DNA of 41,038 bases, taken from positions 1-41,038 of the forward strand of contig CAOJZE010000001.1 in assembly GCA_948466095.1 (NCBI GenBank), read 5' to 3'. Source of the DNA: an uncultured Clostridium sp. Its GTDB lineage: Bacteria > Bacillota > Clostridia > TANB77 > CAG-508. The notes beneath the pieces are model-generated. The model was not told where the DNA came from. It did not search any database and saw only the letters and a program-made list of their open reading frames with translations. Of the stretch, positions 1-41,038 are shown in pieces. The position numbers and the translations under genes are program-made. Within the stretch, counting starts at the first letter, position 1, and each line of letters opens with the position of its first letter.

Positions 1-9
1 CTAGTTAAT

Positions 10-249
10 TTGAAATTAAGAAAAACATTTATTAACCAGATATATAAGTTAATGCAAAATGGAATGTTTGATATGACTATTGCAGATGAAAAAGATAAGG
101 AAGTTAGAACAACGGTTATGATGGACAAGCAAGAATTACAAGAATATATTGAAAGATTAAATGACTATTACGAAGTATCTTATTATGAAGTAGCAAGACT
201 AGATGAGCCAAAGAAAGGTTACCAGAAAAAAATATCTAACAATAGATGA
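10..249 (+). CDS. Hypothetical protein of the mobile element (possibly 5'-truncated by the window edge and 3'-split)
   Basis: The ORF has no stop between window position 1 and 10. An A7 run lies at 226-232. Removing one A would extend the frame to a TAA at 377-379 (...QKKYLTIDETNDNGEKLFKLVELITDDKKYPQKKVNRIVGAIRVKEREKVS). Confidence 0.3.
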   Translation: MKLRKTFINQIYKLMQNGMFDMTIADEKDKEVRTTVMMDKQELQEYIERLNDYYEVSYYEVARLDEPKKGYQKKISNNR

Positions 250-404
250 AACAAATGATAATGGAGAAAAACTTTTTAAATTAGTTGAACTAATAACAGA
301 TGATAAAAAGTATCCACAGAAAAAAGTAAATAGAATTGTTGGAGCAATTAGAGTAAAGGAACGAGAAAAAGTTAGTTAAAATTTAATAAATGGAGGAATT
401 GAAA

Positions 405-794
405 ATGGAAAATAAAGAATTAAAAGAAAACAAAATTGAGAATAAATATGGAATTGAATATACAAAAGTTGGAGATTACTATATGCCAAATTTAGTATTA
501 GAAAAAGAAAAAATTATGCTAAACAAATATGGAAGAATGAGATTAAAATTTCTAAAAGAAAACAAAAAAGCAGAATATACAATAATGTTTATGAATGGAA
601 CTTTGAATAAACATTTAAAGGAGATTCAAGAAACAGCACAAGGGAGAATTGATATTACAATTGAACAATTAAAAAAGCAAAATAATCTAACAGAAGAAAT
701 GAAAAATAAAGACCAACTTTATTGGGTAAGTATGATGAATAATTTTAGAAACACATCAGAAGAAATTATATTAAAAGAACTAATATATGTATAA
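405..794 (+). CDS. tnpV: TnpV-like transposon-associated protein
   Basis: The protein pattern 'YYMPNL...NKYGRMRLKFLKENKK...' with C-terminal '...SEEIILKELIYV' matches the Tn4451-type TnpV family as I remember it. GGAGG at 392-396 favours the ATG at 405 over the one at 390. Confidence 0.75.
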   Translation: MENKELKENKIENKYGIEYTKVGDYYMPNLVLEKEKIMLNKYGRMRLKFLKENKKAEYTIMFMNGTLNKHLKEIQETAQGRIDITIEQLKKQNNLTEEMKNKDQLYWVSMMNNFRNTSEEIILKELIYV

Positions 795-799
795 CAAAT

Positions 800-935
800 C
801 ACAGGTAGGAGCAAACAGACAAATGTATTGCCATATTTAATGTCTATAAGTGTAGCGAGCATAGGTTTTGTATTGCCACAAAACCGACAGCTTACGCTGA
901 AAGGGGAAAAATCTTCCCCTATAACCCCTACCTTA
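800..935 (+). promoter_or_regulatory. Candidate oriT (origin of transfer) upstream of mobC
   Basis: This is a locally GC-richer non-coding patch. It has a direct repeat TGTATTGCCA at 824-833 and 869-878. It has hairpins GGTTTTG/CAAAACC (around 864-885) and AGGGGAA/TTCCCCT (902-908/914-920). It sits immediately 5' of mobC-relaxase, the usual oriT location. Confidence 0.45.
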
Positions 936-1047
936 TGAAATGGAAAAGTTAAAAAATAGATTGAAAAGTGTATAAGAACTTAAAAATTTTTAAGAAAGTT
1001 TTTATAAAAAATGGATCGAAAATTTATCAAAAAGGAAGTGAAAAATT

Positions 1048-1371
1048 ATGAGAAATAGAACAATAGGAATTAATGTTAGAGTGAGTGAAAATGAAAAGAA
1101 AAAACTACAAAGGAATGCTAAAAAGAGTAACTTAAATTTGTCGTCTTATTTAAGAAAAGCAGGATTACAAAAAGAAATTTATTCAATACCAGATGAAGAA
1201 CTTCGTAAAATTTATAATGGAATTGTTGAATTAAAAAATGAGTTTTCTTATATGAGTGATGAAGAAATAAAAGAGAAAATAACAAAAATGCAAAGTGACT
1301 TTTTAGACATTTACAATTACAAAAATGATGGAGATGATGTGGGTGGCAACAACGAAAATATGGGCAATTAA
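1048..1371 (+). CDS. mobC: MobC-like relaxosome accessory protein (ribbon-helix-helix)
   Basis: The N-terminus 'RTIGINVRVSENEKKKLQRNAKKSNLNLSSYLRKAGL' is typical of MobC/RHH mobilization proteins. The gene overlaps the relaxase start. Confidence 0.8.
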   Translation: MRNRTIGINVRVSENEKKKLQRNAKKSNLNLSSYLRKAGLQKEIYSIPDEELRKIYNGIVELKNEFSYMSDEEIKEKITKMQSDFLDIYNYKNDGDDVGGNNENMGN

Positions 1372-2716
1372 AGATAGTATATCTCGAGTAATAAGCTATG
1401 CGAAAAATCCAGAAAAGACAACATTTTCAGATTTAAAACAAGTATTAAAATATGCAGAAGATGATGAGAAAACTATAGATAAAGATGAAAAAACTATGTA
1501 TGTAACAGGAGTAAATTGTAATGCACAAACAGCCTATGAAGAAATGGTAACAGTACAAAATAGATTTGATAAGACCACAGGAAATGTTGCATATCACGCA
1601 TATCAAAGTTTTAAAACAGGAGAAGTATCGCCAGAATTAGCACATAAAATTGGAATAGAACTTGCTGAAAAAATGTGGAGCGAACACCAAGTAGTAGTTG
1701 CTACACATTTTAATACAGGCACATACCATAATCATTTTGTGGTAAATTCAGTTAATATGTTTACAGGTAAAAAGTTTGACTGCAACAAAGGTGCATATTA
1801 TCATTTTAGAGAGTTATCAGATAATCTATGCAGAGAATATGGTCTAACAGTTATTGAAAAGCCGACAGGAAAAACACCAAGAAGTATATATTTTGCAGAA
1901 AAACGAGGAGAGCCAACAAAGTATAATGTAATAAGACAAGCTATTGATGAAACGATGGAAATGTGTATAAATTACGGGCAGTTTAAAAAGATAATGCTAA
2001 AAAAAGGTTATATAATAAATGATGATTATAATAGGAAATATCCAACAATTCGTTCAATAAATGATAAAAAAGCAGTCAGAATGTATCATTTAGGAGAACA
2101 ATATTTGCCAAAGAATATTGCAAATAAAGTTGAGCATAATCCTTATTATTATCAAAATAGATATATGGAATTTATACACCTTAAAAAGAAAAAACAAAAA
2201 TATAAATTTTATAAATATAAGGGTAAATTCAAAGATATTAGTAAAATGAGTGGAATTGATGTACTATTTCTACTTCTATTTCACTTATTAGGACTGCTAT
2301 CCAAAAGGGAAAACTTTCAACCACTATCTCCAGAAATGAAACAAGAAGTAAGAAAAATGGAACGATATTCTAATGAAATTAGACTTATAGTAACAGCAAA
2401 ACTAAAAACAACAGAAGATGTAAAAAGTTATATTTCACAAACTGAAAAAAATATTGAGAGTGTTACTAATTTAAGACAAAAATACAGAAATAAGCTAAGA
2501 AATTGCAAAGATGATAACTTAATGGAAGAATATAAAGAAAAGCGAAATGAATGCACTACAATGCTAAATAAGTATAGAAAAAATTTAAAAACAGCAAATT
2601 ATATTTTAGAAGATACACCAAAGGTTAAAGAAGTTATAAAAATTGAAATGCAAATGAAAAATGGACAAGATGATGTTACTAAAACAAAGAAAAAGGATAG
2701 AAATTTAAGCAGATAA
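1343..2716 (+). CDS. Relaxase/mobilization nuclease (MobA/VirD2 family)
   Basis: Relaxase motifs are present: 'ATTKIWAIKDS...YAKNPEKT', 'AYHAYQSF' and the histidine cluster 'HFNTGTYHNHFVVNSV'. The likely start is the GTG at 1343 (MATTKIW...) rather than the ATG at 1325. Confidence 0.85.
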   Translation: MATTKIWAIKDSISRVISYAKNPEKTTFSDLKQVLKYAEDDEKTIDKDEKTMYVTGVNCNAQTAYEEMVTVQNRFDKTTGNVAYHAYQSFKTGEVSPELAHKIGIELAEKMWSEHQVVVATHFNTGTYHNHFVVNSVNMFTGKKFDCNKGAYYHFRELSDNLCREYGLTVIEKPTGKTPRSIYFAEKRGEPTKYNVIRQAIDETMEMCINYGQFKKIMLKKGYIINDDYNRKYPTIRSINDKKAVRMYHLGEQYLPKNIANKVEHNPYYYQNRYMEFIHLKKKKQKYKFYKYKGKFKDISKMSGIDVLFLLLFHLLGLLSKRENFQPLSPEMKQEVRKMERYSNEIRLIVTAKLKTTEDVKSYISQTEKNIESVTNLRQKYRNKLRNCKDDNLMEEYKEKRNECTTMLNKYRKNLKTANYILEDTPKVKEVIKIEMQMKNGQDDVTKTKKKDRNLSR

Positions 2717-2757
2717 TATACAAGTAACAACTTCTTTTCATTAATTTCTGAAAATAA

Positions 2758-2786
2758 TTGTTTTTATACTGATTTTATGATATAAA
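2758..2786 (+). promoter_or_regulatory. SigA-type promoter candidate for the cargo operon
   Basis: TTGTTT (2758-2763), a 17-nt spacer ending in TGa, then TATAAA (2781-2786). Confidence 0.35.
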
Positions 2787-2816
2787 TAAGTAAAATAGAG
2801 ATTTGTAAGGAGAAAA

Positions 2817-3572
2817 ATGATGTCAAAAGATTTTATACATTTTTTTGGAACAACAGGAAATAAAGATATATTTTTTAAGAAAATTAGGTCATCAGGTGGA
2901 TTATATTTTAGTGTAGACAGTACAAATATAATTATAGATCCAGGACCAAATACATTTTATAAATATATAAACAATTATGAAGATAAAATTGATGGAATAA
3001 TCTTATCTCATATACATATAGACCATTCAAATGATTTGAATATATTTGTGGAGCTTATGACAAATGGAGGAGAAGAAAAACAAGGAAGTCTATTATTACC
3101 AAATCAAGCAATAGAGGAAAGAGTATTATTTCCATATGTAAAAGAGTTTCCCAAGCATTTAGAAATTATAAAACCGAATAGTAACTATACAATAAAAAAC
3201 ATAGAAATTACATCATCAATAGAACATAAACATGGTGTTGAAAATTATGGATTTAAGATAAAAACTAAAAATCATATTATAGGATTAGTAACTGATACAG
3301 CATATTTTCCAGAACTTTTAAATTCTTATAAAGGCTGTGATATTTTAATAATAAATGTACCATATTATATACAAGATAAACCAAAGCCTAAACATTTAGA
3401 TATAGCTAATGTAGAAGAATTTATAAAAGTGATAAAGCCTAGTAAAGTAATTCTAACTCATTTTAATTGTAATATCTTAAATAGTAACACTGTTAGCATT
3501 GCTAATGAACTAAGTAGAAAGTATGGTATAGAGATAATATCAGCAGAAGATGATATGATTTTAGAATTATAG
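2817..3572 (+). CDS. MBL-fold metallo-hydrolase
   Basis: Contains the 'HIHIDHSNDL' (HxHxDH) metallo-beta-lactamase signature. Size is 251 aa. Confidence 0.8.
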   Translation: MMSKDFIHFFGTTGNKDIFFKKIRSSGGLYFSVDSTNIIIDPGPNTFYKYINNYEDKIDGIILSHIHIDHSNDLNIFVELMTNGGEEKQGSLLLPNQAIEERVLFPYVKEFPKHLEIIKPNSNYTIKNIEITSSIEHKHGVENYGFKIKTKNHIIGLVTDTAYFPELLNSYKGCDILIINVPYYIQDKPKPKHLDIANVEEFIKVIKPSKVILTHFNCNILNSNTVSIANELSRKYGIEIISAEDDMILEL

Positions 3573-3611
3573 ATTGTTAGTAATTATTTAAAATAAAAGG
3601 AGTCGATAAAA

Positions 3612-3956
3612 ATGAAAGTAATAAAATATAATGATGCTTTAAAAGGCAAAAATAGTGGTAAGTGTAAGACTTTAGAATATTCATTTATGGATAAAGATAT
3701 AGATTTAGGTATAGCAATAATTAGTGGAAGATATCCTGATGAAGGGTATGGTATAAATCTTATAAGTAAAGAACTAATATATGTTATTGAAGGAAGTGGA
3801 ACATTAAATTTTGAAAATGAAAAAATTAAATTTTCAGAAGGAGATTCTATTTTAATAGAGCCTAATGAAAAATATTATTATGATACTGAATATTGTAAGA
3901 TATCTATGTCTTGTACACCTGCATGGTCAATGGAACAACATAAATTAGTAAAATAA
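3612..3956 (+). CDS. Cupin domain protein
   Basis: A small 114-aa protein with a cupin_2-like core: 'ELIYVIEGSGTLNFENEKIKFSEGDSILIEPNEKYYY'. Confidence 0.65.
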   Translation: MKVIKYNDALKGKNSGKCKTLEYSFMDKDIDLGIAIISGRYPDEGYGINLISKELIYVIEGSGTLNFENEKIKFSEGDSILIEPNEKYYYDTEYCKISMSCTPAWSMEQHKLVK

Positions 3957-3976
3957 TGAAAGGAAATTAGAGAAAA

Positions 3977-4606
3977 ATGAATATTATAGATATTTATAAT
4001 AAATACCATTTACCAGAAAATTTACAAATGCATATGTTAAGAGTTGCTGCATGTAGTAATTTAATAATAGATAACTGGAATGGACCAAAAATAGATAAAG
4101 AATCAATTATTAGAGTAAGTCTATTGCATGACATGGGAAATATGGTAAAAATACCAGAAGACTTTTCAAAAGATGAAGAATTTATAAAAATAAGAAAAAA
4201 ATATTTTGAAAAATATGGAACTAATGACCATGAAATCAATTTAGAAATTGGAAAACAAGAGGGATTAACTGAAAAAGAAATTGTTATATTAGATGGAAAA
4301 AGGTCAAGAAAGAATGAAGAAACATTAAAATCAAATTCTTATGAAAGGAAAATTTGTGCCTATTGCGACCAGAGAGTAGCACCAAATGGAGTAGTAGAAA
4401 TAAAAGAAAGATTAGAAGATGCAAAAGTTAGATATACAGATAAACCATTATCTGTATGGTCTAATGAAGAAAAAGCAAATCATTTAATAGAATGTTCTTT
4501 AGGTATAGAAAAACAAATAATGGAACATTGTAAATTAAATCCAGAAGATATAAATGATGATAGTATAAAAACATATATAGAACGATTAAAAAAATATGAA
4601 ATATAG
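3977..4606 (+). CDS. HD-domain phosphohydrolase
   Basis: Contains 'H..RVA' followed by the 'LLHDMGN' (H...HD) motif. Confidence 0.7.
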   Translation: MNIIDIYNKYHLPENLQMHMLRVAACSNLIIDNWNGPKIDKESIIRVSLLHDMGNMVKIPEDFSKDEEFIKIRKKYFEKYGTNDHEINLEIGKQEGLTEKEIVILDGKRSRKNEETLKSNSYERKICAYCDQRVAPNGVVEIKERLEDAKVRYTDKPLSVWSNEEKANHLIECSLGIEKQIMEHCKLNPEDINDDSIKTYIERLKKYEI

Positions 4607-4615
4607 GAGAGAAAG

Positions 4616-4954
4616 ATGAAATTTGATGTTAAAAAAGTAAAAATTATTGTAACTGTACCAGTTGAAAATAGCAAAGAAGTTAGAAGTGCTATTTGTGATG
4701 AAGGAGCAGGAATTATAGGAAATTATACAGATTGTACTATATCTACAAAGTGTATAGGAACTTTTAAACCTTTAGATGATGCTAATCCATATATTGGACA
4801 AAAAAATAAATTAGAATTTGTAGAAGAAGAAAAATTAGAAGTAAGATGTGATGTTAGTATAGTTAAAAGGGTACTAAAAAGATTAAGAGAAGTTCATCCT
4901 TATGAAGAACCAGCAATAGATATAATTCCTCTAATAGAAGAAGATGATTTATAA
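4616..4954 (+). CDS. Stand-alone NIF3/YqfO insert-domain-like (PII-like fold) protein
   Basis: 'KIIVTVPVENSKEVRSAICDEGAGIIGNYTDCTISTKCIGTFKP...NPYIGQ...EEEKLEV...HPYEEPAIDIIPL' matches the inserted domain of YqfO/NIF3 proteins as I remember it. Confidence 0.55.
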   Translation: MKFDVKKVKIIVTVPVENSKEVRSAICDEGAGIIGNYTDCTISTKCIGTFKPLDDANPYIGQKNKLEFVEEEKLEVRCDVSIVKRVLKRLREVHPYEEPAIDIIPLIEEDDL

Positions 4955-4974
4955 AAATCAATATAAAGGAGAAG

Positions 4975-5502
4975 ATGATGAGAAAAATAACAGTTGAAAT
5001 GGCATGTTCTATTAATGGATTAATTGCAACAGAACATGGAAATGAGGACTTTCTATCTTACAGAGGTTGGGAGATAATGTTGGAATTTTTAAAGGAATAT
5101 GATGTACTGATATGGGGCAGAAAAACTTGGGAAAATATAGTATCTTGGGGAGAAGACTATTTAAATGACTTAAAAGACATAAATATAATTATTCTAAGTG
5201 AAACAAGTAATAAGAAAAAACAATGTTCAAATATTACATATTGCAGTTCGATAGAAGATTGTTTAAAAGTATGTGAAAAAATGAAATACGAAAAATTATT
5301 CATTTCTGGTGGTGCAACTATAAATAATTCTTTTATGGAAAAAGGAATAGTAGATAATATTATTTTAAATTATAATCCATTTGTATTAAATAAAGGAATA
5401 CCACTATTTAAAGGTAATTATTTTGAAAACAAACTAAAACTTGAAAAAATTATAAGAGAACAGGAAGATATAGTACAAGTTCATTATAGTGTTATAAACT
5501 AA
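4975..5502 (+). CDS. Dihydrofolate-reductase-like (RibD C-terminal domain) family protein
   Basis: Size is 175 aa. 'SINGLIAT...', 'WGRKTWE' and 'ISGGATINNSFMEKGIVDNIILNYNPFVLNKGIPLF' resemble RibD_C/DHFR-like reductases. Confidence 0.6.
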   Translation: MMRKITVEMACSINGLIATEHGNEDFLSYRGWEIMLEFLKEYDVLIWGRKTWENIVSWGEDYLNDLKDINIIILSETSNKKKQCSNITYCSSIEDCLKVCEKMKYEKLFISGGATINNSFMEKGIVDNIILNYNPFVLNKGIPLFKGNYFENKLKLEKIIREQEDIVQVHYSVIN

Positions 5503-5544
5503 AAACAAGAAAATAAGTATAGCAAAGAAAGGAGATGTTGATAA

Positions 5545-6388
5545 ATGAAACAATTAGATAACAAAGAAAGTTATAATAATAAAACTTTTGAAGATATAAA
5601 ACATATTGACGAAAATGGAATTGAATTTTGGCATGCAAGAGAATTGATGAAAGTTTTAAGTTATAAAGATTGGAGATATTTTGATGCAGTAATTGAAAAA
5701 GCAAAGATAGCTTGTCAAAACTCTGAAATAACTGACATTGACCATTTCGTTGTTGACAACAAAATGGTTGAAATAGGTTCTGGTGCAAAAAGAGAACAAA
5801 AAGATTATAAATTAACAAGATATGCTTGCTATCTTATAGCTCAAAATGCAAATCCAAGATTAAAAATTGTAGCTCTTGCACAAACATATTTTGCAATTCA
5901 AACTAGAAAACAAGAAATTAGTGAAAAGGAATATAGTTCATTAACAGAAGATGAAAAGAGATTTTATCAAAGAAACTTAACTAGAAAAGGTAATTATTCA
6001 CTTAATCAAACAGCTAAAAATGCAGGAGTTAAGAATTTTGATAAATTTCATAATGCTGGATATAAAGGTCTATACAATGGAGAAACGGCTGATGATATTG
6101 CCAAAAGAAAAGGATTAAGATATAGAGAAGATATTTTAGATAATATGGGAAGTGAAGAACTTGCAGCTAATTTATTTCGCATTACACAAACAGAATCAAG
6201 ATTAAAAAGAGATAAAGTTGATACTGAAAAGAAAGCTTGTGATACTCATAATAAAATTGGGAAAATAGTTAGAAAAGCAATTAAACAGGCAGGACGGAAC
6301 TATGCCAGAAGAATTGCCTACACCTAAAAAGAGTTTAAAACAATTAGAAAAAGAAAATAAGAGAAGTTTGAAGAAAAAAGAAATTTGA
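5545..6388 (+). pseudogene. dinD: DNA damage-inducible protein D (DinD), with the C-terminus shifted by a single-base indel near 6269-6300
   Basis: The N-terminus 'FEDIKHIDENGIEFWHARELMKVL.Y..W..F..VIEKAK.AC' is DinD-like. After '...AIKQAG' the expected 'GTMPEELPTPKKSLKQLEKENKRSLKKKEI*' continues in the +1 frame to a TGA at 6386-6388. Confidence 0.7.
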
Positions 6389-6442
6389 ATAGAGTTTTAT
6401 TAACGGGATAAAATTGGTTATAATTCTACGAATTATTAGTAT

Positions 6443-6470
6443 TTGTAATATTAATAATTTGTGATAAAAT
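6443..6470 (+). promoter_or_regulatory. SigA-type promoter candidate for the 3-gene cassette
   Basis: TTGTAA (6443-6448), a 16-nt spacer ending in TGa, then TAAAAT (6465-6470), about 55 nt upstream of the ATG at 6524. Confidence 0.35.
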
Positions 6471-6523
6471 ATGTAACAGTATATTCAATATAAGATTAAT
6501 ATAATAAATAAAAGGGTAAAAGG

Positions 6524-7825
6524 ATGATAAATAGAAAAACTAAAAAGAAATTACGAAGGAAGAATTATTTAAAGCATAAATTAGAAAAAGTAATGAGGCA
6601 AAGGCATAGATATAATAAAAAGAAAAAGTGTAAAAGTAAAGCAATTAACTTTTTACCGAAAATAGTTCAATCTAAAAGAAATACTAAAATAGTAGAACTG
6701 TTAAAAAAAGAAAAATTTATTAAAAAAGTTAGAAGAAAAAGTAAAGAAGATAGAGTTATAATAGATATACCACAAGTTTTTAGTTTTATAAAAAATCCAG
6801 AAGAAACAATTTTAACTTTAAAAAAGATTTTTTATTGTGGAAATAATAAGAAAATTAAAAAAATTTATTTTAATTATGATAATTGTAAAGAATTAGGTTT
6901 ATGTGCATCACTAATTACAGATTTAATTGTTGTTGAATTATCAAAGACAAGAAAAATAGGATTAAGTGGAACAGCACCTCAAGATAGATTAGCAAGAAAG
7001 ATGTTTAATATAACAGGATTACCAAAACATTTAGGAATTAGAAATATATCTACAAAAGATACAGAAACATTAGAAACTTTATCTAATTTAGAATTATCTG
7101 ATATGTGCGAAAAGCTAGTAGAATATTATAATAACTGTTTACACACACAAGGGTATGCATTATCAGATGATGGAAAAAATAAGTTTGGAAAAATGTTTGG
7201 AGAGGTATTTGATAATGCAATAAAGTATAGTGGAAATTTAGGATCTTGGCACGCACTAGGTTATTTTGATAGACCAGAAGAAGATAAAAATTATGGTAAA
7301 TGTAGATTAGTATTAATGAATTTTGGTAATAGTATATATGAGGGGTTAAAAGCAGAAGATACTACTAAATATACAAAAAAACAGTTAGAGCGACATACAA
7401 AAAAACATCATAGCTTTTTTGGTATAAATTTTAATGAAGAAGTATTATGGACATTATATGCTTTGCAAAAGAATGTAAGTAAACAAAGAATAGATAAACA
7501 AGATACAAAAGGAAAAGGGACAATTGATTTGATTGAGAGTTTTATGGCAATAGGAGCTGAAATAAATGAAGAAAAACCTATAATGTCTATAACATCAGGT
7601 GGATGTCATATTTTATTTGATGGAACATATACTTTAAAAGAGATAGAATATAAAGATGGAAGAAAAGTGCCAATTATTGCATTTAATGATAAAAATAGTT
7701 TAAACCATAAACCAGACTCAAACTATGTATATGCTATAAAAAATAAATTTATAGGAACTGTAATATCAATGGAATTTTATTTAGACAGACAATATATAAC
7801 TGAAATGTTGAAAAAAGGAGATTAA
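6524..7825 (+). CDS. GHKL (HATPase_c-like) ATPase / putative serine-kinase-like protein with a Lys/Arg-rich N-terminal extension
   Basis: Motifs read by eye: N-box-like 'FGEVFDNAIKYSG', G1-like 'LVLMNFGNSIYEGL' (Asn where Asp is usual) and G2-like 'TKGKGTIDLIESF'. Residues 1-75 are dominated by K/R. This is the first gene of a translationally coupled trio. Confidence 0.55.
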   Translation: MINRKTKKKLRRKNYLKHKLEKVMRQRHRYNKKKKCKSKAINFLPKIVQSKRNTKIVELLKKEKFIKKVRRKSKEDRVIIDIPQVFSFIKNPEETILTLKKIFYCGNNKKIKKIYFNYDNCKELGLCASLITDLIVVELSKTRKIGLSGTAPQDRLARKMFNITGLPKHLGIRNISTKDTETLETLSNLELSDMCEKLVEYYNNCLHTQGYALSDDGKNKFGKMFGEVFDNAIKYSGNLGSWHALGYFDRPEEDKNYGKCRLVLMNFGNSIYEGLKAEDTTKYTKKQLERHTKKHHSFFGINFNEEVLWTLYALQKNVSKQRIDKQDTKGKGTIDLIESFMAIGAEINEEKPIMSITSGGCHILFDGTYTLKEIEYKDGRKVPIIAFNDKNSLNHKPDSNYVYAIKNKFIGTVISMEFYLDRQYITEMLKKGD

Positions 7826-7826
7826 A

Positions 7827-8153
7827 ATGGAGATTTATAAAATAGATTTGAAAGATTATATTGAAAGCAAAAAAGTGCTTGCAGGAAGAACTAATGGTGA
7901 AGATATTAGGAAAAAAATTAATTTGGAGAAAATAGAAAATGAAAATGAAAAAATAGAAATAATAATTCCTAATGATGTTTTTTCATTTAATTCTTCTTAT
8001 TTTTTAGGTATGTTTGGAGAAAGTGTAAAAAAATTAGGTAAAGAAAAGTTTGAAGAAAAGTATCAATTTAATACTAAAAATGAATCAATAAGAATGAACA
8101 TTAAAGATGGTATAGATGAAGCATTAAATAATGTAGATGTGTTTGGAGGGTAG
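7827..8153 (+). CDS. STAS-like small protein (DUF4325-type)
   Basis: The start is 1 nt after the upstream stop. 'LAGRTNGEDIRKKI...KIEIIIPNDVFSFNSSYFLGMFGESVKKLGKEKFEEKYQF' matches the DUF4325/STAS-like pattern as I remember it. Confidence 0.55.
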   Translation: MEIYKIDLKDYIESKKVLAGRTNGEDIRKKINLEKIENENEKIEIIIPNDVFSFNSSYFLGMFGESVKKLGKEKFEEKYQFNTKNESIRMNIKDGIDEALNNVDVFGG

Positions 8154-8155
8154 AT

Positions 8156-8743
8156 ATGGATAAAAACAATAAAATTTTACCACCAATAATTGCCTGTATT
8201 CTAAGTATAGTAATAGGACAAGTTGTTCTGTGGATAATAAATCGTACAGAACTTGAAATAATATCAAATATGTTAGAAGTTTTAATAGCTGTATTAAATT
8301 TTATATTTGTTATATATATATTTAAAAATGACCAAAAATATAGAGAAGAAGAAAGACAATTAAATAAAAGTCAAAAAGAGAAAGAATATTCTTTATATTG
8401 GTATCAAACATTTATATTACCTGATAGTATAAAATATATAAAAGAATTTAAAAATGATTTATTTGTTTTAGTAGACAATAATTTAAAGTCAGGAAATACT
8501 GTTGATAGCGATAAATATGCAGAATATACTAAGTTACATATAAGTTGTAAGAATAATGTTACTGAAATTCTAAAAGTAATATCTCCTAAAACAGAACAAG
8601 CTATAAGAACTAGTTTTTCGAATTTTCAAGATGAATTTAGCAAACTCGTTTATGAAACAGGAACAGTAGAAGATATTAAAAAATCAATTATAGAAAATGA
8701 AACAAAATTACTAGAAATATTATATAAATATGAAATATTTTAA
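8156..8743 (+). CDS. Membrane protein with 2 N-terminal TM helices and a charged helical C-terminal domain
   Basis: The start is 2 nt after the upstream stop. Hydrophobic segments are 'ILPPIIACILSIVIGQVVLWII' and 'MLEVLIAVLNFIFVIYIF', followed by about 135 aa of K/E-rich sequence. No family was recognised. Confidence 0.55.
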   Translation: MDKNNKILPPIIACILSIVIGQVVLWIINRTELEIISNMLEVLIAVLNFIFVIYIFKNDQKYREEERQLNKSQKEKEYSLYWYQTFILPDSIKYIKEFKNDLFVLVDNNLKSGNTVDSDKYAEYTKLHISCKNNVTEILKVISPKTEQAIRTSFSNFQDEFSKLVYETGTVEDIKKSIIENETKLLEILYKYEIF

Positions 8744-8963
8744 TAGTTTCTATTGATAAATATAAAAAGTTATGTTAAATTAAAAACATAGTAATAGACA
8801 AAAAAACACCGATATGGGTATACACTTCTTTGAAACTATTGCTATAACTGATTTTGAAACGGATAATAAGGTGCTTTTTTGATAGGCGTTTTTCGCATAC
8901 GTCCTTCGCTAAGGCACCAACGACGTTTCTGTTCGAACTTTTTATAGAACAGAAAGATACAGA

Positions 8964-8998
8964 AATCAATCAGAAAATAAAATCTGGTTGATTTTTTT
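8964..8998 (+). terminator. Rho-independent terminator
   Basis: Stem ATCAATCAG/CTGGTTGAT (one mismatch) with an AAAATAAAAT loop, followed by a T7 run. Confidence 0.5.
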
Positions 8999-9049
8999 GT
9001 TGCTTAAAAACAATATAAAAATCATCCACACGAAAGGATGGTGCGAAAA

Positions 9050-9241
9050 ATGAAGATAATTAAGCAAGAACTAGAATTTGAGGAATGTCTAAAACAAAGA
9101 CTTGGATTTATATGTGAGTTTTCTAAAGTTACTCCTACTTTATACGCTAATATAGGGACTTTTCGTGCTTTTAAGCAAAAAAGTCAAACGCTAGAAGTGT
9201 TGAAAATACTGGATTGCGAAAAACGAGATAAAAATAATTAA
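9050..9241 (+). CDS. Small hypothetical protein (63 aa)
   Basis: An ORF with AAAGGA about 12 nt upstream of the ATG at 9050. No family was recognised, and it may not be coding. Confidence 0.25.
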   Translation: MKIIKQELEFEECLKQRLGFICEFSKVTPTLYANIGTFRAFKQKSQTLEVLKILDCEKRDKNN

Positions 9242-9290
9242 TAAAACCTTTGATTTTCTAAGAAAAAATTTTTTATTCGTTACCACTGCG

Positions 9291-9317
9291 TCCCTCTTGT
9301 CCCTCTTGTCCCTCTTG
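9291..9317. repeat. Perfect 3 x 9-bp tandem repeat (TCCCTCTTG)3
   Basis: Read directly: units at 9291-9299, 9300-9308 and 9309-9317. The last unit supplies the TTG of a TTGACA hexamer at 9315-9320, upstream of dut. Confidence 0.9.
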
Positions 9318-9388
9318 ACAATTGCTATATTTTATGAAAAAATAAGTAAAAATGGAAAGGGAATATCCCATAAAACAAGGAGGAAAAA

Positions 9389-9850
9389 ATGGAAAAATTA
9401 AGAGGATTTGAAATAGCAAAAGGATTTGAAGATAAACAAATCAATTTACCAGTAAGAAAAACAAAATATTCAGCTGGATATGATATTGAAGCAGCAGAAG
9501 ATGTAGTGATACCAAGCTTCAAAAAAGGTATGAACCCTACTTTAGTAAAAACAGGATTAAAGGCGTATATGCAAGAGGATGAGGTTATGTTGTTGTATAA
9601 CAGAAGTTCTAATCCAAAGAAAAAAGGGTTGATTATGGCTAACAGTGTGGGAGTGATTGATAAAGATTATTATGGAAATCTAGATAATGATGGTCATTTC
9701 ATGTTTGCTTTTTATAATATCAAAGAAGAAGATATTACAGTTAAAAAAGGAGAGGCAATTGGTCAAGCTGTCTTCCAAAAGTACCTGATAGTAGATAACG
9801 ACGAGGCACAAGGAGAAAGAATAGGAGGATTTGGCTCTACCAATCAATAA
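9389..9850 (+). CDS. dut: dUTP diphosphatase (trimeric dUTPase)
   Basis: Contains 'SAGYDI', 'NRSS', 'GVIDKDYYG' and the C-terminal 'RIGGFGSTN' dUTPase motifs. Confidence 0.85.
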   Translation: MEKLRGFEIAKGFEDKQINLPVRKTKYSAGYDIEAAEDVVIPSFKKGMNPTLVKTGLKAYMQEDEVMLLYNRSSNPKKKGLIMANSVGVIDKDYYGNLDNDGHFMFAFYNIKEEDITVKKGEAIGQAVFQKYLIVDNDEAQGERIGGFGSTNQ

Positions 9851-9939
9851 AAATCGAAATAAAAAAATTAAAAAAAATTTATGCTTAGAGAATAAAGGGA
9901 TAGAGGTAAAATATACATAAAAAAATTAAGGTAAGGGCT

Positions 9940-9968
9940 TTGACTTTTACCTTTTTTTGTTGTATAAT
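9940..9968 (+). promoter_or_regulatory. SigA-type promoter candidate upstream of carD
   Basis: TTGACT (9940-9945), a 17-nt spacer, then TATAAT (9963-9968). It overlaps a hairpin and T-run that could terminate dut. Confidence 0.35.
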
Positions 9969-10078
9969 AAATATGGTTAAAAAATCCAGTAAAGTTATTA
10001 AATACCATGAATATTTACATAGCTTTATTATCTTTTTTTCGCCGAATATATCAAAGATGCTGAAAGGAGTTGGCTTAC

Positions 10079-10642
10079 ATGTTTAATGTAGGAGACAAAA
10101 TTGTATACCCAATGCATGGAGCAGGGGTAATAGATTCAATAGAGGAAAAAGATATTTTAGGAGAGAAACAATCTTATTACATATTGAAGATGCCTGGAGA
10201 GGTAAAAGTGATGATACCAACAGCGAAGGCAGAAACAGTAGGGGTAAGAAACATTATAGATAAAAGTTCAGCAGATAAAGTAATTGGGATACTAGAGAAA
10301 GATGAAACACAAATGGATAAAAACTGGAATAAGAGATATAGAGATAATATGGATAAAATGAAAAGTGGAGATATTTATGAAATAGCTGATGTAGTAAGAA
10401 ACTTAAGTTTTAAACAAAAAGAAAAAGGATTATCTACTGGTGAAAAGAAGATGTTAAATAATGCGAAACAAATATTAGTGAGTGAATTGGTGTTGGCAGA
10501 ACATGCTTCACAAGATGAGGTAGAACAATTAATAGAAAATAAAATAAATACGTCTTTTATGATGTTTAGAGCAGAAGAAATAAAACCAGAAAGTGTTGTT
10601 AATAAGTTTATACCTTTTGATGGAACAGGAACGAACGATTAA
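10079..10642 (+). CDS. carD: CarD-family transcriptional regulator (RNAP-binding)
   Basis: 'MFNVGDKIVYPMHGAGVIDSIEEKDILGEKQSYYILKM' is a CarD_CdnL_TRCF N-terminal domain. AAGGAG lies upstream of the ATG at 10079. Confidence 0.85.
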   Translation: MFNVGDKIVYPMHGAGVIDSIEEKDILGEKQSYYILKMPGEVKVMIPTAKAETVGVRNIIDKSSADKVIGILEKDETQMDKNWNKRYRDNMDKMKSGDIYEIADVVRNLSFKQKEKGLSTGEKKMLNNAKQILVSELVLAEHASQDEVEQLIENKINTSFMMFRAEEIKPESVVNKFIPFDGTGTND

Positions 10643-10649
10643 TCAAGTG

Positions 10650-10684
10650 TCCAGTTGAAAATAAATTCGACTGGATATTTTTCT
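10650..10684 (+). terminator. Rho-independent terminator after carD
   Basis: Stem TCCAGTTG/CGACTGGA (one G-U pair) followed by TATTTTTTCT. Confidence 0.55.
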
Positions 10685-10839
10685 AATTATCTATTCAAAA
10701 CTTGCCATCAAAAAAGTAAAAAAGTACTTGCAAAGTATTGTTTTTTGGTATAAAATGGATTTACTCAAAGAATTTGGGTAATACTATATAATGAAAAAAG
10801 ATGCTTAAAAACAAATAAACAAATATAGATTTAAATTGA

Positions 10840-11883
<1,044 letters not shown>

Positions 11884-11962
11884 GGAAACAAAGTAGAGTG
11901 ATAAAATTATCAAAATTATCAAAATTACTTGTATTTTAAGAAAAGAAGTGGTAAAATAAGAA

Positions 11963-12008
11963 AAGATTAAAAAAAAACCAATTTTGGTCGAATTTTAATC
12001 TTTTTTTC
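11963..12008 (+). terminator. Probable terminator after gap
   Basis: AAGATTAAAA/TTTTAATCTT 10-bp stem (AT-rich) with an inner ACCAATTTTGGT palindrome, followed by a T-run. Confidence 0.45.
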
Positions 12009-12089
12009 ATTTTACTTAGAAGAAATTACCCAAAAGATTCGTACCTAATAGTAGCTTGTCAATTGAAAAATAGAAAGGAAGTTTTTGCG

Positions 12090-13685
12090 ATGAACACAAA
12101 ATATATTTTTGTAACAGGTGGAGTAGTATCAGGACTAGGAAAAGGAATTACAGCAGCATCTTTAGGAAGATTATTAAAAAATAGAGGGTATAAGGTTACA
12201 ATTCAAAAATTTGACCCTTATATCAACGTAGATCCAGGAACGATGAATCCCTATGAACATGGAGAGGTTTTTGTTACAGATGATGGGGCAGAAACGGACT
12301 TAGATTTAGGACATTACGAAAGATTTATCAATGAAAACCTAACCAAAAATTCAAGTGTTACCATGGGTAAAATTTATCAAAATGTCATTGAAAAAGAGAG
12401 AAGAGGAGATTACTTAGGAAAAACGGTTCAAGTAATTCCGCATATTACGAATGAAATCAAAGAAAAGATATATGGTTTTGAAGAAATGGATACCGATATT
12501 GTTATTACAGAAATAGGAGGAACCGTTGGAGACATTGAAGGACTATCTATTATTGAGGCAATTCGTCAAGTAGGGCTAGAGAAAAATCCAGAAGATGTGA
12601 TTTATATACATGTTACTTTATTGCCATACATTTCTGGTTCCAATGAAATAAAATCGAAACCAACGCAACACTCTGTAAAAGAATTACAAAGTTTTGGAAT
12701 CAAGCCAAACATATTAGTTTGTAGAACAGAGACTGACATTCCAGATAGTATCCGTGAAAAACTATCTCTATTTTGTAATGTCAGAAAGACCAGTGTCATT
12801 CAAAATAAAACGGCAGACAATTTGTATGCAGTTCCACTTATGTTAGAAGAAGAAGGATTAGCAAGAGAAGTTTGCAATCATTTAAAATTAGAGAATTATG
12901 TACCAGATAATAGCAAATGGGAAATGATGGTTGAAAATATTAGAAGTATTGCGGAAGATAAAGTGATTCATATTGCTATTGTTGGGAAATATGTCAAATT
13001 AGAAGATTCTTATATTTCTGTTATGGAGAGCTTGTATCATGCAGGTTTTGCGAATCATGTAAAAGTAAAAGTTCATTTGATTGATTCAGAAACCATAACC
13101 AGTGAAAATGTAGAAAAGAAATTAAAAGATATCGATGGTGTTGTGGTTCCAGGAGGATTTGGAAATCGAGGAATTGAAGGAAAAATTGAAACGATAAAAT
13201 ATGTTAGAGAAAACAAAATTCCATTTTTAGGAATTTGTTTAGGAATGCAGATGGCAGTAGTGGAATTTGCAAGAAATGTATTAGGATTAAAGGATGCGGA
13301 TTCTGCCGAATTAGATGAAAATACAAAAAATCCGATTATTCATATCATGGAGGAACAAAAAGGCATTGACAAAAAAGGCGGAACGATGAGATTAGGTGCT
13401 TATCCATGTATTATCAAAGAAGGCACATTGGCAAGCAAAATCTATGGAGAAAAGGAAATATCAGAAAGACACAGACATCGTTATGAATATAATAATGAAT
13501 ACAGACAAAGACTAGAAGAAGCAGGTCTAAAAATTTCAGGAACTTCTCCAGACGGCTTATTAGTAGAAATGGTAGAAATACCAGAACATCCATATTTTAT
13601 AGCGGGACAATTCCATCCAGAGTTAAAATCTAGACCGAATAAACCAGCACCATTATTTGTGGGATTAATAAAAGCATGTTTATAA
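12090..13685 (+). CDS. pyrG: CTP synthase
   Basis: Contains '[16 protein letters not shown]' and the glutamine amidotransferase motifs 'GICLGMQ' and 'RHRHRYE'. Confidence 0.95.
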
Positions 13686-13697
13686 GGAGAAGAAAAA

Positions 13698-14699
13698 ATG
13701 AAAAGACCGTTGTTTATCATATTTACGGATAAAGATGGAACAATTAATGTAAAAGACAAACAATTAAATCATATATTTCATCTGATTACAACAATGGGTG
13801 GTATGATAGTACCGATTACAGGAAGAACTGTGGGTGATATAGAAGACGATTAAAAAAAACAAGACATTACGCCAGAATTTATGATTGGGGATAATGGAGC
13901 TGTTATCTATTCTACGAGAGAACATGAATTTTTAATGAAAAAACAATTAGATAAGGAAAGAGTGGCATTAATTGTAAAAGATTTCGTAGATAAGGGAGGA
14001 AATCAGCAATTTATTCGATATACAGATGGTCTTAATATTTATGCTGCTAAACAGGGGGAAGTAAAAAAATATTACAAGAAAAATAAAAGAATTATATTAT
14101 GTGATGATATTTACCAGCAAATACAGGAAACGGAGGATATTACTAAAATTACGTTAGCTGGTAGTTTTGAGAATATAAAACAAAGTGCAGAATTTGTAAA
14201 AAGTCTAGGATATTGGACTGATAGAGATGTTACGGAATTTCCTGTTAAGCATTATCAAAATTACAGATTAGATATTGCACAGAAAGATATTAATAAAGGA
14301 GAAGCGGTAAAACGAATGGCTAAAATTCTAAATCCTACTTATGGATATGTTTGTTTGGGGAATGGATTTAACGATTTATCTATGTTTAAAATGGCTATTG
14401 ATGATGGTATGATAGCAGCAATTATGAAAAATTCTTCTCCAGAATTAATACAGGAGATAAAGACATATTCAAAAAGTAAAAAGGGAAGAGTTATGCTAAT
14501 TCCGAAAGATAAAGATTTAGCAAATAAGTATATCTTAAGAATGGCAAAATTATTTGAAACTCATATAAAAACACAAGAAAGAAAAAGAAGACAAAGAGAA
14601 GGACGATTGCCAAATGTACCACGACTAAAAGTGAATGGGGGAAAGCCAACAAAAGTAGAAGACAATGATTTTTTTAAAAGAGAGAATAGATACCACTAA
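13698..14699 (+). pseudogene. Cof-type HAD-IIB hydrolase interrupted by an in-frame TAA (13851-13853)
   Basis: HAD motifs 'FTDKDGT' and 'ITGR' lie before the stop, and 'GDNGAVI' and 'GNGFNDLSMF' after it. Both parts are in the same frame (13698 and 13881 are both 0 mod 3). Confidence 0.7.
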
Positions 14700-14716
14700 A
14701 ATTTTTTAAAAAACTA

Positions 14717-14745
14717 TTGACAAAAATAATAAAAACATTTATAAT
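14717..14745 (+). promoter_or_regulatory. Consensus SigA promoter for the tRNA-Gly pair
   Basis: TTGACA (14717-14722), a 17-nt spacer, then TATAAT (14740-14745), about 22 nt upstream of the first tRNA. Confidence 0.6.
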
Positions 14746-14767
14746 TTATAATTGTTAGGAGAAAAAT

Positions 14768-14841
<74 letters not shown>

Positions 14842-14868
14842 ATTATCCTGACAATTATAATTTTATAT

Positions 14869-14942
14869 GCAGGTGTAGTTCAATGGTAGAACCTTAGCCT
14901 TCCAAGCTAATGACGTGGGTTCGATTCCCACTACCTGCTCCA
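14869..14942 (+). tRNA. tRNA-Gly (anticodon UCC), second tandem copy
   Basis: Identical to the first copy except for a compensatory pair in the anticodon stem (TTAGC/GCTAA instead of TCAGC/GCTGA). Confidence 0.9.
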
Positions 14943-15044
14943 ATTAATAAGTCATTGTATTAGAAAAAGGTCTAGTATAATGGCTTTTTAGAATTTGTCA
15001 GAATGTTTTTTGTGAGTCTTATCTAAAAAAGGAGATATAAAGAT

Positions 15045-15973
15045 ATGAGCCAAAACAATAAAAATGATTTTTTAGATAGCATAGCATTTCCAATAGAAAG
15101 GAAGTTCTTAAATCAAGAATTAATAGAAATGCATATAGAAGAAAAGCAAAAATAAGGTTTCACTGATAAGAAATATGATACTTTCTTTGATGGGAAAGTA
15201 TTACAAATATGTTTTTTTAGTAAGGGATGTAGATGTAGTAAAAATAGAAGTTGTATAATATGTGATTATGGAAAGACTAGAAAAGAAAATTTAACAAAAA
15301 CAGATATAACAGAAATTATGAACGAAATATTTGATAATTTAGAAAAGATGCCAAATGTAATTTTATTAAATAGCCTTGGAAGCGTTTTAGATACACAAGA
15401 AATGCCAATGGAAAATATTATGATATTACTTGAAGAATTATCAAAGATAAATGTAAAAGTAATAATGTTTGAGACGCATTATTTGACTATAAATGCTTCA
15501 ATTTTAGAAATAATAAAACAAAAATTAGAAGATAAAAAAGTTGTAATTGAATTAGGATTAGAGAGTTCTAACAAAGAAGTGAGAGAGAAATGCTTAAACA
15601 AATATGTAGACAATGAAGAATTTACCAAAAGAGTTAATCTTATAAAATCGTTTGGATTTGGAGCAGAAGCTAATATTATTTTTGGAGCTCCATTCTTAAC
15701 TACATCAGAGCAAATGAGAGATACGACTCAAAGCATTCAATGGTGTTTTGAAAATGGTATTGAGATAGTAAATTATATTTATGTTGGTATGGCAATAGAG
15801 AAATAAAATACGATGAAAAAAAGCAAGTATTACCTACGTGTGAAAAAGATGAATATTTTAAGTTAGTGGAGTTTTATCAAAAATTTAACATGGATAAAAA
15901 TCCAGAAAAACGAATAGAATTATTAGAAAGTAATCAATTAAGATTGCTGTGGGAGGAACGAAAGTTCCAGTAA
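15045..15973 (+). pseudogene. Radical SAM-like protein, interrupted by an in-frame TAA (15153-15155) and a frameshift (15764-15806)
   Basis: A Cys cluster 'FFSKGCRCSKNRSCIICDYG' sits between the N-terminal 36 codons and ORF 15318-15806, all in one frame. The C-terminus '...LYLCWYGNREIKYDEKKQVLPTCEKDEYFKLVEFYQKF...' continues in another frame to a TAA at 15971-15973. Confidence 0.55.
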
Positions 15974-15985
15974 TTGTTATGAGCG

Positions 15986-16020
15986 GTAACTAGTTAGAAA
16001 TAATTAGTTGCTAGTTTTTT
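15986..16020. terminator. Possible bidirectional terminator between the convergent rSAM and MFS genes
   Basis: Stem GTAACTAG/TTAGTTGC (with G-U pairs) followed by TAGTTTTTT. Confidence 0.35.
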
Positions 16021-17225
16021 TATACATATTCAATATCTTCTTTCTCATATTCCTCTGGGCGTAATCCAATTCTTTTTTTCATAAAAGCAAGCACCCATAA
16101 AATAATAACAAGTCCAACAACGCCAATTATTAGATAAGCTTGACTAGTAGGATAAAACTCTAGTAGAACACCACCTAAAAAGCTAATCAATATTTAGCCC
16201 AAATTTTTTATCAAATTTTTAACAGACAAGATTTTCGCTCTCGTATTAGAATTCGTAATATTTGTAACATATCTTTCTTCAAAACCACAGTAAGTACCAC
16301 GAAAAAAATGATGAATAAAAAACGCCAACATTACAATCAGGAAAGTTAAGACAAAGTCCAAATGCATAGTACAAACGACACCAACTAGGATAAAAGAAAC
16401 AAAAATAGGGACGGAGATACATGTTAATGTCCTATTTTTAAAGGTATTATGAATTTTACCTTGAAATTTTACCGAAAAACATTGAACAAGGGTTAGAAAT
16501 GCAAATATAATACCAAAATATTGTGGCGATACTTGTAAATCTGACATTAAACTTTTTTCATAGGTAGAAATCATCATTAAAACGCCAACAAATAGAGAGA
16601 TAAAAAGAAATAGTGCTTGTAATCTCTTTGATTTTAAGATAAATCGAAAGCCTTGTTTCATATCTTTGATTGATTTTGATAAAGTGGTTGGTTCTTTGGT
16701 TTCTATTTCAACTTCCTCAAAACGATAAGCAATTATCACAGCTAATAGTGATACAAAAGTAGATAAAATAAGAGGAATATAGGGATTAACGACAAATAAA
16801 TAACCAGTAAATACAGAGGTTATAGTACTTAAAGCATAACTGAAAGAAGAACCTCTTGCATTGATGTTGCCAAAAGAGTTTTTTTCTTTTCCCATTTTGG
16901 TAGAGTCATATAATAGGGTATTTCTAGCAATGTCTTTTATGGCATTTCCAAAAGCAGACATGAAATAGGCCATAATTAAGATAACAAAATGGTTGGCAAA
17001 AATCATCAAGGCGATTTGAATGGTTGCAAAGGTAGTGCCTAATAATAATGCTTTTCTACTACCAATTCGTTCGATTAAAATGGCAGAAGGTATTTGAAGG
17101 AGCAATAAAAATAAAGAATAGATAGATTCTGCATACATTACCTTTGCTGGTGAAATTATACTATATAGAATAAAAAAATACCATAATTCGATTAAAATTT
17201 GTTGTGTTTTTATATTGCTAATCAT
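16020..17225 (-). pseudogene. MFS transporter interrupted by an in-frame TAA (16194-16196 on the plus strand)
   Basis: A multi-TM MFS-like protein with 'IERIGSRKALLLG'. Reading through the stop continues in frame: 'ILISFLGGVLLEFYPTSQAYLIIGVVGLVIILWVLAFMKKRIGLRPEEYEKEDIEYV*'. Only 44 bp separate it from the divergent gene, and no RBS is visible. Confidence 0.65.
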
Positions 17226-17269
17226 TATAATTTATATTACAATGTAGAAGAATAAAAAAGGAGGCAAAA

Positions 17270-18082
17270 ATGATGATATACACAGACTATCATTTACATA
17301 CAACATTTTCACATGATGGAATTTCTACGATGGAGGAACATATTCAAAATGCTATCAAATTAGGATTAAAAGAAATATGTTTTACAGAACACTATGATAT
17401 ATACGATGGATTAAAAAATAACACATTAAAGACAATCGATGTAGAAAACTATGTAGAAAATTTCAAACAATACCAAGAAAAATACAAAAATCAAATTAAT
17501 TTAAAATTAGGAATCGAGATAGGATTACAACCTGATATCAAAGAAACCATTAGCAATATGGTAAGACAATATCCATTTGATTTTATTATTGGTTCTTCTC
17601 ATATAACCTGTAAAAAAGACATTGCCATGGATGCCAGCTTTTTTGAAGGCCTAACACAAAAAGAGGCTTATACAAAATATTTTAGAGAAGTGTTGGAAAA
17701 TATAAAAATATACGATGAATTTGATGTCTATGGTCATATTGATTATATTGTCAGATATGGTGGATATGAAAATAAAACAATTAAGTATAGCTATTACAAA
17801 GAAATTTTAGATGAGATTCTTATAAATATTATAAACAAAGGAAAGGGGATTGAAATCAATACATCTGGCTATCGATATGGATTGCAAGAACCTCATCCAA
17901 ATTTTGAGATATTGACTCGATATAAAGAATTAGGTGGAAAAATGATAACTATTGGTTCAGATGCCCATAAGATTCAAGATGTGTGTTCTGATTTCGAGAA
18001 AGCAACGGATTTGTTGAAAGAAATTGGCTATACAAGTTATACTGTTTTCAAAAATAGAGAACCTAGATGGATAGACTTGTAA
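17270..18082 (+). CDS. PHP-family histidinol-phosphatase-like hydrolase (HisJ family)
   Basis: 'YTDYHLHTTFSHDG', 'FTEHYD' and 'GSDAH' are PHP-domain metal-ligand motifs. Confidence 0.8.
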   Translation: MMIYTDYHLHTTFSHDGISTMEEHIQNAIKLGLKEICFTEHYDIYDGLKNNTLKTIDVENYVENFKQYQEKYKNQINLKLGIEIGLQPDIKETISNMVRQYPFDFIIGSSHITCKKDIAMDASFFEGLTQKEAYTKYFREVLENIKIYDEFDVYGHIDYIVRYGGYENKTIKYSYYKEILDEILINIINKGKGIEINTSGYRYGLQEPHPNFEILTRYKELGGKMITIGSDAHKIQDVCSDFEKATDLLKEIGYTSYTVFKNREPRWIDL

Positions 18083-18140
18083 ATTTTTTTGATTTAGTGT
18101 AAAATACCAATAGATTGCAAATAATAATAAAAGAGGACAA

Positions 18141-18268
18141 GGTTGAAAAATAATTGGCATTTTGCTAAAGCTGTTCGAGTGAAACGAGTTACAGATTTAG
18201 TATGCAGTTTGTGAAGCAAACTGTATTCATTGGATTTGCCTAGCCAAATATCCAATTCTTTTCCAACC
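18141..18268. repeat. Palindromic intergenic element E (imperfect 31-bp inverted arms)
   Basis: GGTTGAAAAATAATTGGCATTTTGCTAAAGC (18141-18171) pairs with the reverse complement of GCCTAGCCAAATATCCAATTCTTTTCCAACC (18238-18268). An inner hairpin CAGTTTG/CAAACTG is present. Confidence 0.65.
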
Positions 18269-18304
18269 AGATTTGTGCCTTAAGGATAGGAATGAGAGAA
18301 AAAA

Positions 18305-19363
18305 ATGAGATTTGTAGATACGGAAGAAGCGAAAAAAGAATATAAGAAATTTTTAGAAGGACATGAAAGAGGCAACTTTCAACAGTCTTTAGAATGGGCA
18401 GAAGTGAAAAAGCCAAACTGGAAGCCAGAAGTCATTTTAGCAGAAGGAAATAACGGGGAAATTATAGGCTCTCTTTGTGTGTGGATTCGTAAAATGCCAA
18501 TTTTTGGTAACATCATGTACTCTTCCAGAGGACCTGTATGTGATATTCATAATATGGCTGTTATGAAACAATTAACAGATGGTGCCAAAGAATTAGCCAA
18601 AAAATACAATGCCATTGTGTTAAGAATGGAGCCAGATATTTTAAGTGATGACCAAGATTTTAGAAATGTAGTAACGAATTTAGGTTATCGCATTAAAGAT
18701 GATGCCAAAGATTTCAAAGACGAAATTCAACCAAGATATGTATTTCGATTAGATATCAAAGGGAAAACAGAAGATGAGATTATGGCAGGCTTCAAACAGA
18801 AATGGAGATATAATATTCGTCTAGCAACCAGAAAAGGTGTTACGATGAAAGAGGGAACCAAAGAAGATTTAAAAGACTTTCACAAAATTATGATAGAAAC
18901 AGGGGCAAGAGATGGTTTCATTATTCGACCTTTAGAATACTTTGAAAAAATGTACGATTGTTTGGGGTCAGACCATATGAAAATATTGATGGCATATTAT
19001 GAAGGTAAACCAATATCAGGCGTTATCCCTATTTTTTATGGTAATAAAACTTGGTATTTATATGGAGCAAGCAGTAATGAACATCGTAACTTAATGCCAA
19101 ACTATTTGTTACAATGGGAAATGATAAAAATGGCAATTAAAAGAAAAGACGATGTATATGATTTTAGAGGAGTTTCAGGAGTTGTAGATGAAAATCATCC
19201 ACAATATGGATTGTATCGTTTTAAACAAGGTTTTGGAGCAACTTTTACCGAGTTTATTGGAGAAGTGTATCTACCATTTAAGCCTCTTACTTATCAATTG
19301 TATCGTTTTTCAGAAAAGGCTTTTAGAACCATTCGTCAATTAAAAATGAAATTAAAAAAATAA
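18305..19363 (+). CDS. FemAB-family peptidoglycan bridge-forming aminoacyl-tRNA-dependent transferase
   Basis: 'FLEGHERGNFQQSLEWAEVK...' and 'KWRYNIRLATRKGV' are typical of FemX/FemAB (lipid II:aminoacyl transferase) proteins. Size is 352 aa. Confidence 0.8.
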   Translation: MRFVDTEEAKKEYKKFLEGHERGNFQQSLEWAEVKKPNWKPEVILAEGNNGEIIGSLCVWIRKMPIFGNIMYSSRGPVCDIHNMAVMKQLTDGAKELAKKYNAIVLRMEPDILSDDQDFRNVVTNLGYRIKDDAKDFKDEIQPRYVFRLDIKGKTEDEIMAGFKQKWRYNIRLATRKGVTMKEGTKEDLKDFHKIMIETGARDGFIIRPLEYFEKMYDCLGSDHMKILMAYYEGKPISGVIPIFYGNKTWYLYGASSNEHRNLMPNYLLQWEMIKMAIKRKDDVYDFRGVSGVVDENHPQYGLYRFKQGFGATFTEFIGEVYLPFKPLTYQLYRFSEKAFRTIRQLKMKLKK

Positions 19364-19391
19364 ATATTAATGTTTTTTATAATTTAATATA

Positions 19392-19575
19392 GTCGACTAA
19401 AAAAATGATAAATTTTCGAAAATGCTCGTTCAAGCTAATTTTCGAATAAATTCTAAATGAATTTAATGGCACCCTTTCAAAGTATATTTGAACTATTTCC
19501 ATTAAATTGATTAAGAATTTCTATCTCAATTACTTTCAATTCGCATTTTTTCAAATTTATCATTTTTTAGTTGAC
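19392..19575. repeat. Palindromic intergenic element F (about 33-bp inverted arms, nested inner inverted repeat)
   Basis: GTCGACTAAAAAAATGATAAATTTTCGAAAATGC (19392-19425) pairs with the reverse complement of GCATTTTTTCAAATTTATCATTTTTTAGTTGAC (19543-19575). The inner pair is GAATAAATTCTAAATGAATTTAATGG / CCATTAAATTGATTAAGAATTTCTATC. Confidence 0.75.
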
Positions 19576-19598
19576 AGAATTTGGTAAAAAATAAAAGG

Positions 19599-20729
19599 AT
19601 GGTAAACGTGAATACTTTAGTAATAAAAAAAGAAGATTTAAGACACAATATAGAAAAAATCAAAGAAATGGCTAACAAAACCGGAAAAGATGATAAGGGC
19701 AATCCCGTCAAAATAATAGCTGTGGTAAAAGGAAATGCCTATGGACTAGGATTAGTGGAATATACAAAGTTTTTAATTGACAATGGTATTTCATTTTTTG
19801 CGGTTTCAACAATAGAAGAAGCCATTCAATTAAGAAAGGCAGGAATCAAAGAAGATATTTTAATGTTATCCTCCACAGCGATTAAAGAAGATGTGGAAAC
19901 TTTAGTACGAAATGACATTATTATTACCATTGGTTCGAAAGAAGATATTGAGGTAGCTGACCAAATTGGAAAAGAGAAGAGTAAGAAAATAAGGGCACAT
20001 CTTAAAATTGATACTGGTTTTGGAAGGTATGGCTTTGTTTATTGTAATCGAGATAGTATGATAGAAGCTTTAAAAAGTATGAAGAATATTGAAATAGAAG
20101 GTACTTTTTCCCATTTTTCACTTAGTTTTTATAACGATAAATATACCAATATACAATTTGAAAGATTTATGGATGTGATTGAAATTTTAAAAATGAATGA
20201 GATAGAAACAGGTATGCTTCATATTTGTAATTCATCAGCCTTTTTAAAATTTCCGAATATGCACTTAAATGCAGTTAGAGTTGGTTCCGCTTTTTCAGGA
20301 AGAATTTCTTTTCAAAATTCAATAGGATTGAAAAGAATCGGAACGTTAGAATCAAAGGTATCAGAAATAAAAGAATTACCCAAAGGATTTAACATTGGCT
20401 ATTCTAACATTTATACAACACCAAAGAAAATGAAAGTGGCTATTATTCCATGTGGCTATATGAATGGTCTTAATGTGAAAAATGATAGAGACATGTTCCG
20501 ATTCATTGATAAAATGCGTTATTTAGCCGAAAGTATGAAATTATTTTTTAAGAAGCAAGCAATGTATGTTAAAATAAATGGTACGAATTGCCAAATTTTA
20601 GGAAGAATTGGAACCTATCATGTGGTATGTGATATAGAGAACAAAGGGGTTGAGATTGGAGATAAAGCAATTTTTTCCGTCAATCCTAAATTGGTAGATT
20701 CAAGCATAAGAAGGGAGTATCAATCATGA
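19599..20729 (+). CDS. alr: Alanine racemase
   Basis: The PLP-lysine motif 'AVVKGNAYGLG' is present and the overall length fits. The start is ambiguous among TTG 19581, ATG 19599 and GTG 19608. Confidence 0.85.
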   Translation: MVNVNTLVIKKEDLRHNIEKIKEMANKTGKDDKGNPVKIIAVVKGNAYGLGLVEYTKFLIDNGISFFAVSTIEEAIQLRKAGIKEDILMLSSTAIKEDVETLVRNDIIITIGSKEDIEVADQIGKEKSKKIRAHLKIDTGFGRYGFVYCNRDSMIEALKSMKNIEIEGTFSHFSLSFYNDKYTNIQFERFMDVIEILKMNEIETGMLHICNSSAFLKFPNMHLNAVRVGSAFSGRISFQNSIGLKRIGTLESKVSEIKELPKGFNIGYSNIYTTPKKMKVAIIPCGYMNGLNVKNDRDMFRFIDKMRYLAESMKLFFKKQAMYVKINGTNCQILGRIGTYHVVCDIENKGVEIGDKAIFSVNPKLVDSSIRREYQS

Positions 20730-21802
20730 GTGAAGAAAAACAAGAAAAAAATAATACGTTAAAGCAAGGATTTTTTCAAAAAGTATGGAATTCTATCACA
20801 AAAATTGAAAAGTATCCAGATATGGCAGCAGAAGGATTGGGGAGAGCCTTTACGTATATCTGTAGAATCGTAGCAATTTTAGCGATTGTCCTTTGTCTTG
20901 GTACAATCTATCAGACACATCAAATGCTACAAGAGGGTATGAGATATTTAAAAGAGGAATTTCCAGAATTTACGTATAAAGAAGGAAGACTAGATGTTTC
21001 TTCAGACGAAAGACTTACGATTTCAGAAGAAGACTCTTATGTAGGAAGAACCATTATTGATACGAAAACAGAAGAAGAGCAATCCATCAATCAATATATC
21101 AATGAGATTGAAAAGTCTGGAAGCGGAATGATTATTTTAAAAGATAAAGTTATTTTGAAAAATGGAGCAATAGCAGGAACGATTAATTATCAATATAAAG
21201 AACTTTTACAACAAATAGGAATCACGGAATTTACGAAGCAAAATGTAATCGATTATGCGAATAGTTCCCAAATCATAACCGTATATATTAGCGTGTTTAT
21301 TACGATATTTGCTTATAGTTTTATCATGTATCTTTTGACGACTCTATCTAATGCTGTATTTTTAAGTGTTTTTGGCTTTTTGACCACCTGGATAGCACGT
21401 ATTAAAATGAGATTTTTGGCTGTATTTAATATGTCAATTTATGCACTTACCTTATCTATTTTCTTAAATATATTGTACATTGCTGTTAATATTTTTATGG
21501 ATTTTAATATGGAATATTTCCAAGTTATGTATGTTTCTGTTGCAGCAATTTACCTAGTAGCAGCTATCTTTATATTAAAAACAGAATTTGTGAAACAACA
21601 AATTGAATTGATGAAAATTTTAGAGGCACAAGAAATGGTAAAGAAGGAAATGGAAGAAAAACAACAAGAGGAAAAACAGGAACAAGAGAAGAAGGAAAGG
21701 CAAGAAAAGGATAAAAAAGAAGAGAAAGAACAGAAGAAAAATCAGAAAGAAGATAAAGAAAAACAAGAAGAGGTGGATGGGGGAGAGCCACAAGGGGTTT
21801 AA
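20726..21802 (+). CDS. DUF1189-like polytopic membrane protein with a K/E-rich C-terminal tail
   Basis: The start overlaps the alr stop (ATGA). The N-terminus 'FFQKVWNSITKIEKYPDMAAEGLGRAFTYI' and the TM layout resemble DUF1189. The tail is 'EEKQQEEKQEQEKKERQEKDKKEEKEQKKNQKEDKEKQEE'. Confidence 0.45.
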   Translation: MSEEKQEKNNTLKQGFFQKVWNSITKIEKYPDMAAEGLGRAFTYICRIVAILAIVLCLGTIYQTHQMLQEGMRYLKEEFPEFTYKEGRLDVSSDERLTISEEDSYVGRTIIDTKTEEEQSINQYINEIEKSGSGMIILKDKVILKNGAIAGTINYQYKELLQQIGITEFTKQNVIDYANSSQIITVYISVFITIFAYSFIMYLLTTLSNAVFLSVFGFLTTWIARIKMRFLAVFNMSIYALTLSIFLNILYIAVNIFMDFNMEYFQVMYVSVAAIYLVAAIFILKTEFVKQQIELMKILEAQEMVKKEMEEKQQEEKQEQEKKERQEKDKKEEKEQKKNQKEDKEKQEEVDGGEPQGV

Positions 21803-21846
21803 GTTTCGAAACTGGATGAAACGATTAAAAGGAAGGAAGTAAAAAT

Positions 21847-23640
21847 ATGAGTAAGAAAAAGGATGAGAAATCAAAAAATAAAAAAATGTGGATATATCTG
21901 ATTAGTCTAGTAGTACTATTGGTTTTATTAGTAGGATTAGCCATCGTTTTTATGAATCAAAAAGATAAAAAAGACGAAAATACATTAGCCTATACAGATT
22001 TAATCAAAGAATTAGCAAATGGAAACATTGAAAAAATCGAGATGACAGTCAATAGTACTACCGTTAAAGTAAAACAAAAAGAGGTAGAAGAGGAGAAAAA
22101 ATCCATTGTTCCCAACACAGAAAGCTTCATTGGATTAGTACAAGACAAAGTAGCAGAAGGAAATGAAATAGAATTAATACAAAAACCAAGAAGTCCACTA
22201 GCACAAATTCCAGCTTTTATTATATCCTTTTTACCGACCTTCATTATGCTTGCTTTATTTATCATGATATTTAAAATGCAAGGATTGGGAGAAAAAGGGA
22301 AAGTATATGATGATACGGAAAGAAAAACAAAAGTTAAATTTAATGATGTGGCAGGTTTAGACGAAGAAAAAGAAGAGTTAGTTGAAATTGTAGAATTTTT
22401 GAAAAAGCCAGAAAAATTCACAAAAATGGGAGCCAAAATTCCAAAAGGTGTTTTATTATATGGAAAGCCAGGAACAGGTAAAACATTAATTGCAAAAGCA
22501 ATTGCAGGAGAAGCAGATGTTCCCTTTATTTCTATGAGTGGGTCTGAATTTATCGAAATGTTTGCAGGTCTTGGAGCTTCTCGTGTTAGAAAATTATTTG
22601 AAAAAGCTAGAAAATTAGCACCCTGTATTGTATTTATTGATGAAATTGATGCGATTGGTTCTAGAAGAAGTTCTAATAGTGGAGCAGAAACAGAAAATAA
22701 CCAAACGTTAAATCAATTATTGGTAGAAATGGACGGCTTTAGTTCAGAAGAAACGATTATTGTACTAGCAGCAACCAACCGACCAGAAATGTTGGACAAA
22801 GCATTGTTAAGACCAGGAAGATTTGACAGACAAATTACGATTCCAACACCAGATTTAAAAGGAAGATTAGAAATTCTGAAAATACATGCAGAGGACAAAA
22901 GAATGGCAGATGATGTGAATTTAGAAAGTATAGCAGAAGATACAGCAGGATTGACAGGAGCAGAATTGGCTAATATCTTAAATGAAGCAGCTATCATAGC
23001 CACGAAAAATAAGCATGAAGATATTGAAAATGATGATATTGAAGAAGCGGTAAAAAAGGTAACAGTAGGACTAGAAAAACGTACCAGAGTTTATTCGGAA
23101 AAAGACAAAAAACTAACCGCATACCACGAAGCAGGACATGCCGTTGTTAGTCGATATTTGCCAACACAAACGGATGTAAAAGAAGTATCTATTATTCCAA
23201 GAGGGGTAGCTGGTGGTTATACCATGTATAAATCAGATGAGGACAAATATTATATCTCTAAAACAGAAATGCAAGAAAAATTAATTGCTTTATTAGGGGG
23301 AAGAGCAGCAGAAAAATTAGTATTAGATGATATTTCTACAGGAGCTAGCAATGATATTGAAGTAGCAACCCAAATAGCAAGAGACATGGTAACCAAATAT
23401 GGCATGAGTGACACTTTGGGTCCAATTGATTTTCAAGGAAAAGAGCCATATGAAATGCAAATGTTTGGCGAAGATATTGGAGATAAGATTGGACAAGAAG
23501 TAAAAACACTAATTGATACGGCTTATAATTATGCACAAACTTTGTTAAAAAAACATCGAGATAAGTTAGATAGCATAGCAGAGGAACTATTACAGAAAGA
23601 AAAAATAAATGAAACTGATTTCAAAAAGTTTTTTGATTGA
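21847..23640 (+). CDS. ftsH: ATP-dependent zinc metalloprotease FtsH
   Basis: Contains Walker A 'GKPGTGKT', an AAA second region of homology and the zinc site 'HEAGHA'. Confidence 0.95.
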
Positions 23641-23650
23641 GAAATATCCA

Positions 23651-23679
23651 TTGCAAATGCGTAAAAATTAGAGTATAAT
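23651..23679 (+). promoter_or_regulatory. SigA-type promoter candidate
   Basis: TTGCAA (23651-23656), a 17-nt spacer, then TATAAT (23674-23679). The leader contains a perfect 9-bp hairpin TAAACTGAT/ATCAGTTTA. Confidence 0.45.
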
Positions 23680-23774
23680 ATAAATGCTATAAAGCAAAAA
23701 GCTTATGTGCAATATTCCTTTAAACTGATTTTAAGTAAAGTATCAGTTTAAAATATAAAAAGGAGGAATACAAA

Positions 23775-24056
23775 TTGATAGTACAATTTAATGTACAAGC
23801 AACAGTTTTGATTGTCCAGGTGATGGTAATGATTGGATTAACCATAAGATTGTGGAAATTGTTTCATAAGAATTTTTCTGATATTCGGTTATCGACAATC
23901 ATATTTACGTTATTATTATCATTTGTAGGAGTGGTTGCTACTGCAATAGGTTTGGTAATGGAAATCAGTTGCATTGGTTTATTATTCGGTATATGTGATT
24001 TTATCGAATTTGTCCTAACATTCTGGATTTTAAAGGGCTATATAGAGAAACTTTAA
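23775..24056 (+). CDS. Small hydrophobic membrane protein (93 aa, about 3 TM)
   Basis: TTG start 8 nt after AGGAGG. The sequence is strongly hydrophobic and no family was recognised. Confidence 0.45.
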   Translation: MIVQFNVQATVLIVQVMVMIGLTIRLWKLFHKNFSDIRLSTIIFTLLLSFVGVVATAIGLVMEISCIGLLFGICDFIEFVLTFWILKGYIEKL

Positions 24057-24071
24057 ATTGTGTGTATCGTA

Positions 24072-24122
24072 GAAACAACCTGAGATACTTGAAAAAGTAT
24101 TTTAGGTTGTTTCCTATTTTTT
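24072..24122 (+). terminator. Rho-independent terminator (nested hairpin)
   Basis: GAAACAACCT (24072-24081) pairs with AGGTTGTTTC (24104-24113). There is an inner ATACTT/AAGTAT hairpin, followed by CTATTTTTT. Confidence 0.55.
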
Positions 24123-24177
24123 GTAAAATGTCATTTTGGAGAATCTTGTTAAAAAACCAAACTTAAAAATAAATTCG

Positions 24178-24206
24178 TTGTCAATCAAAATAGGGTATGG
24201 TATAAT
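24178..24206 (+). promoter_or_regulatory. SigA-type promoter candidate for prmC (extended -10)
   Basis: TTGTCA (24178-24183), a 17-nt spacer ending in TGg, then TATAAT (24201-24206). Confidence 0.5.
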
Positions 24207-24223
24207 CATACTAGAAAGAAGGT

Positions 24224-25072
24224 ATGAATATGACCATCCAAGAAGCAATGGGAAAAGCCAATATACAACTAAAAACCAAAAACATTGACAGTCCAAAATT
24301 AAAAGCTAGGTTACTCATGCAATATATCTTAAAGCAAAACAGACAATACCTAATGGTACATGACGAAAATAAATTAACACAAGAGCAAAAAGAAAAATAT
24401 TTCAAAGCGATAGAAAAATTAATCAAAGGAATTCCTTTACAACATATTACACACCAACAAGAATTTATGAAAATGAATTTCTATGTTAATGAAGATGTAT
24501 TAATACCTAGAGCAGACACAGAAGTTTTAGTAGAAGAAGTGCTTCAAATTGCTAAAAAAATCAATGCCAAAAAAATATTAGATTTGTGTACAGGAAGTGG
24601 AGCCATAGCAATATCACTTGCTAAATACATAGAAAATAGTCAGATTACAGCGACTGATATAAGTGAAGAGGCTTTATCGATAGCGGAAAGGAATGCTAAA
24701 AATAACAAGGTGGATAAGCAAATTGCTTTTCTTTCTTCGAATTTATTTTATGAAATACCGCAAGAAAAATATGATATGATTGTGTCCAATCCACCTTATA
24801 TAAAAACAGAAATTGTGAAAACATTAGACAAAGAAGTGCAAAATGAGCCACTTATGGCATTGGATGGAGGTTGGGATGGTTTGGACTTTTATCGTAAAAT
24901 TATTCATCAAGCAGATGATTTCTTAAAATATGGTGGTTATTTGTGCTTAGAAATTGGTTATGACCAAAAAGAGGATGTAATGGATTTGATAAAAAAAGAG
25001 GAAAAGTATACGAATCCTTATTGTAAAAAGGATTTGTATGGGAAGGACAGAGTAGTTGTGACCAAATTATAG
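24224..25072 (+). CDS. prmC: Peptide chain release factor N5-glutamine methyltransferase
   Basis: Contains the SAM-binding 'DLCTGSGAIA' and catalytic 'NPPY' motifs. The start could be the ATG at 24230. Confidence 0.85.
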   Translation: MNMTIQEAMGKANIQLKTKNIDSPKLKARLLMQYILKQNRQYLMVHDENKLTQEQKEKYFKAIEKLIKGIPLQHITHQQEFMKMNFYVNEDVLIPRADTEVLVEEVLQIAKKINAKKILDLCTGSGAIAISLAKYIENSQITATDISEEALSIAERNAKNNKVDKQIAFLSSNLFYEIPQEKYDMIVSNPPYIKTEIVKTLDKEVQNEPLMALDGGWDGLDFYRKIIHQADDFLKYGGYLCLEIGYDQKEDVMDLIKKEEKYTNPYCKKDLYGKDRVVVTKL

Positions 25073-25105
25073 ATTTCAATTATTATTAATGTTTTTAGTT
25101 TAACG

Positions 25106-25214
25106 TTTATTATATTTTTTATTTGTAACTCCCAACATCACCAGTGTGTAATTGCATAACAGACTGTAGCTTGTTGGTCCCCACGATTTGTTACTGCATA
25201 AAAAATATAATAAA
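25106..25214. repeat. Palindromic intergenic element D1 (family D)
   Basis: Terminal inverted repeat TTTATTATATTTTTTAT / ATAAAAAATATAATAAA, inner GTAAC...GTTAC, and a central hairpin around CAGTGTGT...ACAGACTG. About 110 bp, homologous to 34753-34862. Confidence 0.75.
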
Positions 25215-25251
25215 CTTAAAAAAGCAAGTAAAAGAAAAAAGGAGAGGTAAG

Positions 25252-26113
25252 ATGTCATTTTCTTCTGATATTAAGCAAGAATTAAATAAAAATAGTAACT
25301 TATCCAACAACGAATTGGTAAAAAATGAATTAATGGGATATTTAATATCTGGAAATACCAATATAGTCAATCAGAAAGAAATCAAGTTTTCAACAGAAAG
25401 TGATTATAACATTAATCGCTTTTCTAAGCTCTTATCCAATTTAGAGATTGACCATAAAATAGACATATCACGGAAAAATATTTGTCATTACCGTTAAAAG
25501 AAAAGACATAAACATGGTTTCCATACAAAATAAAGAAATTTATCTAGCATCTGAAACGAATTGGAAAGAAGAGAATGGAAAAGCAATTGTGAGAGGTGCT
25601 TTCATGGGGTCAGGTTCGGTTAATAATCCAGAAAAGGAATATCATTTAGAAATCAATGTAAGCAATCAGCAAAACCGAGATAAATTAGTAAACATATTGC
25701 AAACATTGGGAATCTGTGTAAAAACTTTTCAATTATCTATCTATATCAAAGAAGGCGAAGAAATTTCAAAATTTTTAGCCCTAATAGGAGCAGGTAAAGC
25801 TGTTATGCAATTTGAGGATATTCGAATTCAAAAAGAAATGAGAGGGAAAGTCAATCGATTGGTGAATTGTGAAACAGCTAATTTAAACAAAACTATCAAT
25901 GCTTCCATTCAACAAATTGCGGCTATCAAAAAACTACAAAAAACAGGAAAATTTCAAAAATTAGAGGAAAATTTAAAAGAGATTGCGAGGTTACGATTAG
26001 AAAATCCAGATATGTCATTAATTGAATTAGGAAAATTATTAAAAGAACCAATCGGCAAATCAGGCGTGAATTATCGATTAAAAAAGATTATGGAGATAGC
26101 AGATGAAAAGTAA
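25252..26113 (+). CDS. whiA: DNA-binding protein WhiA, split by a +1 frameshift between 25463 and 25495
   Basis: The N-terminal part 'MSFSSDIKQEL...' (frame 1, stop at 25497) and the C-terminal part '...FVITVKRKDINMVSIQ...AIVRGAFMGSGSVNNPEKEYHLE...NRLVNCETANLNK...GKSGVNYRLKKI' (frame 2) together make a normal WhiA. Confidence 0.85.
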
Positions 26114-27236
26114 AGAGTTAGGCATTTATATTCATATACCATTTTGTAAAAGTAAATGTTATTATTGCGACTTTGTATCTTATACAGACCAATGTGGTCA
26201 AGTGGAGAATTACATACAAAAAGTAAGCAAAGAAATGGAACAGTATGATATCAGTAATTATGATGTTACAACCATTTATATAGGGGGAGGAACTCCCTCT
26301 TTTATCCATGAAAAATATATCGAACAATTATTAGTAAAGCTAAACACAAAATTAAAAAACAATCAAACCAGATTTGAGGACATAGAAATTACGATAGAAA
26401 TTAATCCAGGAACGATTACTAGGAAAAAATTAGAACAATACAAGAAATCAGGTATCAATCGAATTAGCATTGGTTTGCAAAGTACGAAAGATGTGTTATT
26501 AAAACAAATAGGAAGAATCCATAATTATCAGGAGTTTTTAGAAACATATCAAATGGTAAAAGAAATTGGTTTTGAAAATATTAACATAGACCTTATGATA
26601 GGATTACCGAATCAAACGATTCAAGATATGAAAGAAACACTAGAAGAAATCCAAAAATTGAACCCGAGTCATGTGAGCGTGTATTCGCTAATCGTAGAAG
26701 AGAATACCAAAATGGAGAAAATGATTAGCACAGGAGAGTTGCAATTGCTAGAGGAAGAGCTAGAAAGACAAATGTACTGGTATGTAAAAAATACATTAGA
26801 ATTAAATGGATATAAGCATTATGAAATATCTAATTTTGCTAAAAAAGGGAAAGAATCTAAACATAATTGGAACTGTTGGGAACAAAAGGAATATATTGGA
26901 TTAGGAGCAACAGCTCATTCCTATTTAAATGGTATTCGCTATTCTAATTCGGTTTTTACAGAAGCGGGAGAGTGGGATTTTAAGGATAAAACCATTGAAG
27001 AAAAGCAAACTTTAGAGGAACAGAAAAAAGAGTATATGTTGTTAGGATTACGAAAAATAGAGGGAGTGAGTATTCAAAAATTCAAAGAAAAGTTTGTGAA
27101 AAATCCCATTTTTTTGTTTCGAGAAGAGATTGAAAAGTTGGTAGAAGAACAATTGCTAGTGGTAGATGGCGATTGGATTCGATTGACTAATAAAGGAATG
27201 GATTTGGCTAATTTAGTTTGGAAAGAATTTGTTTAA
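26103..27236 (+). CDS. hemW: Radical SAM heme chaperone HemW (HemN-like, oxygen-independent coproporphyrinogen oxidase family)
   Basis: 'YIHIPFCKSKCYYCDF' (CxxxCxxC) and the HemN_C-like C-terminus. Confidence 0.85.
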   Translation: MKSKELGIYIHIPFCKSKCYYCDFVSYTDQCGQVENYIQKVSKEMEQYDISNYDVTTIYIGGGTPSFIHEKYIEQLLVKLNTKLKNNQTRFEDIEITIEINPGTITRKKLEQYKKSGINRISIGLQSTKDVLLKQIGRIHNYQEFLETYQMVKEIGFENINIDLMIGLPNQTIQDMKETLEEIQKLNPSHVSVYSLIVEENTKMEKMISTGELQLLEEELERQMYWYVKNTLELNGYKHYEISNFAKKGKESKHNWNCWEQKEYIGLGATAHSYLNGIRYSNSVFTEAGEWDFKDKTIEEKQTLEEQKKEYMLLGLRKIEGVSIQKFKEKFVKNPIFLFREEIEKLVEEQLLVVDGDWIRLTNKGMDLANLVWKEFV

Positions 27237-27269
27237 AATTAAATAACATGAGGGAGGAACATCAATTTT

Positions 27270-27475
27270 GCTAATTTAAGGTTTATCTATTATTTTTTAC
27301 ACTTTGAGTGTTGCAACCTTCAGATTTTAAACATGGTAGGTTGCTCCAATCGCGCTTGTCAAAGGCTCGTTTTGCTGTCCACTGTTAAAGCTTGGCTTGT
27401 TACAATGGCAGTATGCAGTGGCTGGTCGCTTACGCAGTGTCGCAAAATAATAGATAACACTTTAAGTTGGTAGCA
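27270..27475. repeat. Palindromic intergenic element B1 (family B, long form)
   Basis: Inverted repeat TTATCTATTATTTT (27283-) / AAAATAATAGATAA (-27457). There is a conserved inner hairpin GCAACCT...AGGTTGC. The element is homologous to 37705-37842 but carries about 50 extra bp (TGCTGTCCACTG...GCAGTGGC). Confidence 0.75.
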
Positions 27476-27530
27476 TTGCATGAACACTATCTTTAATTTC
27501 TTAAAAAAAGATTAAATTTTTCAAAAAACA

Positions 27531-27559
27531 TTGCATAATTTTAACTATAATAGTATAAT
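27531..27559 (+). promoter_or_regulatory. SigA-type promoter candidate for the GT2 gene
   Basis: TTGCAT (27531-27536), a 17-nt spacer, then TATAAT (27554-27559). Confidence 0.45.
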
Positions 27560-27616
27560 AGTAGATGTAGCATAATATTATTATATAGAAATAATATTAA
27601 AAAGAGAGGTAAAAAA

Positions 27617-28885
27617 ATGGATTATTTATATATACTAAGAGAAGCGCTTGTATGGACTATAACGATATTTTGGTTATATCAAATCATGGTAAGTTTATGT
27701 TCTTTAGTAAAAATAAAAGATAAACCGCTAAAAATAAACAAAAACCATAGATTTATGGCAATTATACCAGCACATAATGAAGAAACAGTCGTAGGAAATT
27801 TAGTAGAAAGCTTAAAAAAGCAAAATTATAACAAAGAATTATACGATATTTATGTGATTGCAGATAATTGTACTGACAACACAGCACAAGTAGCTAGAGA
27901 AGCAGGAGCCATTGTATATGAAAGATATCATGTAAGCAAAAAAACAAAAGGGCATGCTTTAGATTGGTTTTTACAACAAAAAATAGAAGAAAATGCTCCT
28001 TATGATGCGTTTTTTGTATTTGATGCAGATAACATTGTAGACCCAGATTTTATTAAGAATATGAATAAAAAATTATGCCAAGGAGAAGAAGTCGTACAAG
28101 GTTATAGAGATATTAAAAATCCAACCGATAGTTGGATTACAGCAGGGTATGCTATTTTTTATTGGACCATGCACAGATTCTATCATTTAGCAAGATATAA
28201 TTTAGGTTTATCACCATTGTTAAATGGTACAGGATTTATGGTAAGATTTGATGTTATTAAGCCAGAGGGCGGATTAAAAACAGTTACCTTGACAGAAGAT
28301 ATTGAATTTTCTTTAAAAAGAATTATCAAAGGAAAAAGATTAGGTTGGGCAACCGATGCCATTGTTTATGATGAGCAACCAGTAGGATTTAAACAAAGTT
28401 GGTCACAAAGAAGCAGATGGACAGTAGGACATATGCAATGTATTAAGGAATATACCAAACAATTAGCAGTAGCAGCACAAGAAAATAAAACGATGATGAA
28501 TTTTGATGGATTATTATATATTGTAGGTAGTATACCAATGTTTATTATTACATTAGTATTATTAGGAACTAATTTCTTAATGTATGCAGGAAATGGAATG
28601 ACGGAACTAGAATTAATGATTAATATATTAAGATACTTAGTACCAACCTTTTTACTACCAATTGGAACAGCAATAATTGTTATGTTATTAGATAGACGAC
28701 CAATTAAGCCAATGTTAAAAGGATTAGTATGTTATCCATTGTTTATGGGGTCTTGGTTAGTGATTAATTTTAAATGTTTATTTAAGAGAGAAACAACTTG
28801 GGAAAAAATCAATCATGTTAGAGATATTAAGATTGGTGATGTTGGAGAAGCAGAAGAAACAGTGGAAATATTGGAAAAAGTTTAA
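27617..28885 (+). CDS. Membrane-embedded processive family-2 glycosyltransferase (PgaC/IcaA/cellulose-synthase-like)
   Basis: An N-terminal TM segment, then 'IIPAHNEE', 'DNCTDNT', 'FDADN', 'LTEDIEFS' and 'QRSRW' (QxxRW), followed by C-terminal TM helices. Confidence 0.8.
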   Translation: MDYLYILREALVWTITIFWLYQIMVSLCSLVKIKDKPLKINKNHRFMAIIPAHNEETVVGNLVESLKKQNYNKELYDIYVIADNCTDNTAQVAREAGAIVYERYHVSKKTKGHALDWFLQQKIEENAPYDAFFVFDADNIVDPDFIKNMNKKLCQGEEVVQGYRDIKNPTDSWITAGYAIFYWTMHRFYHLARYNLGLSPLLNGTGFMVRFDVIKPEGGLKTVTLTEDIEFSLKRIIKGKRLGWATDAIVYDEQPVGFKQSWSQRSRWTVGHMQCIKEYTKQLAVAAQENKTMMNFDGLLYIVGSIPMFIITLVLLGTNFLMYAGNGMTELELMINILRYLVPTFLLPIGTAIIVMLLDRRPIKPMLKGLVCYPLFMGSWLVINFKCLFKRETTWEKINHVRDIKIGDVGEAEETVEILEKV

Positions 28886-28902
28886 AAAAAATGAAAAAAG
28901 GC

Positions 28903-28931
28903 TTGCATTTATACCAAAAAATGGGTATAAT
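28903..28931 (+). promoter_or_regulatory. SigA-type promoter candidate between the GT2 stop and the following terminator
   Basis: TTGCAT (28903-28908), a 17-nt spacer, then TATAAT (28926-28931). Confidence 0.4.
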
Positions 28932-28954
28932 AGTACAAGAAACATAAAATACAG

Positions 28955-28988
28955 CAAGAGTGGGAACAAATCCCACTCTTGATTTTTG
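28955..28988 (+). terminator. Rho-independent terminator
   Basis: Perfect 11-bp stem CAAGAGTGGGA (28955-28965) / TCCCACTCTTG (28971-28981), loop ACAAA, then ATTTTT. Confidence 0.65.
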
Positions 28989-28996
28989 GAAAATAG

Positions 28997-29116
28997 ATTG
29001 GGACATGGGACATGGGGACGTAGATAATGTCGCTATAATCCAATTAAGCATAAATAAACAAATTAAATAATTTGGAGATAGGGACATTATCTACGTCCCC
29101 ATGTCCATGTCCCAAT
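28997..29116. repeat. Palindromic intergenic element A1 (family A, GGGAC-rich arms)
   Basis: The left arm ATTGGGACATGGGACATGGGGACGTAGATAATGTC pairs with the reverse complement of the right arm GACATTATCTACGTCCCCATGTCCATGTCCCAAT. The only difference is a one-base indel. An AT-rich centre of about 50 bp separates the arms. Confidence 0.85.
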
Positions 29117-29138
29117 CTTCTAAAAAAAGGAGGAAGAT

Positions 29139-29598
29139 TTGGCAAATATAGAAGAAAGAGTAGAGGCTTTAATCAAGCCAACTATTGAACAAATGGAATA
29201 TGATTTATATGATGTGGAATATGCAAAAGAAGGTAAAAATTATTTTTTACGAATATTGATTGACAAACCAGAAGGAATTGACTTAGAGGATTGCGAAAAA
29301 GTAAATAATGCAATTAATGATTTATTAGATGAAGCAGATTATATCAAAGAACAATACTTTCTAGAAGTTTCTTCACCTGGCATTGAAAGAGTACTGAGAA
29401 AAAATAAGCATATCGAACAAAATATAGGGAAAGAAGTTCAAGTTAAATTATTCAAAAAAGATGAAACACGGAAAAAAAGAATATCAAGGAATCCTGTTAG
29501 GATGGGAAGAAGAAATACTAACCATAGAAAGTGAAGCAGAAGAAATAGAAATCGAACGTAAAAATGTAGCACAATTAAAGACAATTTATCATTGGTAA
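29139..29598 (+). CDS. rimP: Ribosome maturation factor RimP, split by a +1 frameshift near 29466-29480
   Basis: TTG start after AGGAGG. The N-terminus 'YDLYDVEYAKEGKNYFLRILIDKPEGIDLEDCEKV' is RimP-like. After 'KLFKKDET' the expected '...KKEYQGILLGWEEEILTIESEAEEIEIERKNVAQLKTIYHW*' is in the +1 frame. An A7 run lies at 29472-29478. Confidence 0.8.
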
Positions 29599-29622
29599 AA
29601 AGGAAAGGAAAGTGATTAAAAA

Positions 29623-30774
29623 ATGAAGGAGCAAGCAATTGACAACAAAGAATTAATTTTAGCATTGGAGGAATTAGAAAAAGAAAAGGGAATTCAAAAG
29701 GAGTATTTATTAGAATCCATTGAAACAGCATTAGTAACAGCCTATAAGAGAAACTTTGAGTCATTAGAAAATGTAAAAGTACAAATGGACCAAAAAACAG
29801 GTGCCACTCATGTATACGCCTTAAAAAAAGTAATGAAAAGGGTGACTGACAAAGATGTGCAAATTAATATGAAAGAGGCGCAAAAAATCAATCCAGATTA
29901 TAAAGAAGGAGATATGGTTGAAATAGAAATTGTACCAAGAGATTTTGGTAGAATTGCAGCACAGACAGCAAAGCAAGTCATTATTCAAAAATTAAGAGAA
30001 GCAGAAAGAGAAATTATTTATACAGAATTTAATGATAGAAAAGGAGAAATTGTCTCAGGTTTAGTTCAAAAAGCAGACCACAATATTGTGGTTATGGATT
30101 TAGGAAAGTTAGAAGGAGTGATGCCTTCTAAAGAGCAGATTCCAACCGAGCATTATCATGTCAATGATAAAGTAAAAGGATATGTATTAGAAGTGGAAAA
30201 AGGTGCGAAAGGAACACCACAAGTAATTGTATCTAGAAGTCATCCTGATTTTGTAAGAAAATTATTAGAATTTGAAATACCAGAGATTTATGAAGGGGTA
30301 ATCGAAATTAAGAGTGTTTCGAGAGACCCAGGATACAGAAGCAAAGTAGCGGTGCATTCGCCAGACCCTAACATTGACCCAGTGGGCTCTTGTGTTGGAC
30401 AAAAGGGAGTTAGAATTCAAAATGTAATCAATGAATTAAATGGAGAGAAGATTGATGTCATAGAATGGAATGAAGACCCATCTATTTATATTGCATCAGC
30501 ATTGCTTCCAGCACAAATATTGGCGGTGGATATTAAGGAAGAGGAAAAATTTGCTCAAGTAATTGTTCCAGATGACCAATTATCATTAGCCATTGGAAAA
30601 TCAGGACAAAATGCGAGATTAGCAGCCAGATTGACAAGCTGGAAAATAGATATTAAGTCAGAAACACAATTTAGAGAAATGCTAATGAATGCACAAAATG
30701 AAGAAGTAGAAGAAACAGTAGAAGAACCAGTAAATGAAATTGTAGAAGAAGCACAACCAGAGAACGAAGAATAA
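29623..30774 (+). CDS. nusA: Transcription termination/antitermination factor NusA
   Basis: The N-terminal, S1 and KH domain pattern is present ('GEIVSGLV', 'DPVGSCVGQKGVRIQ', 'SLAIGKSGQNARLA'). The operon position after rimP fits. Confidence 0.95.
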   Translation: MKEQAIDNKELILALEELEKEKGIQKEYLLESIETALVTAYKRNFESLENVKVQMDQKTGATHVYALKKVMKRVTDKDVQINMKEAQKINPDYKEGDMVEIEIVPRDFGRIAAQTAKQVIIQKLREAEREIIYTEFNDRKGEIVSGLVQKADHNIVVMDLGKLEGVMPSKEQIPTEHYHVNDKVKGYVLEVEKGAKGTPQVIVSRSHPDFVRKLLEFEIPEIYEGVIEIKSVSRDPGYRSKVAVHSPDPNIDPVGSCVGQKGVRIQNVINELNGEKIDVIEWNEDPSIYIASALLPAQILAVDIKEEEKFAQVIVPDDQLSLAIGKSGQNARLAARLTSWKIDIKSETQFREMLMNAQNEEVEETVEEPVNEIVEEAQPENEE

Positions 30775-30819
30775 GCGAAATAATATAAACATACAATAAA
30801 AGGAAGGACACGTAAAGTT

Positions 30820-31080
30820 ATGAAAAATCAACCACAGAGAACTTGTATGGGGTGTAATAGCAAAAAGGATAAAAGAGATTTGATTCGAATTGTAAAAAAT
30901 AAAGAAAATGAGATAAGCATTGATAGAACGGGAAAACAAGAAGGCAGAGGTGCTTACTTATGTGATGATATACAATGCTTAGAAAAAGTCATCAAATCCA
31001 AAAGATTAGAAAAAATATTAGATAGTAAAATATCAGAAGAAATTTATGAAAATTTAAGAGGTGTGATTCTTGATCAATAA
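30820..31080 (+). CDS. ylxR: YlxR/RnpM family (DUF448) RNA-binding protein
   Basis: Contains 'RTCMGCNSKKDKRDLIRIV' and 'GRGAYLC'. The position between nusA and infB is conserved. Confidence 0.8.
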   Translation: MKNQPQRTCMGCNSKKDKRDLIRIVKNKENEISIDRTGKQEGRGAYLCDDIQCLEKVIKSKRLEKILDSKISEEIYENLRGVILDQ

Positions 31081-31390
31081 TAAAATATTAGGTTTAATGG
31101 GGTTAGCAGCAAGAGCTAGAAAAGTTTGTTTTGGAGCAGATAGTGTGGAGTTACAAGTCAAAAAGAAAAAAGTTTATTTAATGATAGTAGCCAAGGACGC
31201 ATCGGATAGAACCAAAGACAAATTTAGAAACATAAGTTACGAATATGATATACCAATTATCATAGAAGGGGAGATTGAAATTTTGAGCAAAGCCATTGGA
31301 AAATCCAATAAAGCAATTATTGGAATAGAAGATAGTCATTTAGCTAGCGAAATACAAAAAATAAATAATGGGGGTGAACTTATTGGGTAA
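31070..31390 (+). CDS. ylxQ: L7Ae/L30e-family RNA-binding protein (YlxQ-like)
   Basis: 'LGLMGLAARARKVCFG' and the size are typical of YlxQ. The position upstream of infB is conserved. Confidence 0.7.
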   Translation: MINNKILGLMGLAARARKVCFGADSVELQVKKKKVYLMIVAKDASDRTKDKFRNISYEYDIPIIIEGEIEILSKAIGKSNKAIIGIEDSHLASEIQKINNGGELIG

Positions 31391-34218
31391 GATTAAAATA
31401 CATGAAATTGCAAAAAAATTAGGCTTAACCAGTAAAGAAATATTAGATGTAGCAACTAGATTAAAGATAGACGTAAAAAGTCATTTGAGTGGAGTAGAGG
31501 AAGACGAAGCAAAGAAAATAGAAAGTGCATTAACCAAAAAAGAAGGAAAAAAGAAGGAAGAAAAGGATAAAAACGTGAAAAAAGAAGAGAAAGCACCTGT
31601 TATCATTAGAAGAGAAGTTATTATAGCACAAGAAGAACCAGAAAAGAAAACAGAGGTAGTGAAAAAAGAAGGAAAGAAAAATAATGTTGGTTTTGTAGAA
31701 AGAAATCAAAACAAAGATTATTTATCGTAATAAGCCAAATAAACCAATGACGGTTAGTGAATTATTTGGTCTTAAAAAAGAAGAACCAAAACAGGAGGAG
31801 CCAGTTAAAGAAGAGGTACAACCAAAAGTAGAACCTGTTAAAACGAACGTAGAAGAGAAACAAGAGCCAACAACACCAAGAGTACAAACAAAGGAAGCCC
31901 CTAGAACTAGAAATACAGAGAGACCATTGAATCAAAATAGAGACAATAGAAATAATAACTATAATAATAGAAATAGAAATCAAAATAACCCAAATAATAA
32001 TTATAGAAATAATAATTTCAACAGAAACCATAATGACAATAGAGGAAATTATAATAATAACAATGGTAATAATAGATTTAATAATAATAGAAATAATGGG
32101 GAAAGATATGGAAGAAGGCCATTAGATGAAAAGGGAATTGAGAAAAACATCAAAAATATTATGGCGGTAGAGACAGGAGAGAAAGAAACGGTAAGAGAAT
32201 ATAACAGAGGGCAAGATAAACAAAGAAATAATAGATTTGATGAAAATAGAACCAATAAGAAATCTAAAACCAGGAGAAATAATGCAGGAAATGATTTTGA
32301 TGAAGGCAAATTAAAAAATCTAAAACAGACGAATCGTTTATCTAATATGTTTAATGACCAAGATGGTGGTATGTTAGATTACTATGATTTAACAACAGAG
32401 CGTGGAAGAAGAGGCAAGAAGAGAAATAACAAAAATCAAGAAGAAAGAACCAAACAAAAAATATTCAAATTAACGGATATTCAAATTCCAGAAACCATTA
32501 CGGTAAAAGACTTTGCTGCTGAAATGAAAAAAACAACAGCAGAAGTTATTAAAAAGTTGCTAGGATATGGAATCATGGCATCTATTAATAATGAAGTTGA
32601 TTTTGATACAGCTTACCTGATTGCACAAGAATTTGGTATCAATGCTACGAAAAAAGAAACGGTAACAGAAGAGGACATTTTATTTGATGATTCAGAAGAT
32701 AGAGCAGAAGATTTAGAGACAAGACCACCAGTTATTGTTGTTATGGGACACGTAGACCATGGTAAAACTTCATTGTTAGATGCGGTTAGAAAAACCAATG
32801 TCATTGAAGGAGAAGCAGGTGGTATTACCCAAGCCATTGGTGCATATAAAGTAAAAGTAAAAGATAGAGAAATTACTTTCTTAGATACACCAGGACATGA
32901 AGCGTTTACAGCGATGAGAGCAAGAGGAGCGCAGATTACGGATATTGCTATTTTAGTCGTGGCTGCCAATGATGGAGTAAAACCACAAACCATAGAAGCG
33001 ATTAATCATGCTAAATCAGCAGAAATACCAATTATTGTAGCGGTTAATAAAATGGATTTACCAGATGCCAATATGGATAAAGTAAAACAAGAATTAATGG
33101 CCTATGAATTGGTACCAGAAGAATGGGGAGGAGACACTATTTTTGTGCCAATCTCTGCTAAGAAAAATGAAAATATTGACCAATTATTAGAAATGGTATT
33201 ATTAGAAGCCGATGTCTTAGAATTAAAAGCAAATCCAAATAAACAATCCAAAGGAACTGTCATCGAAGCAAGACTAGACAAAGCAAAAGGTGCGATTGCT
33301 ACGATGTTAGTACAAAGAGGAACGCTAGATGTGGGAGATACGATTGTAGTAGGTTCATCGATTGGTAGAATCAGAGCCATGAAAGATGACAAAGGTAAAA
33401 GCGTAAAAGCTGCTGGTCCTTCTACACCAGTAGAAATTATGGGACTAACAGAAGTACCATCAGCAGGAGATACTTTCTATGAGGTTAAGAATGAAAAAAT
33501 GGCAAAACATCTAATTGAAAGAAGAAAACATCAAGAAAGAGAAAAAGCAATTAATAGCACAACGAAGGTGACTTTAGACAATCTATTTAGTCAAATGGAA
33601 GAAGGAAATCTAAAAGTATTGAATTTAATTGTAAAAGCAGATGTACAAGGTTCTGTAGAGGCGGTAAAACAATCTTTAGAAAAACTAGAGAATGAAGAAG
33701 TTAGAGTCAAAGTAATTCACGCAGCAGCAGGAGCGGTTAATCAATCTGATGTTACACTTGCTAAAGTCTCAAATGCGATTATCATTGCCTTTAACGTAAG
33801 ACCAGATAATATGGCGAAGGAAATGGCAGAAAAGGATGAAGTGGAAATCAAACAATATTCTATTATTTATCAAGCCATTGAAGATGTAGAAGCTGCTATG
33901 AAAGGAATGCTAGACCCAGAATTTGAAGAAAAAGTAATTGGAAATGTGGAAGTAAGACAAACCTTTAGAATATCTAATGTTGGAACGATTGCAGGTGGCT
34001 ACGTTTTAAGCGGAAAAGTAGAGAGAAATGCAGGTGTGAGAGTGATTCGTGAGAATGTGGTTATTCATGATGGCCATTTGGCAACTTTGAAGAGATTTAA
34101 AGATGAAGTAAAAGAAGTCGGTAAAGGCTTTGAGTGTGGTATGCAAATCGAGGATTATAACGATATCAAAGAAGGCGACACAATTGAGGTGTATATCATG
34201 GAGGAAATTTCTAGATAG
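31383..34218 (+). CDS. infB: Translation initiation factor IF-2, split by a +1 frameshift within 31699-31730
   Basis: The IF2_N-like '[25 protein letters not shown]' is in frame 0 (stop at 31730). The rest is in frame 1, with the G-domain motifs 'GHVDHGKT', 'DTPGH' and 'NKMD'. The likely start is the TTG at 31383, following GGGGTG. Confidence 0.9.
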
Positions 34219-34347
34219 GGATTGAGGGACGTTCCTTAAAATCCCTGTTTCAGGGAATAGGGGGACACTCCTTAAATGATGAAAAGAAAAAAGACTGTCC
34301 CCTAAATCCCTAAAAAAGGGATTTTAAGGAACGTCCCTCAATCCCTT
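34218..34347. repeat. Palindromic intergenic element C (perfect 30-bp inverted arms, nested)
   Basis: AGGGATTGAGGGACGTTCCTTAAAATCCCT (34218-34247) is the exact reverse complement of 34318-34347. The inner imperfect pair is AGGGAATAGGGGGACACTC / GACTGTCCCCTAAATCCCT. Confidence 0.9.
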
Positions 34348-34369
34348 TTGAAGATAGGAGGAAAATAAA

Positions 34370-34729
34370 ATGCCAGAGAACCAAGCAAGATTGGGTCGTA
34401 TTGAAGAAGAATATAGAAAAGAGCTTAGCCAAATTATTGGTTATGAGCTAAAAAATCCGAATGTGACAGGTTTAATTAGTGTGACAAAAGTAAAAGTTAG
34501 TAATGACCTTAAATATGCTAGGGTATATGTTAGTATATTAAATGCAAAGAACTTGAAAGATACATTAGCAGGACTTAAAAAATCATCTGGTTTTATTAGA
34601 AGCGAATTGGCGAAAAGAGTCAATTTGAGAAATACACCAGAGTTAGTATTTGAGTTGGATGATTCATTGGAATATGGGGCAAAGATAGATACGATATTGA
34701 AGGAGATTATGCCTAAGAAAGAAGAGTAA
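34370..34729 (+). CDS. rbfA: Ribosome-binding factor A
   Basis: 'R..R..EE.RKELSQII..ELK.P...GLISVT.V.VS.DL..A.VY' is the RbfA pattern, and the position after infB fits. Confidence 0.9.
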   Translation: MPENQARLGRIEEEYRKELSQIIGYELKNPNVTGLISVTKVKVSNDLKYARVYVSILNAKNLKDTLAGLKKSSGFIRSELAKRVNLRNTPELVFELDDSLEYGAKIDTILKEIMPKKEE

Positions 34730-34752
34730 TTTAATCATCTTATTTAAGAAAA

Positions 34753-34862
34753 TTTATTATATTTTTATAGAAGTAACTCCTAGCTGCTAACAGTCTGTAA
34801 TTGTATAACAGACTGTAACTTGCTGGTTCCCCCGAATTGTTACTTTATAAAAATATAATAAA
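34753..34862. repeat. Palindromic intergenic element D2 (family D)
   Basis: TTTATTATATTTTTATAGAAGTAACTCC...ACAGTCTGTAATTGTATAACAGACTGT...TTGTTACTTTATAAAAATATAATAAA. Homologous to 25106-25214. Confidence 0.75.
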
Positions 34863-34916
34863 TTTTCTATATAAATGTTATAAAATGAAAACGTCTGTTA
34901 GAAAGAAGGAAAGAAA

Positions 34917-35873
34917 ATGACTTTAGATGAAATTTTAGAAGAAATAAAAAAAGCAGAAAGTATCGTTATTTTAACTCATGAATCACCAGATGGAGATGCT
35001 ATGGGTAGTAGCTTAGCTATGAAATTAATGTTACAAGAACTAAATAAGCAATCAGATGTCATCATCCCAGAATATCCAAGAATGTTTCAATTTTTGCCAT
35101 CATCTAATGAAATTAAAATGGACTCTGAAAGAAAGAAATATGACTTAGCCATTTCGGTAGATTGTGGTAACTTTAAGAGATTGGCAAAAAATGAATATTT
35201 TGAAAATGCTCAAAAAACAATTGTAATTGACCATCATGGAAGTAATAATATGTATGGAGATTTAAACTATGTCAATCCAGCATCACCAGCTTGTTGTGAA
35301 ATATTAATCAGTATGGCAGAATATTTTGGTGTTACCATCACAAAAGAAATAGGAACTTGTATTATGACTGGAATTATTACAGATACAGGTGGCTTTCGTT
35401 ATAGTGGCATTACACCAGATACTTTCGAATATACAGCTGAATTGATTCGAGTAGGAGTGGATATTCCTGATATTTATAAAAGAACAATGGGAACCAAGAC
35501 AAAAGCAAACTTTGAATTAACCAAAAGAGTAATCGATAGAATGGAATTGCTAGAAGATGGAAAGGTTTCTTTTAGTTATATGACATCTCAAGATGAACGA
35601 GAAGTTAATGCAGAATCAGGAGACCACGATGGATTAGTGAATATTGGAAAAGATATTGAAGGAGTGCAAGTAGCTATCTTTATTAGACAAAAAGATAATG
35701 AAGATGTTTATAAAGTATCGTTACGTTCGGAAGATGGTATCAATGTATCTGATATCTGTTTATTATTTGGTGGTGGCGGTCATGCAAGGGCAGCAGGAGC
35801 ATTAGTAAAAGGAACCATACAAGAAGTAAAAGAAAAATTAATGAAAGAAATAAAAAAATGGATGGAATCATAA
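34917..35873 (+). CDS. nrnA: DHH-family phosphoesterase (NrnA-like oligoribonuclease/pAp phosphatase)
   Basis: Contains the DHH/DHHA1 motifs 'HESPDGDAMGS', 'VIDHHG' and 'GGGGHARAAG'. Confidence 0.8.
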   Translation: MTLDEILEEIKKAESIVILTHESPDGDAMGSSLAMKLMLQELNKQSDVIIPEYPRMFQFLPSSNEIKMDSERKKYDLAISVDCGNFKRLAKNEYFENAQKTIVIDHHGSNNMYGDLNYVNPASPACCEILISMAEYFGVTITKEIGTCIMTGIITDTGGFRYSGITPDTFEYTAELIRVGVDIPDIYKRTMGTKTKANFELTKRVIDRMELLEDGKVSFSYMTSQDEREVNAESGDHDGLVNIGKDIEGVQVAIFIRQKDNEDVYKVSLRSEDGINVSDICLLFGGGGHARAAGALVKGTIQEVKEKLMKEIKKWMES

Positions 35874-36730
35874 TTATAAATAAACCAAAAAACTGTACTT
35901 CTCATGACATAGTAAGAAAAGCAAAAAAAATATTTCATGAAAAAGTAGGACATACAGGAACATTAGACCCAATGGCAACTGGTGTGTTGCCATTATTAAT
36001 AGGAAAAGGAACTTTATGTTCAAAATATTTAGTCAATCATGATAAAATATATGATGTAACATTAACATTGGGTGTTAAAACAGATACAGCAGATACAGAA
36101 GGTACTATGATAGGAAAAAAAGAGGTACCTCAAACTATTTTTCAAAAAGAAAACATAGAAGAAATATTGAAAAGTTTTTTAGGAAAACAAGAACAAATTC
36201 CACCAATGTATTCGGCGATTAAAGTAAAAGGAAAAAAATTGTATGAGTATGCTCGAAAGGGACAAACTATAGAAATACAACCAAGACAAATAGAAATTTA
36301 TAAAATAAAATTACTACAAATGGAAGAAGAACAAAAACAAATTCAATTTCGAGTGGCATGCTCAAAAGGTACTTATATGAGGAGCTTGTGTGAAGATATT
36401 GCACAGAGGTTGGGAACCATTGGTTATATGTCTGGCTTAAATCGAGTGCAAGTAGGGGATTTCAATATGGAAGTTGCAGTATCCATGGATCAATTAGAGA
36501 AAAACATACAAGATACAAAATTTGTGGAACAACATTTTATTACGTTAGAAAAGTTATTTCAAGAAAGACAAAGGATAAATTTAGAGGACAGAGAATTAAA
36601 ATTGTTTTTGAATGGCGTTAAATTAACACAAAAACTAAAAGATGAAAATTATCGAATTTATCATAATGATATTTTTATAGGAATAGGAATCGTCGAAAAT
36701 CAATTATTAAAAAGAGATATTGTAAAATAG
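35858..36730 (+). CDS. truB: tRNA pseudouridine(55) synthase
   Basis: 'GIIIINKP...TSHD' and the catalytic 'GHTGTLDPMATGVLP'. Confidence 0.9.
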   Translation: MDGIIIINKPKNCTSHDIVRKAKKIFHEKVGHTGTLDPMATGVLPLLIGKGTLCSKYLVNHDKIYDVTLTLGVKTDTADTEGTMIGKKEVPQTIFQKENIEEILKSFLGKQEQIPPMYSAIKVKGKKLYEYARKGQTIEIQPRQIEIYKIKLLQMEEEQKQIQFRVACSKGTYMRSLCEDIAQRLGTIGYMSGLNRVQVGDFNMEVAVSMDQLEKNIQDTKFVEQHFITLEKLFQERQRINLEDRELKLFLNGVKLTQKLKDENYRIYHNDIFIGIGIVENQLLKRDIVK

Positions 36731-36794
36731 ATAATATATTTTAACAGTTATAATAATGAAATCACTTTCATATATTTGAATAAAGTATAGGAGA

Positions 36795-37649
36795 GTGATT
36801 TTTTTGTATTGTATACAAGAGGCTGACAAGCCCAATTTTATTTTTAAAATATTTAATGTGATTCAATTAAGAGAAGACAAAATTATTTTGCCAATTGGAG
36901 CAGAAAAAATAGCTAGTAGAAAAGCATTTAAATTAGCTAAAAAAACAAAAAAGATATTAGATAAAACAATCAGTAAAAGGATTGTGATTAGTCAAAAAAT
37001 ACAAAAGCAAGAAGAGTATGTCAATTTATTACATTCTTATTGTTTGGAAATAGCAGAAGGAAGATGGCTATTTGAAGTACTTTCTGACAAAGTGTTAGAT
37101 TATATTTTAGGAAAAAAAGAAATGAAAAAAGAAGAGACGCAAATATCCATTTTAGTCAATGATGTAACAGAAAATATGCTTGCTAATATAAGAAATATAG
37201 CAAAAGAATACAAAAGAGTTAATATTGTAACTAATCATATTCAAAAATTTAGAAAGATAGAAAAACAAATATTAGAACAAGATGGCATCATGATAACTGT
37301 GGGAAACAATAAAAGAAAAGGTTTAGCGAAATCAAAGCTGATTTTAAATGTGGATTTTCCTTCTGAATTAATGAATCAATATAATATTTATGAAAATGCA
37401 ATGATTGTTAATCTTAGAGGTAATGTAAAAATAGAAAAGAAGAGGTTTAATGGAATATGTATCAATGATTATGATATAGAATTCCAAGATAGAGAGGAAT
37501 TTGATTATGATAAAAATACAAAATATAAAACATCGGAAATATATGAGGCTCAAATCAATAAGAAACAACCTTTTCAAGAAATTATGAAACAAGTGGAAAA
37601 AGATAGAGTGAGGATTGTTCAATTGGTTGGAATGAATACCATTGTTTAG
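36795..37649 (+). CDS. Hypothetical protein (284 aa), family not recognised
   Basis: A long ORF with coding-like composition. The GTG start at 36795 lies in the 3' arm of a hairpin (AAATCACT/AGTGATTT) followed by a T-run, so the true start is uncertain (TTG 36804 is an alternative). Confidence 0.45.
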   Translation: MIFLYCIQEADKPNFIFKIFNVIQLREDKIILPIGAEKIASRKAFKLAKKTKKILDKTISKRIVISQKIQKQEEYVNLLHSYCLEIAEGRWLFEVLSDKVLDYILGKKEMKKEETQISILVNDVTENMLANIRNIAKEYKRVNIVTNHIQKFRKIEKQILEQDGIMITVGNNKRKGLAKSKLILNVDFPSELMNQYNIYENAMIVNLRGNVKIEKKRFNGICINDYDIEFQDREEFDYDKNTKYKTSEIYEAQINKKQPFQEIMKQVEKDRVRIVQLVGMNTIV

Positions 37650-37892
37650 GACATAGGACATGGGGACGTAGATGATGTCCCTATCATAAATAATGCATCA
37701 ATTTAATGTGTTATCTATTATTTTTTTACACCTTGTGTGTCGCAACCTTCAGATTTTTAATATGGTAGGTTGCTCCAATACTACTTGCCAAAGGGTCGTT
37801 TGGTCGCTTACGCGGTGTTGCAAAAATAATAGATAACACATTAAGTTAGCAATTTTGAGTAGTTAGGGACATCATCTACGTCTCCATGTCCT
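37649..37892. repeat. Palindromic intergenic element A2 (family A arms) enclosing a family B element
   Basis: AGGACATGGGGACGTAGATGATGTCCCT (37655-37682, preceded by an extra GGACAT) pairs with the reverse complement of AGGGACATCATCTACGTCTCCATGTCCT (37865-37892), with one mismatch. Confidence 0.85.
37705..37842. repeat. Palindromic element B2 (family B, short form), nested inside A2
   Basis: Perfect 21-bp inverted repeat AATGTGTTATCTATTATTTTT / AAAAATAATAGATAACACATT. The interior is collinear with B1 (27283-27457) minus about 50 bp. Confidence 0.8.
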
Positions 37893-37992
37893 AAAATCAT
37901 TTCTTAAAAATTCTAATAAATGCTTTCCTTTTTTTAAAAAATATAATATAATGTATTTGTCAAATTATAAAATTGGCAAGGAGGAAACAAAA

Positions 37993-40659
37993 ATGCCAAG
38001 TAATAAGGGAAAACATACAGATAATAGAGAAAAGACAAAACCACATAAAGTAGCAAATAATAAAAAGAGGGAAACGATGCAAAAGAAGAAATCAGGAGCC
38101 AATACACAAACGAAGAAACCAGAAGTTAGAAAGTCACAAAAGAATAAATTTTCGAATCGACATCCAAAATTAGTATTAACATTGAAAATAATGTTAGTTC
38201 TATTTTTGTTGTTATGTGTGATTGGAGCAGGAATTGTTGCAGGAATGTTTTTTGGACTATTTGGTGATGAATTTGAAATCACAAAAGAAGAATTAAAAAT
38301 AGGAGCAGCCAATTCCGTTATTGTAGATAATAATGGAGCTGTTATTGCTAACTTAAGTGGCGATGAAAAGAGAAAAGTTATCACATTAGAGGATATGGCA
38401 GATTATTTACCAAAAGCCTATGTAGCAATTGAGGACGAAAGATATTATAAACATAGTGGAGTGGATTTTAAAAGAACAGCAGGAGCGATTGTAAATACAT
38501 TGTTTAGAAAGAGTTCTTATGGAGGAAGTACGATTACACAACAATTGGTAAAAAATATCACAAAGGATGATGAAGCATCTGGTATGGAAGGCATTATGAG
38601 AAAGGTAAAAGAATGGGCAAAAGCCTACCAAGTAGAAAGAATGATATCCAAAGACCAAATTCTGGAACTATATTTAAATATTTTATTTGTAGGTTCTAGC
38701 AATTTACATGGTGTGGAATTAGGAGCTGAGTATTATTTTAATAAAAGTGCAAAAGATTTAGATTTAGCAGAATGTGCTTTTATGGCGGGAATTAATAGTT
38801 CACCAAATGCTTATGACCCATTTGATACTAGTAAAGATAATACAGAAAAAATAAAGAATAAAACAAAAACAGTTTTAGCTAAAATGAAGGAGCTTGGTTA
38901 TGTGACAGATCAACAAGAATATGATACAGCGATTGCAAAAGCAGAAGCAGGATTACCATTCCAAAAAGGTGAAATGACAACATCTTCTGGTTATTCTTAT
39001 CATACAGATGCTGTTATCGAACAAGTTATTTCACAGGTTATGGAAGAAAAAGATATTTCAAGAGAGTTGGCTAAAAATTATGTATATAGTAGTGGTCTTA
39101 CGATTTATTCGACCGTAGATGCTGGTATTCAAACAAGACTAGAACAAGAAACTCTAAAAGATACTTATATCCGAGCAGGAAGAGATAAAAATGATAATGG
39201 AACGTTAAAAAATGAGCATACACAAGCAGCAGTTGTAGTAATGGACCATAAAACAGGAAATGTTTTAGGTGTTTCAGGGGGATTAGGACAAAAAACGGGA
39301 GCTAACTTAAATAGAGCCACTCAGAGCAAAAGACAACCAGGATCTTCTATCAAACCAATTGCAGATATAGCACCAGCTTTGCAAGAAAAGGTAATTACGC
39401 CAGCAACTGTATACAATGATGTATTAACTGATTTTAATGGTTACCAACCTAAAAATGATGGTCATAAGTATAGAGGTTTAATCAATATTCGAGATATTAT
39501 TGCTTATTCTCAAAATGTACCAGAAGTTAAAATTATGAAAGAATTAACTCCTGGTAAATCCATCGATTATTTGCGAAATTTTGGTATTACTTCATTGTAC
39601 AAAGCGGAAGATAATGCACAATATAATGATGAAAATTTACCACTTGCAATAGGAGGATTGACAGATGGAATTAGTCCGTTAGAAATGGCGGGTGCTTATG
39701 CAACCATTGCCAATAATGGTGAATATATTGAGCCAACCTTTTATACAAAGGTAGTAGATACGACTGGAAATACGGTATTAGTACCAGAACAAGAAAAAAG
39801 AAGAGTCATATCAGAGCAAAATGCTTATCTTGTTAAATCCATTTTACAAGAACCAGTTAAAAAAGGAACGGCAACTTATTGTGCGATAGCAGGAATGGAT
39901 GTAGCGGCAAAAACAGGAACAACGGATAACAGTACTGATAGATGGCTTTGCGGATTTACACCATATTATACGGCAGCATGTTGGTTTGGCTATGACCAAC
40001 AAGAAGAGGTAACAGGATTTGCTGTGAATCCAGCAGGACAAATTTGGGATGCTACTATGACAGATATTCACAAAGGGTTAGCTGGCAGTACTTTTACCAA
40101 ACCAAATGGTATTGTGGAACAAGCGGTTTGTAAATCAACAGGATGTTTAGCAACAACGGGATGCCCTGCCTATACAGAAATGTTTACACCAGATAATTTG
40201 CCAGAAAAATGTGAAAGGAATGGTAGTTCACGACAAACAATTTGTTCAGAATCAGGGAAAGTAGCAACACAATATTGCTCACAATATGTAGCCACCAGTG
40301 TGAATAATTATGGGGGATTTGTACCAAAAGAAAAATTACAACTATGGAAGGCAGTTAGCGGTTCTAATTATTCAGGAAAGGGAAAAATAACGGAAACTTG
40401 TCCAATCCATACCAAGCCTAAGGAAGAGGAAAAACCAAAACCAAAAGAGAATAAAGTAGATAATAAACAAAATACTACAGCGAATAAAACCCCAGTAAAT
40501 ACGAATAAAACAAATACAAATACCAATACCAATAAAACAACTGATACGAATAAAACAAATACAAATAATTCAATTACGACGAAACCTATCCAAAAACCAG
40601 ATTCAGGAGCTAATAACAATAGTTCAACAGATAATCCCAAAAAGCGAGGAAATCAGTAA
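37993..40659 (+). CDS. Class A penicillin-binding protein (bifunctional glycosyltransferase/transpeptidase, PBP1A-like)
   Basis: GT51 motifs 'AIEDERYYKHSGVD' and 'GGSTITQQ'. Transpeptidase motifs 'GSSIKP' (SxxK), 'YSQN' (SxN) and 'KTGTT'. AAGGAGG favours the ATG at 37993. The C-terminal tail is T/N/K-rich. Confidence 0.9.
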   Translation: MPSNKGKHTDNREKTKPHKVANNKKRETMQKKKSGANTQTKKPEVRKSQKNKFSNRHPKLVLTLKIMLVLFLLLCVIGAGIVAGMFFGLFGDEFEITKEELKIGAANSVIVDNNGAVIANLSGDEKRKVITLEDMADYLPKAYVAIEDERYYKHSGVDFKRTAGAIVNTLFRKSSYGGSTITQQLVKNITKDDEASGMEGIMRKVKEWAKAYQVERMISKDQILELYLNILFVGSSNLHGVELGAEYYFNKSAKDLDLAECAFMAGINSSPNAYDPFDTSKDNTEKIKNKTKTVLAKMKELGYVTDQQEYDTAIAKAEAGLPFQKGEMTTSSGYSYHTDAVIEQVISQVMEEKDISRELAKNYVYSSGLTIYSTVDAGIQTRLEQETLKDTYIRAGRDKNDNGTLKNEHTQAAVVVMDHKTGNVLGVSGGLGQKTGANLNRATQSKRQPGSSIKPIADIAPALQEKVITPATVYNDVLTDFNGYQPKNDGHKYRGLINIRDIIAYSQNVPEVKIMKELTPGKSIDYLRNFGITSLYKAEDNAQYNDENLPLAIGGLTDGISPLEMAGAYATIANNGEYIEPTFYTKVVDTTGNTVLVPEQEKRRVISEQNAYLVKSILQEPVKKGTATYCAIAGMDVAAKTGTTDNSTDRWLCGFTPYYTAACWFGYDQQEEVTGFAVNPAGQIWDATMTDIHKGLAGSTFTKPNGIVEQAVCKSTGCLATTGCPAYTEMFTPDNLPEKCERNGSSRQTICSESGKVATQYCSQYVATSVNNYGGFVPKEKLQLWKAVSGSNYSGKGKITETCPIHTKPKEEEKPKPKENKVDNKQNTTANKTPVNTNKTNTNTNTNKTTDTNKTNTNNSITTKPIQKPDSGANNNSSTDNPKKRGNQ

Positions 40660-40835
40660 AAAATAAAAAAATTAGTTTCCATGTTTTTAGATGAGTTATT
40701 GATTAAAAGTTATAAAAATATAGTAAAATTCCGTTCTTTACTGGTGAGACTAATCATATAAGTAATATGATAACTTTAAAGAAAACAAAACTTAAATAAA
40801 AGAAAGATGTAGACATTTTTGATATTTATTTTTAC

Positions 40836-41038
40836 AATACATTAACCAAAACAAAAGAAATATTTAAGCCAATCAATGAAAAAGAGGTTAAAATTTATTC
40901 TTGTGGACCAACGGTTTACAAAGATGCTACCATTGGAAATATGAGAACCAATCTGTTTCAAGATGTTTTAAGAAGAACTTTAAGGTATAATGGTTATATT
41001 TTAAAACATGCTATGAACATAACTGATGTTGGGCATTT
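40836..41038 (+). CDS. cysS: Cysteine--tRNA ligase, 5' part (runs off the window; start codon unresolved)
   Basis: '[29 protein letters not shown]....IGNMR...[27 protein letters not shown]' is a CysRS N-terminus. No ATG, GTG or TTG lies in frame between the TAA at 40797-40799 and the conserved YNTLT. Confidence 0.75.

What the first reader, a model, noticed from the sequence alone, without database searches (positions are those of the whole stretch)
6524..8743. Three-gene GHKL-ATPase / STAS-like (DUF4325-type) / 2-TM protein cassette on the mobile island: candidate undescribed partner-switching-type conflict system
Three same-strand ORFs are packed with gaps of 1 nt and 2 nt (stop 7825/start 7827; stop 8153/start 8156), which implies translational coupling. 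They have their own promoter-like site (6443-6470) and sit at the distal end of a mobilizable island, directly after dinD.

ORF1 (433 aa) carries Bergerat-fold-like motifs: N-box FGEVFDNAIKYSG, G1-like LVLMNFGNSIYEGL with Asn in place of the usual Asp, and G2-like TKGKGTIDLIESF.

ORF2 (108 aa) reads like a STAS-like DUF4325 protein (LAGRTNGEDIRKKI ... IIIPNDVFSFNSSYFLGMFGESV). Its serine cluster (FNSS) lies where SpoIIAA/RsbV-type STAS proteins carry their phospho-acceptor.

ORF3 (195 aa) has two N-terminal TM helices and a charged helical domain, which could be an effector or an anchor.

A kinase plus a STAS protein is the logic of RsbW/RsbV and SpoIIAB/SpoIIAA. Here there is no sigma factor and no PP2C phosphatase, and the third partner is a membrane protein carried on a mobile element. 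I cannot match this gene composition to any named anti-phage or toxin-antitoxin system I know.
Basis: partly seen in the sequence, partly recalled or inferred. Interest (0 to 1): 0.85.

Follow-up and report, generated by a model that had tools for sequence, protein, structure and literature searches.

The report
Kinase–STAS–membrane protein defence-like operon
A tightly packed three-gene operon on a mobilizable island encodes a distant relative of the recently described VapK/CapK kinase, a small STAS-like partner with an invariant serine, and a membrane-anchored protein where the published system has a nuclease toxin, so it is probably an undescribed membrane-effector version of that anti-phage toxin–antitoxin module.

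Summary
The three ORFs, their 1-nt and 2-nt gaps and the quoted motifs are all present. The promoter-like site is no better than chance.

- **ORF1 (433 aa):** a polybasic tail, a STAS-like domain and a GHKL domain. Its family aligns end to end with the VapK family (hhalign 89%, E 2e-6). VapK is the kinase of the VapKSC toxin–antitoxin/anti-phage system (Chambers et al., EMBO J 2026).
- **ORF2 (108 aa):** a divergent DUF4325 (STAS-like) protein, like VapS. Ser57 is invariant in 71 homologues and caps a predicted helix.
- **ORF3 (195 aa):** an uncharacterised membrane-anchored helical protein where VapKSC has a PIN nuclease.

The trio is conserved across phyla. All 70 kinase clusters with enough downstream sequence have the STAS-like gene next, and 51 of 55 have the ORF3-type gene. 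It lies in prophages, on plasmids and beside restriction-modification genes. No PADLOC model matches it.

It differs from VapK in three ways: the G1 box is N-F-G-x-T/S instead of D-x-G-x-G, the ssDNA-sensing aromatic residue is absent, and a basic N-terminal tail is added.

Most likely ORF1 phosphorylates ORF2 on Ser57, which unleashes ORF3 at the membrane. That mechanism is inferred, not shown. It is a new variant of a known kind, of moderate-to-good interest.

The parts
6443..6470 (+). Promoter-like site (TTGTAA, 16-nt spacer, TAAAAT, with a TG before the -10) in the 196-nt gap upstream of ORF1
   Evidence: One search found it. Matches of this quality are at chance frequency in this AT-rich DNA (30 found against 23 +/- 4.7 in shuffles), so it is only a candidate.
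6524..7825 (+). ORF1 (433 aa): a VapK/CapK-like STAS-GHKL protein, the putative Ser kinase ('K')
   Evidence: ORF. It belongs to a family of 88 clusters, all unnamed or called 'hypothetical protein' and none with a GHKL or STAS Pfam domain. The AF2 model has pLDDT 87.8. hhalign of the family against the VapK family gives 89% probability, E 2.2e-6, over 283 collinear columns.
6524..6748 (+). ORF1 residues 1-75: polybasic N-terminal tail (33 K/R, 4 D/E) with a predicted long helix at 4-35
   Evidence: In 41 of 46 family members the tail carries a net charge of +13 to +29. The other five have net +1 to +9, some of them with short, probably truncated, tails. VapK has no such tail, and CapK has an HTH domain there.
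6749..7084 (+). ORF1 residues 76-187: internal STAS-like domain (beta-alpha repeats). C121 is Cys in 40 of 46 members and A128 is invariant
   Evidence: Secondary structure. The top Foldseek PDB hits are STAS proteins: 1vc1_A (E 0.2, TMt 0.58), 2ka5 and 5ezb. This region aligns to the VapK STAS domain, FDhSxCxxL...AS against FDFSxCxFLRPNA.
7091..7825 (+). ORF1 residues 190-433: GHKL (Bergerat-fold-like) domain
   Evidence: Motif order and secondary structure. It aligns to the VapK GHKL domain, many of whose homologues hit Pfam HATPase_c PF02518. Foldseek gives weak hits to anti-sigma-F kinases 8ih8_C and 8jzt and to giant-virus histidine kinases at E 0.011-0.12.
7202..7216 (+). N-box, E227 to N231 (GEVFDNAIKYS), of the ExxxNxxxH(S) type seen in VapK
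   Evidence: E227 and N231 are invariant in 46 of 46 members. They align to VapK E156 and N160, and the CapK N-box Asn is required for kinase activity.
7319..7333 (+). Degenerate G1 box, N266-F-G-N-S270, in place of D-x-G-x-G
   Evidence: The Asp position is N in 38, S in 4, D in 2 and G in 2 of 46 members. The second Gly position is T or S in all 46. It aligns to the invariant VapK D-F-G-x-G.
7511..7522 (+). G2 box, G330-K-G332-T333 (family consensus RGxGT)
   Evidence: G330, G332 and T333 are each conserved in 45 of 46 members and align to VapK RGLGL.
7827..8153 (+). ORF2 (108 aa): small DUF4325/STAS-like protein ('S'), the putative kinase substrate and switch
   Evidence: Pfam DUF4325 at E 0.0042 (17.2 bits, cut-off 23). 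Six of 12 family members hit DUF4325. phrog_37359 at E 1.9e-11. The AF2 model has pLDDT 90.5 with a STAS-type order of elements. An S-like gene is always the gene after the kinase gene (70 of 70 clusters). Foldseek against the PDB was inconclusive.
7995..7997 (+). Codon for ORF2 Ser57, the candidate phospho-acceptor
   Evidence: Invariant in 71 of 71 homologues. It sits at the N-terminal cap of the predicted helix 56-70. hhalign places VapS S48 at residue 56, one position away.
8156..8743 (+). ORF3 (195 aa): membrane-anchored helical protein ('T'), the putative effector
   Evidence: No Pfam, NCBIfam, PADLOC, PHROG or PDB match. An ORF3-type gene is third in 51 of 55 clusters with enough sequence.
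8177..8323 (+). ORF3 transmembrane region, with TM1 at about residues 8-28 and TM2 at about residues 36-56
   Evidence: Hydropathy analysis. Only the TM segment next to the cytoplasmic domain is found in all homologues; some have a single TM.
8324..8740 (+). ORF3 residues 57-195: charged, helix-rich C-terminal domain, probably cytoplasmic. W82, F98 and D159 are the best-conserved positions
   Evidence: Profile searches find only generic helical-bundle and apolipoprotein-like similarity.
8961..8996 (+). Terminator-like hairpin with a T-run, 218 nt after the ORF3 stop codon, at the right edge of the island
   Evidence: 2 found against 0.4 +/- 0.7 in shuffles. The island homology ends at 8920-9141.

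Best explanation
The cassette is a three-gene sensor-switch-effector module of the VapKSC type, in which a membrane protein takes the place of the PIN nuclease.

**Components**
- ORF1 is a cytoplasmic Ser kinase of the CapK/VapK lineage, built as an internal STAS-like domain plus a GHKL domain, with an added polybasic N-terminal tail.
- ORF2 is its small STAS-like (DUF4325-type) substrate.
- ORF3 is a membrane-anchored helical protein.

**Proposed sequence of events**
1. At rest, unphosphorylated ORF2 holds the cytoplasmic domain of ORF3 inactive.
2. On a cue from infection or DNA damage, ORF1 phosphorylates ORF2 on the invariant Ser57 at the cap of helix alpha2. The cue is probably a nucleic acid, sensed differently from VapK and perhaps through the basic tail.
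3. Phospho-ORF2 lets go of ORF3.
4. ORF3 perturbs the membrane and stops growth. This would be abortive infection, or addiction to the mobile element.

**Shown here:** gene structure, purifying selection, remote homology of ORF1 to VapK, the invariant serine and its position in the model, strict three-gene synteny across phyla, and the mobile-element and restriction-modification context.

**Inferred:** kinase activity, who binds whom, toxicity of ORF3, the trigger, and the anti-phage role.
For: **ORF1 is a VapK homologue.**
- The ORF1 family (46 sequences) against the VapK family (24 sequences) gives hhalign probability 89%, E 2.2e-6, over 283 columns. ORF1 residues 76-425 align to VapK 5-290, collinear through both domains.
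- N-box E227 and N231, lid motif Q315 and S319, G2 residues G330, G332 and T333, and motif IV residues G411 and T412 are invariant or nearly so. They align with the VapK equivalents.
- Many VapK-family proteins hit Pfam HATPase_c.
- The AF2 model has pLDDT 87.8. Its weak Foldseek hits are to STAS proteins, anti-sigma-F kinases and viral histidine kinases.

**ORF2 resembles VapS.**
- VapS proteins are Pfam DUF4325. ORF2 and 6 of 12 relatives give sub-threshold DUF4325 hits.
- Ser57 is invariant in 71 homologues and caps helix 56-70 in a model with pLDDT 90.5.

**The trio is a conserved unit.**
- Of 79 kinase clusters, 70 of 70 have the STAS-like gene next and 51 of 55 have the ORF3-type gene third. 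Gaps are short or the genes overlap.
- dN/dS is 0.075-0.124.

**The context suits a conflict system.**
- Prophages: L011, L012 and L014, plus IMG/VR contigs.
- Plasmids: Pantoea and Salinivibrio.
- Directly beside type III R-M genes: L009 and L013.
- R-M, resolvase and GmrSD genes among the neighbours.
- A mobilizable island in the window itself.

**Published precedent (PMC13373217).** By the published evidence and model, VapK phosphorylates VapS on S48. The phosphomimetic S48E abolishes VapC binding and antitoxin activity, and the kinase step itself was not assayed. The system protects E. coli against phage Bas42.
Against: - The G1 box lacks the adenine-binding Asp (N in 38 of 46 members) and the second Gly (T or S in 46 of 46). 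From established knowledge rather than any test here, the equivalent Asp-to-Asn change abolishes ATP binding in Hsp90-type GHKL proteins. Kinase activity is therefore not assured.
- The VapK F54 / CapK W68 ssDNA-sensing aromatic residue is not conserved (E123; the column is mostly E, D or K).
- The ORF2-VapS relation is weak by profile comparison (E 0.017 and 0.0096, probability 3-4%). Foldseek against the PDB gave no STAS hit in the top 50 for ORF2.
- hhalign puts VapS S48 opposite residue 56, not the invariant Ser57.
- ORF2 has no obvious counterpart of the VapS C-terminal inhibitory helix.
- ORF3 has no recognisable toxin or pore signature and few conserved residues.
- No interaction, toxicity or phage data exist. 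Neighbourhoods also include ordinary housekeeping genes.
Confidence: 0.55

Rival explanations
1. A classical partner-switch with the roles reversed. ORF1, acting like an anti-sigma factor, is the direct inhibitor that sequesters the cytoplasmic domain of ORF3, or ORF3 anchors ORF1 at the membrane. Unphosphorylated ORF2 is the antagonist that displaces it. Phosphorylation of ORF2 resets the switch rather than firing it.
For: This is the logic of SpoIIAB/SpoIIAA and RsbW/RsbV, the structural relatives of CapK/CapS according to PMC13373217. The weak Foldseek hits of ORF1 include anti-sigma-F kinase complexes. ORF1 carries an extra internal STAS-like domain and a basic tail that could serve as docking surfaces. 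ORF2 lacks a VapS-like C-terminal inhibitory helix.
Against: The closest characterised homologous system (VapKSC) works the other way round, with S binding the effector. No data here show which pairs bind. No phosphatase is present to reset the switch.
Confidence: 0.15
2. ORF1 is a pseudokinase or nucleotide-independent scaffold. The degenerate G1 box means no phosphotransfer takes place, and the module works by regulated binding only, for example nucleic-acid-induced conformational change of ORF1 that titrates ORF2 away from ORF3.
For: G1 is N-F-G-x-T/S instead of D-x-G-x-G throughout the family. No ORF1-family member hits HATPase_c or any other GHKL model, and no Pfam family is matched by more than one of the 46 members. 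Foldseek hits to kinases are weak.
Against: N-box E227 and N231 are invariant in 46 of 46 members. G2 residues G330, G332 and T333 (45 of 46 each) and motif IV residues G411 and T412 (44 and 42 of 46) are nearly invariant. An invariant Ser sits at the acceptor-type position of ORF2 in 71 of 71 homologues. Such conservation is hard to explain without catalysis.
Confidence: 0.12
3. A non-toxic regulatory or stress-signalling module, in which ORF3 is a membrane sensor or anchor that feeds a signal such as envelope stress to the kinase-STAS pair. The output lies elsewhere, and the module is neither a toxin-antitoxin system nor a defence system.
For: ORF3 has no toxin signature. About half of the neighbourhoods are ordinary chromosomal genes. 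STAS partner-switches are classically stress regulators.
Against: No output domain (sigma factor, HTH or enzyme) accompanies the trio in 70 clusters. The trio moves as a self-contained unit through prophages, plasmids, islands and R-M loci of many phyla, which is typical of selfish or defensive cassettes.
Confidence: 0.13

Closest known systems
VapKSC (VapK kinase, VapS STAS antitoxin, VapC PIN toxin); Chambers, Rani, Min, Villa and Corbett, EMBO J 2026 (PMC13373217)
   Same: It is a three-gene operon in the same order: a STAS-GHKL kinase-like protein, then a STAS-like protein of 105-120 aa, then an effector of about 200 aa. ORF1 is a remote homologue of VapK across both domains. It shares the N-box ExxxNxxxHS, the lid motif AxQxGx[ST], the G2 motif RGxG and the motif IV GT. 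VapS is DUF4325, as ORF2 weakly is. The small protein has an invariant Ser at the cap of helix alpha2. The system is often found next to R-M genes or on mobile elements.
   Different: The third gene is a membrane-anchored helical protein, not a PIN nuclease. The ORF1 family has a polybasic tail of about 70 aa, a longer ATP-lid region and a degenerate G1 box (N-F-G-x-T/S). It lacks the VapK F54-type aromatic residue. ORF2 has no separate C-terminal inhibitory helix. The sequence relation is detectable only profile-to-profile: no ORF1-family member hits HATPase_c or any other GHKL model in Pfam, and phmmer with VapK did not retrieve the ORF1 family among its top hits.
CapK-CapS transcriptional controllers of immune operons (same paper)
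   Same: The same kinase plus STAS-substrate pair. The kinase has an internal STAS domain and a GHKL domain. A conserved Ser on the substrate STAS domain is the switch.
   Different: CapK has an N-terminal HTH, whereas ORF1 has a basic helix with no HTH hit. CapS has a C-terminal wHTH and is a repressor, whereas ORF2 is the STAS-like domain alone. CapKS sits upstream of variable immune operons, whereas here the third gene is always the same ORF3-type family.
SpoIIAB/SpoIIAA and RsbW/RsbV partner-switching modules
   Same: A GHKL Ser kinase plus a STAS protein phosphorylated on a Ser at the start of helix alpha2. ORF2 has N-S-S where SpoIIAA has D-S-S (the latter recalled from knowledge). There are weak structural hits.
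   Different: There is no sigma factor target and no PP2C phosphatase. ORF1 is three times larger and has its own STAS-like domain. The module is mobile and not part of core regulation.
Defence systems with small transmembrane effectors (for example CBASS and Pycsar TM effectors, and SLATT 2TM proteins)
   Same: A small protein with one or two N-terminal TM helices is the only candidate effector of a sensor-containing operon on mobile DNA.
   Different: There is no sequence match to any Pfam or PADLOC model, SLATT families included. Control would be by phosphorylation rather than by a nucleotide second messenger. The resemblance is in logic only.

Membership tests
VapKSC-type kinase-STAS-effector module | First gene encodes a protein with a STAS domain followed by a GHKL kinase domain, homologous to VapK | tested here: met
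   hhalign of alignment A1 against A7 gives probability 89%, E 2.2e-6, over 283 collinear columns covering both domains. Against the single VapK sequence, E is 0.0039.
VapKSC-type kinase-STAS-effector module | Catalytic N-box Glu and Asn conserved (CapK N218 is required for kinase activity) | tested here: met
   E227 and N231 are invariant in 46 of 46 members and align to VapK E156 and N160.
VapKSC-type kinase-STAS-effector module | Canonical G1 box D-x-G-x-G (invariant D-F-G-x-G in the VapK family) | tested here: not met
   ORF1 has N266-F-G-N-S270. In the family the Asp position is N 38, S 4, D 2 and G 2, and the second Gly is T or S in 46 of 46.
VapKSC-type kinase-STAS-effector module | Second gene is a small STAS/DUF4325 protein homologous to VapS | tested here: inconclusive
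   Position and size match in 70 of 70 clusters. Pfam DUF4325 scores 17.2 bits, below the cut-off of 23, and 6 of 12 members hit weakly. hhalign against VapS gives E 0.017 and 0.0096 at 3-4% probability. The AF2 order of elements is STAS-like, but Foldseek against the PDB gives no STAS hit.
VapKSC-type kinase-STAS-effector module | Absolutely conserved Ser/Thr at the N-terminus of STAS helix alpha2 (VapS S48, CapS S54) | tested here: met
   Ser57 is invariant in 71 of 71 homologues. The predicted helix 56-70 starts at S56/S57.
VapKSC-type kinase-STAS-effector module | Third gene is a VapC-like PIN nuclease | tested here: not met
   ORF3 and 51 homologues have no PIN hit or any other consistent Pfam hit. 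They carry N-terminal TM helices. True VapKSC loci show PIN.
VapKSC-type kinase-STAS-effector module | Conserved aromatic ssDNA-stacking residue in the kinase STAS domain (VapK F54, CapK W68) | tested here: not met
   The aligned position is E123. The column reads E 15, D 5, K 4, N 4, Q 4 and so on, with F in only 2 of 46.
VapKSC-type kinase-STAS-effector module | Kinase phosphorylates S, S neutralises the toxin, and the system protects against phage | not testable with these tools
   This needs biochemistry and phage assays.
CapK-CapS regulators | HTH at the N-terminus of the kinase and wHTH at the C-terminus of the STAS protein | tested here: not met
   No HTH family hit in ORF1 or ORF2. ORF2 is 108 aa with the STAS-like domain only. 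ORF1 residues 1-75 form a basic helix plus a disordered linker.
SpoIIAB/RsbW-type partner switch | Sigma factor target and PP2C phosphatase in the module | tested here: not met
   Neither is present in the window operon nor in the neighbourhoods examined. A single weak Sigma70_r2 gene lies on the opposite strand in L007 only.
Pfam DUF4325 (PF14213) | Score at or above the gathering threshold (23 bits) | tested here: not met
   ORF2 scores 17.2 bits, E 0.0042. The best E-value among 12 relatives is 0.00098.
Pfam HATPase_c and relatives | Significant profile match | tested here: not met
   No hit for ORF1 and none for any of 46 family members. The link is only through the VapK family profile.
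Any system in PADLOC-DB v2.0.0 | Match to a component model | tested here: not met
   Zero families at E up to 1 for all three proteins.

The most novel reading that the evidence does not exclude
The trio is a distinct, widespread and so far unnamed anti-phage or addiction family. Its kinase clade has rewired both input and chemistry. A polybasic tail, rather than the VapK/CapK aromatic groove, senses the trigger. A non-canonical N-F-G-x-T/S nucleotide pocket may have altered nucleotide use. The output would be a new class of phosphorylation-gated membrane effector (ORF3). If so, the kinase-STAS switch would be a general, modular trigger that bacteria couple to quite different killing devices.
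Probability: 0.35. Interest if true: 0.72.

Novelty: new variant of a known kind. Interest (0 to 1): 0.6.

Why it matters
The CapK/VapK kinase-STAS switch was described only in 2026, with two outputs: a repressor and a PIN toxin. This cassette would add a third output, a membrane protein, and a second, highly divergent kinase clade that standard annotation, Pfam and PADLOC all miss.

The clade is common. A pattern scan found 218 relatives in metagenomes, and members occur in Bacillota, Bacteroidota, Gammaproteobacteria and high-GC soil bacteria. It travels on prophages, plasmids and islands, including those of human-gut Clostridium.

If the model holds, three things follow:
- Phosphorylation-gated partner switching would be shown to be a modular trigger in bacterial immunity.
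- Defence finders would gain a new searchable system.
- There would be a natural experiment on how a GHKL kinase works without its canonical adenine-binding Asp.

Tried and rejected
- **Direct profile searches.** Pfam, NCBIfam, PADLOC and PHROGs on the three proteins gave nothing significant, apart from ORF2's sub-threshold DUF4325 hit and phrog_37359 of unknown function.
- **Pfam on family members.** No Pfam family was matched by more than one of the 46 ORF1 relatives or of the 51 ORF3 relatives.
- **PDB sequence-profile searches.** Searches with all three family profiles gave only noise. The 9Z7O VapS chain was not retrieved.
- **Foldseek against the PDB.** The whole ORF1 model gave only E of 0.2 or worse, with suggestive STAS and anti-sigma kinase hits. 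The ORF2 model gave only generic alpha/beta hits, to macro domains and the M17 N-terminal domain. Fold membership could therefore not be established by structure search.
- **Scanning genome contigs.** The narrow alignment found only 6 loci.
- **Other collections.** tblastn of ORF1 against GenBank phages gave no match. A VapK scan of IMG/VR gave one locus.
- **Considered and rejected.**
  - A sigma-factor partner switch: no sigma factor and no PP2C phosphatase.
  - A CapKS-type transcription regulator: no HTH or wHTH domains.
  - A SLATT or holin identity for ORF3: no profile support.
  - Chance ORFs in AT-rich DNA: excluded by dN/dS of 0.07-0.12 and by cross-phylum synteny.
- **Not attempted.** No K-S or S-T complex prediction was possible with these tools.

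Full report
**1. Observation**

The window carries three same-strand ORFs at 6524-7825 (433 aa), 7827-8153 (108 aa) and 8156-8743 (195 aa). The gaps are 1 nt and 2 nt. GGAGA and GGAGGG Shine-Dalgarno sequences sit just upstream of the second and third start codons.

The genes are real. Against a 91%-identical copy in another contig (L003), dN/dS is 0.075, 0.093 and 0.124.

The cassette lies at the right end of a low-GC mobilizable island. The island genes are TnpV, NikA-like, relaxase, an MBL-fold protein, a cupin, a RibD_C-like protein and a Bro-N/DinD-like protein. Homology to sister islands stops at 8920-9141. A terminator-like hairpin lies at 8961-8996.

The promoter-like site at 6443-6470 exists, but such matches are at chance frequency in this AT-rich DNA: 30 found against 23 +/- 4.7 in shuffles.

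**2. Direct annotation fails**

- ORF1 has no Pfam, NCBIfam, PADLOC or PHROG match.
- ORF2 gives only a sub-threshold DUF4325 ('STAS-like') hit (E 0.0042, 17 bits against a cut-off of 23) and a match to phrog_37359, which has no known function.
- ORF3 matches nothing.

ORF1 belongs to a family of 88 clusters, all unnamed or labelled 'hypothetical protein'. Members come from Clostridium, Anaerosinus, Paenibacillus, Priestia, Mesobacillus and Salinibacter. Scanning 46 members against Pfam gave no consistent family.

**3. Structure and motifs of ORF1**

An AF2 model (pLDDT 87.8) shows three parts:
- a long basic helix (residues 4-35) followed by a disordered linker;
- a beta-alpha domain (residues 77-187);
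- a C-terminal alpha/beta domain (residues 190-430).

The element order of the C-terminal domain, and the positions of its conserved motifs, follow the Bergerat fold:
- an N-box helix with invariant E227 and N231;
- a beta-hairpin ending in N266-F-G268;
- a long lid with invariant Q315 and S319;
- G330-x-G332-T333 at the start of a helix;
- a late strand with G411-T412.

Foldseek against the PDB gave no significant hit. The best were STAS proteins (1vc1_A, E 0.2, TMt 0.58; also 2ka5 and 5ezb) and anti-sigma-F kinase complexes (8ih8_C and 8jzt). Against BFVD, the best named hits were giant-virus histidine kinases at E 0.011-0.12, behind an unnamed protein at E 1.1e-4. Structure search alone is therefore suggestive and not decisive.

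**4. The key link to a published system**

A literature search found Chambers et al., EMBO J 2026 (PMC13373217). The paper describes two systems:
- **CapK/CapS.** CapK is an HTH-STAS-GHKL kinase. CapS is a STAS-wHTH repressor phosphorylated on S54 after ssDNA activates CapK.
- **VapKSC.** This three-gene operon has VapK (STAS plus GHKL), VapS (a 116-aa STAS antitoxin with conserved S48) and VapC (a PIN toxin). It protects E. coli from phage Bas42.

I transcribed VapK and VapS from the authors' AlphaFold3 file, collected VapK homologues (990 proteins, many with Pfam HATPase_c) and compared profiles. The ORF1 family against the VapK family gives hhalign probability 89%, E 2.2e-6, over 283 columns. 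ORF1 residues 76-425 align with VapK 5-290 collinearly through both domains. The aligned motifs are:

| ORF1 family | VapK family |
|---|---|
| FDhSxCxxL...AS | FDFSxCxFLRPNA |
| GEVIDNxxxHSG | WEIYxNAFEHSxS |
| ALQxGVS | WAFQxGNT |
| RGxGT | RGLGL |
| FPGTxIS | FEGTxxxIT |

In genuine VapKSC loci the second gene is a strong DUF4325 hit and the third is PIN. This ties in with the older note that one PIN clade is 'transcriptionally coupled to DUF4325 genes' (PMC5499597).

**5. ORF2**

Six of 12 ORF2 relatives give weak DUF4325 hits. Profile comparison with VapS is weak but collinear (E 0.017 and 0.0096).

In 71 homologues only G24, P48 and S57 are invariant. An AF2 model (pLDDT 90.5) has the STAS-type order beta-beta-alpha-beta-alpha-beta-alpha, with S56 and S57 at the N-terminal cap of helix 56-70. 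That is the position of the phospho-serine in CapS, VapS and SpoIIAA according to the paper. hhalign puts VapS S48 opposite residue 56, one position away.

Foldseek of this model against the PDB found no STAS protein in the top 50, with a best E of 0.19 to macro-like folds. I therefore rate the fold assignment probable, not proven.

**6. ORF3**

ORF3 has two hydrophobic helices followed by a 138-aa charged helical domain. Homologues are 170-340 aa. Only the TM helix adjoining the helical domain is universal, and the best-conserved positions are W82, F98 and D159.

No Pfam or PDB relative appears beyond generic helical bundles. A full HMMER scan of 1.84 billion representative proteins finds only 27 proteins. 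The credible ones are about 170-220 aa, and none shows fusion to another domain. The positive charge after the last TM places the helical domain in the cytoplasm (inference), where ORF1 and ORF2 could reach it.

**7. Conservation as a unit**

Pattern scans gave 218 metagenomic relatives (80 kept) and 6 IMG/VR contigs, in addition to genome and contig look-ups and plasmid hits in Pantoea, Salinivibrio, Providencia, Vibrio and Spirosoma.

HMMs of the three families were run on all ORFs of 100 loci. Among 79 kinase clusters at 90% identity:
- 70 of 70 with enough downstream sequence have the ORF2-type gene immediately next;
- 51 of 55 have the ORF3-type gene third (48 by HMM, 3 by architecture);
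- the four exceptions are a divergent copy (L024), a frameshifted third gene (L055), a probably degenerate locus (L067) and one with an aberrant second gene (L060).

**8. Genomic context**

- Prophages, between replication and terminase genes or after the lysis genes (L011, L012 and L014).
- Immediately next to type III R-M genes (L009 and L013).
- Plasmids, between recombinase genes (L107).
- The mobilizable island of this window.

Among 100 neighbour proteins there are several R-M components, along with GmrSD, resolvases, a relaxase and a holin, but also housekeeping genes. I did not compute a formal enrichment.

**9. How this family differs from VapK and CapK**

- The G1 box is N-F-G-x-T/S. 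The Asp position is N in 38 of 46 members, S in 4, D in 2 and G in 2, and the second Gly is never Gly. VapK has an invariant D-F-G-x-G.
- The VapK F54 / CapK W68 position, required for ssDNA activation, is E123 here and mostly acidic or polar across the family.
- The family has a 60-80-aa N-terminal tail, with net charge +13 to +29 in 41 of 46 members, instead of nothing (VapK) or an HTH (CapK).
- The third gene is a membrane protein, not PIN.

**10. Mechanism**

By homology and synteny, the most economical model is a VapKSC-like switch. ORF2 keeps ORF3 inactive. On a trigger, ORF1 phosphorylates Ser57, and freed ORF3 damages the membrane. The outcome would be abortive infection or addiction to the mobile element.

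The homology, the invariant residues and the synteny are shown. Activity, partner pairing, toxicity, trigger and phenotype are inferred. The atypical G1 box keeps a pseudokinase reading alive, and the absence of a VapS-like C-terminal helix keeps a reversed partner-switch alive.

**11. Verdict**

This cassette is a new variant of it, with a new kinase clade and a new membrane third component. It is widespread and unannotated.

Confidence in the VapKSC-like membrane-effector model is about 0.55, and interest is about 0.6.

Noticed in passing
window 4961-8920 (homology extends to 9141 in some copies): The RibD_C/DHFR-like gene, the Bro-N/DinD-like gene and the trio form one block. The block is shared at 90-95% nucleotide identity with several gut Clostridium contigs (L001-L003 and L019-L021), which have different downstream genes. 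This marks the right boundary of the island at about 8920-9141.
   Followed up: partly
window 5545-6327: The gene directly upstream of the cassette is a Bro-N domain (DinD-like, DNA-damage-inducible-type) protein. In the Priestia prophage locus L011 a Phage_pRha/ORF6C antirepressor-type gene lies about 1.9 kb upstream of the trio. Given that CapK and VapK respond to DNA damage, this neighbour may not be accidental. It was not tested.
   Followed up: no
window 3977-4606 and 4616-4954: Two island ORFs (209 aa and 112 aa) have no Pfam match. They lie between the cupin gene and the RibD_C-like cargo gene.
   Followed up: no
window 14768-14841 and 14869-14942: Two tandem tRNA-Gly(TCC) genes lie about 6 kb to the right of the island edge. 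They are not obviously the integration site.
   Followed up: no
window 7827-8153 (ORF2) against PHROGs: ORF2 residues 16-100 also match positions 355-439 of the 441-position profile phrog_5816 (E 8.9e-5). This suggests phage proteins that carry a C-terminal DUF4325-like domain, possibly fused kinase-STAS proteins.
   Followed up: no
L103, L105 and L104 (VapKSC loci fetched for comparison): Genuine vapKSC operons sit directly after type I R-M hsdM/hsdS genes (L103 and L105) or after QatB/QueC/TatD-type defence genes (L104). This echoes the R-M adjacency of the ORF1-type trio in L009 and L013.
   Followed up: partly
L014 6001-7649: In this metagenomic copy the kinase gene appears to be split by a frameshift into a 459-aa ORF and a 105-aa ORF that carries the C-terminal GHKL strands. 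It is probably a pseudogene or an assembly error. A SLFN_AlbA_2 gene follows the trio.
   Followed up: no
window 8961-8996: A 14-bp-stem hairpin followed by a T-run lies 218 nt downstream of ORF3. It is the only + strand terminator-like site in 6200-9300 and is probably the end of the operon and the island.
   Followed up: no
window 9389-13685: Right of the island the genes are ordinary housekeeping genes: dUTPase, CarD, GAPDH and CTP synthase, at higher GC. This confirms that the cassette belongs to the inserted element and not to the core genome.
   Followed up: yes
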